A stretch of 64,000 nt of DNA from assembly GCA_951406725.2 (NCBI GenBank), contig OX597827.1:59024001-59088000 (forward strand). The letters run 5' to 3'. The translations under genes and the position numbers were made by a program. Of this stretch, positions 1 to 64,000 are shown one piece after another (the stretch's first letter is position 1; each line of letters opens with the position of its first letter). The notes under the pieces were generated by a model. It did not search any database and had not been told where the DNA came from. It was given only the letters and a program-made list of their open reading frames with translations. The DNA comes from Octopus vulgaris (Eukaryota).

Positions 1-17
1 TGTACCATGCAATCAAG

Positions 18-664
18 ATGTACCTTGAAATCAAGAGGACTGATCCTGATGTCTACAACTCTTTCCTGCAATCAGACCTAGACACAATGCAGCAAAAGAC
101 TTTTGTTAGCCGCTCTCCAGCCATCTATTTAAAACTGTATACAGCTATGGTACGACCACACTTGGTATTCGCATCATCAGTTTGGAATCCCTATCTTGCT
201 CAGAACATTGACCCCCTGGAATCTGTCCAGAGACGTGCAACCAAACGCATACCCTCCATCAGACACCTACCATATTCTGAGCGCCTTGTTTCCCTGGGCA
301 TGGATTCACTGAAGCTCCGGCGTCTAGCGACGGACTTAGTAAACACCCACAAGGTTATCAACCACCTCACCAACAACAACACTGAACACCTTTTTGATCT
401 CCATGTGTCTAACACACGTGGACATGCCTACAAAGTCAGAAAACAGCACAGCTCCCATGACTTTTGGAAACATTTTTTCACGCTCAGGGTTGCTGAAGCG
501 TGGAATAAACTGCCTGCATCAGTTGTTGACTGCCATGACACTGCATCCTTTAAGGCCCTCATGCTTCCCGAAATCCGTCGAAACTACACCTGATTATATA
601 TACACTTTAGATGAGTTGTAGTGCACCTGAGCACTGTACACAATTATTATTATTATTATTATTA
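18..664 (+). mobile_element. CR1-clade LINE 3' fragment (ORF2 C-terminus plus (ATT)n tail)
   Basis: ORF 18-593 has LYTAMVRPHL..ASSVWNPY, LESVQRRATK, YSERL, TRGH.YK, FF..RV..WNKLP, the post-RT motifs of CR1-type LINEs; short 3' UTR then (ATT)n at about 643-664. Confidence 0.85.
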
Positions 665-669
665 TATCG

Positions 670-800
670 AAGTGATCCCAGAGCAGTATGAAATGAAGTG
701 TTCTACTCATGAACATAATGCACCACACTGTCTAGGAATCGAACCCACGATCTCGAGATCGTGAGTGCAACACCCTAACCACTAGGCCAAGCGCTCTCAA
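670..800 (-). mobile_element. tRNA-derived SINE head (family C)
   Basis: Minus strand has A box TGGCCTAGTGG and B box GGTTCGATTCC; related copies at about 5125-5380 (-), 19757-19940 (+) and 48545-48815 (-). Confidence 0.7.
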
Positions 801-2599
801 CATGCTGTACTACAGCATCATTATACGAATATTAAACATGACCATCAGAAACACTATCAAAACCACCACAACAAGCCAACAAAAATGCTTTTACATAATC
901 ACATGAACAACAGCTGCCTAAAGTACTATCGTCTTTAAAACCTAAAACTGCATCAAATAATGCAGCGTTAGATACGAAAAGCAAAGGGCGGGATAGTCAT
1001 TGCTTGGGTGTTTTTTAATCATGTCTGTTCAATGTAGGCAGACCATGGGTTAAACAATAACGTCCGTCATTTTGTTTGCACATTATTATCGAACAGGGTA
1101 GTTTTGTATCTTTTAAGGCTGAAGATTTTTGTTTATTTAGTTCAAGTCAATCGTACCTGGGCAAACGTATTAGCATATGCATTCCATTCTGTCTTTTATT
1201 TATGAATCATGTTTTCTTTCCAAATAGCCTACATCCCTTTTTTTAAGAGTTCGAGGGACATTTCTTATAGGTCAATCGACCACGTAGAGGTTATAAGACA
1301 ACATTTATTACAATCTATTGAATAAACTTCCGTACATATCGGATCTCCAACCCTTGGACAGATGAAATTAAAGCACTGTTAGAACATTTTATAGTCCGGT
1401 GTGGTTTACATTTTTCTACTACACCATTATTCGAGTAATATTTCTTGTATGCATTTAAAATTTTAACGAAACTATTTGTAAAACTGTTTATATAACATCT
1501 CCGCAAAACGAAACAGTCAACTACAATTATTTTAATAACAATTATTTTAATAACAGTATATTAAATGAAACAAGTGACAGAAGAAAATTGGCGGCAGCAT
1601 ATGAAATACTTATAAAATAGATGTTACCATCACGACTGAAGGTAACTAAAACTAGTCTGGAATTTGAGTGGTGATAATACTATATAAGGCCGAACTATTT
1701 TAAAGTACAGGATTTAATTCCTTCGAGGTGGGTCTACAAATAACGGTAATTAATACTTGCTCCCATAGAGGAAGAAGAATTAATGAAAAAGGTTTACGAA
1801 ATCGTAAATCATTCATGTCCTTAAAAAAACACGTAAACGTATATTTTATCTACATATATAGATAAAATGAAAATAAAATTTTAAAAAAAAACGAGGAATC
1901 ATCTTAAACACATTACCATCAAGTTAGATAATATTACTTAAACGAAAGACTACAAATTTATAAGAGATGCGGAAATGAGATGTGTATAAACGTAGTGGAA
2001 TGTGAGTGCGGTATGTCCCGTGTTTATAAGCCAGCAGCTGATTCCGACTCCAAGCTGGAATCGGTCAATAACAATTACAAGAAATGAATGAATGCTCGTG
2101 ATGTAATAAACAGACAAACGTCATAAATAGCCTTTTACTCTTAGAATCGAAAATAATATTGTGTCTTGAAATAGTTTTAGTAGTTCGTTTTACTTTCGAT
2201 TTAATAACAAAATTCTGTGGAGAAAACCGAAAGAATTGTTCCTTTATTTACGCTATGAAAATACACACGCACAAAATGTTTCTATAAGGAACATGAAAAA
2301 TAAGATTTTCAAGGAAAAGAGATATAGGAAGCGGTGACATTCATGCATTTTCTTCGGGAACAAAGAAAAATTGTTCAATGAGACGGATTCGGTTAAGAAA
2401 TAAATATTCATCAACGGCGCATTTTCATGTAACCACCTCGTTTTTACGATCGATCAAAACAAATGATATAGAATATAAATAAAAGGCAACGCTTAAAATG
2501 AAAATATGTAAACATACAATTAAATCAGAAATGCCATTCTTACATGAGTCTAAAATTCTAATGCTAATAACCCCTAAAACTGTTTATTTGTTGAACCAA

Positions 2600-3250
2600 T
2601 AAATAAACCACTATGTGGTCGATCAATTTGTTAGAAACAGCAACCAAATCGTCATCAATTGACACCCTACGGGCTTAGAAATAGTTGGATACGCAGTTCT
2701 AGATATTCTATATATTTTAAAAGAAAAAAAAAGGGAATATCGCGGCTAGAATGTCTTTCATCATAGTTGGACCGGAGCTAAACAGGTGTTAATTTGTTTT
2801 CGTTTCTAAGTGTTTGAAACGATATCAAAATAAGGGCGCTTGAATGAGAGGAGAAACATCGTATGGTATTCTGTAATGGTAATTTCTTTCTGAAGAGAAT
2901 TAATGAATATTAAATCTTCTTCGCATAAATATGAAGAATCAGAAAGGTGAGAAAGGGATTAGAAAGATACATAATTAAAAGAAGTATGACACTGTGTTTT
3001 TTAACCTCACCATCGTCGCAGAGTGAGCGAAACGATGTAACGTGGTCGTTTGATATGTCCTGCTAGAAATAGCAGCCAAATCTATCTTAAATCACATTCT
3101 TACTGCTTAAAGAAAGGAAGGACACGTATCATTGGATAATAAAACCTTGGATACAAATAATACCCTGAATAAAAAGTGGCATGGTCACATCTGGAACGTT
3201 GTTTGAAGACTGACAGATATTTGATTAGTTCCGATAAGGGGGCTAGACAA
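2600..3250 (+). repeat. Degenerate interspersed repeat (family D), two copies
   Basis: Motif tg(c/t)tagaaa(t/c)agca(g/a)ccaaatc at about 2628 and about 3060 recurs at about 45878 and on the minus strand near 29600. Confidence 0.45.
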
Positions 3251-4044
3251 ACGACAGGCATGAAAGAGAAAGACCAAAGAGAGTGGTATAAAGAAAGTGC
3301 AGGGATAAACAAACAAGCAACGATAATTAGTAATAATTATAATTATGCCGTTGTTGTAGTTGTTGTTGATGATGATGACGATGATGATGATGGTAATGAT
3401 GATGATGATTAGCAATACATACAAGTGGCTGCTCTCGTAGCCATTTTGAAGTTTGGCAACAGTGCAACAGTTCCACGGTGTTAAAGCTGTGCTGTATCTC
3501 AAGAAGTCGGCATCATTTGTTTCCTATTAGCACCAGGAAGTATTTTGCGTAGTCTACAAAACAGACTGTTTGAAGAAAAGTTTGGTATCCAGGCTTGAAA
3601 AACGTAATCCATCTTGTTATGGTTACCGTGAAGAAATCTGTATCTTTTCTAACGTTTTCCCCTCTTTCTTTTTCTGCTTTTTTTAAAAAAAATACTTTGA
3701 AAAAAAACAAAAACTTCCTGGTTAGATATTTGGAATTTTAACCTCCAAAATGAATATCTGATTAGGTTATATCTACAGGAAAGACACCAAAACGAATGAT
3801 ACTAGAAACCAAAGCAGATTCGACTGGCAGCACCGTTTCTACGCTTCTGACCAATTACCGACCTATATTATTATACGTGAGTGCTTGATGTGTTTGTGTA
3901 TATGTCTTCGGATTTGGTCGGTGCTGAATGCATTGCAATATAGAATAAGTAGACTTACGCGCGCATACACACACACGCACACACACACACACACACACAC
4001 ACTGATATATGGATGGATAGATGGATGGACGGGCAGATGAGCGG

Positions 4045-4065
4045 ATGCATGCATGAATAATTATG

Positions 4066-4131
<66 letters not shown>

Positions 4132-4192
4132 GCTGTGTTTATGTGTATACGCACACACGAATGAGTGGACAAAAGAAAGAAAAGTGCACTCA

Positions 4193-4243
<51 letters not shown>

Positions 4244-4303
4244 GCTGTGTTTATGTGTATACGCACACACGAATGAGTGGACAAACGAAAGAAAAGTGCA
4301 CTC

Positions 4304-4385
<82 letters not shown>

Positions 4386-4386
4386 T
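4045..4386. repeat. Compound microsatellite with a duplicated 65-bp unique spacer
   Basis: ggctgtgtttatgtgtatacgcacacacgaatgagtggacaaa..gaaagaaaagtgcactcaac at 4131 and 4242, between (TA)n/(TG)n/(CA)n/(AG)n tracts. Confidence 0.9.
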
Positions 4387-4504
4387 TGCGTACATAAGTT
4401 ATAAAGTGACTGATACAAGTCACTTCGTAACATTTGACAAATGTGTGTATACATACATACATACATACATATATACTAACATCTGTGTGTGTATGCACGT
4501 ATAT

Positions 4505-4930
4505 TCTTTTATTCTTTTGTTTCAGTCATTTGACTTCGGCCATGCTGGAGCACTGCCTTTAGTCGAGCAAATCGACCCTAGGACTTATTTTTTGTAAGCC
4601 TAGTACTTATTCTATTGGTATCTTTTTGCCGAACCACTAAGTAATGGGGACGTAAACACACCAGCATCGGTTGTCCAGCGATGTTGGGGTGAGAAGCACA
4701 GATACGCATACACATGCACACACACACACACACATACACACACACACACACGCACATATACATGTATACGACAGGCTTCTTTCAGTTTCCGTCAACCAAA
4801 TCCACTCACAAGGTTTTGGTCAGCCCGAGGCTATAGTAGAAGACACTTGTCCAAGGTGCCACGCAGTGGGACTGAACCTGGAACCATGTGGTTGGTAAGC
4901 AAGCAACTTACCACACAGCCACCCCTACGC
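4505..4930 (-). mobile_element. SINE family A (tRNA-like head, CORE-like ccttgggcaag, central microsatellite, LINE-like tail)
   Basis: Reverse complement of the full-length copy at 29085-29482. Confidence 0.9.
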
Positions 4931-4986
4931 TTATACTTAGGATTATTTTCATGTTTTGAATTCTTTTTTCCTATTTTTATTGCTAA

Positions 4987-5057
<71 letters not shown>

Positions 5058-5065
5058 CGTGTCGT

Positions 5066-5121
<56 letters not shown>

Positions 5122-5124
5122 CGA

Positions 5125-5380
5125 CCAGGCTATCAGATGTTGCTTCGCATTGTTTTCAGCCTTCAAATGACGCCACCCCACTGGCTAAGCGAGCTGGCCT
5201 GCAGAAGAAAGAGTGAGAGAATGTTGTAGCGAAAGAGTACAGCAGGGATCGGCACCACCCCCTGCCGGAGCCTCGTGGAGCTTTAGGTGTTTTCGCTCAA
5301 TAAACACACACAACGCCCGGTCTGGGAATCGAAACCGCGATCCTACAACCGCGAGTCCGCTGTCCTAACCATTGCTCTTC
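5125..5380 (-). mobile_element. tRNA-derived SINE family C
   Basis: Reverse complement matches 19757-19940 (tggttagg.cagcggactcgcgg...ggtttcgattcccagaccggg). Confidence 0.8.
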
Positions 5381-5409
5381 CACACACACGCACACACACA
5401 CAAAAGCCC

Positions 5410-5668
5410 ACATAATTTTAATATATTCTCCCAAAACGTCTGAGGAACTTGCACAAAGTAGATGTAGGGGTTTTTAAATCAAAGCGGACCTCTTCCTGCC
5501 GAGAGTCCCAGATGAGCCTACCTCACGGCAAGAGGTGCGAATGAGAGTAGCTATATCAAACTCCATTTTTCATCAAGTGCCACATATTAGAGGAGGCTCC
5601 TAGTTATAACAGTGTAGCGCAAAACGGCGGTGCATCAGCATGGTCGCAGCTCTGAGCTGAAACTAAAT

Positions 5669-5672
<4 letters not shown>
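5410..5672 (+). mobile_element. CR1-like LINE extreme 3' fragment
   Basis: Aligns with 18035-18290 (FNILP..LR.LH, cccagatga.cc.ac.tcacggca.gaggtgc) including the 3' tail ggcggtgc...cagct..agctgaaactaaata. Confidence 0.8.
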
Positions 5673-5764
<92 letters not shown>

Positions 5765-5932
5765 ATATATATATATTTAGAATAATTGGTGATCTAAACG
5801 AAGAGATACGCTGGGTAAGTGCTGTAACGGATTTTAAGGGTTCCAAGCTCGTAATTAAGACGGGAGCTATGGATCCATTATAGGTTTCCGATTTAGCAGA
5901 TATATATATTTGTGAAAGGACAACAAACACCG

Positions 5933-6425
5933 AGGCATAACAAGCATCTCAAGTCATATACATTATTTCATATTATTCTTAAATTAGATGTGGCCTTACA
6001 GCTGTTTCTTGGATATCCCAAGTGATAAGCGAGTATGCCTGAATATGGGGTATTCCATCATTAGAGACAAGTACCGAACATATGAAAGATCTAGACACGG
6101 AAATATTCAGATAAAAGATCTAGTCATGGAAAATTCGCTTACTATCTGCGAATTTTCCATGTTTAGATATTTTATCTGAATATTTCCGTGTCTAGATCTT
6201 TCATATGTTCTCTACCTGTCTCTGATGACGGAGTACCCCAGGCGCGGGAGTAGCTGTGTGGTAAGTAGCTTGCTTACCAACCACATGCTTCTGGGTTCAG
6301 TCCCACTGCGTGGAACCTTGGGCAAGTGTCTTCTACTATAGTCTCGGGCCGACCAAAGCTTTGTGAGTGGATTTGGTAGATGGAAACTGAAAGAAACCCG
6401 TCGTATATATGTATATATACATATT

Positions 6426-6458
<33 letters not shown>

Positions 6459-6685
6459 GTGTGTGTGTTTGTCCCCCTCAACATCGCTTGGCAACCGATA
6501 GTGGTGTGCTTACGCCCCCGTAACTTAGCGATTCAGCCAAAGAGACCGATAGAATAAGTACTAGGCTTACAAAGAATAAGTCCTGGGATCTATTGGCTCG
6601 ACTAAAGGCGGTACTCCAGCATGGCCGCTGTCAAATGACTGAAACAAGTAAAAGAGTATATGACTTGAGATACTTGTTATGCTTT
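5933..6685. repeat. Fold-back inverted repeat (PLE pseudo-LTR remnant) with a SINE in the right arm
   Basis: 6046-6138 pairs with 6148-6240; 5935-5960 pairs with about 6657-6684 beyond the SINE; arms carry hammerhead core words. Confidence 0.8.
6241..6657 (+). mobile_element. SINE family A, full length
   Basis: ggcgc.ggagt.gctgtgtggtaag head to gactgaaacaagtaaaagag tail. Confidence 0.9.
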
Positions 6686-7617
6686 AGATTCCTGGGAAGA
6701 AAGCAGTGGATGTATACAAAAACAAGGACGGAAGAAACGGAAAATGTTACACAAATATAAATACAATAATAATGATAACAGGACATAACAACAGGTGTCT
6801 TTCGACTAAGGACGAATTGAATTAAGCTAGCGCGTGTGGAAATGAAGCCTTACGGCAGAGAATCATTGATTTCACAATCACAGGGAAGAATATCGATGTT
6901 GCACGAACAGCGGTCAGATCAAGAAAGAAAGAACAGGCTTGGCCGATGCGGTCGCGCGGGAAGAGAAGAAAGTGAAGTAGAAGCAGAGGAACAGAAGAAT
7001 TAAGGAGTGGCAAGAAAAAATGACAGGGACACAGTGAATTGAAAAGTGGAGGGAAAGTGGGTAAGAAGAGAAGGCAAAGAAATGTGAGAGAGGGGAAACG
7101 AAAGAACGAAGAATGGAATGAACGAATAAGCATGAAAGGGTTGATAGACAGAAATAGAGTTGCACAAGATTTAGAAAAATGTGTACTTACATTTAAGAGA
7201 CCGAAGTGTACGTACGTCGCTATATATATATAATACAAAATGGGACAAGAACGCAAAACATCCGGACAGCTAGGTGATGCAAAAAGAGACAACAAAATTT
7301 TCAGATAGACAACGCAAAAAAAAAGCACGGGTCATTCGAAGTTTTCTTTCCTCAGTCAAGTACCAGACTATCCTCACAATTTCGGCTGATTATTCTTGAG
7401 ATTGCTCCAGTCTAGCCAGCCCCAAGGAAAAACTAAGCTAAGAGTATTAGCTTCCTGGGAAGAAAGCAGCGAATGTATACAATAGCAAGAACGGAAAAAA
7501 CGGACAATGTTACACAAATATAAATACAACAATAATAATAGCAGGACATAACAGGTGTCTTTCGACTAAGGACGAATTGAATTAAGCTGGCGCGTGAGGA
7601 AAGGAAGCCTTACGGCA
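6686..7617 (-). mobile_element. Non-coding repeat family in partial tandem (probable non-autonomous PLE)
   Basis: About 165-bp direct repeat 6689-6858 / 7453-7617; whole unit homologous in opposite orientation to 56866-57637; junctions lie at (TA)n/(CA)n. Confidence 0.65.
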
Positions 7618-7622
7618 ATACA

Positions 7623-7708
<86 letters not shown>

Positions 7709-7811
7709 AATCCTCCTCCTTTCTTTCCTTTCCTGAGCATCCAATAACACTATACTTGTTCCACGTCCTCGCGTTGTTGCGTTTTCCCTTTGTATTTTCA
7801 TGTTTGGATTA

Positions 7812-7816
<5 letters not shown>
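7709..7816 (+). mobile_element. Probable PLE 3' tip between (TA)n tracts
   Basis: Ends tttcatgtttggattaacttta, as does 12656-12715; tttcctgagc resembles the 3' tip of the full-length PLE. Confidence 0.5.
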
Positions 7817-7851
<35 letters not shown>

Positions 7852-8074
7852 TGTGTGTCTGTGTTTGTCCTCCACCATCGCTTGACAACCGATGCTGGTG
7901 TGTTTACATCCCCGTAACTTAGCGGTTTGGCAAAAGAGACCGATAGAATAAGTGCTAGGCTGACAAAGAATAAATCTTGGGAGCGATTTGTTCGACTAAA
8001 GGCGGTGCTCCAGCATGGCTGCAATCAAATGACTGAAATAAAAGAGTATACATACATACATGCATACATACATA

Positions 8075-8470
8075 CATACGTACATGATGGCTGTCCTCTC
8101 GTTATCGAGTATGGCCATTGCACGAAGCTTAACTGTTACTGGTGCTGTGATCGAATGTGACTTTTTAGCCCAGCTAAAGATCTACAATGTCTTGTACAAA
8201 ATTGGCAACTAAAACCTTTACTGGTAATAGTCGGCTGTAATTGTAACTGGGCTTCATGTACCTTTGCATGTCGTTTAAGTCCTCCTGCCGAATTACACTC
8301 TCTTCCACATGCCTGATAGATATGATTAGTATGGTGTGTTACACCACCACAAGGGGCCAGGTTGTCACTCATCCATCTGTCTCGTTTTATGACCACGAAG
8401 ATGACTCATGAGTCCAGCTTTACTGAAGCAGGGTCTTGCACAGATATTGCATGTCAGAATCAAAGGAAGA
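8075..8470 (-). mobile_element. RTE-clade LINE 3' end with three C2H2-like fingers, embedded in (CATA)n
   Basis: CNICARPCFSKAGLMSHLRGH, ACGRECNSAGGLKRHAKVH and CQFCTRHCRSLAGLKSHIRSQH; short 3' UTR ending in (TATG)n. Confidence 0.75.
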
Positions 8471-8705
8471 CATACATACATACATACATACAGACAGACA
8501 GACATACATACATACATACATACATACATACATACATACATACATACATACATACATACATACATACATACATACATACATGCATGCATACATACATACA
8601 TACATACATACGTACGTACATACATACATACATACATACATACATACATACATACATACATACATACATACATACGCACATACATGCATACATACATACA
8701 TGATA

Positions 8706-9470
8706 TGTGTTGAGTAACTACTTTTGGTGCTAGTATAGGATGCGGTCTACCACTTTGTTAAACAGTATAGCCAGGGTTATCTACCTTGAAAGTTCAGTTA
8801 AAAGAAGCCAATTTTTCCATTATACGGACAATAACAATAAATTAAACTGCAAGTTGAGCCTAAGTGAGATTTTAGAACTAATATTTTTCTTTGTCATGGA
8901 TATACCCATGACCACTGCAGTGACTCTAACAGGAACATCTAAAAATACAATAACTGACTGGTACAATATGTGCCGCGAGGTGTGTGGAGCCATAGTTTAA
9001 TAGTTTACCATGAACGACGAGGGAAGATGGTTGGAACAAACAATAACCCCATTCAGATCGACGAAGCAAGATTTGCTGGTCGACGAAAATACAATTGAGG
9101 AAGAATGCTGAATGGTGACAACGCTCCTCTCTTTGAAGACAGTGATGCAGAACAACGAAACAACAGGAACCATGGACGTAGAATTGATCGGCCATGGGCT
9201 TTTGGTCTCAAACAAGGCTCAGACTATCGATACTTTTTTGCGAAACGGCGTGACTGGAACAGTCTAATCCTAATTATTGAAAGAGATTGTGAAAAAGGTT
9301 ATGTAATACCTTCAGGTGAGTGGCCCACTTATAATAACTTAAATGCCATAGGTTATCACCACCTGGCAGTGAACCATCAACGACATTATGTAGATCCAGT
9401 GACCGGAGCACACACTCAGGCCTTTGGGTGATCATGGTTAGATGCTAAAACTATGATTCTGGAAAAAATG
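8706..9470 (+). pseudogene. Merlin (IS1016/ISXO2-like) transposase remnant
   Basis: TITDWYNMCREVC, IQIDEARFAGRRKYN*GR, W.FG, EWPTYNNL, VNHQRHYVDPVTGAHTQ; stops and frameshifts present. Confidence 0.85.
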
Positions 9471-9492
9471 ATCTCTGAAATATCTGGAAATA

Positions 9493-9882
9493 GCATGCCG
9501 GGTGAAATGCGTAGCCGTATTTCGTCTGCTGTTATGTTCTGAGTTCAAATTCCGCCGATGTCGACTTTGCCTTTCATCCTTTCGGGGTCGATTAAATAAG
9601 TACCAGTTACACACTGAGGTCGATATAATCGACTTAATCCGTTTGTCTGCCCTTGTTTGTCCACTCTGTGTTTAGCCCCTTGTAGGTAGTAAAGAAATAC
9701 GTATTTCGTCTGTCGTTACGTTCCGAGTTCAAATTCCGCCGAGGTCGACTTTGCTTTTCATCCTCTCGGGGTCGATAAATTAAGTACCAGTTACGCACTG
9801 GGGTCGATATAATCGACTTAATCCCTTTGTCCTTGTTTGTCCCCTCTGTGTTTAGCCCCTTGTGGGTAGTAATAAAAGAAAT
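9493..9882 (+). mobile_element. SINE family B dimer with 15-bp TSD
   Basis: Two tandem gagttcaaattccgccga.gtcgactttgc...ggggtcga units; aaatatctggaaata at 9478-9492 and 9883-9897. Confidence 0.85.
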
Positions 9883-10067
9883 AAATATCTGGAAATATCT
9901 GAAAGATAAGGTAGATAATCCTGTTTGACACCGTGGTAGTTCGCATATTATACTAGCACCCAACTTTTACCCTCTAATTACTTACGAATATTTATACACA
10001 CAATTCCCAAACATACATACGCTTGCACGTAATTGTTAAAATTTGAATTTAATTTCTATAAATACGT

Positions 10068-11108
10068 GATTACCTCCGCCTTAGCAAAGGCGGGAGTATT
10101 GTTTTCAGGCGCATTTGTTTGTTTGTTGGTTCGTTTGTCCGTGAACAAGATATCTCAAGAACTACAGGATGAATTCGGACGAAAATTTCAGGAATGTTTG
10201 AGCTCATGACTGGCACGAACTGATTAGATTTCGGGATCGATCCCGTACTTGACAAGGATTCTGGATTATCTTTCCGGATTTTTTACTTAATTTTTGAGAG
10301 CAATCGGGTTCATCTTTAGTATTCTCGCTTGTGAGAACAGTCGAGTTTATTTCAGACTAGCAGTATCGCCCGGCGTTGCTCGGGTTTGTAAGGGAAATAA
10401 CTATATAAGCATTTTTAGAGAGTTATAGCCAAACAATAGCAAAAAAATGCATTAAAAATGGAAAAAAAATGATGGTAAATTTTTTTTAAATCGTAGACTC
10501 TTCGTAGACGCGCGCTAATACCCAGAAGGGCTCGATATGAATCACGACTATAAGATACCCGGTTTTGGTTAAACTGCACCGCAAAATGTGGGAGTAGTTA
10601 GGAATCTAAATCGTAGGAGACAGACACACAACTTGACTTTTATATATAAACTAGCAGTATCGCCCGGCGTTGCTCGGGTTTGTAAGGGAAATAACTATAA
10701 AACATTTTTAGAGATTTATAGCCAAAAAATAGCAAAAAAATGGAAAAAAAATTATGGTAAATTTTTTTTAAATCGTTCACTCATCGTAGACATTTTTAGA
10801 GAGTTACTTTCCTTATATAATAGCGAAAAATGCATTAAAATGGAAAAAAATGATGGTAAATTATTTTTTAAATCGTAGACTCATCGTAGAAGGGCTCGAT
10901 ATGAATCACGACTATAAGATACCCGGTTTTGGTTAAACTGCTCCGCAAAATGTGGCAGTAGTTAGGAATCTAAATCGTAGGAGACAGACACACAACTTGA
11001 CTTTTATATATAAAGATATTCTCATTTTTAAAATTATCTCTGCCTAATCGTCGAGAGGACGTTGGTGTTGCCTTGGCGGAGGTTTGCGCTCTCTGAGTGC
11101 TCTTGTTT
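10068..11108 (+). mobile_element. Helentron-associated non-autonomous element (DINE-1/HINE-like), interrupted by a Helitron dimer
   Basis: Subterminal inverted repeats acctccgcc (10072) and ggcggaggt (about 11075), internal (GTTT)n, 3' stem-loop gcgctctctgagtgc before a T-rich end. Confidence 0.7.
10357..11016 (-). mobile_element. Head-to-tail dimer of a non-autonomous Helitron
   Basis: Minus strand reads 5'-TCTTTATATATA ... cccgagcaacgccggg hairpin ... CTAG-3'; A^T site; units 10357-10650 and 10651-11016. Confidence 0.85.
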
Positions 11109-11628
11109 ATATTTTACTTTATTTTTCTTTATTTTTTAATTTTTTTTAATGAAACAAATTGCAGGTTCAAGCTAACATCATCAATGAATATCTTTTATTA
11201 TAACCAGTTACGATAGAATCCTGGTCGATGCTTAGATTTGCTGTGAATTTACATTCCTCCTCCTCTCATTTTCACTGAGGTATTGTTTGAAACATTAGAA
11301 AGAGAAGGGGCGAAGATCAGAATGCAAGCTGTCACACTGCTTATTAATCCAAATGTTCTTAATGGAAATATTTTTTTTTTAAAAAGAAAAATTGTTTAAT
11401 GTAATTTGCATAAGCAAGAGTTATGTCCCTTACAATGTTAAGCAGAAGAATGTTTTCAAGCTAAGTCGGCGAGTTGGCAGAATCATTAGCAAGCCGGACA
11501 AAATGATTAACAGCATTTCGTCTGACTTCACGTACCAAGTTCAAATTCCATCGAGGTCGACTTCATCTTTCATCCTTTCGGGTTCGATTAAATAAATACC
11601 AGTTTAATACTGAGGTTGTTGCTAGAGG

Positions 11629-12075
11629 GGATCTTTTCGGTTTGAACGGCAGTTTTTTTCTAGCGGTGTCATATGAAATTATCACCCATAATTATGACCC
11701 TAGTATCGATCTATTGCATTTCAATCTGTTTTAGGGTTAGTTAAGGTTAGGGTTACGGTTACGGTTACGGTTAGGAGTGGGGGAAGGGTATCTTTTTTTC
11801 TTCACAAATGTAGATAAACCCAATCTATTTCTTAAACGAGGGACATATTCATACGGCACAGAATGTTTTTTACCTCAATAGACGTCAGTGATTGGTTGAA
11901 ATTGCAGAAATCGAAGAGAAAAACAACAACAAATATCTTACAAACTATAGAATTTTCCCAATAAAGCCAAGAGAAAAAGATGTTTTATAAACACATTCTA
12001 TCAGTATACGAAGTTTAAAATTTTTTAGTTACCTAGAAATTATGTTAAAAACTGCCGTTCAAACCGAAAAGATCC
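11629..12075. mobile_element. MITE with ggatcttttcggtttgaacggcagttttt TIRs, 8-bp TSD and internal TTAGGG-like repeats
   Basis: TIRs at both ends; TSD gctagagg / gcgagagg; second copy at 38683-39121. Confidence 0.9.
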
Positions 12076-12305
12076 GCGAGAGGTATATAAGAAAAAGGAT
12101 TATAACTCCATTCGTATCTTAGGCTTTATATATTTACTTCTTTCTTCTATTCTTTGACCTTTGCTTGTTTCAGTCATTAGATTGCGTACCTATTACTTAT
12201 ATATTTTAAAGCCTGATAGGTACTTCGTTGTCTTTGCTGAACTGCTAAGTTACGGTGACGCAAACACACCAACGGTGGTTGGCGAGCGGTGGTGGGGGAT
12301 AAACA

Positions 12306-12438
12306 TAGATTCACTTCAACATTTAAATTTAATTTGTGTCAAAATATTTTCGTCGCTTTGAAACTGCGATAGGTCGCGGTTTCAAAACGACGAAAATATT
12401 TTGACACAAATTAAATTTAAACGTGGAAGTGAATCTAA
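12306..12438. repeat. Near-perfect 130-bp fold-back hairpin
   Basis: tagattcacttc.ac.tttaaatttaatttgtgtcaaaatattttcgtcg.tttgaaac.gcga paired with its reverse complement, 3-4 nt loop. Confidence 0.9.
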
Positions 12439-12555
12439 CGGGGTTTTTTTACGTTCTTAAATGGCTTACAAACATCATCCAGGCTGCAATTGTTTTTGTT
12501 TCAGTACACGATCTCAGATCAAGTCACTTGCTATGCAAGTACTTCTCCATAATAT

Positions 12556-12647
<92 letters not shown>

Positions 12648-12717
12648 TGTGTGTGTGGCCGCGTGTGTACCGTTGCTGTGTTTTTTTGTGCTTTCATGTT
12701 TGGATTAACTTTAACTA

Positions 12718-12778
<61 letters not shown>

Positions 12779-12780
<2 letters not shown>

Positions 12781-13670
12781 TAGCAGAGATACTCGGCATT
12801 GCTCGGGCATAGTTTGTATATAATATATTACAGTCGTGTTGAAACAGGTGATATGGGAAAGTGCAGCATTGACAAAAAACATTTGTAGAGTAAATGCTGG
12901 GCTAATTCGACTAAGGAACGTGCTATGCGTCCGTTTGGAGTATTTCAGGACTTAACCTGTCATGGAAAATTGGAGGCGGGGCATATGTGGTTTTTGAACG
13001 CACCGAAAAGCTCTCAGTGGATATACTCTCCTTTGCAGCAGTCGGTGATGTGTCTAACACGACCCATGATCTGAAATTTTGACACTTCCGTCGGGTTTGT
13101 TGTCCTATATCACTCATAAACTAAATTTGGAGGAACTGTGGTTGTTCATTTGCGGGTAACAGGGAACCAATAAGGTGATAGACTTGTCCTTGAACTTTGA
13201 CGGCGTAAATTCATATTTATCTATCTTCTTAGATGCACCAAATGATGGTCATTTGACATGCGGAGTTGTATTGTCTGATATCGTTCAGAAAATCCTTTGA
13301 CTGAATGGAAGTGCCTTCTAGAAGATTCATAAGAGGTTGAGAAGAAGCTGGTAGTGCTGGCAATGTTACGTGACCGCCTGAGCAGCACATACCATTTGTT
13401 TCATTTGAAAACTTTAAAGCTGTACATAAACGATAATTTGTGTTTAGCAAACTAATTTGGACAGAGTTATCATTTTTATAATAATGGGATGGATCATATC
13501 TGTAAACAGCTTCAGGGGTTGTGAAGAATGACTTTGTACTTGGTCTGTTTCTGAGAGTTATTCTACTGGACCTCTGTCTAATCATTAAAACATTTGATTT
13601 AATGATCCAGCATTAAGTGCTGCAACATGCATTTGCTGATCTTGAGAAAATCTCATCTCTCTTCAGACTC
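12779..13670 (-). mobile_element. Internally deleted Helitron with a RepHel N-terminal remnant
   Basis: C.ALKFSNETNGMCCSGGHVTLP, SKDFLNDIRQYNSACQMT, KVQGQVYHLIGSLLP; 3' end cccgagcaatgccgagtatctctgCTAG at about 12780. Confidence 0.85.
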
Positions 13671-14490
13671 TTGCCTTCGGTTTTTTACGGCTGATATACC
13701 CTCCAGCCTTCTTCAGGTGTCTTGGGGGAAATTTCGAAACATTGTGCTAACAACAAACAAGATGAGGACAAATATCCGTCGAATGTGAATAAAGTAAATA
13801 ATGTACAACTTTAATCTTTGTACTTTACAACGTCTTTAAATGTTCATCAATATATTAGGCGCTTCTTGAAAGGAAGGGAGATAAAAATAATCGAATTTAG
13901 CCCTGTGCATTCTTAGTATGTGCTCAGAGTTGTCCCCCTTTGTTTACTTGAGCCAACATTTTGCATAGGGTTTTTCAGGAATAATTATCACTATTTGGTC
14001 GTGGGATGTCTTTTTATTCTCTCTCTTTTTTTTTATTTTTAGATTTTATTTGTTTTCCTATTGAATCCGGCCTGAGATATTAATAGACTTGTAATAGACT
14101 GTGAGAATTTTCGAAATAGAGATTGTTTAATTTTGTCCAGAAGTGTTATGGGTATGGTGTAGGATTTTTCCCCCTCTTTTGATGAGGAAGCGTATTCTTA
14201 CGATTCTTTGTTATTGTTTTTCCTCTGTTTGTATTTATAACATTGTCATTTGTGCGTGGGCTCGTTTGGGTGGGAAGTGTGGTATCGGTGAGTCAATGGG
14301 TGTGTAAAGATAAGTTTCTGTTATTATGATTAGACAGAAAAAAGAAAACATTATGAAGGTCGATAATCTAAATTTATCATTCAGTGGGATGGTGAGTGAA
14401 TAAATAAGAATGAGTACCTAGGAGACATTGAACCTATCAATATTCTCAAAAAAATATTGTAGCTCTGCAAATTTATTCGGTTCAAACAAA

Positions 14491-14886
14491 CGTAGGAGTG
14501 GCTGTGTCGTAAGTAGCTTGTTTACCAACCACATGGTTCCGGGATCAGTCCCACTGCGTGGCACCTTGGGCAAGTGTCTTCTACTATAGCCTCGGGTCGA
14601 CCAAAGCCTTGTGAGTGGATTTCGTAGACGGAAACTGAAAGAAGCCCGTCGTATATGTATATATATGTGTTTGTGTGTATGTTTGTGTGTCTGTGTGTTT
14701 GTCCCCACAACATCACTTGACAACCGATGCTGGTGTGTTTACGCCACCGTAACATAGCGGTTCGCCCAAACAGACCAATAGAATAAGTACTAGGCTTACA
14801 AAGAATAAGACCTGGGGTCGATTTGCTCGACTAAAGGCGGTTCTCTAGCATGGCCACAGTAAAATGACTGAAACAAGTAAAAGAGT

Positions 14887-14888
<2 letters not shown>
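14491..14888 (+). mobile_element. SINE family A, full length
   Basis: High similarity to 29085-29482. Confidence 0.9.
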
Positions 14889-14925
<37 letters not shown>

Positions 14926-15306
14926 CGCACACGCACACACAGAGAGAGGCGAAGAGCCATAAATAAAGTGAAGGAAAAATGGTAGAAATTCACGTTCAAA
15001 ATAAGTTTGAAGTAAGAAGTATACAGAACTTGCCACAATTTTAACAAAAAGCACCTTTGAATACAAATACGATACAAATAAGATGATATTCTTTTTCGAA
15101 CGCAGAATTGTCGTTAGAACAACAGGAATACTGGGTACCCTTACAAAGCAGGAAAATTTGTCACGAAAATATATCGTATTTGTATCGTAAAATGCACATT
15201 ACGACGTTCATAATATATAAACTTGTGGTTTGTTCATATTCATATATGTACTCGTGCTTCGTATTTTTTTGTTGTACATGTTTCATGACGTCCTGTGCCC
15301 ACATGT

Positions 15307-15381
<75 letters not shown>

Positions 15382-15428
15382 GTATAGATGTATGTACATA
15401 CACATATGTATGTATGTATATGTATATA

Positions 15429-16450
15429 TAACGGGAAGGTTTACGAAAATAAACAAAAGACGAAGGCAGGTGGAGTACAAACAAATAATGTATTAGTATG
15501 GCGCTCAGGAATAGAAATAAAACAAGTCTTTTACGTTTCGAGCCTACGCTCTTCGACAGAAAGATACACAGAAAAGAAACAAGGAGAGAAAAAAATTGCG
15601 TGTAGGGGCTAACGATCCATGTCTCTGCTCTTTCTCTCCACATCTGCCCCGTCGTTGCCCGTCTCATGTTACCAACCACCCCTTCACCCTGCCCCTCCAA
15701 CGTACCATTCTCCGAGCCTTCCGGCGACTCCAGTTCGATTCTTCCACCTCGCACATCTTCCCCAACTTACCTCTTCCCTCCTTGAAACGAGCTCACAACC
15801 TGCGTGACCTCCTGGTCCACAATTTCTTTCCTAACCCCCACCACCCAGCCTGGCTCATTCCCCTGCTCTGCCCACGCCGCCGTACTTGCCCCTACCATCC
15901 TCACTACCATCTTCATAGGTACCCATCATCGTCCCTATCACATCACCGACTTCTTTACCTGTACTTCTAGTAACGTCATTTACTGCATCTCCTGCTCTTT
16001 CTGCCCTTCCCGGTACATCGGTCAAACGGGACGCCGATTGGCTGACCAGTTGGCGGAAAACCTCTGAGACATCAGACTCAGCAATGACACTCCGGTCTCG
16101 CGCCATTTCTGCTCTACCGGTCATTCACTACAACATCTGACTGTGTTCAGACTATCTTGCACAAAGGCCATCCGGAATCACGCCTTCGCCGTGAACGAGA
16201 ATTAATCTTCTCTCTTCGCTTCTTTGCGCTTTATAGACTTAACTTCCCTTCTCTCTTCATCTGACTCTCCTTCTCTCTTCATCTGATACCTCCTTTTTCT
16301 CTTCACTTCTACCCACCTCCTCTCTTCATTGATACCCCACACATCCATCCCACCCCTACCACACTCAACCCTCACCCTACTCCCACACTCCAACACCACA
16401 CACCCGCACTACACCACAGCCCACACCACACCACTCCATACACACTAGCA
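15429..16450 (+). mobile_element. 5'-truncated Neptune-type PLE: inverted pseudo-LTR (15429-15615) plus degenerate GIY-YIG 3' fragment
   Basis: [34 protein letters not shown] and FTCTSSNVIYCISCSFCPSRYIGQTGRRLAD match the 32-kb element; 15429-15615 matches 31558-31755. Confidence 0.9.
15527..15564 (-). ncRNA. Minimal hammerhead-like motif (variant core)
   Basis: UCUUU CUGUCGA A GAGC-GUAG-GCUC GAAAC GUA AAAGA. Confidence 0.6.
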
Positions 16451-16454
16451 CTGA

Positions 16455-16940
16455 CCACTTCCCAATACCTTTTCAAGCGAAACTTGAAAAAGTTGATGAG
16501 GGCTTGGCCAAAGAGGAAAGTCTGACTTTAGCCTTTTCAGACAAGTTCACCATACCACATCTTTCGCAACAGCCACTAGACAAACAAAAATTGCCTGCCC
16601 CTCCTGCATTGCCCGCCTGACGGAGGACTATGAGCGCTTGATGAGGTGCCAAGTGCCTCTCCTCAGTCTACGCCTAATCCAGGTTTGCAGCTCAGTCAAA
16701 GAGACGAGCTGTGGAAAAGTGTGTCTGACAAACGGTGAACACACTTGCTCACTGTCAAGGAAACGCTGGAGATGCCGTAGCCTGTGCGCATGTCTGCGCA
16801 TCAACAACCATGGTATGCCCAGCCCTCCATTCAGCGACTGTTTACAGCAGATGGAGCGCCTGACTCGTAAAATGCGCCCCTTCCACAGAAAGCGGAATTG
16901 TAAGCGCACTAGCTTAGTCAATCAGAAAACGGGGCATTAA
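16455..16940 (-). mobile_element. Tx1/L1-clade LINE ORF2 fragment
   Basis: FRFLWKGRILRVRRSICCKQSLNGGLGIP resembles the post-RT F.W.G...GGLG.P motif. Confidence 0.7.
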
Positions 16941-16959
16941 GCGGTATTAGATGACGGAT

Positions 16960-17211
16960 GCGAGCTAGCAGAAACGTTAAAGGCGGAGAGCTGGCAGAAT
17001 CGTTAGCACGCCGGGCGAAATGCTTAGCGGTATTTCGTCTGCGTTACGTTGTGAGTTCAAATTCCGCCGAGGTTGACTTTGCCTTTCATCCTTTCGGGGT
17101 CGACAAATTAAGTACCAGTTACGCACTGGGGTCGATGTAATCGACTTAATACCTATGTCTGTCCTTGTTTGTCCCCTCTGTGTTTAGCCCCATGTGGGTA
17201 ATAAAGAAATA
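16960..17211 (+). mobile_element. SINE family B with duplicated head and about 20-bp TSD
   Basis: gagctggcagaatcgttagcacgccgggcgaaatg head; ggtattagatgacggatgcga at 16943 and 17212. Confidence 0.85.
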
Positions 17212-17328
17212 GGTATTAGATGACGGATGCGATCGCTACCTCGGCTCGACCTATCAGGGACAGCTTCCTATCGGCCCATTTCTGGGTGAGACTGGCTACC
17301 CTGCTCGTCACCTCGTCCCAGTTTTTCT

Positions 17329-17364
<36 letters not shown>

Positions 17365-17544
17365 GGTTCTTTCACGCAGTTTCTTTTTACTAGATTCACT
17401 CACGAAACATTGGTCGAGCCAGGGTCAATAATAGAATGCACTCGGTCAACGTACTGCGCAGTAGAATTGAACCCAACACCAGCATTTTAATCATACACCC
17501 ATACCAGCACATATGTTTTATTAAATTTTAAAATTTAAAAAAAA

Positions 17545-18316
17545 AACCGAAATGATGATGCAACCTTTCATGTGCATGTTGCTAAATTGGCAATGAAATG
17601 TAGGCGGCTGACCGGATGGATTCTTAGAACCTTTAGAACAAGAGACCAGGAAACCATGATGGTCCTCTGGAGGACACTTGTCCTAAGCCACTTTGACTAT
17701 TGCTCTCAGCTATGGTCACCATCCAGTGTCAAGTTAATCACAGAACTTGAGGCGATCCAACGAAGCTACACGAAGAAGATAGCCTCTGTGCAGCATATAA
17801 GCTATTGGGAAAGACTCAAGAGATTGAGACTCTATTACTTAGAGCGTAGGAGAGAAAGATATGCCATAATATACATCTGGAAGATCCTAGAAGGACTTGT
17901 CCCAAACTTTGGCATCGAGAGTTACACAAATGCCAGAACTGGGCGCCACTGCATAGTGCCAAGGACTCCAAATTTGCCATCAAGATGTAGGACAAGATAC
18001 TGTGATAGCCTGGGCTTCCGAGGACCACAGCTCTTCAATATCCTCCCGAAGAACCTAAGAGACCTGCATGGGGTGGATGCAGATGTCTTTAAAATGAAAC
18101 TGGATCTCTTCTTGTCAGGTATCCCAGATGAACCAACTTCACGGCAGGAGGTGCAGATGAGGGCAGCTGCATCGAACTCCCTCATGCACCAGATGGGATT
18201 TGCTAAAAAGCATTTGTGAAGTAAAATCATGTAGCAACACCAAATGGCGGTGCCCCAGCATGGCCACAGCTTGTGAGCTGAAACTAAATATGATAAAATA
18301 AAAATAAATAAAATAA
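17545..18316 (+). mobile_element. CR1-group LINE 3' fragment (215-aa open C-terminus, 3' UTR, A-rich tail)
   Basis: GWILRTFRTRD, DYCSQLWSP, LEAIQRSYTKKI, YWERLKRLRLY.LERRRERY, GPQLFNILP, FK.KLD.FL..IPDEP. Confidence 0.85.
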
Positions 18317-18553
18317 GTTCGTCCAAATTTTTTCTTCAATAATTGTTTCAGAAATGTATTAAAGGTTCATTGACCTCAACGGAGGTCGGTACCTCTATTT
18401 CTAATAAAATCGTTATCAATCAAATAATGTTACATGATCTGATGTCACAAGTTCGGCTCATTTACTTGTCAAATAAGATGTCTCTTCATTAATCTTGATT
18501 GAATGATGTCTTCTGATAACATGAATAAACCATAAACAGTAATTTGTACTCCA

Positions 18554-18555
<2 letters not shown>

Positions 18556-18587
<32 letters not shown>

Positions 18588-18654
18588 CCACCACCACCAC
18601 CACCACCATCACCACCACCAACACCACCACCACCACCACCACCACCACCATCAC

Positions 18655-18692
<38 letters not shown>

Positions 18693-18741
18693 CCATCACC
18701 ACCACCAACACCACCACCACCACCACCACCACCACCATCAC

Positions 18742-18776
<35 letters not shown>

Positions 18777-18808
18777 CCACCACCACCACCACCACCACCA
18801 CCACCACC

Positions 18809-18861
<53 letters not shown>
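18556..18861. repeat. (CAT)n/(CAC)n compound trinucleotide array
   Basis: Alternating CAT and CAC blocks with a repeated CAA interruption. Confidence 0.95.
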
Positions 18862-19179
18862 AATTATTATTCAGCGAGCTGGCAGAATCGTTTGCAGGCC
18901 GGACAAAATGCTCAGCGGCATTTCGTCAGTCCTTACGTTCTGAGGTTCAAATTCCATCGAGGTCGACTTTGCCTTTCATCCATTCGGAGTCGATAAATTA
19001 AGTACTCTAGAAACACTGGGGGTCAATGTAATCGACTTGTCCCCTCCTACCAAATTTCAGGCCTTGGGGTCTATAGAAGAAAGGATTATTGTTGTTATTT
19101 TGTCATTTGTGATGGGAAAGAGACGACGCTTGTTCGTAGCTCGTAAATTTTCTTTGAAATCCGTTGTTTTATTAGTTGA

Positions 19180-19487
19180 CTAGCAGTATCGCCCGGCGTT
19201 GCTCGGGTTTGTAAGGGAAATAACTATATAAGCATTTTTAGAGAGTTACTTCCCTTATATAACTCGAGCAAAATCATTAAAAATGCGGAAAAATGATGGT
19301 AAATTTTTTTTTTTTAATCGTAGACTCATTGTAGACGCGCGCTAATACCCAGAAGGGCTCGATATGAATGACGACTATAAGATACCCGCTTTTGGTTAAA
19401 CTGCACCGCAAAATGTGGGAGTAGTTAGGAATCTAAATCGGAGGAGACAGAGTCTCACACACACAACTTCAATTTTATATATAAAGA
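19180..19487 (-). mobile_element. Non-autonomous Helitron
   Basis: Same ctagcagtatcgcccggcgttgctcggg ... tatataaaga termini, A^T site. Confidence 0.85.
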
Positions 19488-19756
19488 TATTCGAATTTTT
19501 GTTGAACTGTTTTCTAAATAAGCCAGCTCGCTTTGCTTACAGCGAGCTGGTTTGGCGAAATTTCGGTTTCTAAGGATGAATTTTGAGATTTTAAAAATTA
19601 ACATTTAATATTTCAAACCAAAAGAAATCACAATATGGATTCTCAAGTCAAGTGAAGTGATGGCAGTTGTAACAGCCATTATTACATTATTTTTTCCGCC
19701 ACTAACTGTTATGGTCGAGAGGCAAATCACTGGCAGCAACAACAACAGCAGCAGAG

Positions 19757-19940
19757 TGGAGGCACAATGGCCCAGTGGTTAGGGCAGCGGACTCGCGGTC
19801 GTAAGAACGCGGTTTCGATTCCCAGACCGGGCATTGTGAGAGTTTATTGAGCAAAAACACCCAAGTACCCCGAGGCTCCGGCAGGGGGTGGAGGGTGAAC
19901 CTCGCTGTACTCTTTCACCACAACTTTCTCTCACTCTTTC
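19757..19940 (+). mobile_element. tRNA-derived SINE family C
   Basis: A box tggcccagtgg, B-box-like ggtttcgattcc. Confidence 0.8.
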
Positions 19941-20549
19941 TACTTCTGCCACAAAGCAGAGGAACCATAGTGCAACCCACTATGGTGTGGTAAATTTCCA
20001 GACCCTCGTCTAGATTGCGAATCCTCTGTACCACAGGATGGTTCAGCTCTCTGCCCGTTAAAGCCACCGTTTACGGAATGAGGATAACAACGTAGCTTTC
20101 GCGCCCGTGCAACCACCAAGTCTATCGCGTGTGGTGGGTGGATCTTCAAGTTTCCACACGCATTCTTAGTAGCTTAGAGTAGGCTCGAATTAGAGATTAT
20201 TCTTTGTGGCTAATGGCGTGAGTCCTGATTGGAAGAAGAAGAAGAAGAAGAAGAAGAAGAAGAAGAAGAAGAAGAAGAAGAAGAAGAAGAAGAAGAAGAA
20301 GAAGAACACAGCAACAGAACATTGCAGGATATATTTTAAATGGTAGAAGCTCGACTTCCACTACCACCCCTAACACCACGATCATCACCAACACTACCAC
20401 CGCCGCCATCAACACAAACAACGAAAACTGTAGCCGTTCTTATTTCTAAACAAAATAGAAACGGTTTCGCACAAGCATGTCGTAGAATGAAGAAAGGTGA
20501 CTTGCAGCGTCCCCGAAATTGCTGGCATTGTGTCAAAATTTTATACCTT

Positions 20550-21760
20550 AAAGGCAGTGAGCTGGCAGAATGGTTATTGAGTCTGAGAAAATGTTTAGCG
20601 GCATTTCCTCCGGTTTTACGTTCTGAGTTCAAATCCTCCTGTGGTCGATTTAGTCTTTCAGCCTTTCGGGGTCGATAAAATAAGAACCAGTTGTGCACTG
20701 AAGTCGAACCTAGCCCCACTGAATTTCAGTCCTTGTGGCTTTAGTAGAAAGAATCATTATTATTATTGTTTTTTGTTGTTGTCATTTAGAAGGCAGAGTT
20801 GGCAGAAGAAGAACACAGCAACAGAACATTGCTTAGTGATATATCGTCTGCCTTTACGTTCTGAGTTCAAATTCCGCCGAGGTCGACTTAGCCTTCCACC
20901 CCTAACACCACGATCATCACCAACACTACCACTTTCGCACTGGGGTCGATGTAATCGATTTAATCCCTTTGTCTGTCCTTTTTTGTCCCCTCTATGTTTA
21001 GCCCTTTGTGGGCAGTAAAAAAACAGATATATCGTCTGCCTTTACGTTCTGAGTTCAAATTCCGTCGAGGTCGACTTTGCTTTCATCCTTTCGGGATCGA
21101 TAAATAAAGTACCAGTTTCGCACTGGGGTCGAGGTAATCGACTTAATCCCTTTGTCTGTCCTTGTTTGTCCCCTCTATGTTTAGCCCCTGTTGGCAGTAA
21201 AGAAATAGATATATCGTCTGCCTTTACGTTCTGAGTTCAAATTCCACCGAGGTCGATTTAGCCTTTCACCCTTTCAGGATCGATAAAGTACCAGTTTCGC
21301 ACTGGGTCGATGTAATCGACTTAATCCTTGTGGCTTTAGTAGAAAGAATCATTATTATTATTGTTTGTTTGTCCCCACAATGTTTAGCCCGTTGTGGGTA
21401 ATAAAGAAACTTAGTGATATATCGTCTGCCTTTACGTTCTGAGTTCAAATTCCGCCGAGGTCGACTTTGCCTTTCATCCTTTCGGGATCGATAAATAAAG
21501 TACCAGTTTCGCACTGGGGTCGATGTAATCGATTTAATCCCTTTGTCTGTCCTTGTTTGTCTCCTCTATGTTTAGCCCCTTGTGGGCAGTAAAGAAATAG
21601 ATATATCGTCTGCCTTTACGTTCTGAGTTCAAATTCCGCCGAGATCGACTTTCCTCGTTTCAGGGTCGTTGAAATATGTACCAGTCGAGCACTGGAGTAG
21701 ATGTAATCAACGAACACCAACCCCTCAAAACTGCTGGCCTATGCCAAAACCAGAAAGAAT
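20550..21760 (+). repeat. Tandem array of SINE family B bodies (about 185-bp period)
   Basis: gatatatcgtctgcctttacgttctgagttcaaattcc restarts at about 20838, 21026, 21208, 21416 and 21600. Confidence 0.9.
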
Positions 21761-22057
21761 TATTATTCTAAAATAGTTGACTTTTACTGACTTACTGATT
21801 ATGGAGCGTATGGATGTATCAATGTGCGTATTATTAATAAGGGCTTGTCTTATAACTAATGGACTATAATACTAAGGTAATATTAGAGCCAATAACACAT
21901 TGATAATAATACAAGTCACTCATTTTATTCCCGTATATCTTATTATTTGTTTTAACATAATTATTATAATAACACAGACCTCTTGAAAACAGGAAAACTA
22001 TTTTTATTGACATACGTATCAGTGATAGGCATATCAATGTCGTTCAATCTTTATATA

Positions 22058-22750
22058 CAAGGTGTCTCACAATGTTGGGACACCTTTCGTTTGTAATTTA
22101 TAAGACCGTGAACACTCGCCCATGCTTGTTCCAGTCCTACCATATTTTTCGGCATGAAAGTCGGCATAGTTTATAGAATTGTCACATAGTGTAACCACCC
22201 AAAAATTGTCACTATATTTACAAATTCTACTGTATTTCATATGGAATTTTTGGTCCTCCAAAATTGTCTTAGTCGACTACCATTTTTTTTCTTCTTTTTT
22301 TGTCGGTTGTAAATTCTGGTCTGAAGAATTCGACTTGTATGCCAGAAAATACGATATGTAACTTTACAAAGAGCGATCGCTATTTGGTACTTCATTCAAC
22401 TAAAACGTGTCTTTGGTAAAATAACTGAAAGAGGGTGGAAATACTGCTAGAAAAAGGATCTGACAGTCGTAATGTCTTGTAAAACTCAAGGTTTAATAGA
22501 TCTAAGAAGGAAAATAGCTTCAAATTCTGTTTATATAAACCAAATGGCTAACAGATTTCTGATCTTTGATTGGCCATCTTTCCAATTCCTGTTGCATTTT
22601 ACATGAAATTTTTGGTCCTCCAAAGTCATCTTGGTGTATAAATCGACTACCTTTTTTGGCTGTAAATTTTGGTTTGAAATATCCGATTTGTATGCCGGAA
22701 ATATGGTAGTTACTTACGTTTAAAATGTGTCCCAATATTATGAGACACTG
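22058..22750. mobile_element. Tc1/mariner-type MITE
   Basis: Imperfect TIRs caaggtgtctcacaatgttgggacac / gtgtcccaatattatgagacactg flanked by TA. Confidence 0.65.
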
Positions 22751-23625
22751 TATAATATTTATGTAACCATTATAACACAACAATCGCTGAATGCGATAGA
22801 CTTTTCATGGATATGTTTATTAACAATCTCAGTTACACCGCACTCATACAGAACAATGCCATAACGCTCATAATATAGAAATGTGTTTTATTTTCAATCG
22901 AGTATTTAAAAGGAAAAGAATACTATTGATGAATCCCCTGAAAAATATTATGCCCGACATCGATTCTAATCGGCGCTGAAGCTAATCTCAAAGACGCAAC
23001 TATTACCACCATCATATAAACGACTTTGAAATCATAAATGGACAAACACGACGCAGATAATTATTGATTTGCTTGTTTAAATTCGACTTTGATTTCAAAT
23101 ACATAATGAATTCATTAAGAAAAACATTAAGCTTTGACGTAAACACTTTCAAACTTGCATATAAAGACACACGTACACGTTCGCACACATGAATACATAC
23201 ACACATCAGTCAATCAAAATCTTTTAAGAAGAAAAGCAGCTTGCATCCACTATTTTTCTCGGTCGTCAACCGCTTATATTTTTCACTCTCTTCTTCTGTG
23301 CCCGTCCCCTGATGTTGCACGGCCCAGTCCACTCATGGCTTGCCTGTTTCTCTGTAAACAAACACATAAACACACATACACTCACACGTTTATACTTGTG
23401 TATGTGTACATGCATGTGTGTGCGTGCGTATGTGTTTGTATGTGTACATACGCATTTTGAATAGGTAGAGAGTTGGGTAGCTTAAGGCTGATGACAGAAA
23501 AGGATGCTGAGATTACTCTCTCTCTCTCCCTCTCTCGTTCCTGTTTCACTGTCACTTCATTTCTCAATCATGTAACTAGTATTAAACAATCGAATCTAGA
23601 CTTTGTTCTCCTGAACAAATATTTG

Positions 23626-23680
<55 letters not shown>

Positions 23681-23759
23681 CTGCGCGTGTATATATATAT
23701 ATATATATATGTACGTATGTATGGATGTATGTATGTACGTATGTACGTATGTACGTATG

Positions 23760-23790
<31 letters not shown>

Positions 23791-23896
23791 TAGGTAGGAA
23801 TGTACCGATATATCTATACATGCGTACATATGTATGTGTGTGTATGTGTATCTGTGTGCGAGCGTGCGTGTGTGTGTGTGTGAGAGAGAGAAAGAG

Positions 23897-23962
<66 letters not shown>

Positions 23963-24389
23963 TGTCACAGATAATGAATCAATGGATAATTAAATGTTTT
24001 AGACTTTGATCAAACAGATGTCTGTAGTACAATTAAGCACGTTATTGAACATAATAAAGAGAATAGTTATGAATCATCTTTCGGAACAATAAACTTGGCA
24101 GACGATAAAATGACGGCCTCGTTTCTAGGTTAGTATAAGTGTTATCATACAAGCAAAAAAACAAACAAGCAAAAAAAAACAAAAAATACAAAAAAACAAA
24201 AAAAGAAAGAAAGAAAAAGAAAAAAAGAAATCATCCTTGTTTTTCATTTGTGTATTTGTGTATTTGTTTTTGAAATTTTCGAATTAACTAATTCATTTAT
24301 CAATTCATTTTGATAAGCGAAAACAATAGATAATCGTACAAACAAATTTAATTCACATTTTTTGAAAACCCTATCGACTCATTTCCACG

Positions 24390-24481
24390 TTTCCTAAACC
24401 TGTTTCGGTTCTTTCTTTTTTCTTTTTCCCTTTCTTTCTTTTCTTTTCTTTCTTTTTCCTTTTCTTCCTTCCATTATTTCA

Positions 24482-24526
<45 letters not shown>

Positions 24527-24721
24527 TTCTTTTCATCTTCCTTCCTTTCTTTCTTTCTTTCTTTCTTTTCATCTTCCTTCCTTTCTTTCTGTCTTTCTTT
24601 CCTTTTGTCTTTCTTTCGTTGTTTCCTATTTTTGCTTTTCCTTCTTTCTTTCCATCTTCCTTCCTTCCTCCCTCCCTCCCTTTCTTTTTTTCTTTCTTTC
24701 TTTCTTTCATTCATTCATTAA

Positions 24722-24752
<31 letters not shown>

Positions 24753-24790
24753 CATCTATCTTTTTAATTTTCTTTTTCATCCTTCTTCTC
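24390..24790. repeat. Polypyrimidine (TTTC/TTCC)n low-complexity tract
   Basis: Seen directly. Confidence 0.95.
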
Positions 24791-25029
24791 AATAATATAT
24801 GACAGCAATTCGTGTATCAAATATTATTATGCTATAAGCTACATATCATATAATGCATGTGTGTTTCTTCGTGTATGTGTGTGTATGTACAATGATGCTG
24901 AAAAACTTCCGATCACAGTCATTGATGATAGAGAAAGCACCACCTTCAGTAGTTGTGTGTCTGAAAATTAGAGGTGTATTCTTGGAACGAAAAATGTTAG
25001 GCATTTTCAGAAAGTCAGCAGAAGATATT

Positions 25030-25563
25030 TCACCGAAATAGTTTTCAAAAGCTTCTCTCTTCTCATTTTTAAAAGCGATGTCTTCAACTTCTCGATCAGT
25101 TTCTTCCATACGAAGTTTTTTGTGTCATGTTCATGCCCTTGCCTCCCACAGAACCTGACCGCTTTAAAAATAACTTCTAATGCTTGCTGGGTTACTTCTT
25201 GTTACTGAATTAGCTGCTTATTCAGAGTCATAGATATATCTGTCTTTGGCCCAAAGTGCTAACTGCTTTCCTTGAGCAAGCGGAACAGCTATTTGAATCG
25301 ATTTTTCCTGTAATGTTGTCCCAGTTTCGTACACAAGCCAAGAAGGCAGTTTTCTTAGGCGTTGTAATTCTGTTATGCCGAGCTTCTTCTAGACAATACC
25401 GGCAGATAATAGCATCATGCTGAACATCATAATGAAGCCACAGAGCTTCCTTGAACCAGACTGGCAGTATGAGCGTTTCTTTGCATCCTTGGGGAAGTTG
25501 AATCCCTTTCCAGTCACAAATTGTTTTTGTGGCGTGCAAAATTTTGATGACACTTCTTGACAT
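25030..25563 (-). pseudogene. hAT transposase remnant (TTF-type Zn finger plus ZMYM1/DUF4371-like segment)
   Basis: WFKEALWLHYDVQHDAIICRYC...AF...NW, then after a frameshift ALEVIFKAVRFCGRQGHEHDTKNF. Confidence 0.7.
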
Positions 25564-25919
25564 GTTGGAAGTGCTTTATCATTAATTTTTTCTCTGAATT
25601 ACATCTCTACAATTTTCGAATGTCCTGCATTTTCTTGACTTCGAAGGTCCTGCATTCTCTTGACTTGACATATTACACAGAGCTGATACTAAAGGGAAAA
25701 AGTCAAAAAGTGTAAGCAGATCAACAATTTCATATTAGAAAATTAGTGTTTCGGATCTTTTCAGTTTGGCTGCCAATCTACGAAAATTTAAAGTTTATTG
25801 AAAACTTTTAATTTGGTACATTAATGTAGTTTTCCAAGCTGAATTTCTGGAGATATTTCACTTTTTCCAGCCCCAGACAGACTGATGTCCTGTAAGTGAA
25901 TTTGATTGGCGAAACTGGT

Positions 25920-26410
25920 GTAGAAGCTCATCATATGTATAGACGACCATCAAATCTCAAAAGTTTCTTTATAAAGACGAAATTCAGATCGGTGGAAGAA
26001 ATAATGCAGTTAACAAACCGCTGAGATCCTCATTGTGGGATGTGTGAAATAATTGAACACGAGACAACCAAAAGTTTCCAGAATGGGAAGGAATAGACGG
26101 TTAATTCAAGTAAGAATTGCAAAACAAAAAATCGTTTTTACTGCATCGCATGCTCACAGTGAGGATAATATCGGCCAAACAGGATCAGCCTTAATACATT
26201 GCATGCATTAAAGTATATAAACAAAACAAAATAAGCCAAAAATCTTTCTCTTAGAAATGTTACGTGTTGTAAACATCTAAACATTTGCACAAGTGGAAAA
26301 TTGAAAATATTTCCTTTTTTCAAAATAAAGGAAGAAAATGTTCAACTTCGAAAGGCATAAGAAAACTTTATAAAAATTCTCAGCCAAAAGTTAAAATAGA
26401 AATAGTCAAC
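25920..26410 (+). pseudogene. PLE GIY-YIG endonuclease remnant (Neptune-like)
   Basis: Manual translation: PSNLKSFF, DPHCGMCE, NCKTKNRFYCIACSQ, IGQTG, KHLNIC...KIFPFFKI; many stops. Confidence 0.7.
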
Positions 26411-26729
26411 ATCACTACTTAAAACAACTTTCCGTCTACCAAATCCACTCACAAGGTCGACCCGAGGCTATAGTAGAAAACATTTATCCAAGGTGCCACG
26501 CAGTGGAGCTGAAGGCAGAACCATGTGGCTGTGAAACAAGCTTCTTCTCACACAGCCACACCAGCGCCTGTGTTTTTCGAACTTATGTTTAAAAAATGTC
26601 AGAAAGAAAGCGCTGACACACAATATATGAAAACTTCCTTCCGAAACGTTTGACTCATTCTAGTTTTCTTAGATTTTTCTATAGTTAAAGACTTTTTATG
26701 TAAGAAAAATCTTACTTCAAATATTCGCG

Positions 26730-26791
<62 letters not shown>

Positions 26792-26967
26792 TGTGTCTGT
26801 GTCTGTGTGTATGTGTGTTTGTGTTTTGCTCCACTACTGCTTGACAACAAGGGATTGGTTTGTTTAGGTCCATGTAAAAGTGATCGATAAAATAAGTACT
26901 GAGATCGATTTGCTTAACTGCATTCTTGAAGGCAGTGCTCCAATATGACTAATAACTGAAACTATTA

Positions 26968-27533
26968 TTGAGTTGTCCGGAAAGTTCGTGCCGATTTATA
27001 GTAGCTTACCTTTCGACTTATTTTAGAACATGGTTGAGTCCATAAAATAGGATTTGACTACACCTCCATTTAGAGCACAGTTTAAGCTATCTTTTCGTGA
27101 AAGAAGGTTTATGTTCCTATAACCTGTTTTAATTCTGTAACCCTTTAAAATGGAAGATAAGAAAGTTCATTTTCGGCACTTGATGCTTTGGGAACCAGAC
27201 AAAAATTGCTGCAGCTCGACTGGGATGTGTTACCTCACCCTCCATATTCACCAGATATTGCTCCTTCGGATTTCCACTTCTTCAGATCTCTGTAGAATAG
27301 TCTTAATGATAAAAATTCCAATTCCTTGGATGACATAAAAAGATACCTTGATGAACTCTTTGCCATGAAACCATCTCAATTCTGGGAAGAGGGTATTTTC
27401 AAGTTAAAGGAAAGATGGAGACGCATTGTGCAACAAAATGATTCATATTTGGTTGATTAAAAATGTAATGGCAAGTATTTATTGATCCTTTTCTTTCCTT
27501 TAAAAATCGGCACGAACTTTCCGGACAACCCAA
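26968..27533 (+). mobile_element. Internally deleted mariner transposon
   Basis: TIRs ttg(a/g)gttgtccggaaagttcgtgccgattt with TA flanks; MEDKKVHFRHLMLWE fused to WDVLPHPPYSPDIAPSDFHFFRSL...GIFKLKERWRRIVQQNDSY. Confidence 0.95.
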
Positions 27534-28229
27534 TAATAGTAGGGAAAAATTAAAACAAAAAGCAAGACCAGTAAATGAATCATGAAAACAGAGGCTCTCA
27601 TGCATTCCCTCAATTGGACATTACGCCAGAGGAAACTACTACAACCCTCTAAAACTTTTCGAGACACCTCAAAAGAACCAGAACGTTACCGTGTGGGTAA
27701 TTATAAAGCCGAGACATTGGAACAGCCAAGCACCCTACCCAGTATTTATCTGATAGGTCAGTGAGAAGAGACACTAAATGTTCTATGTCAACGGTCTACC
27801 AAACTACAAAACCGTCAAAGCCAAAGGCTGAAAATTGTAATTAACTGACATTGTAAACTACAATAGTAAATTATATATGAAAGCGGGGCGGAGTCCAGAT
27901 ATCAATTGTTTCATTTATCATAAACTTCCAAAGAACTACTTTACTTAACATCTCCCGAGAGAGAGGTTATTGTCCTCTGATATTAATTACAAGATGTATA
28001 CTAGGATTCGGGGTCGATAAATAAAGTACCAATTGCGTACTGGGGCCGATCTAATCGACTGCTCCCCTCCCTCAAAATTTCGGGTCTTGTGCCTTGAGTA
28101 GAAAAGAATAGTGTGACTCCGCTATTAAACACCCGATTGTCTTTTTTATGTATTAAGCTACGGCATATGTTGTGGTTACAGTTGTTAGTGATTGTTGCTG
28201 CTGTTGTTGTTGTAGTATAGTTTTTAGTT

Positions 28230-28407
28230 TTTACTTGTTTCAGTCATTGTGGACTGCGACCATGCTGTACCTTTCTACCTCTGTACCTTTCATTTTTTTT
28301 TTCTTTTAGTCTGGTACTTATTCGATCGGACCCTTTTGCCGAACCGCTTTTTTGGATACAAAAAGAAACCAACACCTGTTCTCAAGCGGCAAGGGATCAA
28401 ACACAAA

Positions 28408-28446
<39 letters not shown>

Positions 28447-28610
28447 GCATGTGTGTGTGCACGACGGATTTCCACGCAGTTTCTGTTTACTAATTTCACT
28501 CAAAAGGCATTGATCTGACCGGGGCTATAGCAGAAGACACTTGCTCAAGGTGCCGTATGATAGGACTGAACCCGAGCTTCAAAACAAGAACTAGACACCC
28601 ACGCCTTAAA
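28230..28610 (-). mobile_element. SINE family A, degenerate
   Basis: ttttacttgtttcagtcatt ... gctatagcagaagacacttgc. Confidence 0.75.
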
Positions 28611-29084
28611 TAATTTTTTTCTTTTTCGTTTAATCTATAGTTCATTCATTGCTTCTGATCCTTTACAGGGTCTCTGGGATTGGTGATAAGGAGGGAATTA
28701 TCCTTAAAGCAGAAACCTGGCCTCGACGTTTGCAGCAGAGTGGATTTTGTTGAAGAAATCCAAGCTATCAGGAGGTGGTGTTAATCCGGATGTCGTATTA
28801 TGTATACCACGCAAGTAAACTATGTCAGGATTTCAACTCAGAACTCAAAGAGCCAGAACGAATACCGCGAGGCAATCTATCCGATATTCTTCCTGTTCCG
28901 CCAACCCAACTCTCTGGATAGGCACCTTTTGCTTATTGACCCCGAAGAAGATGAAAACGAAGCTGACCTCGGTCGGATTTGAACTCAGATTGCGGAAAGT
29001 CGGAACAAACATCGCGAGACATTCAAAGTAGCGATCAAACGACTCTGCCAATACGCACCACCTTAGACGAACAAACCTGATCAT

Positions 29085-29482
29085 AGGCGCAGGAGTGGCT
29101 GTGTAGTAATTAGCTTGCTTACCAACCACATGGTTCCGGGTTCAGTCCCACTGCGTGGCACCTTGGGCAAGTGTCTTCTGCTATAGCCTCGGGCCGACCA
29201 AAGCCTTGTGAGTGGATTTGGTAGACGGAAACTGAAAGAAGCCCGTCGTATATATGTATATATATATGTATGTGTGTGCATATGTTTGCCCCCCCCCAAC
29301 ATCTCTTGACAACCGATGCTGGTGTGTTTACGTCCCCGTAATTTAGCGGTTCGGCAACAGAGACCGATAGAATAAGTACTAGGCTTACAAAGAATAAGTC
29401 CTGGGGTCGATATGCTCGGCTAAAAGGCGGTGCTCCAGCATGGCCACAGTGAAATGACTGAAACAAGTAAAAGAGTAAAGAG
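29085..29482 (+). mobile_element. SINE family A, full-length young copy (used here as reference)
   Basis: Head ggcgcaggagtggctgtgt.gtaa, B-box-like gggttcagtccc, ccttgggcaag core, tail ggcggtgctccagcatggccacag..actgaaacaagtaaaagag; more than 15 full or partial copies in the window. Confidence 0.92.
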
Positions 29483-29756
29483 TATCGGTATTTAAAACGG
29501 TTAGCATCTTATCACTTTAGGGATATCATCGATTACACTACATAATGTAGCCCTGTCATTATTTTCTTAAAGACCATAAAGTGTGATTTGAGGGAGATTT
29601 GGCTGTTATTTTCTGTAGCTTGAGTTACCGCGCAGAGATTCCACTCGGCTTCTGGTCCATAGTGCATTTACGTGGGGCATTGAGAAAAGTCGATTCTTGA
29701 CAGCCTGAAACGAATCCATGCTTAATTGCGGTCGACTTCATCTTTCAGAGGCCACT

Positions 29757-29819
<63 letters not shown>

Positions 29820-30677
29820 AAAATAACGAGCGGTTTAGAGTCGGGTCTGTGTTCTCGAACATTTTTATGACAATCAATTAAGTGGTCTCCTGTTACGCGG
29901 TCCAAAATGTGTATAAGTCTATATAGGAATACATCATCTATTGTGTTATACCCTTATTAAAAATTGTAGGTGTACAATTTCAGGGTGATTTTGCTACTAT
30001 TTTACCAGGTCAGGCACATTGGGTTGAAAGAAAGTATCTATTAATTTTGATCAAGGCTAGCTAAATATACGTTTACTCTTTCACTCTTTTACTTGTTTCA
30101 GTCATTTGACTGTGGCCGTGCTGGTGCACCTCCTTTAGTCAAGCAAATCGACCCCAGGACTTATTCTTTATAAGCCTAGAACTTATTCTATTGGTTTCTT
30201 TTGACGAACCACTAAGTTACGGGTACGTAAACACACCAGCAATGTCAAGCGATGCTGGGGGGAGGGGGGGCAACATCAGTTTGTTTATTAAAGTTTTTTT
30301 TTAAAATTTCTGCTTGTGTTCGTATAAGAAATTGTTCTTATGGACCTTAAGAGTAATATAGGTTGTCGTATCAGACACAATCATTACCCGCACACGTGTA
30401 TCGCATGATAACTTACTTTCGCTATTTTTTTAAGTGCTTGTGTACTTGCGAGTAAATATAGACACTCTCTCGTTTCTCTCACTCTTCACCCACCAGAGCA
30501 TTGAAGATGTGATAGCTGAAGTAGAGAGAGCTGCACGAGCATGAGACTGGTTCTTACTTTTCAGCTGAAAATTATCAATGTGAAATAATCTACCCTGCTC
30601 AAGGTCATCACAGCTTCCCGATTCAGGAATTGAACCCATGACCATGTGATCTTGAACTCAACATTTTAACCACTATG

Positions 30678-30731
<54 letters not shown>

Positions 30732-30799
30732 GAAATATTATTCCAAACTTATAGGGAAAAATTCAATTTAGTAATACTAAATCAAATTTCACAATGTAT

Positions 30800-31493
30800 A
30801 TGTATATAAATTAGAGAAGAACCACCTTTTATCAATTCGACAATGAAATAACAATGATATAATTAAATTATACCATACTAGCAGTATCGCCCGGCGTTGC
30901 TCGGGTTTGTAAGGGAAATAACTATATAAGCATTTTTAGAGATGTAAAGTATAATAGCCATCTCAATATGACTAACCACAAAGGGAGTGTTACTGTAGCT
31001 TTTTACGTTCTGAGATTTAATAATAAATTTTAGAGAGTTACTTCCCTTATATAATAACAAAAAATGCATTAAAAATGGGGAAAAATGATGGTAAATTTTT
31101 TTTAAAATCGTAGACTCATCGTAGACGCGCGCTAATACCCAGAAGGGCTCGATATGAATTACGACTATAAGATACCCGGTTTTGGTTAAACTGCACCGCA
31201 AAATGTGGGAGTAGTTAGGAATCTAAATCGTAGGAGACAGACACACAACTTCACTTTTATATATAAAGATATAGAAAAAAATTAAATATACAATAAAGCA
31301 TATACCAATAATTAAGTAAAGTATATAATAATGAATAGTCATTTTACCAATTATATACATTTTATTTATTATTATGTACTTTACTTAATTATTGGTATAT
31401 GTTTTATTGTATATTTAATTTTTTTCTGTATGGTATAATTTAATTATATCATTATTTCATTGTTGAATTGATAAAAGGTGGTTCTTCTCTCTT

Positions 31494-31495
<2 letters not shown>
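30800..31495. repeat. AT-rich fold-back inverted repeat whose left arm is split by a Helitron
   Basis: agagaagaaccaccttttatcaattc.acaatgaaataa..(30813-30878) plus 31270-31335 pair with 31365-31490. Confidence 0.85.
30878..31269 (-). mobile_element. Non-autonomous Helitron (longer variant)
   Basis: Same TC...hairpin-CTAG termini as the 10357 and 19180 copies, plus an internal insert of about 90 bp. Confidence 0.85.
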
Positions 31496-31559
<64 letters not shown>

Positions 31560-31656
31560 CGGGAAGCTTTATGAAAATAAACAAAAGACGAAGGCAGGTG
31601 GAAAACAAACGAACAATTGTATTAGTATGGCGCTCAGGAAATATAAATAAAACAAG

Positions 31657-31694
31657 TCTTTAACGTTTCGAGCCTACGCTCTTCAACAGAAAGA
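31657..31694 (-). ncRNA. Minimal hammerhead-like motif in the PLE 3' repeat (variant core)
   Basis: UCUUU CUGUUGA A GAGC-GUAG-GCUC GAAAC GUU AAAGA, on the element sense strand. Confidence 0.6.
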
Positions 31695-32535
31695 TACACA
31701 GAGAGAAAAAAAACACAGAAAGAAGGAGAGAAAAAAAATGCGTGCAGTAGCTAACGAATCAACATGGCGATCTGATTTCGGCCAGAGGTCAAAGATCAAA
31801 CATGAGACGCGAGAGCGAAATAAGGGGAGATAATAGGGTTGATAATAGGGTTGAGGGACCAGCTAATAGTGCGTAGGAGGGGTCTGGATGTGTGTATGTA
31901 TAGGGTTGGTGTATGTATTAGTATGTATAAGGGTGTGTGTGTGTGTGTGTGTGTGTATGAGAGAGTATTAGTGCGTAGGATTGGTCTGGACGTGCGTATG
32001 TATGGGGTTGGTGTATGTATTAGTATGTATTAGTATGTATTAGTATGTATTAGTACGTATTAGTATGTATAAGTGTGTGTGTGTGTGTATGAGAGAGTAT
32101 AAGTGCGTATGCGGGGTCTGGACGTGTGTATGTATAGGGTTGGTGTATGTATTAGTATGTACTAGTATGTATTAGTACGTATTAGTATGTATTAGTTGGT
32201 GTATGTATTAGTATGGCACATCATATGTGATGTGATGTGTAAAGTCATGTGGTGTAGTGAGGAGAAGAGGGGGAGGGGGGAGAAGTGGAGGGGAAGAAGA
32301 GGGGGAGGAGAGGGGGGAAGAGGAGAGGAGGGGGGGAGAAGGAAGGGGAGGGGGGAGGAAGGAGGAAAGAGGGAGAGGGGGAGAGAGAAGGGGAGAGAGG
32401 GAGTGAGGGAGCAGAGGGAAGGGGAAGAGGGAGGGAGAAAGAGGGAAGAAGGGAAGGGGAGTAGGGGTGAAAGGATGAAGGACTGAAGAAGTAGGGATCG
32501 GGGGAAAGGATAGGTGAGGAGGGGGGAGAGGAGGG

Positions 32536-35440
32536 TTAGATGAGGAGGGGGGAGAGTTGAGACCAAATGGCGTATAAGAGCGAAGAGAGAAGATTAATTC
32601 TTGTTCACGGCGCAAACGGGAATCCGGATGGCCTCTGTGTAAGGACAAACCGAACACAGATAGGTGTTGCAAGGAGTGACCGGTGGAGCGGAAATGGCGT
32701 GAGACCGGTGTGTCGTTCGCAAGGTGGATGTCACGAAGGTGTTCCGCGAACCGGTCAGCCAAGCGGCGTCCCGTTTGTCCGATGTACAAGGAATTGCAGA
32801 GAGAGCAAGAGATGCAATAGATAATATTGCTGGAGGTGCAGGTGAAGGAGTGGATGATGGGATAGGGTCGATGGTGGGTGCTAGTGAGGCGGGTGGTGTT
32901 GGAGAGGTAAGGGCAAGTGCGGCAACGTGGGCGGGAGCAGGGGAACGAGCCGGGTTGGGAGGTAGGGTCAGGGAAGGAGCTATGGACCAAAAGGTCTCGA
33001 AGGTTGTGGGCTCGTTTGAAAGAGGGGAGGGGTCGGTTAGGGAAGAGGTGTGAAGTGGACGGGTCGGACTGGAGATGACGGAAAGCTCGAAGAATGGTGC
33101 GTTGGAGACGTAGGGTCGTGGGGTGGTAAGTGAGGGGAAAAGGGAGGCGGGAGACTACAGGGCGGGTTCGGGGAGAGAGAGCAGATACACGGTCCACGGA
33201 CCGTGCTCTGGCAAGGGCGGTGTGGATAGTGGTGAGGGGGTATCCACGTAGGGTGAAGTGGTGAGCCATACGTTGAGACTGAGTCTCAAAGTCATGGTCG
33301 TCACTACAGAGCCTACGTAGACGGAGGAATTGGGAATAGGGGATGGAAAGCTTGGTGTGTTCTGGGTGGGAGGAAGAGAAGTTGAGGTATGAGTGTGAGT
33401 CTGTGTGTTTGTAGTGAATGGAGGTGGTAAGAGTGGAGTGAAGAATGCTAACCGAAATGTCGAGGAAGGAGACAGAGGTGTTGGAGATAGTGGAAGTGAA
33501 GTGGAGGGCTGGATGGAAAGATTGGACGAAAGAGAGGAAGGAATCTAGATGTTCGCGGGAGAGTGAGGTGGCACCGATAATATCGTCAATGTAACGACCA
33601 TATAGTTCAGGAGTGGGACCAGTGAAATTAGAGAATATTTGGGCCTCAACATAGCCAACGAACAGGTTCGCATAGTTGGGGCCCATTCGCGTTCCCATGG
33701 CCACTCCCGAGATCTGATGGTAGAACTCGCCCGCGAACGAGAAGCAGTTCAGAGTAAGGACAAGTTCGGCCAGACGAATGAGTGTGGAGGTGTCAGGTAC
33801 AGGGTTAGAGCGGAGGTCAAGAAAGTGTCGAAGGGCCTGCAGTCCTTCGTGGTGAGGGATAACAGTATAGAGGCTTTGGATGTCCATAGTAAAAAGGATT
33901 TGGGAGGAGCCGGGAGGAAAGGAGAAAGAGTTGAAAAGCCGGAGAGCATGGTTGGTATCGTGGATGTGGGAGGGAAGAGATGCCACTAGGGGGGCAAGGA
34001 CACGGTCGAGGTATTTAGAGATGAGCTCCGTGGGGCAGTTACAGGCGGAGACGATGGGGCGGCCAGGGTTGTTGGGTTTGTGGATTTTGGGGAGGAAGTA
34101 AATGGTGGGGGTACGTGGGGTTCGCACAATTAGGTTGGATGCGGTGCGGGGGAGACGGGAGGACGAGATGAGGTCTTGGACAGTAGAGGATACCGTCTGT
34201 TGGTAGCTACGTGTGGGGTTAGAGGGCAGAGGGGAATAGAAGGAGGTGTCATTGAGTTGGCGGAAAGCCTCGGCCCTATAGAGGTCCGCGCGCCACACCA
34301 CTACAGCTCCACCCTTGTCAGCCGGTTTGATGATAATGTCAGCGCGCCGTTGGAGGGAACGAAGAGCCAAGAGCTCAGCCGGGGAGATGTTGAGGCGGCA
34401 TTGGCGCCTGGAGAAGTTGAACCGCTCCAATGCACGCTGACAAGCGCCCGCGAAAAGATCCACTGCTAGGATCTGGCCAGGGGCAGGCGTCCACGGGGAT
34501 GGTCGGCGGCCCAGGCCAGTGAAGCAGTCCTCTTCGTTGGGTGTGGGTGGCGAGTCGTGGTAATGCGCACCCAACCGGACACGGCGCACAAAGCTGTGGA
34601 CATCAACTCGCGTCTGGAATTCCTTACAGGATGGAGTGAGGGGGATGAAACGCAGACCCCTACCAAGGACGGAGCGTTCAGCCGCAGAGAGGGGAAGATC
34701 GGGGGGAATGGTAACAACAGACGGAAGTGGAGAAGGGGTGGGTGGAATAGAAGTAGGAGGGGTGGTAGGTCTCGTGGAGGTCTGAGGGGGAGGGATTGGG
34801 GAGGTGTGTGGGGGTGGTTGGGCGGGGCAGTAGGGTTTGGTGTAGGTGGATGGAGCCTAACGGGAGGGGAGATGGGGTTGTAGGGAGGGGCAGTGGGGTT
34901 AGGTGTGGGTGGATGGAGCCTATCGGGAGGGGAGAAGGGTGGTGGAGGAGTTGGGGTAGTGGCGTCGGGTAGGGTGGAATGGAAGAGTGATTGGAGTTTA
35001 CGAAGTTTGGTATCAGAAAGAAATTGATGGAAGAGTTGATTCAAATGGATAATGAAGCGTAGCGTGTTTGGAGCATAGAGAGGCGGCAGAGAGGAGAAGA
35101 AGGTGGAGAAAGTAGGAGGAAGAAGGCGGTTGATGGCATGTAGTTTGGAGAGATTGGAGCGAATGGTGGCCCGCATAAGGCGGTAAGATGTGGTGCGGAG
35201 TATGGGTAAGATGGAAGAATCCGAGTGGAGAGCAGGGTGGAAGTGGAGGCGGAAACCTTTAGGGATGAGTCGGTGATGTAGGCAGCGGCTTAGGAAAGAG
35301 ACATGGCTAGAGAAGCGGGTTTTTTTAAAAAGAAGTAGAGAGAGATTAACGGACGGCTGAAGGCAATATACAGGAAGCGAACGGAGATGATCCTTCAAAC
35401 GGTGATGGAGGGTGAGGAGGTAGGACCTAGGATCCGGCAT
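32536..35440 (-). CDS. PLE polyprotein: N-terminal domain, Pro-rich linker, reverse transcriptase, Cys-rich linker, GIY-YIG endonuclease (about 968 aa once two 1-nt indels are repaired)
   Basis: HVSFLSRCLHHRLIPKGFRL; LSAAERSVLGRGLRFIP; IIKPADKGGAVVV; YFLPKIHK..PGRPIVS; MDIQSLYT; GVAMGTRMGPNYANLFVG; RYIDD; SFLD; CSRPRCRTC; NIIYCISCSLCNSLYIGQTGRRLADRFAEH; EQELI..L...P.GLN. Confidence 0.9.
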
Positions 35441-35885
35441 GATGGGATAGCGGAAAAAAAACGTTCGAAAAAACAAAAAAAACAAAAAACAAAAATTATC
35501 GTATGAAAAAAATAGAAAAAAAGGATAGCGAAAAAAGGGAAAAAAACAAACGTTCAAAAAAACAAAAAAATAATAATCGTATGAAAAAACTAGATAAGTA
35601 AGCGATAGGGGCAGAAAAGACGGGGCAAACGGAAAAGGGAAAGAAAGAAGGGAAGCAGAGAGAGGGGGAGGCAAAAAAAGGGGGTGCAGGCAGAGGAAAC
35701 GGAGTATGGACATCCAGACAGGGAAGAAAGACGGAAAGGAGAACAAATATGCAGGAAAATGTGGAAAGCATGAAATGAATGTAAAAAAAGTGGTAATATA
35801 AGAGAAAATAAAAATACAACAAACGGGACAGTTTATGCGAACAAGTTCAAGGTTGAAAGTTCAAGGTGAGAAATATATATATATG

Positions 35886-35962
<77 letters not shown>

Positions 35963-36190
35963 TATATATGATAATTTATTTTTAGATTTGAAAATGCACC
36001 TTGATCTGAAAAACGCGTAGTTGTTTTTAAAAAGATTTATTCACATACCAAACTAATTTCGACAAATTTTTGCTTACCAACGGTACAAATATATATTGAA
36101 AAAAGAAAATGTAAATATTAGACAAACATGTTTAAACCATCAAATGTTCAATTCTCCTTTATTTTTTCCTGTGTGAAAATACACATCTTT

Positions 36191-36274
<84 letters not shown>

Positions 36275-36451
36275 ATTTATATATGAGGATAATATCGATA
36301 TTTAAGTGTCGAAATTATCAAGTGGCCAGCATGAAAGAAATACCTTACAAAGGTAAAAAAATTTTTAACAATTAAAAATGAGGGTGTCTCACCCTCATTT
36401 TTAATTGTTATATATATATATATATATATACATAAAAACCAAAATAGTGAA

Positions 36452-36590
36452 ATAGTGCGTGTGCTTATTTGGCAAATATATATATATATATTTGCCAAAT
36501 AAGCACACGCACTATGTATTTTTTTCTTCACTCGTTTATTACTCTTCATATTTTATTATTTTACTCATGTCCATTGTCTGCATATCTTTC

Positions 36591-36653
<63 letters not shown>

Positions 36654-36860
36654 GTATGTATGTATGTATGTATGTATGTATGTATGTATGTATGTATGTA
36701 TGTATGTATGTATGTCAGCGACACTTTTCATTTTCGTGTGTGTTCTTCCTCCACTTTCTCCATTCGTCACAGATGTGGACGAAAGATATGCAGACAATGG
36801 ACATGAGTAAAATAATAAAATATGAACAGTAATAAACGAGTGAAGAAAAAAATACATATT
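36452..36860. repeat. Nested inverted repeats among (TA)n/(TATG)n tracts
   Basis: atagtgcgtgtgcttatttggcaaa-(TA)n-tttgccaaataagcacacgcactat (36452-36515); 36517-36592 pairs with 36779-36856. Confidence 0.9.
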
Positions 36861-36897
36861 TTTTCCTGTGTGAAAATACACATCTTTCCATATATAT

Positions 36898-36994
<97 letters not shown>

Positions 36995-37087
36995 TGTATG
37001 TATGTAGTTCGCTTCAAGTTCATTTCTTTTGTAGTATAAAATTAGGAAAATATAGAAAGCATCTAAAAACGTAAAGCGTTTTACAAA

Positions 37088-37126
37088 GCCTTTACATTTC
37101 AGGCGCAGAGGTCCATCCTCAGAAGG
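37088..37126 (-). ncRNA. Degenerate minimal hammerhead motif
   Basis: CCUU CUGAGGA UGGACCUCUGCGCCU GAAAU GUA AAGG. Confidence 0.5.
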
Positions 37127-37197
37127 AAGCACCTGAAATATAAAGGTTTTGCAAATCTTACGCAATTTTAGCTTTCTATATTTTCTTTTCTTTTTCT

Positions 37198-37345
<148 letters not shown>

Positions 37346-37372
37346 GGAGTTAAACGTAGGTGTTATTCAAAT

Positions 37373-37473
37373 TCTTTTACTTCCGACACATGTTTCGAAG
37401 ATATCACTGGTATTATTCCAAAGGAATAAAATGATGTAAAACAATGTAATCTTCTCTTCAGGGAAGTGAAGAG
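37373..37473 (-). ncRNA. Type I hammerhead ribozyme with canonical core
   Basis: ACUUCC CUGAAGA GAAGAU-(46 nt)-AUCUUC GAAAC AUGU GUC GGAAGU; all core nucleotides and three stems present. Confidence 0.8.
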
Positions 37474-37533
37474 ATGTTAACAAGGGAAAAATACACACAT
37501 CTATATATATATCTTCATATATATACAGAGACT

Positions 37534-37670
37534 TTTATTAAAGCTGCAAAATTATCACAAAACTGTTACTCAGAGTTTCACGTTCCCGTTCGTCGAACAG
37601 TTGTGGGAAACTGTCAGACGAACGGGAACGCGAAACTCTGAGTTTTGTGATAATTTTGCAGCTTTAATAA
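37534..37670. repeat. Fold-back hairpin whose arms each carry a hammerhead-like motif
   Basis: Minus 37561-37602: AACUGU UCGACGA ACG-GGAA-CGU GAAACUCUGAGUA ACAGUU; plus arm: aactgt CAGACGA acgggaacgc GAAA ctctgagt. Confidence 0.75.
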
Positions 37671-37738
37671 AGGCATATTAGTCTACATTTGGTATTCGAG
37701 TACTATATTTTCCACATTGTTTTGCACTTATGTACTCA

Positions 37739-37786
<48 letters not shown>

Positions 37787-38682
37787 TGTGTGGGAGTAAG
37801 CAGTAAAGAGCTAAAAAAAATAGTAGGCGTAAGGAGTGTATTCATATGGAAAGTTGTGTGTGCAAGTAGATGAATAAATGACTGGTGTAATCTAGTTTTA
37901 TCTTTATAGCAACTCTGGATAAACAATGATTTGTACCATAACCATGTATTGAGTAATAATAATTGTAGGTGTATGGACTAGTCGGATTTTGAGAGATCCA
38001 TGATGCGAAATCATATTATTTGGGAACAAGTTCACAAAAAGAACGACCCAGGTTCAAATCCCGCTGGAGACAGGATTTTGGACAGCATCAGGAGGACACC
38101 TGAGAATCATGACCCAAGTGGGACCGGCTCCCGTAGAGTGTCTGGTATAAGGGCCCAAACCCTTGCCGGATGGGGGTTTTTCCTTTTCTGAAGCTCTCTC
38201 CTGCTGTGCTTTTGCCTTATTGCGAGTTTCTGTATTTATTTTCTTTTTATCCTCATCATAAGACTCTGGCAAATAACTTAGTAGAAAGCAATGTGTATAA
38301 ATACATAAATTCAACAGGGAAAAAGATAAAAGGGTTGAGGTGGGTTGGTGTGGAGGTTTAAAGTGAACATGGAGGGAAGTTATTGATATAGGCATCAAGA
38401 CAAAAGATGGCAATAAAAATAGGGAAGTAGGCCAAGGAAGCTAGATCGAAGGTGAAGCTAGTGACTAACGAAGAAGAAATTAACAGTGAGAGATAAAAAA
38501 AAAATGTTTAGTGAATGATAAAGAGACGCAAGCAGATACATAGTGTATCATAAATCAGTTGATCAGACAAGGTAAGAAGAAAATGTAGACGCTAACAGGA
38601 TGTCAGTCTCATCGTGAACATAGGTCAGTAAAATGGAAGCGAGGTCAGAAGATGTAACAGTGTGTTGATAAGAGATAGAGGG

Positions 38683-39121
38683 CGATCTTTTCGGTTTGAA
38701 CGTCAGTTTTTTTCTAGCGGTGTCATATGAAATTGTCACCCATAATTATGACCCTAGTATCGATCTATTGCATTTCAATCTGTTTTCGGGTTAGGGTTAG
38801 TTAGGGTAAGGATTAGGGTTAGGGGTGGGGGAAGGGTATCTTTTTTTCTTCAGAAATGTAAATAAACCCAATCTGTTTCTTAAACGAGGGGCATATTCAT
38901 ACGGCACAGAATGTTTTCACCTCAATAGACGTCATTGATTGGTTGAAATTGCAGAAATTGAAAAAAAAACAACAAATATCTTACAAACTATAGAATTTTC
39001 TCAATAAAGCCAAGAGAAAAAGATGTTTTATAAACACATTCTACCAGTATACAAAGTTTAAAAGTGTTTAGTTACGTGGAAATTATTTTAAAAAAAACTG
39101 CCGTTCAAACCGAAAAGATCC
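38683..39121. mobile_element. MITE, second copy, perfect 8-bp TSD
   Basis: atagaggg at 38675-38682 and 39122-39129; TIRs and ttagggttag repeats as in 11629-12075. Confidence 0.92.
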
Positions 39122-39302
39122 ATAGAGGGTACTGCCAATATATTACGTTTCTTGTATCTATCTCATTTGTTTGACTATATTTTATATATATTTTCTCACT
39201 TTAAACTACTGCGTACAACCGGTTAGCTATAACATTGTTTTAACCATGTAATAAATATTACGCTCCCCACTACCTCACGCCACGGACGCTTCTCTCTCCT
39301 TC

Positions 39303-39520
39303 AGGCAGACGTTAGCACGCCGGGCGAAATGCGTAGCCGTATTTCGTCTGCCGTTACGTTCTGAGTTCAAATTCCGCCGAGGTCAACTTTGCCTTTCATC
39401 CTTTCGGGGTCGATAAATTAATTACCAGTTACGCACTGGGGTCGACGAAATCAACTTAATCCCTTTGTCTGTCCTTGTTTGTCTCCTCTGTGTTTAGCCC
39501 CTTGTGGGTAGTAAAGAAAT
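39303..39520 (+). mobile_element. SINE family B
   Basis: gttagcacgccgggcgaaatg ... gtagtaaagaaata. Confidence 0.85.
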
Positions 39521-39826
39521 ATATCTCACTCTTCACCTTATCCTGTTTTTCTCTCCGTTCTTTCTTTCTCCTGTCTTTCCTTTCAACTAATCACGTGAAA
39601 GCGTAACAATTACATTCCATCTACTCACGTCAAGGACGCCTCTCTCTCCCTCTTTTCTCGCTCTCTTTTTCCTCCCTTCCTCATTTTCTCTTTGCCTCTT
39701 TTCTCTCTCCCTCTTTTCTTTCTCCCTTATTTTCTCTAATCATGTGAAAGCGTTACTGATGGGCTAAGCAACGCAATGACATGCAGAATTATTATAAGAT
39801 GTAAGTATGTATGTATATAAACATGC

Positions 39827-40016
<190 letters not shown>

Positions 40017-40284
40017 TAAACATACATATACAAACTTGCATACATACACGTGTATATGTATGTGTGTATCAGCTCTTCTCCACCCTAGAGATATCGAGTA
40101 ATTCAAATGGCAAAGTCTTTCCTTCCTATACACATTTTTTCATGATGAAAAAACGTATTATCTATTAAGTGTTAAATGTCAGATTTCAAACCTTTGGCCC
40201 AGTTTTCGCCAAATCCGTGCCATCAGAACAAAATTAATGTGTGTCTATATATATAAATGTATATATATATATATATATATATAA

Positions 40285-40347
<63 letters not shown>

Positions 40348-40395
40348 CATATTTATACATACATATATCCACATATATGTGTGCTTGTATATATA

Positions 40396-40471
<76 letters not shown>

Positions 40472-40499
40472 CATTTATGTATATATCAATGTATGTGTG

Positions 40500-43400
40500 T
40501 GTGGAGCGAAAAAGGTAGTTTTACACAGATTTTTTAAATATATTTTCAAGAATATATTTTTTATTGCGAAACCCTTTAAAAACAACTGTGTTACAAATCT
40601 GAATTTCTGAAATTTACAACTTCAAGTTCGGCAGCCAACTTGAAATTTTGAATAATGAGCGAAAAACCAATTTATGACACGTTTGCCGTTCCAGATTTTA
40701 TTTTTTTACATACATTATTACAAATTAATTTTCAATTCAAAACTCTTTGAAAACAAGTGTGTTAAAACCTCAAGCTCTAAAATGCACTTGAAATTTCGTA
40801 ATTATGTGAAATAATAGACGTTTCGACTTTGTTTCCTTTATTATTTTTAATACTCGGTCACTGAATATATATATGTGTTACATGAAGTGTAGATTACAAA
40901 CACATTAAAATAAAATTACGTGTAAATCAATTTTTGATTATTGTCACATTTTGGTGATGAAAACAAATAACATTTCCAATTTATTCGAAATAATTCCACG
41001 TAACTAAATAATACAAACCGTTGTAATGCATTTCTTTTCGTTCCAGTAATAAAGGCAATTAACTTTTTTCGGAGTCGAGAATTAGCATCTCACCCTCAAA
41101 TAAAGAATGGAACAGTCAAAGATTTATAGTTTTGGAAATTCCTAAAACGACATAATGCTAATTGCTTGTTATGTTTAAAATAGCTATAACTAAACAATTC
41201 TAATTGATTATTGCTCTGTTTTCTTTCAATTCGAAGTCCTTTTTTGCCTTGAACACCAGAATTTGTTTCTCTTGATTTCCTAATGAAACCACAAACATTT
41301 GATATTGCTTTTGTCTCGAGTTTTACACATATTTCCACAGCTTGGGTGTGACACGGTAATTTTTCCAGTTGCATTAAATGCCGCTGTTGAATGAAGATAT
41401 CAGTTTTTTCATCGGAAATTGCTCGTGTTAGAGGTGGTTCAATAATAATAATGTCCTGCCATTTAATTATGTCCATGTAGTTTGAGGTAGCAAAGTTTAG
41501 GGTAGGAACTTTGAAAGGTCACACAGATTTTCCTTTTACTGTGTTCGAGCCTGCTTTCTGCGCCTCCATGCTAGTTCTCAAATGTAGCTCCGTTCATCGT
41601 TTATCATGGCCAGTAAAATATTTTTTAAGTGCACGAAGCAAGCATTCCGTTGTACAACTGGAAACACAATGTTTTGTACCGCTTGATCCATTTCTCTCTA
41701 AGACTCAATCGTCTTGAACACATTTAGGGCCCCATTTTCCGAGGAAGTGTTTCGTTTAATTGTGAACCACATTGGCACATAAACTTTCATTATATAAGCA
41801 ACAATTTCATCATGTTAGAAGGATTCTCGGTGGCAACATACAACCGTAGCATACGATTTGGAGTTGTAAGCCATCGAGAATGTGCCATTTTATCGCGATC
41901 CCTTTATGCCATTTCAGATGAACATTTCCCTTTAGAAATAGACTGGTGGATATCAAGAAGGTATTTTTGATCAGTGTTGAGATCGTTTCTGTCTACTGAT
42001 GGTAAATCCGTTGGAAGTTGATTAAATTTCATAACACTTAGTGTTTCACATCACTCCTGCCTCTTACCAATCGGCCCAAGAAATCCAAGGGGCCCGGTAG
42101 TTTTTCCGTCGAGATGATTAATAAGATAGTGTAAGGGAAGCAAATTTGTGTGGAGCTGACACACAAGCCAATGCAATTGCTTCTTCAATTTATCCTCCAA
42201 AAGTCAAATGGCGCCTCCTTTTGGTCCTGTATTGACTGCAGTACCATCGCAGCCTACAGCTATCATGTGATTGGTTATTATCTCATTGGTTTCCAAATAA
42301 TTCAACAAACCATCGGAAATTACTTTTGCAGAACCCGTTTTAACAGCAAAGTTCCCAAGATAGCGGGACTTAGGTTCTTCTTTCAATGAAATATGTTCTT
42401 TTTTTCTTACGAAATGTTTTCCTATTTGTTCACTCACGTGGGTTATGTCCCTCCTTCCATCAAAATACACGGCAAATAATGGTTTATATGACCCGCCTTG
42501 CTGCTGCAGAGATTTACGTTTTCTGGATCGTTCACGCCTTACTTTCGATCTGTCTATAACGAAAGAACATTCACCAGATGCACTTGCCGTTAAGTCGCTG
42601 ATGACCGAACGTGTAAGAGCAGTAGCACGATCTGACACACCGGTGCGGTCACAGGCAGAAGCTAGTTCTGGGAATTTCATTCGTTTTATTGGTGGTTTCG
42701 AACTTAGGTTTTTGCTGACGTCTTTTTGTTTCATGGAAAATGGAATTGGAGAATCTTCATCTTCACCTTCGCCTGATTCATTCCAGATTCACTGCTTGAT
42801 GAAAACGCTATCAATTCAGAATCCTTTGCTGACGTAGAAGGCCGGCTGTGCTCTGGCCGATTCTTTCTAATTAACCTCTGAACGTTCTGTTTAGATACTG
42901 CTTGATCTATTCCCCCAATGATCATTTTTCAATTAGTCCGTTGATCCTGTAAAAAATCTTGTTCTCTCTGTGGTACGTTTTTGTCTCTGCCACAACTGAA
43001 ATTTTGAAAAGAATTGCTCTTGCAACAGGAAATGTCATATAAATCTTTTATTACATTGTTTTTAAACACTTTACACTTTGTTTGAAACAATGGTACATTT
43101 TTGTTCTATTTTAGACAGATTTTAGTAATGCTTGGTACTTTAGATAAAAGTTTAAGATAAAAGTTTACTCAGTCGTAACACAAGGGATGGATGCCTTTTG
43201 CCAAAGAAGAATTATCTTTTCTGCTACAATCTTGACAATTTGTTTCATTGAAGGATCTTTCTTAATTACATTCATTACATTCTTTTCTCATTTTTTTCGT
43301 TCAAATAAAATACATTTTAGTACGTCCTTGTAAATTGGCAAAACTCGCTCCACAAGATCACATGGAGTACCAAATATTGGGCATTCAGTATCATGACGCG

Positions 43401-43888
43401 TTATTGGCTTATGAGTCATCACTAAATGCAAACAACACTAAATTTAACATGATCATTCATTTTAATACAATGGTCTAAAGTCAAGGTACAAAGCAGAAAA
43501 CTTCACACACGTACGAAGTACGGCCAAATGCAACGACCGTTGCAGCGGCACTGGAGAGACGTTCACTCGCCCGTTCTCTCTATAGTCAATGCAGAACCGC
43601 ATGATATCAGTCAGTTGTATTGAAACTCGGTATGCAACTTTTTAAGGACCCTATATTTACTGTTTTGCATTCTGCTATGTTGAAATATCTATTTGTAATG
43701 ACTTTATAATCCATGAAGTCCAAAATTCGCCAAAAATAGCGATTCAAAAAATTTTCAATTGCGTTGCGGAGCCTGAAACATATTTAACCGTAAAGTTCTT
43801 TATACACCATTCTTTTAACCCTAATTCACAAATAAATATCGATTCTTGGTTACTAATTTCGAAAGTTGCATTTTTCCCTACTCCCTAA
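40500..43888 (-). mobile_element. Decayed DDE DNA transposon, hAT-related (hATm-like); coding remnant at about 41240-43419
   Basis: MTHKPITRHDTECPIFG start at 43419; LASACDRTGVSDRA, YFDGRRD, VGCDGTAVNTGPKGG, HSRWLT, EPPLT, LPCHTQAVE.CVKL; many stops and frameshifts; element ends and subfamily uncertain. Confidence 0.7.
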
Positions 43889-44614
43889 CACACACACACA
43901 CACACACACACACATTAATAATGTGTCAAATGTGTCAATTAGCGGTGTCGTTGATAACTTTTTCTAACCTCATTGATGCCGGTGACATATGTTAAAAGTC
44001 CCCTTATAAAACTATATTCATAAAAAGTATAGGACTATATTATCACCCATAAATTTGAGAAACAAACACTCATAACATTTTTCTTTTAAAATTTATTTGC
44101 ATGAGATTAATACCTCGAAATTCACCGAATTGAGCTCTATCATTTAAGCTTAATTAAAATATAGATTGTTTTTAAAATAAAAAAAAGTTAATTATACTTA
44201 AATCCAATTTTTTGCCTTATATATTTTTTCGTGATATTTTACCTCGCAACTTTTTTATACAAATTTTTGTTGCATGGGACCAAAACTATGAAGTTATTCA
44301 TACTTTCTTCTATCATTGAGGCTAAGATAAATATATTTTGCTTTTGAAATAGAAAAAAGTTGTTTAGATCTAAACTTGATTGGTGGCGTAACTTACTCTC
44401 CTATAACGTTGCTACAAATTTTGACGTAAACTTTTTTCTACCGGATCAAATCTCAATTTTTTTATGCCAAAATGTAGCTAAGGACCAGTGTTCTTCAAAA
44501 ATGTTAACAATTTTCAATTTGGTTAAGAACTGAATTGGCGACAAGCTCTGAAAGATGATACGTGTGAGTAAATTGCGGCCTTAAGAATATTATTCAACTA
44601 CTACAGTAGTTGAA

Positions 44615-44676
<62 letters not shown>

Positions 44677-45294
44677 CACATCTTAAAATACTTCTTAACA
44701 CAGGTACAACCCACACATTTGGAAAAGAGGCAAACTATCGATTAGATCGACTGTATTCTTGATTGGTATTTTACCGAATCTAGAAAGATAAAAAGCAAAG
44801 TCAGCCCCGATTAGTTCGAAATTAGAATGTGAAGAAATGTGGTTTAATACAGGAAGGCATTTTGTTCGACTCTCAACAAAATCCGCTATTCAATATCATC
44901 TACAATTGGCAGTATCTAAGAGCCAACAAGAAAGCCTCTAATTTGCTGCTCGGCCTTTTTGAAATTATAGCTATGTATCCTATTAATATATTTTCGGTTC
45001 ATAAAGCAATGATAATATATTCCGAGATACGCAATGCCCGAAAGAAGGACGGAGATGTCATGGCTGAAATAGTTCTGATCGATGTTCTGTTCAGTTAGAA
45101 CTATTCTGGAACTAAGTAACGACCACATATGTCCATAGCTAATTACCCTACTCTCCAAATACATCAGGTGACTTGAAAATGAGAAGAAGGAAAAAAACTG
45201 GTGCCTAAGTATTTTCGACATTATCTGACAGCTCATCACTTAAATAAAAAACAGTTGAATCTATGGAAACTAGTTATGTCCAGCATCGGTAGAA

Positions 45295-45369
<75 letters not shown>

Positions 45370-45431
45370 TGAAACAATGGACTATGCTTTACGCAACGAG
45401 AAAGACGAGAATTCTAACGTTTTGGATCCGT

Positions 45432-45467
<36 letters not shown>

Positions 45468-46159
45468 GTACAACTCTCTTTTTCATACTATTTCCCACTC
45501 TTTCGCGCTCTCTCTCTCCCCCCGCTCTCTCTCTCCCCACTCTCTCTCTCTAATTATCCAATAAATTTAACTCTTCTCATCCTCCCCTACCTTTTTGATC
45601 TTTTTGCTGTTGTTGTTGTTCTTTTTGGTGTTGTTGTTGTTGTTGTTGTTCTTCTTCTTCTTCTTCTTCTTCTTCTTCTTCTTGAAACACATACTTCGTG
45701 ATTGAACTGTTTGCACCACTGCTATAAGCAGTGGGAGCACACCAAATCCAATGAGTGTTTCGCGAATCGGCAACACATCCAGTGGAGAGAGAAGGAAAGA
45801 GAGGTGGCGGGGGGTGAGAGAAAGAGAATGGAGAATAAAAGACTAATCAGGAACCTTCCATGTGGTTGTTTTTCGACCTGCTAGAAATAGCAACCAGACC
45901 ATGTCCCGTCTTAACAACTGAAAAGAAATAAGGGAGAACATATTGGACAAAGTAATCCTACAGACACCGTCTTCTGAAAATAAATAAATGAAGCGTCCGC
46001 CTGGCTGTGTGGCCAAGAAGTTCTCTTTGAAACCACCTGGTTTCGGATTCAGTCTCACTGCTCAGCATACTGGGCAAGTGCCTTCTATTGTAGTGTATGT
46101 ATGTATGTATGTATGTATGTATGTATGTATGTATGTATGTATGTATGTATGTATGTATG

Positions 46160-46552
46160 TGAGGAACTCTTGAGAGTCAACGGCCATCCAATAAATGTCT
46201 TACGGCTGGATCATGCGCGGGGACATAGAAATATTCGGACTGAATACCCGATCGCGCGGTTAAACCATTGGGAGTGAAGGACTCCTAGCCTTTGTTAAGG
46301 CATCCTTCTAGGAGAAGGGAACTCAGGTAACTGGGATAACTCCGATATAAAACCTGCGGCTCAGTGGTTACCGATGATGTTGACTTGTTCTCCTTTTCGG
46401 ATTATGGCTGCTGTTGCTTAGTGAGTGGGATTGACTCAGTGCACAGCCTTTCCCCACTTTAAAAAAATCTTCTTGCACAGGCATTGCACGATAACAACAT
46501 TGATTAAGCTTCGTGCAATGGCCATACTCGATAACGAGGGGGCAGCCACCAT
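46160..46552 (+). mobile_element. Bipartite non-autonomous RTE derivative in (TATG)n
   Basis: Last 50 bp (ttaagcttcgtgcaatggccatactcgataacgag.gg.cagcca.catg) match the RTE 3' tail at 8080-8132; 5' part has an RTE-5'UTR-like tctaggagaagg.aactc. Confidence 0.75.
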
Positions 46553-47105
46553 GTATGTATGTATGTATGTATGTATGTATGTATGTATGTATGTATGTAT
46601 GTATGTATGTATGTATGTATTTATGTATGTGAGTGTGTCTTGGTGCTTGTTGTTGTCCCTGCCAACGGGTGTGAATTTGTTCACGTTTCCGTGATTTAGC
46701 AGTTTGTCAAAAGGAGACCGATAGAATAAGAACCAAATATAAAGAAAAAGTACTGAAGGCGAAGTGTTCGACTAAGCCTCATCAAGAGCGAAAATTCCAG
46801 CATGGCCGGAATCCAAGGACCGACACAAATCAAAGATAAAGAATAAATATAAATGGTCACGACTGGAACCTTTTTGATCATTGACTCTACGAAATCAGGC
46901 TAATAACGGCAACAAGCAATATACCCTAGTGCTGGCCTAGTTAGATGCCACTCCAAGATGATGATGGTATGACATAGAACAGAATTTTGGGCAAATTATT
47001 AAACCGTTTCTCTTCTGTTTTTTTTTTTTTACCGATTACAACATAATTAAACATGTCGGCATAATGCGACCTTTGGCAGTTGTGACGTTTTCCCGTTGCT
47101 ACAGG

Positions 47106-47145
<40 letters not shown>

Positions 47146-47277
47146 TACACACACATTCGTACACACAAACGTACACATACCTGCACACATGCACACACTT
47201 GTACATCCGTACAGAGAGAGTCTCACACGCTTGCACAGATGAACTCTCACACACACACACACACACACACGCATACG

Positions 47278-47338
<61 letters not shown>

Positions 47339-47375
47339 ATATATATCAGTTGAACTTTAAACACCAACGTCACAT

Positions 47376-47413
47376 TATAACTCGCTCCCGCAAAAGGAAG
47401 AGTCGTGTCAGTT
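47376..47413 (+). promoter_or_regulatory. Putative core promoter (TATA-like plus Inr)
   Basis: tataa at 47376-47380 and TCAGTT at 47408-47413, in unique sequence about 130 bp upstream of the signal-peptide ATG. Confidence 0.4.
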
Positions 47414-47542
47414 GGTCATTACAAACACCCAAAGGCTGCTGCTGTTTTTTTTTTCTTACATCTGTAACAAGTGAACGGTGATATTTTTTTCTTGCCACCA
47501 GGAGACCAACAGCATCACCGAAATAAAATAAAAGTTTTTAAA

Positions 47543-47636
47543 ATGGACAACAACAGCAAAATAATGAGGAGAACTATCAGCATATTACTTGTTTTCAATC
47601 TGTGGATATCTTTATCCGCCGCAGATACCTTTTGTC
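47543..47636 (+). CDS. Probable first coding exon of a secreted or membrane host protein (signal peptide)
   Basis: aaaATGG context; MDNNSKIMRRTISILLVFNLWISLSAA|DTFC has n/h/c regions; followed by a phase-1 donor c|GTAAGT. Confidence 0.65.
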
Positions 47637-48017
47637 GTAAGTTCAGAAATCTTTCCAACTATTTTATTTTGTAAAGTAGTAAATCCAATTTTTAACGTTT
47701 TTTTTTGTTGTCTTTTTTTTTTTAATCTTTTTACATGTTTCAGTCATTAGACTGCGGTCATGCTGGGGCACCGCCTTGAAGAAGTTTTGGTCGAACGAAT
47801 CGACCCCAGTACATAGTGTTTTTTGAAATCTTGATACATATTCTGTCGATCTCTATTGTGGAACACCGCTAAGTTATAGGGATATAAACACACCTTCACC
47901 AATTGTCAAGCGGTAGTGGAGGAGAAATGCAGGAACACACACGCACACACACACACATACATGCACGCACGCACACGCACGTACGCGCGTGCACGCACTC
48001 ATACACATATGTATATG

Positions 48018-48067
<50 letters not shown>

Positions 48068-48070
<3 letters not shown>

Positions 48071-48314
48071 GGTTGGTACATAATTATTGCGGGTTTTTTT
48101 CAACAAATTTTATTCAACAAATGCAATAACAACATGTAACAAAAACATTTTAAAATGATTATTCCGGAGCATATTCACCATCTACTTCAACTACTGCTTC
48201 CTACTTGCTTGGCAGACGGCCAGGCCGTCATTTAAAGATGCTTTTGTTAAATATTGTTATTATTTTTGTTGAATAAAATTTGTTGAAAAATACCCGCTAT
48301 AATTAAGCACCAAA

Positions 48315-48318
<4 letters not shown>
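48068..48318 (-). mobile_element. mariner-derived MITE with long TIRs
   Basis: ttgggttggtacataattattgcggg.ttttt.caacaaattttattcaacaaa pairs with 48265-48318; centre encodes the mariner C-terminus LPSK*EAVVEVDGEY. Confidence 0.75.
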
Positions 48319-48363
<45 letters not shown>

Positions 48364-49119
48364 CGGGCTTCTTTCAGTTTCCATCTGCTAAATACACTCT
48401 CGAGGCTTTGGTCACCCCCTAGGCTATAGCAGAAGACATTTGCCCTGGGTGCCATGCTGTGGGACTGAATCTGTAACTATGTGGTGGGGAAGCAAGATGC
48501 TTACCACACAGCCACGCCTATTACAAAAAAAAAATGGGATAAAGATCCTTCCCGAGTCATATCTATTCATTGGGCTTATGAGTCATACAGACTCATAGCA
48601 TTGATTTCCAAGTTTCCGTGGATTATATATTCACCACCTGGACGGGACGCCGGTCGGTCGCAGGATTTTCTCATTTTTGCCAGCTGAGTGGACTGGAGCA
48701 ACATGAAATGAAGTGTTTTGCTCAAGAACACAACGCGTCTTCCGGTCCGGGTATCGAAACCACAATCTTACGATCTTTAATCCAACGTCCTAATCACTAA
48801 GCCACTCGCCTCCATAAAATGTATTCGCACAATCATATGATCGTCGGACAAGATGTCTTATAGTAAGACACTTGGTTACAGTTTAATTTTTTTTTGCTGT
48901 CCTGAGTTCGAATCCCGGCGTGGTCAACTTCGTTTTTGTTTTTTTTTGTCTTCTTATGATTGATAAGATAAAGAGTAAATTTATTATTTGCTTAATTTAA
49001 TGTGTATTGACCAAGGTGAACGACCATCGCTGGTTATGGGAAAAAAATCAGTAATCCGTAAAGAGCTTTCAACCAAAAGTTCCGGAAAATGATGTGTGTG
49101 TGTGTGCGTGTGAGTGTGT

Positions 49120-49160
<41 letters not shown>

Positions 49161-49248
49161 TGTGTGAGTGTGTGTATGTGATGGTGGCGGGGAAGAAGTT
49201 CAGTCGATTTTACTACACACACACACAAAATAAATAAGAGATGGCTTT

Positions 49249-49292
<44 letters not shown>

Positions 49293-49491
49293 TGTGCAAG
49301 TGAGTGCGTGTGACTGTGTATGTGTGTGTGATGGGAAGTGGTTCAGTCGATTTTACTACACACACACACACACGTAATGAATTCGAGATGGCTTTCTACC
49401 TACAAAAGAAAGTAATATAGAGAATCCAATTGATACGTCTTTATAGTGAACGACACGGCGTATCATTTAACATGTTTGCATCGCGATGAGT

Positions 49492-49552
<61 letters not shown>

Positions 49553-49796
49553 CACTAATATGCATGCATGTACGTATGTCTGTCTTTGTGTCTGTCTTTA
49601 ATAACTGGTTTTTGTTGATTACGTCTTCGTAAATAGCGGCTCGGCAAAAGTGAGCGATAGAATGAATACCAGGCTTAAGAAATAAGTACTAAGGTCGATT
49701 TGTTTGACTGAAACAGCGTGACAGCAATCTAATGGCTGAAACAAATAAAATATCACACACACACACACATACATAATACACACACACGCACACACA

Positions 49797-49850
<54 letters not shown>

Positions 49851-49865
49851 ATAAAAAACAGAGTG

Positions 49866-50645
49866 AAAAAACTACAGAAGACTTGTGTTATATGGTTAAA
49901 GAATATATTTAAATCGTTATGTTAGAAAAATGTAATGAAATTTTGTGTATAGTAACGTGGTTTTTGGAGAAATAACCGGTTTCGTATTTTATTTTCAAAT
50001 TTCTCAGATTTCTTTATCGATATTGTGTCATCTCTTCACTATGGTGTGAAGTATTAGAGCAGACGCAGATGCACTTTGAACCGACAGCAGATTGCATTCC
50101 CAGAATACAGAATGATACCCTTTAGTGAACACATTGAGAAATGCGTAAAGCAGCTGCTACCACAATTTGTAATGTTTCCATTTTCTCAATGTGCCATTGG
50201 AACACCAACATAAGTTAGATTAAATAATGAAACCTACTTCATTGAAAAATATAAGCCAAAACTTAACCATTTCTAGCATTTTTAAATAAGGAAACTTATC
50301 TCATTGAAAAAAATATAAAGCAAAACTTAACCAGTTCCAACATTCTATTCTTTCTAAACCAAATATTGTTAAATTAATAAAACCTAGTCATTCCCAACAT
50401 TTTTGATTATCTCCCATATACCGAAAAAAACCCTGATTACCTTCCCCTGTCTGGAACTTTCATACTTCACATCATAGCGAAGAGATGACACAATATCAGT
50501 AAAGAAATCTGAGAAATTTGGAAAAAAAATACGAAACCGGTTATTTCTCCGAAATGTTATTATACACAAAATTTTGTAACATTTTTCTAATATAACGATT
50601 TAAATACATTCTTTAACCATATAACACAAATCTTCGGTAGTTTTT
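49866..50645 (+). mobile_element. PLE 3' fragment between inverted pseudo-LTRs
   Basis: 49866-50054 pairs with 50462-50645; centre translates RRRCTLNRQQIAFPEYRMIPFSEHIEKC...FVMFPF...ETYFIEKYKPKLN. Confidence 0.8.
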
Positions 50646-50749
50646 ACATTCTACTTTATCTTTTGTACATCCAACCACGTGTTTCACTTACCAACTCTCT
50701 CACCTATATATATGAATTTCCTATACAAAACAAAAGTTATCGCTCACTA

Positions 50750-52030
50750 GATAATTCCATTATGACTTGAAAGGGAAGTACGTAGAAAAGAATGATGGAC
50801 TGGATAATTACAATCTGAAATCGCACAGAAACCCATTCCATAATCCTGCATTATGAAACTTTGAAAAGGATCTAATCAACATATTAAAGAAACAGAAATT
50901 CGTAAAAACCACAAACCCTATTTAAAATTAATTATCGGACATTACTTCTAAAATTAAAAAATGGGGTCTACAGACTCAGCTCAAATTACAGACTTGATTG
51001 ACTTATTTTTGCTTTCAAAAATAAAGGAAAAGTTCCCTAACATTGAAGGAGGATTATACAGGGACGATGCATTACTTGTATTAACTGGCTTCTCTTTACA
51101 AACTGTGGATAGGACAAGGAAAGCTTTGATAAAAATTTTTTAGTTAAGTTTGATATAACTTTCGAAAATATTACAAAGGTAATCAATTTTTGGAATGTTA
51201 CTATAAATCTCCAGAGTGATTTGTTCTCCCCTCACAATAAACTGAATAAAACAATACAGTATATTAATACAATGTCAAATCACTCTGAAGTGTCATAAAT
51301 GGGGTAATTAAAGGAGTATCTATAAGAATATCGAATCTTTCAGCTAATGAAAGAATTTTCAATAACCACGCATCATTATATAACACAGCACTTAAAAATA
51401 GTTGTTCCCATGAGAACATTTATTATATAAGAAGTACAGTATTTAAAAGTAAACTAGGTAAACTCTTTCCAGGCTTAAGTAAATTAAATATTGACATTCA
51501 GTCAGTAAGTGAGCCTGTTGAACAATGGATTCCCCATACACATAGGAGATATTATCAACCTTTTAGTCATAATTTAACAATAAATTCAGTAAGAAACAGA
51601 CTGGTTAGAAATAATACCACTAGAAAGCGGGATATAATTTGGTTCACCCCCACCTTTTCCCCTTCAAGTTGAGAATCTCCCTGAATTATTCTTTAAGATC
51701 ATTGAAAAAAAAAACGTCATCGAAACAAATCTAGTATAAAATTGTCATATTCAACATCACCTAATTTGGGTTCCATCATTGCAGCTAATAATTGATCTAA
51801 ACTTAAAAAGAATACAAAAACATAATCAGGAGAGTAGGAATCGAAATTCCTTAAAAAAAAAACATGTAATTGCCGATCCCCAGAATCGTGCCCGTAAAAA
51901 GGGTTGTGTTTTGTGAAAAAATGTAGTATATAAGTGTGAAGAACATCAAAATAACCCAAGAAAATCTACATAGGGAACACAATAAACTTTAAAACTAAAA
52001 TTAGGTTGACATAAAAATTCTTTTACAAAA
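50750..52030 (+). pseudogene. Decayed Naiad-like PLE (RT and start of EN)
   Basis: MGSTDSAQITDLIDLFLL...GGLYRDDAL, QYIN..SNH, RISNLSANE.IF, RDIIWFTP, IKLSYSTSPNL, TCNCRSPESCP. Confidence 0.75.
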
Positions 52031-52224
52031 GTATGTCCCTTAGTGGCTGACAATACGTGCATCTCTGATGATGAGCAGGAGCGATGGTAGAGGAAAAATA
52101 TCATAGCCTTGTGCTGAGAGGGATTCTTTGGGGTTTGGAGATACGTAATAAAAGAAACGTTTGAAGGAAATATCAGTGATTTTCCGTATTTTCTAGCGGT
52201 AAGCAAACAGGAAATAACAGTTGC

Positions 52225-52889
52225 TGGTACTTATTGTATCGAACCCTTTTGCCGAACCACTAATTTACGTTGACATAAACACACCATCACCGCTTGTCAA
52301 ACGGTAATAGGGGACAATCTCAGACACAATGACACAACACACAAGCACACACACATCGCTCTGTCTCTCTTTCTCTCTTTCCCTCTCCCCCCTCTCTTTC
52401 TCTCTCTTTATATATATATATACGACGGGCTTCTTTCAGTTTCCGTCTACCAAATCCACTCACGAGGCTTTGGTCGGGCCGAGGCTATAGTAGAAGACAC
52501 TTGCCCAAGGTGCCACGCATTGGGACTGAACCTAGAACCAAGTGGTTGGGAAGCAAACTTCTTACTACACAGCTACGCCTCAGCCTATTAATCATATATA
52601 CATGTAGACCTCTGTGCATTCACATATACTCATATATGTGCACATATCTAAATACATACTTATCATACATGCACGCACAAGCGTAGCTGTGTGGTAAGAA
52701 GCTTGCTTCCTAGCCACAAGACACTGGGTTCAATCCCACTGCGTGGCATCTTGAGCAAGTGTCTTCTGCTATACCCTCGGACCGACTAAAGCCTTGTGAG
52801 TAGATTTGGTAGATGGAACCTGAAAGAAGCCTGTATTGTATTATGTATATATATATATATATATATGTATGTATATGTATGTATGTATG

Positions 52890-52923
<34 letters not shown>

Positions 52924-53373
52924 TGTATGTATGTATGTATGTATGTATGTATGTATGTATGTATGTATGCATGTATGTATGTATGTATATATGTATGTGT
53001 GTGTTTGTGTGTCTGTGTCTGCCCCCACCCCACCCCCAACTATCGCTTGACAACCGATGTTGGTGTGTTTACGTCCCCGTAACATAGCGGTTCGGCAAAG
53101 GGGTCCGATAGAATAAGTCCTGGGGTCGAGTTGTTCGGCTAGAAGTGGTGCTCCAGCATGGCCGCAGTCAAATGACTGAAACAAATACACGAATAAACAT
53201 ACACACTCACACACAGCAGAATAACACTTTGCAAGATTTAGACATGGATAGACATAGAAGCATCTTAGACTGCATAACAGAAAGCCACTCGACGGATCGT
53301 CATGAAATATCTCGACAACACACTCCAACCTCTGGAACACACTCTAGTTTTACTGCTGCTGCTTCTGCTGCTG

Positions 53374-53414
<41 letters not shown>

Positions 53415-53592
53415 GCTACTACTACTACTACTACTCTTTTACTCTTTTATTTGTTTCAGGACTTATTCTTTGTAAGCCTATTACTTATTCTATCGGTCCC
53501 TTTTGCCGAACCGCTAAGTTTCGGGGACGTAAACAAACCAGCATCGGTTGTCAAGCGATGTTGTGGGGACAAACACAGACACACAAGCATAT

Positions 53593-53625
<33 letters not shown>

Positions 53626-53780
53626 CATACGACAGGCTTCTTACAGTTTCTGTCTACCAAATCCACTCACAAGGCTTTGGTCGGCCCGAGGCTGTAGTAG
53701 AAGACACTTGCCCAAGGTGGCATGTAGTGGGACTGAACCCGGAACCATGTGGTTGGTAAGCAAGCTACTTACCACACAGA
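52225..53780. mobile_element. Cluster of three SINE family A copies (-, +, -)
   Basis: About 52225-52585 (-), 52675-53185 (+, TATG-expanded centre) and 53435-53780 (-). Confidence 0.85.
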
Positions 53781-53815
53781 TAATAATGATGATGATAATA
53801 ATAATAATAATGATG

Positions 53816-53885
<70 letters not shown>

Positions 53886-53926
53886 TGATAATAATAATAA
53901 TTATAATAATAATGATGATGATGATG

Positions 53927-53984
<58 letters not shown>

Positions 53985-54324
53985 TACAGCTGCTGCTGCT
54001 ACTACTATGTCTTCCTTACACTTAGACTATCAAACATGTACGCATATGCATATGATAAATCTGAAAGTCACTGTTCGTAAACCATTTCCGCTTGACCTAC
54101 TGAAATGGAAAGACATCGCCAGTAGGGATAATGGAAGATAAATATTCTCACTGCATTACCCAGCTGTATTATCTACTCATTTAAACATCGCCCTTCCAAA
54201 TCACAAAACTTGTACGTATGCATGTGTGTGTGTTATGCATATATGTATGTATGTATGTATGTATTATGTATGTATGTATGTATGTATGTATGTATGTATG
54301 TATGTATGTATGTATGTATGTATG

Positions 54325-54356
<32 letters not shown>

Positions 54357-54362
54357 TGTATG

Positions 54363-54428
<66 letters not shown>

Positions 54429-54820
54429 TGTGTGCCTGTGTGTATAATAAAATAAAGGTTCACATAGAATCGGATACTTGCAAAGATATGCACCACGTTG
54501 AGTTGGATAAACCTGTGGTTCAGGCCTATGGTTGATAAGTATCAAACAGGATATTCCGCTTGTGTACAGAGACAACTAACGCACAGAGCACTAACACTTG
54601 TGCTGAAAAATTTTCCTTTATACCGCCCACCCCCGTGCCTCTAGTGCCAATATCTGAAAACCAAATCTCTTATGACAATACTCAGTACCCACATTCTCCG
54701 ATCCTGGGCTCGGCAGCTAATCATAATAGAAATGATCCTAGTAATATAGCCCCTGCTAACAACCATACAAACACCGGTAACCCTCGCTGGCTTGAATAAT
54801 AACACCATAATAAAGTAGGA

Positions 54821-55303
54821 TTGCGTATTCGTTATAATAAATTTCATGTATTGGAAAATATTGGGTGCAATTGTTTAGGCAAAATGTCATGTCCACATTC
54901 TGGTCGATGTCTGGCAGTAAATGTAGTTTACAAATGTAATGTTGTGATGGAGACTAATACTTATATTGGCTGCTCTGTAAATCTCAATCAACGCTTTCGT
55001 AACCACAATTCTTCATTTAAATCAAGATGTAGGGCAGGTAGGACTTCTCTAGCCACGAAGATTTGGGAACTTAAGGACGACAACGTTAAATTTGATTTGA
55101 GGTGGGACATCATTAGGCTCACTAAACCGTACTCAAACAGCAAATACAGGTACAGGCTTCTCTGCATGGAGTTGTTTGAAATTTTAAAGAGATGAAGTAG
55201 TGAAGATCTAATAAATGATAAATTAGACCTTCGTATTTCCTGCACACATAAGGCAACCCGCTCCTTTAAATATCTTAAGGACATTAAACAACCTCTAAAA
55301 TAG
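54821..55303 (+). pseudogene. Naiad-like PLE GIY-YIG endonuclease region followed by about 1.2 kb of probable 3' UTR
   Basis: CNCLGKMSCPHSGRCLAVNVVYKC...YIG...RFRNHNSSF...TSLATKIWELK...WDII...LC.E..I; continues past TGA 55193 as SSEDLINDKLDLRISCTH. Confidence 0.8.
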
Positions 55304-56608
55304 TTCATCCAAAAGTCGATTGATCTGCTTATTTGTCTGAGTCCTTCTAGTCGCGTTCTTCTTTACCATTACTTCCTAACCACTCTTACTCTACTTGCAT
55401 GGTATGCTATATTGAAGGAACTAACCATTCTATTTGTGGAGAAGCCTGTATTATGCATTAGCGATAGCGATAATATTTAACCTAGAAGTCGCCGCCTACA
55501 CACACTAGCCAGTTCTTTTCCAATTCCACTAAGTAAGTAATTCTTATACCTAGATGCAGTTATTTGTGCCGCACATGTTAAATAATAGATGAAACACATT
55601 ATCCTAACGTCTTACCCGTGACTATTGTCTAGTGCTGCATTACCTGATTCACACAATGGTGATTATACTACCTAATTAAATAATATCAACGCCACCGATA
55701 TAACATTCCTAATTGTCTATCATTAGATTACTTCCTACTGCTGGTTTTCTTAGATATCCGATCTGGTATTTCCTCTAACTCAGTACTAGGTGAAGTTTAT
55801 CATATAACCCCCTCTTTCTTTGAACTCCTTATTGATAAGTAGTTCACTACTATTACTACCAGGTAAATATGTCTTCATATCACAAGTGGTCTCCACAATC
55901 CCATATAACATATTCGTATCTAAAACAACATCCTAAATCTTTCCCCTTTGCCAGATAAATCATTCGTGCACAACACTACAATTCCTTAACAGTTAGAACT
56001 TATCAAATGATTGCTTTCGTATCCTCCCCGCACATTCAACCTATATCCATAGAATACTCTTAAATTCTGTGTATCTCTGCCTTCCCCACTTTGTTCTTTA
56101 GCCTCAGCAAGCGAATACTATTCTTCGTCTCTATGCTTAATTCGCTTTATTTATGCGTTTATAGTTCTTCACTCTTTACTTTCTTGATTCTTTATCTTTA
56201 TTTTATCTTCGGCCTTCTCCAAGCTACCCACTTCTCTAAGCTTAGTATAATAATATATCACCCAAAACCCCACCTCTAGACTATCGACACCCAATCACTC
56301 TGAAATGTTCGTATTGGAGCCTCCAGCACAAATGCCAAGCAGGACAGCATGTCGTTTCAAAATTTATGGCAGAATGAATTGCGTCCTGGGGCTGTTTTTC
56401 TTACAGACGGCACCCAACTGACCCTACTATACTGTGTAGTCGGCAAAATCAAAAACAAACAATGCGCATGCGCGAAACTAAAAATTAAAATGGTGATAAT
56501 TTACGCATCACATCCTGTATATAAATATATATTTATATATGTATGTATATATATATATATATGTATGTATTTATATATATATATATGTATGTATATATAT
56601 AATGTGTG

Positions 56609-56640
<32 letters not shown>

Positions 56641-56650
56641 ATGTGTGTAT

Positions 56651-56682
<32 letters not shown>

Positions 56683-56805
56683 TAATATTAACCAATATAC
56701 ACATATATTAGAATTTTCTCTGATTTCTCAGATTTTTTGTATGCTAGACTACTGGTTTTAAATTGATATTAAAATTAATATTAATTTATCTCCCTCATTA
56801 TTTAA

Positions 56806-57763
<958 letters not shown>

Positions 57764-58528
57764 CCTATCTATCTATGCTCAACCGATCAGTTTATATGGT
57801 GAATTCTATACTCTACTATCAGAAGTGTTAGAGAGATTGAACTTGGTTCAATCGTCCATGTATGCTATGAAGTCAGGTCATTGCGTTGCTGTTATTTCAT
57901 TATAGCTTATGAATATCAGTGTTTCTTTTATCAAATTCATCTGCTACTTCCAGTCATTAATATATATACTAGAGTACTCAAGGCCCGAAATGTAAGGGAG
58001 AGGTTTAGTCGATTACAACGACCCATGTATTCAACTGGCACTTACATCATCAAGCCCGAAAGGATGGAAGTCTTCGGCAGATTTAAACTCACCACGTACC
58101 GAGCCAGAAGAAATGCCGTTTTGCATTTCGTTGGGTGCAGTAACAATTGCACCAGCTTGCTGCTTTAAATTCAAACCATCAACAATGGTTTCATGTTTTG
58201 GCACACGTAGGATCGGGTAAGTCGATTAAATCGGCCCCAGTGTTTCACTGGTACTCACTTTGTCGATCTCGAAAAGATGAAAGGCAAAGTAGACCTTGGC
58301 GGTACTTGAACTCAGAACGTAAAGATGAACGAAATGCCGCAAACTATTTTGCCAGGCGTGCTAACGATTTGGCCAACTCGTCGCTTCCTCAAGTCATCAA
58401 AATGTTTATGAAATTTTGTCGAGATGTCGAAAATTCACATTTTTTCTGAAATACAGATATTTACAAAGTGTAATACACTTTGCATAAAATTATCTGTGGA
58501 TCTCGTATTTTTATATACTTATAGGGAA

Positions 58529-58573
<45 letters not shown>

Positions 58574-58715
58574 TCTCTTTCTCTCTCTCCCTGCTTTCCA
58601 AAGAATACTCAAAGACACACACAAATAAAATTCCATCACTTGAGTTCGCGCGAGGTTTTAGAGTAAACAAACATTCATATGAAAGGGAACAACTACTGGA
58701 TTATTATTACATTTG

Positions 58716-58760
<45 letters not shown>

Positions 58761-59315
58761 GAGTGGGCGAGCAGTGCATGCCATCAAAGTGACACTGAGG
58801 TAAAATATACAAAGCCCAGTATACCCATCATGACTATCCATCTGATAAGGGTACACCAGCCACATGCATCACAACCGTATATGCGCGACATAGTGATCTG
58901 ATATCAAGATAAACAGCGCATGACCTTGCAGGTGGGGCCCAGTTATAATTTTCTTCAGGTTGAGTAGCCCATCCCAGTCAAAAGGTCCCTGAATAAGGGT
59001 TGTTTAAGGATGTTGAACAAAACGCCCATGTTTCCAGATGTGAATTATCCAAACCTCAAAGAATTCCTCTCAACACATGGCTATGATGCTCCATCACTAC
59101 TTCTGCTCGTGATCAACGATGCAAATATCGTCAGCCACTAAGGGACATGCTCAACTGGTTACGGTCAAGCAACTGACAAGCAATTCTGTGGTATTGTGCA
59201 GAATATTAGTTGTAGTCCATTTTTTATACTAAGACAATACAATGTACATGACAATACTTCCAATCAGTTAAGATCAGAATCCATTAAAGCCACTGCCTGG
59301 AACTGCATCAGGGCA

Positions 59316-59317
<2 letters not shown>
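58761..59317 (-). mobile_element. 557-bp non-coding element inserted in (ATT)n
   Basis: (ATT)n on both sides; internal atgtcccttagtggctgac...gagagg.attcttt segment recurs at 52033-52140. Confidence 0.55.
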
Positions 59318-59354
<37 letters not shown>

Positions 59355-59379
59355 CATCATTATCATCATTATCATCATT

Positions 59380-59414
<35 letters not shown>

Positions 59415-60714
59415 TATCATCCTCATCATCATCATCATCATTATCATCATCATCATCATCATCATCATCATTATTGTTATTGTTATTGTTGTTATTGTTG
59501 TTTTTATTATATGTGAAGTGGGTTCATACGTTTGTGTATATCATCATATGATGTCATGGATATGTGTGTCACACATATTTGTGATAGGGAGCTCAGCATA
59601 AGTGTACGTGGTCTTAAGGTTTTTTATGCATAAAATTCATGTAATGCATACAATGCATATAATTGATGTTCAGAGGGCAAAAACTACTCAAGCTAGAGGC
59701 TGGCAAAGTGGAAGGAAGTGGGGAGGCTCCTTGAAAATTTTGGAGTGGGAAATGTTGCCTATGCATGTAAGGGGAGACGGATACTTCTCGAATATTCAAA
59801 ATGTTCGTTTTTAATACGATATATAATCTATCTATACACTACTAAACCTGTGTGACTGCTTGCTTGAGATTTTGCTTGCGTTCGTACTTGTCTTTAATTT
59901 AATACAGCCAAACCGGCGCATAACGGGAAAGTACTCTGAAAATAAAGTAAATCCTTGAAATGTGAATGCAAACGAACTAAAACAGGGTTCACGTAAATCG
60001 GACCACGGATTCCCAGGAAATGGGGTTTTTGGGGTTTGTTTCCACAAATTTAAGCAGTGGGATCTAGAGTTATTGCCCTTTACTGTGAACACCTGGATAG
60101 TTTCGTTGGCATAGCTACAGACGTATACATCGTCGACTTCGTTGCCTTATAACTTCCAGAAAGATGGATACTTTTTAACAAGAATTTCAACAAATACCGC
60201 TTAGACGCTGTGGATTCAAGGTATATAGGGAATTATGGGAAATAATATTTCCGAAAGGTGAGGAGAGGAGTTTCGAAAAAACGGAGTTTTGGACCAGGAA
60301 AACCAAACAAGGTGGTACTATTCCGTTTTGACGGGGTTTTTCACATTTTTTATTTCACCTCAGCTTTCTAAATGATGTGTGGTATCTTTTTATGAAAAAA
60401 AAAGTTTTGAAAATTTTTGAAATCCTTCACCATCCCACTATCTGATTTTGGCCAACTTTTTGTTAACTTAAAAACCATAGGAAGAGTCTTTTCGGTAAAT
60501 AAAAAATAATAACAAATTTTTGAGGAAAAGGTGTACGAATCAAGAGAGATTTAGCTTTTTTTTTTTCTAGCAGATCTCAAATCACCCTCCGTTTTCACTC
60601 TCACATGTATTAATGTTTTCTCAATATTTTTCTCCCATTAAACATATTTTGTGGAATGATGATGCTGAAGTAACACACGCATGATCCATTGTTGGAATAT
60701 AAGCAAAAAAAATT

Positions 60715-61281
60715 TCAAACAAATTTATCTTAATATGAGTAGGACCACCTTTGGCAGTAATTACAGCTTGAATTCTACGAGTAATGGACTCGTACAAAGT
60801 TTGAATTGTTTCCAAAGAAATTTTTGTTCATTTTTCAGCTAAAGGTTTCCAGTTCTTGTAGTGATGATGGTGGAGGATATCGACTTCTTACTTGTTTTTC
60901 TAAAATGCACCATAAATGTTCAATAATATTGAGATCTGGGGACTGTGATGGCCAGATAAGATGTTCAACTTCACTAGAACGTTCCTCATGCCATTCAGTA
61001 ACAAATTTAGCTGTGTGAATGGGTGCGTTATCATCGTGAAATATTGCGTTTCCCTCCGGTAACACTTCTGCAGCCATGAGATGAATTTAATCAGATAAAA
61101 AGCTTAAATAGTCTTGACTATTAATTCTGCCATGAAGGGAAACCATTGGGCCGGTTTATTTCCAAGATATAGCCCCACCCCAACCAGATCATCACAGATC
61201 TTCCATGTTTTACAGTTGGAAGAAGGCAGTCTGGGTCAAATGCTTCTTTTGGCTATCTCCACACGTATACTCGGCCGGTTG
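60715..61281 (-). pseudogene. Tc1 transposase fragment
   Basis: IFHDDNAPIHTAK...WPSQSPDLNIIEHLW...LYESITRRIQAVITAKGGPT. Confidence 0.9.
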
Positions 61282-61914
61282 TTTTTGTTAACTTAAAAAC
61301 CATAGGAAGAGTCTTTTCGGTAAATAAAAAATAATAACAAATTTTTGAGGAAAAGGTGTACGAATCAAGAGAGATTTAGCTTTTTTTTTTCTAGCAGATC
61401 TAAAATCACCATCCTTTTTCACTCTCACATGTATTAATGTTTTCTCAATATTTTTCTCCCATTAAACATATTTTGTGGAATGATGATGCTGAAGTAACAC
61501 ACGCATGATCCATTGTTGGAATATAAGCAAAAAAAAATTGTAATTTAAATTTTTACCACCACCTCAATCAAGCGAAGCCGTGTGCGTCTAAGAAAAAACA
61601 TTTTCTAACATAAAATTATTCTATAAAAATGAATTATCGTTTCCATACCACTGTGGATAAATGCCAGCAATGACATTTTCAGGCTCTCCAATATTTTAAT
61701 TTATAAACAGAAACAACTGGAGGCAGGGAAGAGGGATGCAAAAAAAATCATAATTTTTTAGGGTTGTTTTCTATAGCATATAAATGTATTTATGGGGAGA
61801 AAAGTATTGAAGAATATCAATACATTTGGGAGAGAGAAAGAAACGAGGAGGGATGTCTTGGGATGTGTTAGAAACAACTACCAAATCTCCCTTAATTCAC
61901 TCACTTTTTCCTCT

Positions 61915-62138
61915 CTCTTTTACTCTTTTACTCTTTTACTTGTTTCAGTCATTTGACTGCGGCCATGCTGGAACACCGCCTTTAGTCGAATCAAATCGAC
62001 CCCAGGACTTATTCTTTGTAAGCCCAGTACTTATTCTATCGGTCTCTTTTGCCGAACCGCTAGGTGATGGGGACGTAAACACACCAGCATCGGTTGTCAA
62101 GCAATGCTAGAGGGACAAACACAGACACACAAACATAT

Positions 62139-62171
<33 letters not shown>

Positions 62172-62345
62172 CCCATATATACGACAGGCTTCTTTCAGTT
62201 TCCGTCTACCAAATCCACTCACAAGGCATTGGTCGGCCCGAGGCTATAGCAGAAGACACTTACCCAAGATGCCACGCAGTGGGACTGAACCCGGAACCAT
62301 GTGGTTGTAGGCAAGCTACTTACCACACAGCCACTCCTGCGCCTA
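61915..62345 (-). mobile_element. SINE family A, full length
   Basis: Reverse complement of 29085-29482. Confidence 0.9.
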
Positions 62346-63504
62346 TAAAAATAGGCGCTTATCTGAAAATAAGAATTAAATCTTTTTTTGCTGAAAAGGC
62401 TCTGCCCATGGTTTTGAAATGCAAAAAAATTGGCCAAAATCTGTCTGGAGTGGAATGATGAGGGTGGGGTGGGGTAGGTTGTTCAAAAAAATTTTTTTTA
62501 ACCTTTTTTTTTCATAAAAGGATGTTCCTTGTCCACATCATTTCGAAGGTTGTGGTTAAGAAGAAATGGGGAAAATCCCCATCAAAACGGAGTAGTTCCA
62601 CCTTATTTGGTCTTCCTGATCCGAAATTCCGTTTTTCGAAACTCGTCTCCTCAACCCTCTGAAAAGAATTCTCCCCACAGATTTCTTTACAATTGTAATC
62701 TATGCCGTTTGAAAGGTATTTGTATGAAATCTCATTAAAAAATATCCATTTTCCTGAAAGTTACGAGGGAAAAAGTCAGATCGTGTAAATTTTCCGAAAC
62801 TCCTCTCTCTACCTACTCAAAAAAATTCTTTCCCATAAATCCTTATATACTGTAAATCCACAGCATTTAAGCGGTATTTGTTGAAAACTTCGTTAAAAAG
62901 TATCCATTTTTCTGGAAGTTATAACACAATAAACCTGGTGGTGGGGTACACATCTGTAGTGTGGTAGTTTTGTTTGTATGCTTGCTTGCTTGCATGCGTG
63001 CTTGTCTGTTATTTGATACAGCCAAACAGGGACATAATGGGAAAATACTCTAAAAGTAAGTTACCCCTGAAATACAAATGGAATAAAACATGTTTCGCGT
63101 AAATTGAACCACGGATTCCGGATATACACGGTTTTTGAAGGTACCTCCATAGATAGCCAAAACGGTACATAATGGGAAAATACTCCGAAAGTATCATAAT
63201 CTTGAAATGGAAAAATTGTTTCCATTAATTTTATGTTTACGTTGTATAACAATTCCTTTTCCATTTTTTGTAGAAGTGCCATAAATAAATTCTGTTGCTG
63301 GAGTTCAAGTTTATCCCGGAAGTTCTGTTTCTATTAGTCCTACTGCATGACATCTTGGGCAAGTGTCATCTGAGATAGCCTCGGGCTGACCAAAGCCTTG
63401 TGAGTAGATTCGGAGGACAGAAACTGAAAGAAGCTCCTTGTATACATGTGTATGTATGTGTGTATATATGTATATGTGTGTCTTTGTCTCTGTATTTGAA
63501 CCTA

Positions 63505-63849
63505 CACTCGCCTCCTTATGAGAGCTCAAAATCTCTCGTGGAAGCGTCATCCAACCAAAATGCAAATATATGGGGAAACTACCACCTGTGTCATCTCTTG
63601 TGAAAGGTAGGAGAGTCCAGTTTGCAGGACATTGTTGTAGAGCTGAAAACGAGGCAATTTCTACTCTTCTCCTCAGGAAGCCATCTACTCACAATACCAG
63701 AGGGTGCACACTCTCCTACCATGATGTAATCTCCAGGGATACAGGCATCCAGCAACAGGACCTCCGTAATGCTATGATGGACCGTGAAGTCTGGCGGAGC
63801 ATGGTAAATTCCATTGTCTCGACCACGGTCGAACAATGATGATGATGAT
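63505..63849 (+). mobile_element. RTE-clade LINE 3' end with (TGA)n tail, nested in a SINE A copy (63310-64000)
   Basis: LPPVSSLVKGRRVQFAGHCCRA...DTG....DLRNAMMDREVWR; stop followed directly by (TGA)n. Confidence 0.8.
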
Positions 63850-64000
63850 TTGTCATCCTCCACTGCTTGACAACCAGTGCTGGCGTGTTTACATCCCAGT
63901 AAGCAAGCGGTTTGGCAAAAGGAACCGACAGATTAAGTACCACATTTAAAAAGTAAGTTCTGCGGTCGATACATTTCACTAAAAACTCTTCGAGGCGGTG

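What the first reader, a model, noticed from the sequence alone, without database searches (positions are those of the whole stretch)
31558..35872. Probably intact, young Penelope-like retroelement masked by two single-C losses in homopolymers
Seen: the N-terminal frame (ATG 35440) and the RT-EN frame (open from 34856) overlap across a C-run-rich Pro linker and differ by -1. At the C-terminus the ORF overshoots into the UTR, but one extra C in the run at 32547-32552 gives GLNSPPLLI* (TAA 32536-32538), matching the paralog at about 16240, which ends LNFPSLFI*. There are no other stops in 2.9 kb and all RT and GIY-YIG motifs are intact. Established: PLEs encode one RT plus GIY-YIG ORF, and the CxxxxCxxC linker is Neptune-like. 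Inference: both lesions may be long-read homopolymer errors, which would make this a 968-aa competent element; no canonical slippery heptamer was seen for programmed frameshifting.
Basis: partly seen in the sequence, partly recalled or inferred. Interest (0 to 1): 0.75.

Follow-up and report, generated by a model that had tools for sequence, protein, structure and literature searches.

The report
Truncated Penelope copy, assembly homopolymer errors
This is one copy of a young, very abundant Penelope-type jumping gene whose two reading-frame breaks are likely sequencing errors in runs of C, but it lacks the upstream repeat that most long copies carry and so is probably a dead-end insertion rather than an active source.

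Summary
Observation confirmed. The element (31558-35874, minus) is a young Penelope-like retroelement in (TA)n, with all RT and GIY-YIG motifs. The family is single-ORF: 16 of 84 long copies read open for 960 aa or more, one stops naturally at 968 aa, and 67 of 96 genome matches have the in-frame run at the first shift, so a two-ORF or frameshifting family is rejected. Run shortening looks like assembly error: at the second site, substitution-interrupted runs are 7 long or more in 17 of 21 young copies, pure runs in 4 of 74. For this copy each break is about 70% likely an error, both about 50%; no locus-specific reads were available. 'Competent' is not supported: the copy lacks the upstream pseudo-LTR and a 189-nt leader found in 59 of 73 copies, and carries five unique substitutions. 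Neptune placement rests on motifs, not phylogeny. Side finding: the family's hammerhead motif has U in place of core A6 (5119 versus 32 genome matches). The scan noted Penelope hammerheads and (TA)n insertions in this genome before, on other DNA. Ordinary new member.

The parts
31558..35874 (-). Solo, 5'-truncated copy of a young Penelope-like element (4317 nt; family unit about 4.5 kb)
   Evidence: 99% matches genome-wide; ends from comparison with 83 other copies
35441..35874 (-). Remaining pyrimidine-rich 5' UTR; the 189-nt leader and upstream pseudo-LTR of most long copies are missing
34979..35440 (-). N-terminal domain of the single ORF (ATG 35440), homologous to the N-termini of one-ORF relatives
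   Evidence: alignment A1; tblastn with L053
34700..34978 (-). Pro-rich spacer with a 63-nt duplication, mostly absent from relatives
34810..34814 (-). Site 1: C run, five long here, six (in frame) in 67 of 96 genome matches
33303..34658 (-). RT region: GLRF, DKG, RT1-2, A (MDIQSLY), B, C (YIDD), thumb
   Evidence: Pfam RVT_1 E 2e-7; motif places
32913..32939 (-). CX4CxxC linker motif
   Evidence: conserved in A1
32556..32825 (-). GIY-YIG endonuclease with CCHH, R, H, E and N residues
   Evidence: Pfam GIY-YIG E 0.006, below the curated cut-off
32547..32552 (-). Site 2: C run, six long here and in most assembled copies; seven long in most substitution-interrupted copies
32536..32538 (-). TAA, the family stop when site 2 is seven long
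   Evidence: (L053)
31558..32535 (-). 3' UTR / pseudo-LTR: polypyrimidine tract, AC-rich repeats, hammerhead motif, end at TTATAT merging into (TA)n
31657..31694 (-). Minimal type I hammerhead-like motif with U at core position 6 (31686) instead of A
   Evidence: fold; census; no Rfam hammerhead match
35875..35970 (.). (TA)n target, 5' flank
31498..31557 (.). (TA)n target, 3' flank
15430..16271 (+). Older related fragment: inverted pseudo-LTR piece (15430-15615, 86%) plus decayed EN end (15617-16271, 75%), stop at 16262-16264

Best explanation
This is a solo, 5'-truncated insertion of a young single-ORF Penelope-like retroelement of Neptune type in a (TA)n repeat, whose two one-base shifts are likely homopolymer under-calls of the assembly and which is probably not a donor because it lacks the upstream pseudo-LTR. 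Shown: one 968/969-aa ORF in the family (N-terminal domain, Pro spacer, RT, CX4CxxC linker, GIY-YIG), (TA)n insertion sites, a fixed 3' end, head-to-tail units joined by a 189-nt leader, and systematic shortening of pure C runs across copies. Inferred from known PLE biology: transcription starts in the upstream pseudo-LTR of a partial tandem, the EN nicks AT-rich DNA, and the RT starts at a fixed internal point of the RNA and copies towards the 5' end; here copying stopped 189 nt short of one unit, perhaps 0.7-1 million years ago. Inferred for this copy: each break about 70% likely an error, both about 50%.
For: One ORF: 16 of 84 copies open for 960 aa or more, L053 ends at 968 aa; ten chosen relatives align through both frames as one protein and end 2-10 residues after the last EN asparagine; site 1 in frame in 67 of 96 matches and in the single spanning contig of runs X1 and X10. 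Error signature: site 2 is 7 or longer in 17 of 21 interrupted but 4 of 74 pure runs among copies within 1% (P 1e-11; 41 of 49 interrupted genome-wide); 75 deletions against 2 insertions in runs of 5 or more, which hold 2% of the ORF; these do not rise with substitution divergence (rho 0.09, P 0.45) while other shifts do (rho 0.33, P 0.003); the five-C label needs 9 changes on the tree against 11.0 when shuffled; six-C runs are short in 51 of 185 pure and 1 of 20 interrupted cases (P 0.03). The nearest relative L031 has an interrupted 7-long site 2. Truncation: 59 of 73 copies with a located 5' end carry pseudo-LTR plus leader, the window does not; Penelope transcription needs the partial tandem (PMC2377424 passages; PMC4209133).
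Against: No read could be tied to this locus; the laid contigs lack the window's private letters or drop rare variants. Real short alleles exist: 4 of 21 young interrupted site-2 runs are six long, and the X1 contig spans site 2 with six Cs. In X6 only 195 of 12647 depth shows the seventh C explicitly, and at site 1 the sixth C is explicit in only 14% (X5) and 21% (X6) of depth; contigs that end inside the run cannot show it, so these are floors, but the short state was not counted. The interrupted-run test at site 1 alone is not significant (P 0.67). One six-C run is never short (0 of 78), so the error depends on context. The sequencing platform of the assembly and of the runs is not on record. 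The promoter of this family is unmapped and could lie in the retained 434 nt.
Confidence: 0.72

Rival explanations
1. One or both shifts are real slippage mutations in this copy, which is simply a dead member of the one-ORF family. This differs from the best reading only for this locus.
For: Five unique substitutions show some age; CpG transitions are enriched about twofold among singletons, so copies do age in the genome; real six-long site-2 alleles exist (X1 contig); estimated chance that both are errors only 0.47, range 0.14-0.71.
Against: Run shortening does not track divergence, and copies with no private substitution (L034, L039, L059, L060) also read six at site 2.
Confidence: 0.45
2. 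The youngest sub-lineage truly has six Cs at site 2 and makes a 1060-1100-aa protein with a Pro/Ser/Leu tail.
For: 15 of the 16 open ORFs run into the tail; 33 of 37 pure runs in the younger sub-lineage read six and none seven; X1 contig has six.
Against: Interrupted runs of young copies are mostly seven, with many different interrupting letters and places; tail length and frame vary from 1059 to 1102 aa; relatives end right after the EN. Only two interrupted runs fall in that sub-lineage (one six, one seven), so it is not excluded there.
Confidence: 0.12
3. The copy is an intact, competent source element.
For: All catalytic motifs intact; its amino-acid changes fall in variable columns; 434 nt of 5' UTR remain.
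Against: No upstream pseudo-LTR, leader or second hammerhead motif; five substitutions shared with none of 83 other long copies, so no daughter seen among them.
Confidence: 0.08
4. The family is two-ORF or uses programmed -1 frameshifting in the Pro linker.
For: 28 of 96 copies read five at site 1.
Against: 67 of 96 are in frame; the five-C state is scattered on the tree; other six-C and seven-A runs are short at the same 20-34% rate; relatives are one ORF.
Confidence: 0.02

Closest known systems
Neptune-clade EN+ Penelope-like elements (Craig et al. 2021, PMC8557442, passages read)
   Same: Single ORF, C-terminal GIY-YIG with CCHH, CX2-5CxxC linker, DKG motif, partial tandems with pseudo-LTRs, hammerhead motif, microsatellite bias.
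   Different: Long Pro-rich duplicated spacer; U at hammerhead core position 6; clade not fixed by a tree (Nematis shares the linker, and Neptune is paraphyletic in that paper).
Poseidon PAc of Anolis (Frangieh et al. 2024, PMC11167929, parts 1-2 of 4 read)
   Same: Tandem loci, AT-rich targets, fixed internal start of reverse transcription inferred from the fixed 3' end here.
   Different: PAc belongs to the Penelope/Poseidon clade, which lacks the linker motif; its hammerhead overlaps the start codon, whereas here it lies about 725 nt upstream of the next ATG in a tandem.
Minimal hammerheads of metazoan PLEs (Cervera and de la Pena 2014, PMC4209133, parts 1-2 of 4 read)
   Same: 5-bp helix I, extra base between positions 9 and 10.1, G10.1-C11.1 pair, palindromic minimal helix III, place in the pseudo-LTR.
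   Different: A6 is U in nearly all copies; the parts read name a U3-A8 variant but no position-6 variant.

Membership tests
EN+ Penelope-like elements | Single ORF with RT and GIY-YIG EN | tested here: met
   Met for the family: L053 968 aa, 16 of 84 open; A1. The window copy as assembled has two shifts.
EN+ Penelope-like elements | CCHH motif in the EN, two Cys between GIY and YIG | tested here: met
EN+ Penelope-like elements | Partial tandems forming pseudo-LTRs | tested here: met
   59 of 73 copies with a located 5' end; absent in the window copy
EN+ Penelope-like elements | Hammerhead motif in the pseudo-LTR | tested here: inconclusive
   Architecture present but core A6 is U; Rfam gives no hammerhead match; cleavage untested
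Neptune clade | C-terminal EN with CX2-5CxxC linker | tested here: met
   CX4CxxC at 32913-32939; shared with Nematis, absent from Penelope/Poseidon (PMC8557442 passages)
Neptune clade | Microsatellite insertion bias | tested here: met
   3' flank TA-rich in 67 of 84 copies, 15 other, 2 not located
Neptune clade | RT phylogeny with clade-labelled references | not tested
   No labelled reference proteins among the 120 listed hits; supplements of PMC8557442 not opened
Naiad/Chlamys | N-terminal EN | tested here: not met
   EN is C-terminal
Hydra clade | No CCHH, DKT for DKG, CxCX5C linker | tested here: not met
   CCHH, DKG and CX4CxxC present
Competent (donor) PLE copy | More-than-unit arrangement with upstream pseudo-LTR | tested here: not met
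   (TA)n directly at 35875; leader and upstream hammerhead motif absent
Competent (donor) PLE copy | Intact ORF at this locus in accurate reads | not testable with these tools
   Only run-level contigs were served; indirect estimate 0.47

The most novel reading that the evidence does not exclude
An autonomous Penelope family has made over five thousand insertions, including fresh more-than-unit tandems, with a hammerhead whose core A6 is replaced by U throughout. If that motif does not cut, it is genomic evidence that self-cleavage and RNA circles are not needed for PLE transposition or tandem formation in vivo.
Probability: 0.35. Interest if true: 0.55.

Novelty: new member of a known kind. 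Interest (0 to 1): 0.27.

Why it matters
Practical: in this assembly the count of intact young retroelements is biased low, since pure six- and seven-base runs are shortened in 20-95% of copies; comparing interrupted with pure runs exposes this without reads. The family itself was recently active. This copy adds little, being a truncated solo. The one lead of wider interest is the family-wide A6U hammerhead, which makes the role of self-cleavage in PLE transposition testable and fits in vitro data that hammerhead mutants still insert (PMC11167929).

Tried and rejected
Programmed frameshift or two ORFs: rejected. Five-C sub-lineage spreading in trans: not supported, label scattered, though only 1 of 35 inner branches is well supported. 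Rfam scan of 31500-36000: only two (TA)n chance matches to mir-1277; the hammerhead motif was found by hand. PDB profile search with A1: 0 hits. Expression: no RNA holder is on record among 24 listed runs; X1 and X10 are RNA by guess only, so no claim on expression is made. Explicit counts of the short alleles in run contigs, and reads over the 5' UTR, were not obtained; that question stays open. A multiple alignment of 84 copies timed out and was replaced by pairwise comparison with the natural copy L034. Look-up of earlier findings by sequence: nothing. Literature: four searches; the term A6U occurred in none of the 15 papers listed, but Lunse et al. (PMC5785218), which treats PLE hammerhead variants, is not held, so the variant may be in print. 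No supplements were opened; those of PMC8557442, PMC4209133 and PMC13282606 may hold this family or this variant. No structure prediction was run.

Full report
Observation. The minus strand holds a frame from ATG 35440 that stops at 34468 and a second frame, shifted by -1, open from 34856 to 32210. The second carries RVT_1 (E 2e-7) and a weak GIY-YIG match (E 0.006, below the cut-off), with all RT motifs, a CX4CxxC linker and an EN with CCHH, R, H, E and N. TAA lies at 32538-32536, and the older paralog ends LNFPSLFI* at 16238-16264. The element runs from 35874 to about 31558 between (TA)n tracts.

The family. A search of the own genome with the 5' 901 bases gave 570 candidates; all 40 scored were 99% identical or more. 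I fetched 98 loci (38 stretches around those hits, which favour likeness to the window, and 60 of the 64 further site-1 matches); 15 lacked the ATG context, leaving 83 long copies plus the window. Median substitution divergence from the natural copy L034 is 0.4% over 80 near-full alignments, the window 0.42%. Five of 39 copies had no private substitution, so the family moved recently. The window has five substitutions unique among 84 and two shared with one copy; its amino-acid changes fall in variable columns. With the rate quoted in PMC13282606 (passages) this is roughly 0.7-1 million years. That paper lists 30 recently active Penelope families in an octopus, so such a family is expected there.

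One ORF. Sixteen of 84 copies are open for 960 aa or more; L053 stops at 968 aa, the other 15 run into a low-complexity tail of variable frame (1059-1102 aa). Ten relatives that I chose from 120 listed hits (589 found) align with both window frames as one protein, lack most of the Pro spacer and end just after the last EN asparagine. Site 1 is the C run at 34810-34814: of 96 exact-flank matches 67 are six long (in frame), 28 five, 1 seven (hand count). The single spanning contig of runs X1 and X10 has the in-frame state. A two-ORF or frameshifting family is rejected.

Are the short runs errors? Site 2 reads six in most assembled copies: of the first 100 of 1001 matches, pure runs were 15 five, 57 six, 10 seven, 3 eight (hand count). 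Runs interrupted by a substitution were 35 seven, 6 longer, 7 six and 1 five of 49 (hand count). Among copies within 1% of L034, 17 of 21 interrupted but 4 of 74 pure runs were seven or longer (P 1e-11). The true family length is therefore seven, and the only copy with the natural stop has an interrupted run. Across the ORF there are 75 one-base deletions and 2 insertions in runs of five or more (2% of bases); they do not rise with divergence, while other shifts do. The five-C label needs 9 changes on a poorly resolved tree against 11.0 shuffled. For six-C runs the test is weaker: not significant at site 1 alone (P 0.67); pooled with a control run, 51 of 185 pure and 1 of 20 interrupted are short (P 0.03; the control count uses the first 100 of 343 matches). 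Residual homopolymer errors in repeats that polishing cannot reach are a known feature of long-read assemblies (PMC8812927, abstract; bacterial genomes); the platform here is not on record.

Against. Four of 21 young interrupted site-2 runs are six long, and the X1 contig spans site 2 with six Cs, so real short alleles exist. The seventh C is explicit in 39% of X5 depth but 1.5% of X6 depth; the sixth C at site 1 in 14% and 21%. These are floors, since short contigs end inside the run, but the short state was not counted. No contig could be tied to this locus. A rough estimate gives 0.67 for site 1, 0.72 for site 2 and 0.47 (0.14-0.71) for both being errors in this copy.

Competence. Of 84 copies the 5' end was located in 73; 59 continue upstream into a 187-191-nt leader (55 exactly 189) joined to the 3' end of another unit, and 14, the window among them, do not. 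Fourteen of the 16 open-ORF copies keep an upstream hammerhead motif. In Drosophila Penelope the transcript starts in the upstream pseudo-LTR and most PLEs appear to need a partial tandem (PMC2377424, abstract and passages; PMC4209133, parts 1-2 of 4; PMC6765202, passages). By inference the window copy is a dead-end product even if its ORF is whole; the promoter of this family is unmapped.

Mechanism. Shown: fixed 3' end at TTATAT, TA-rich 3' flank in 67 of 84 copies, variable 5' truncation, invariant tandem junction. Inferred from PMC11167929 (parts 1-2 of 4) and PMC8557442 (passages): the EN nicks AT-rich DNA, the RT starts inside a tandem read-through RNA or a circle, and copies towards the 5' end, often beyond one unit.

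Hammerhead. At 31694-31657 lies a minimal type I hammerhead architecture as described in PMC4209133, but with U at core position 6. 162 of 170 motifs in the fetched DNA share this core; the genome has 5119 exact matches with U6 and 32 with A6. A natural A6C variant cleaves slowly (PMC3088659, passages), and hammerhead mutants of PAc still insert in vitro. Whether U6 cuts is untested, and its novelty is unverified because PMC5785218 is not held. Earlier notes on other DNA of this genome report Penelope-borne hammerheads with altered cores and (TA)n insertions; they are leads only. I also saw passages of bioRxiv 10.64898/2026.07.22.740005 and PMC12602865; neither bears on the breaks.

Verdict. 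New member of a known kind, Neptune-like by motifs and target, clade untested by phylogeny. The error hypothesis holds for the family and is an even bet for this copy; the claim of a competent element does not hold. Interest 0.27.

Noticed in passing
window 31657-31694; genome-wide: Hammerhead motif with U at core position 6 in 5119 exact matches against 32 with A; the older paralog at about 15530-15565 also has U6.
   Followed up: partly
L031, L035 and window 35874: Three of 73 copies are truncated at the same 5' point and three others at one point inside the leader, both at AT-rich spots: microhomology with the (TA)n target, or a start site.
   Followed up: no
G000:C6:117388000-117408000 (L036, L037): Three head-to-tail near-identical units about 4.47 kb apart.
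   Followed up: partly
listing: Site 1 is short in 28 of 82 matches on C1-C16 but 0 of 14 on C17 and later contigs; unexplained.
   Followed up: no
window 34701-34706: One six-C run is never short (0 of 78) while three others are short in 27-37% of copies.
   Followed up: no
listing: Runs under five organism codes (A-E) hold 81-86% of the element's words; related species, label variants or mixed samples, not examined.
   Followed up: no
window 54803-55195 (+) and 51289-51672 (+): Decayed fragments that look like another GIY-YIG / Penelope-type element (likeness recalled; no tblastn hit to this family).
   Followed up: no
window 17539-18219 (+): 226-aa frame resembling the C-terminal part of a LINE ORF2 (label recalled).
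   Followed up: no
window 42204-42788 (-) and 13229-13612 (-): Frames resembling a DNA transposase fragment and a Helitron fragment (labels recalled).
   Followed up: no
window 9518-9755, 14491-14688, 17055-17131 and further copies: At least two dispersed SINE-like families of 200-240 nt (D15, D17, D19, D20).
   Followed up: no
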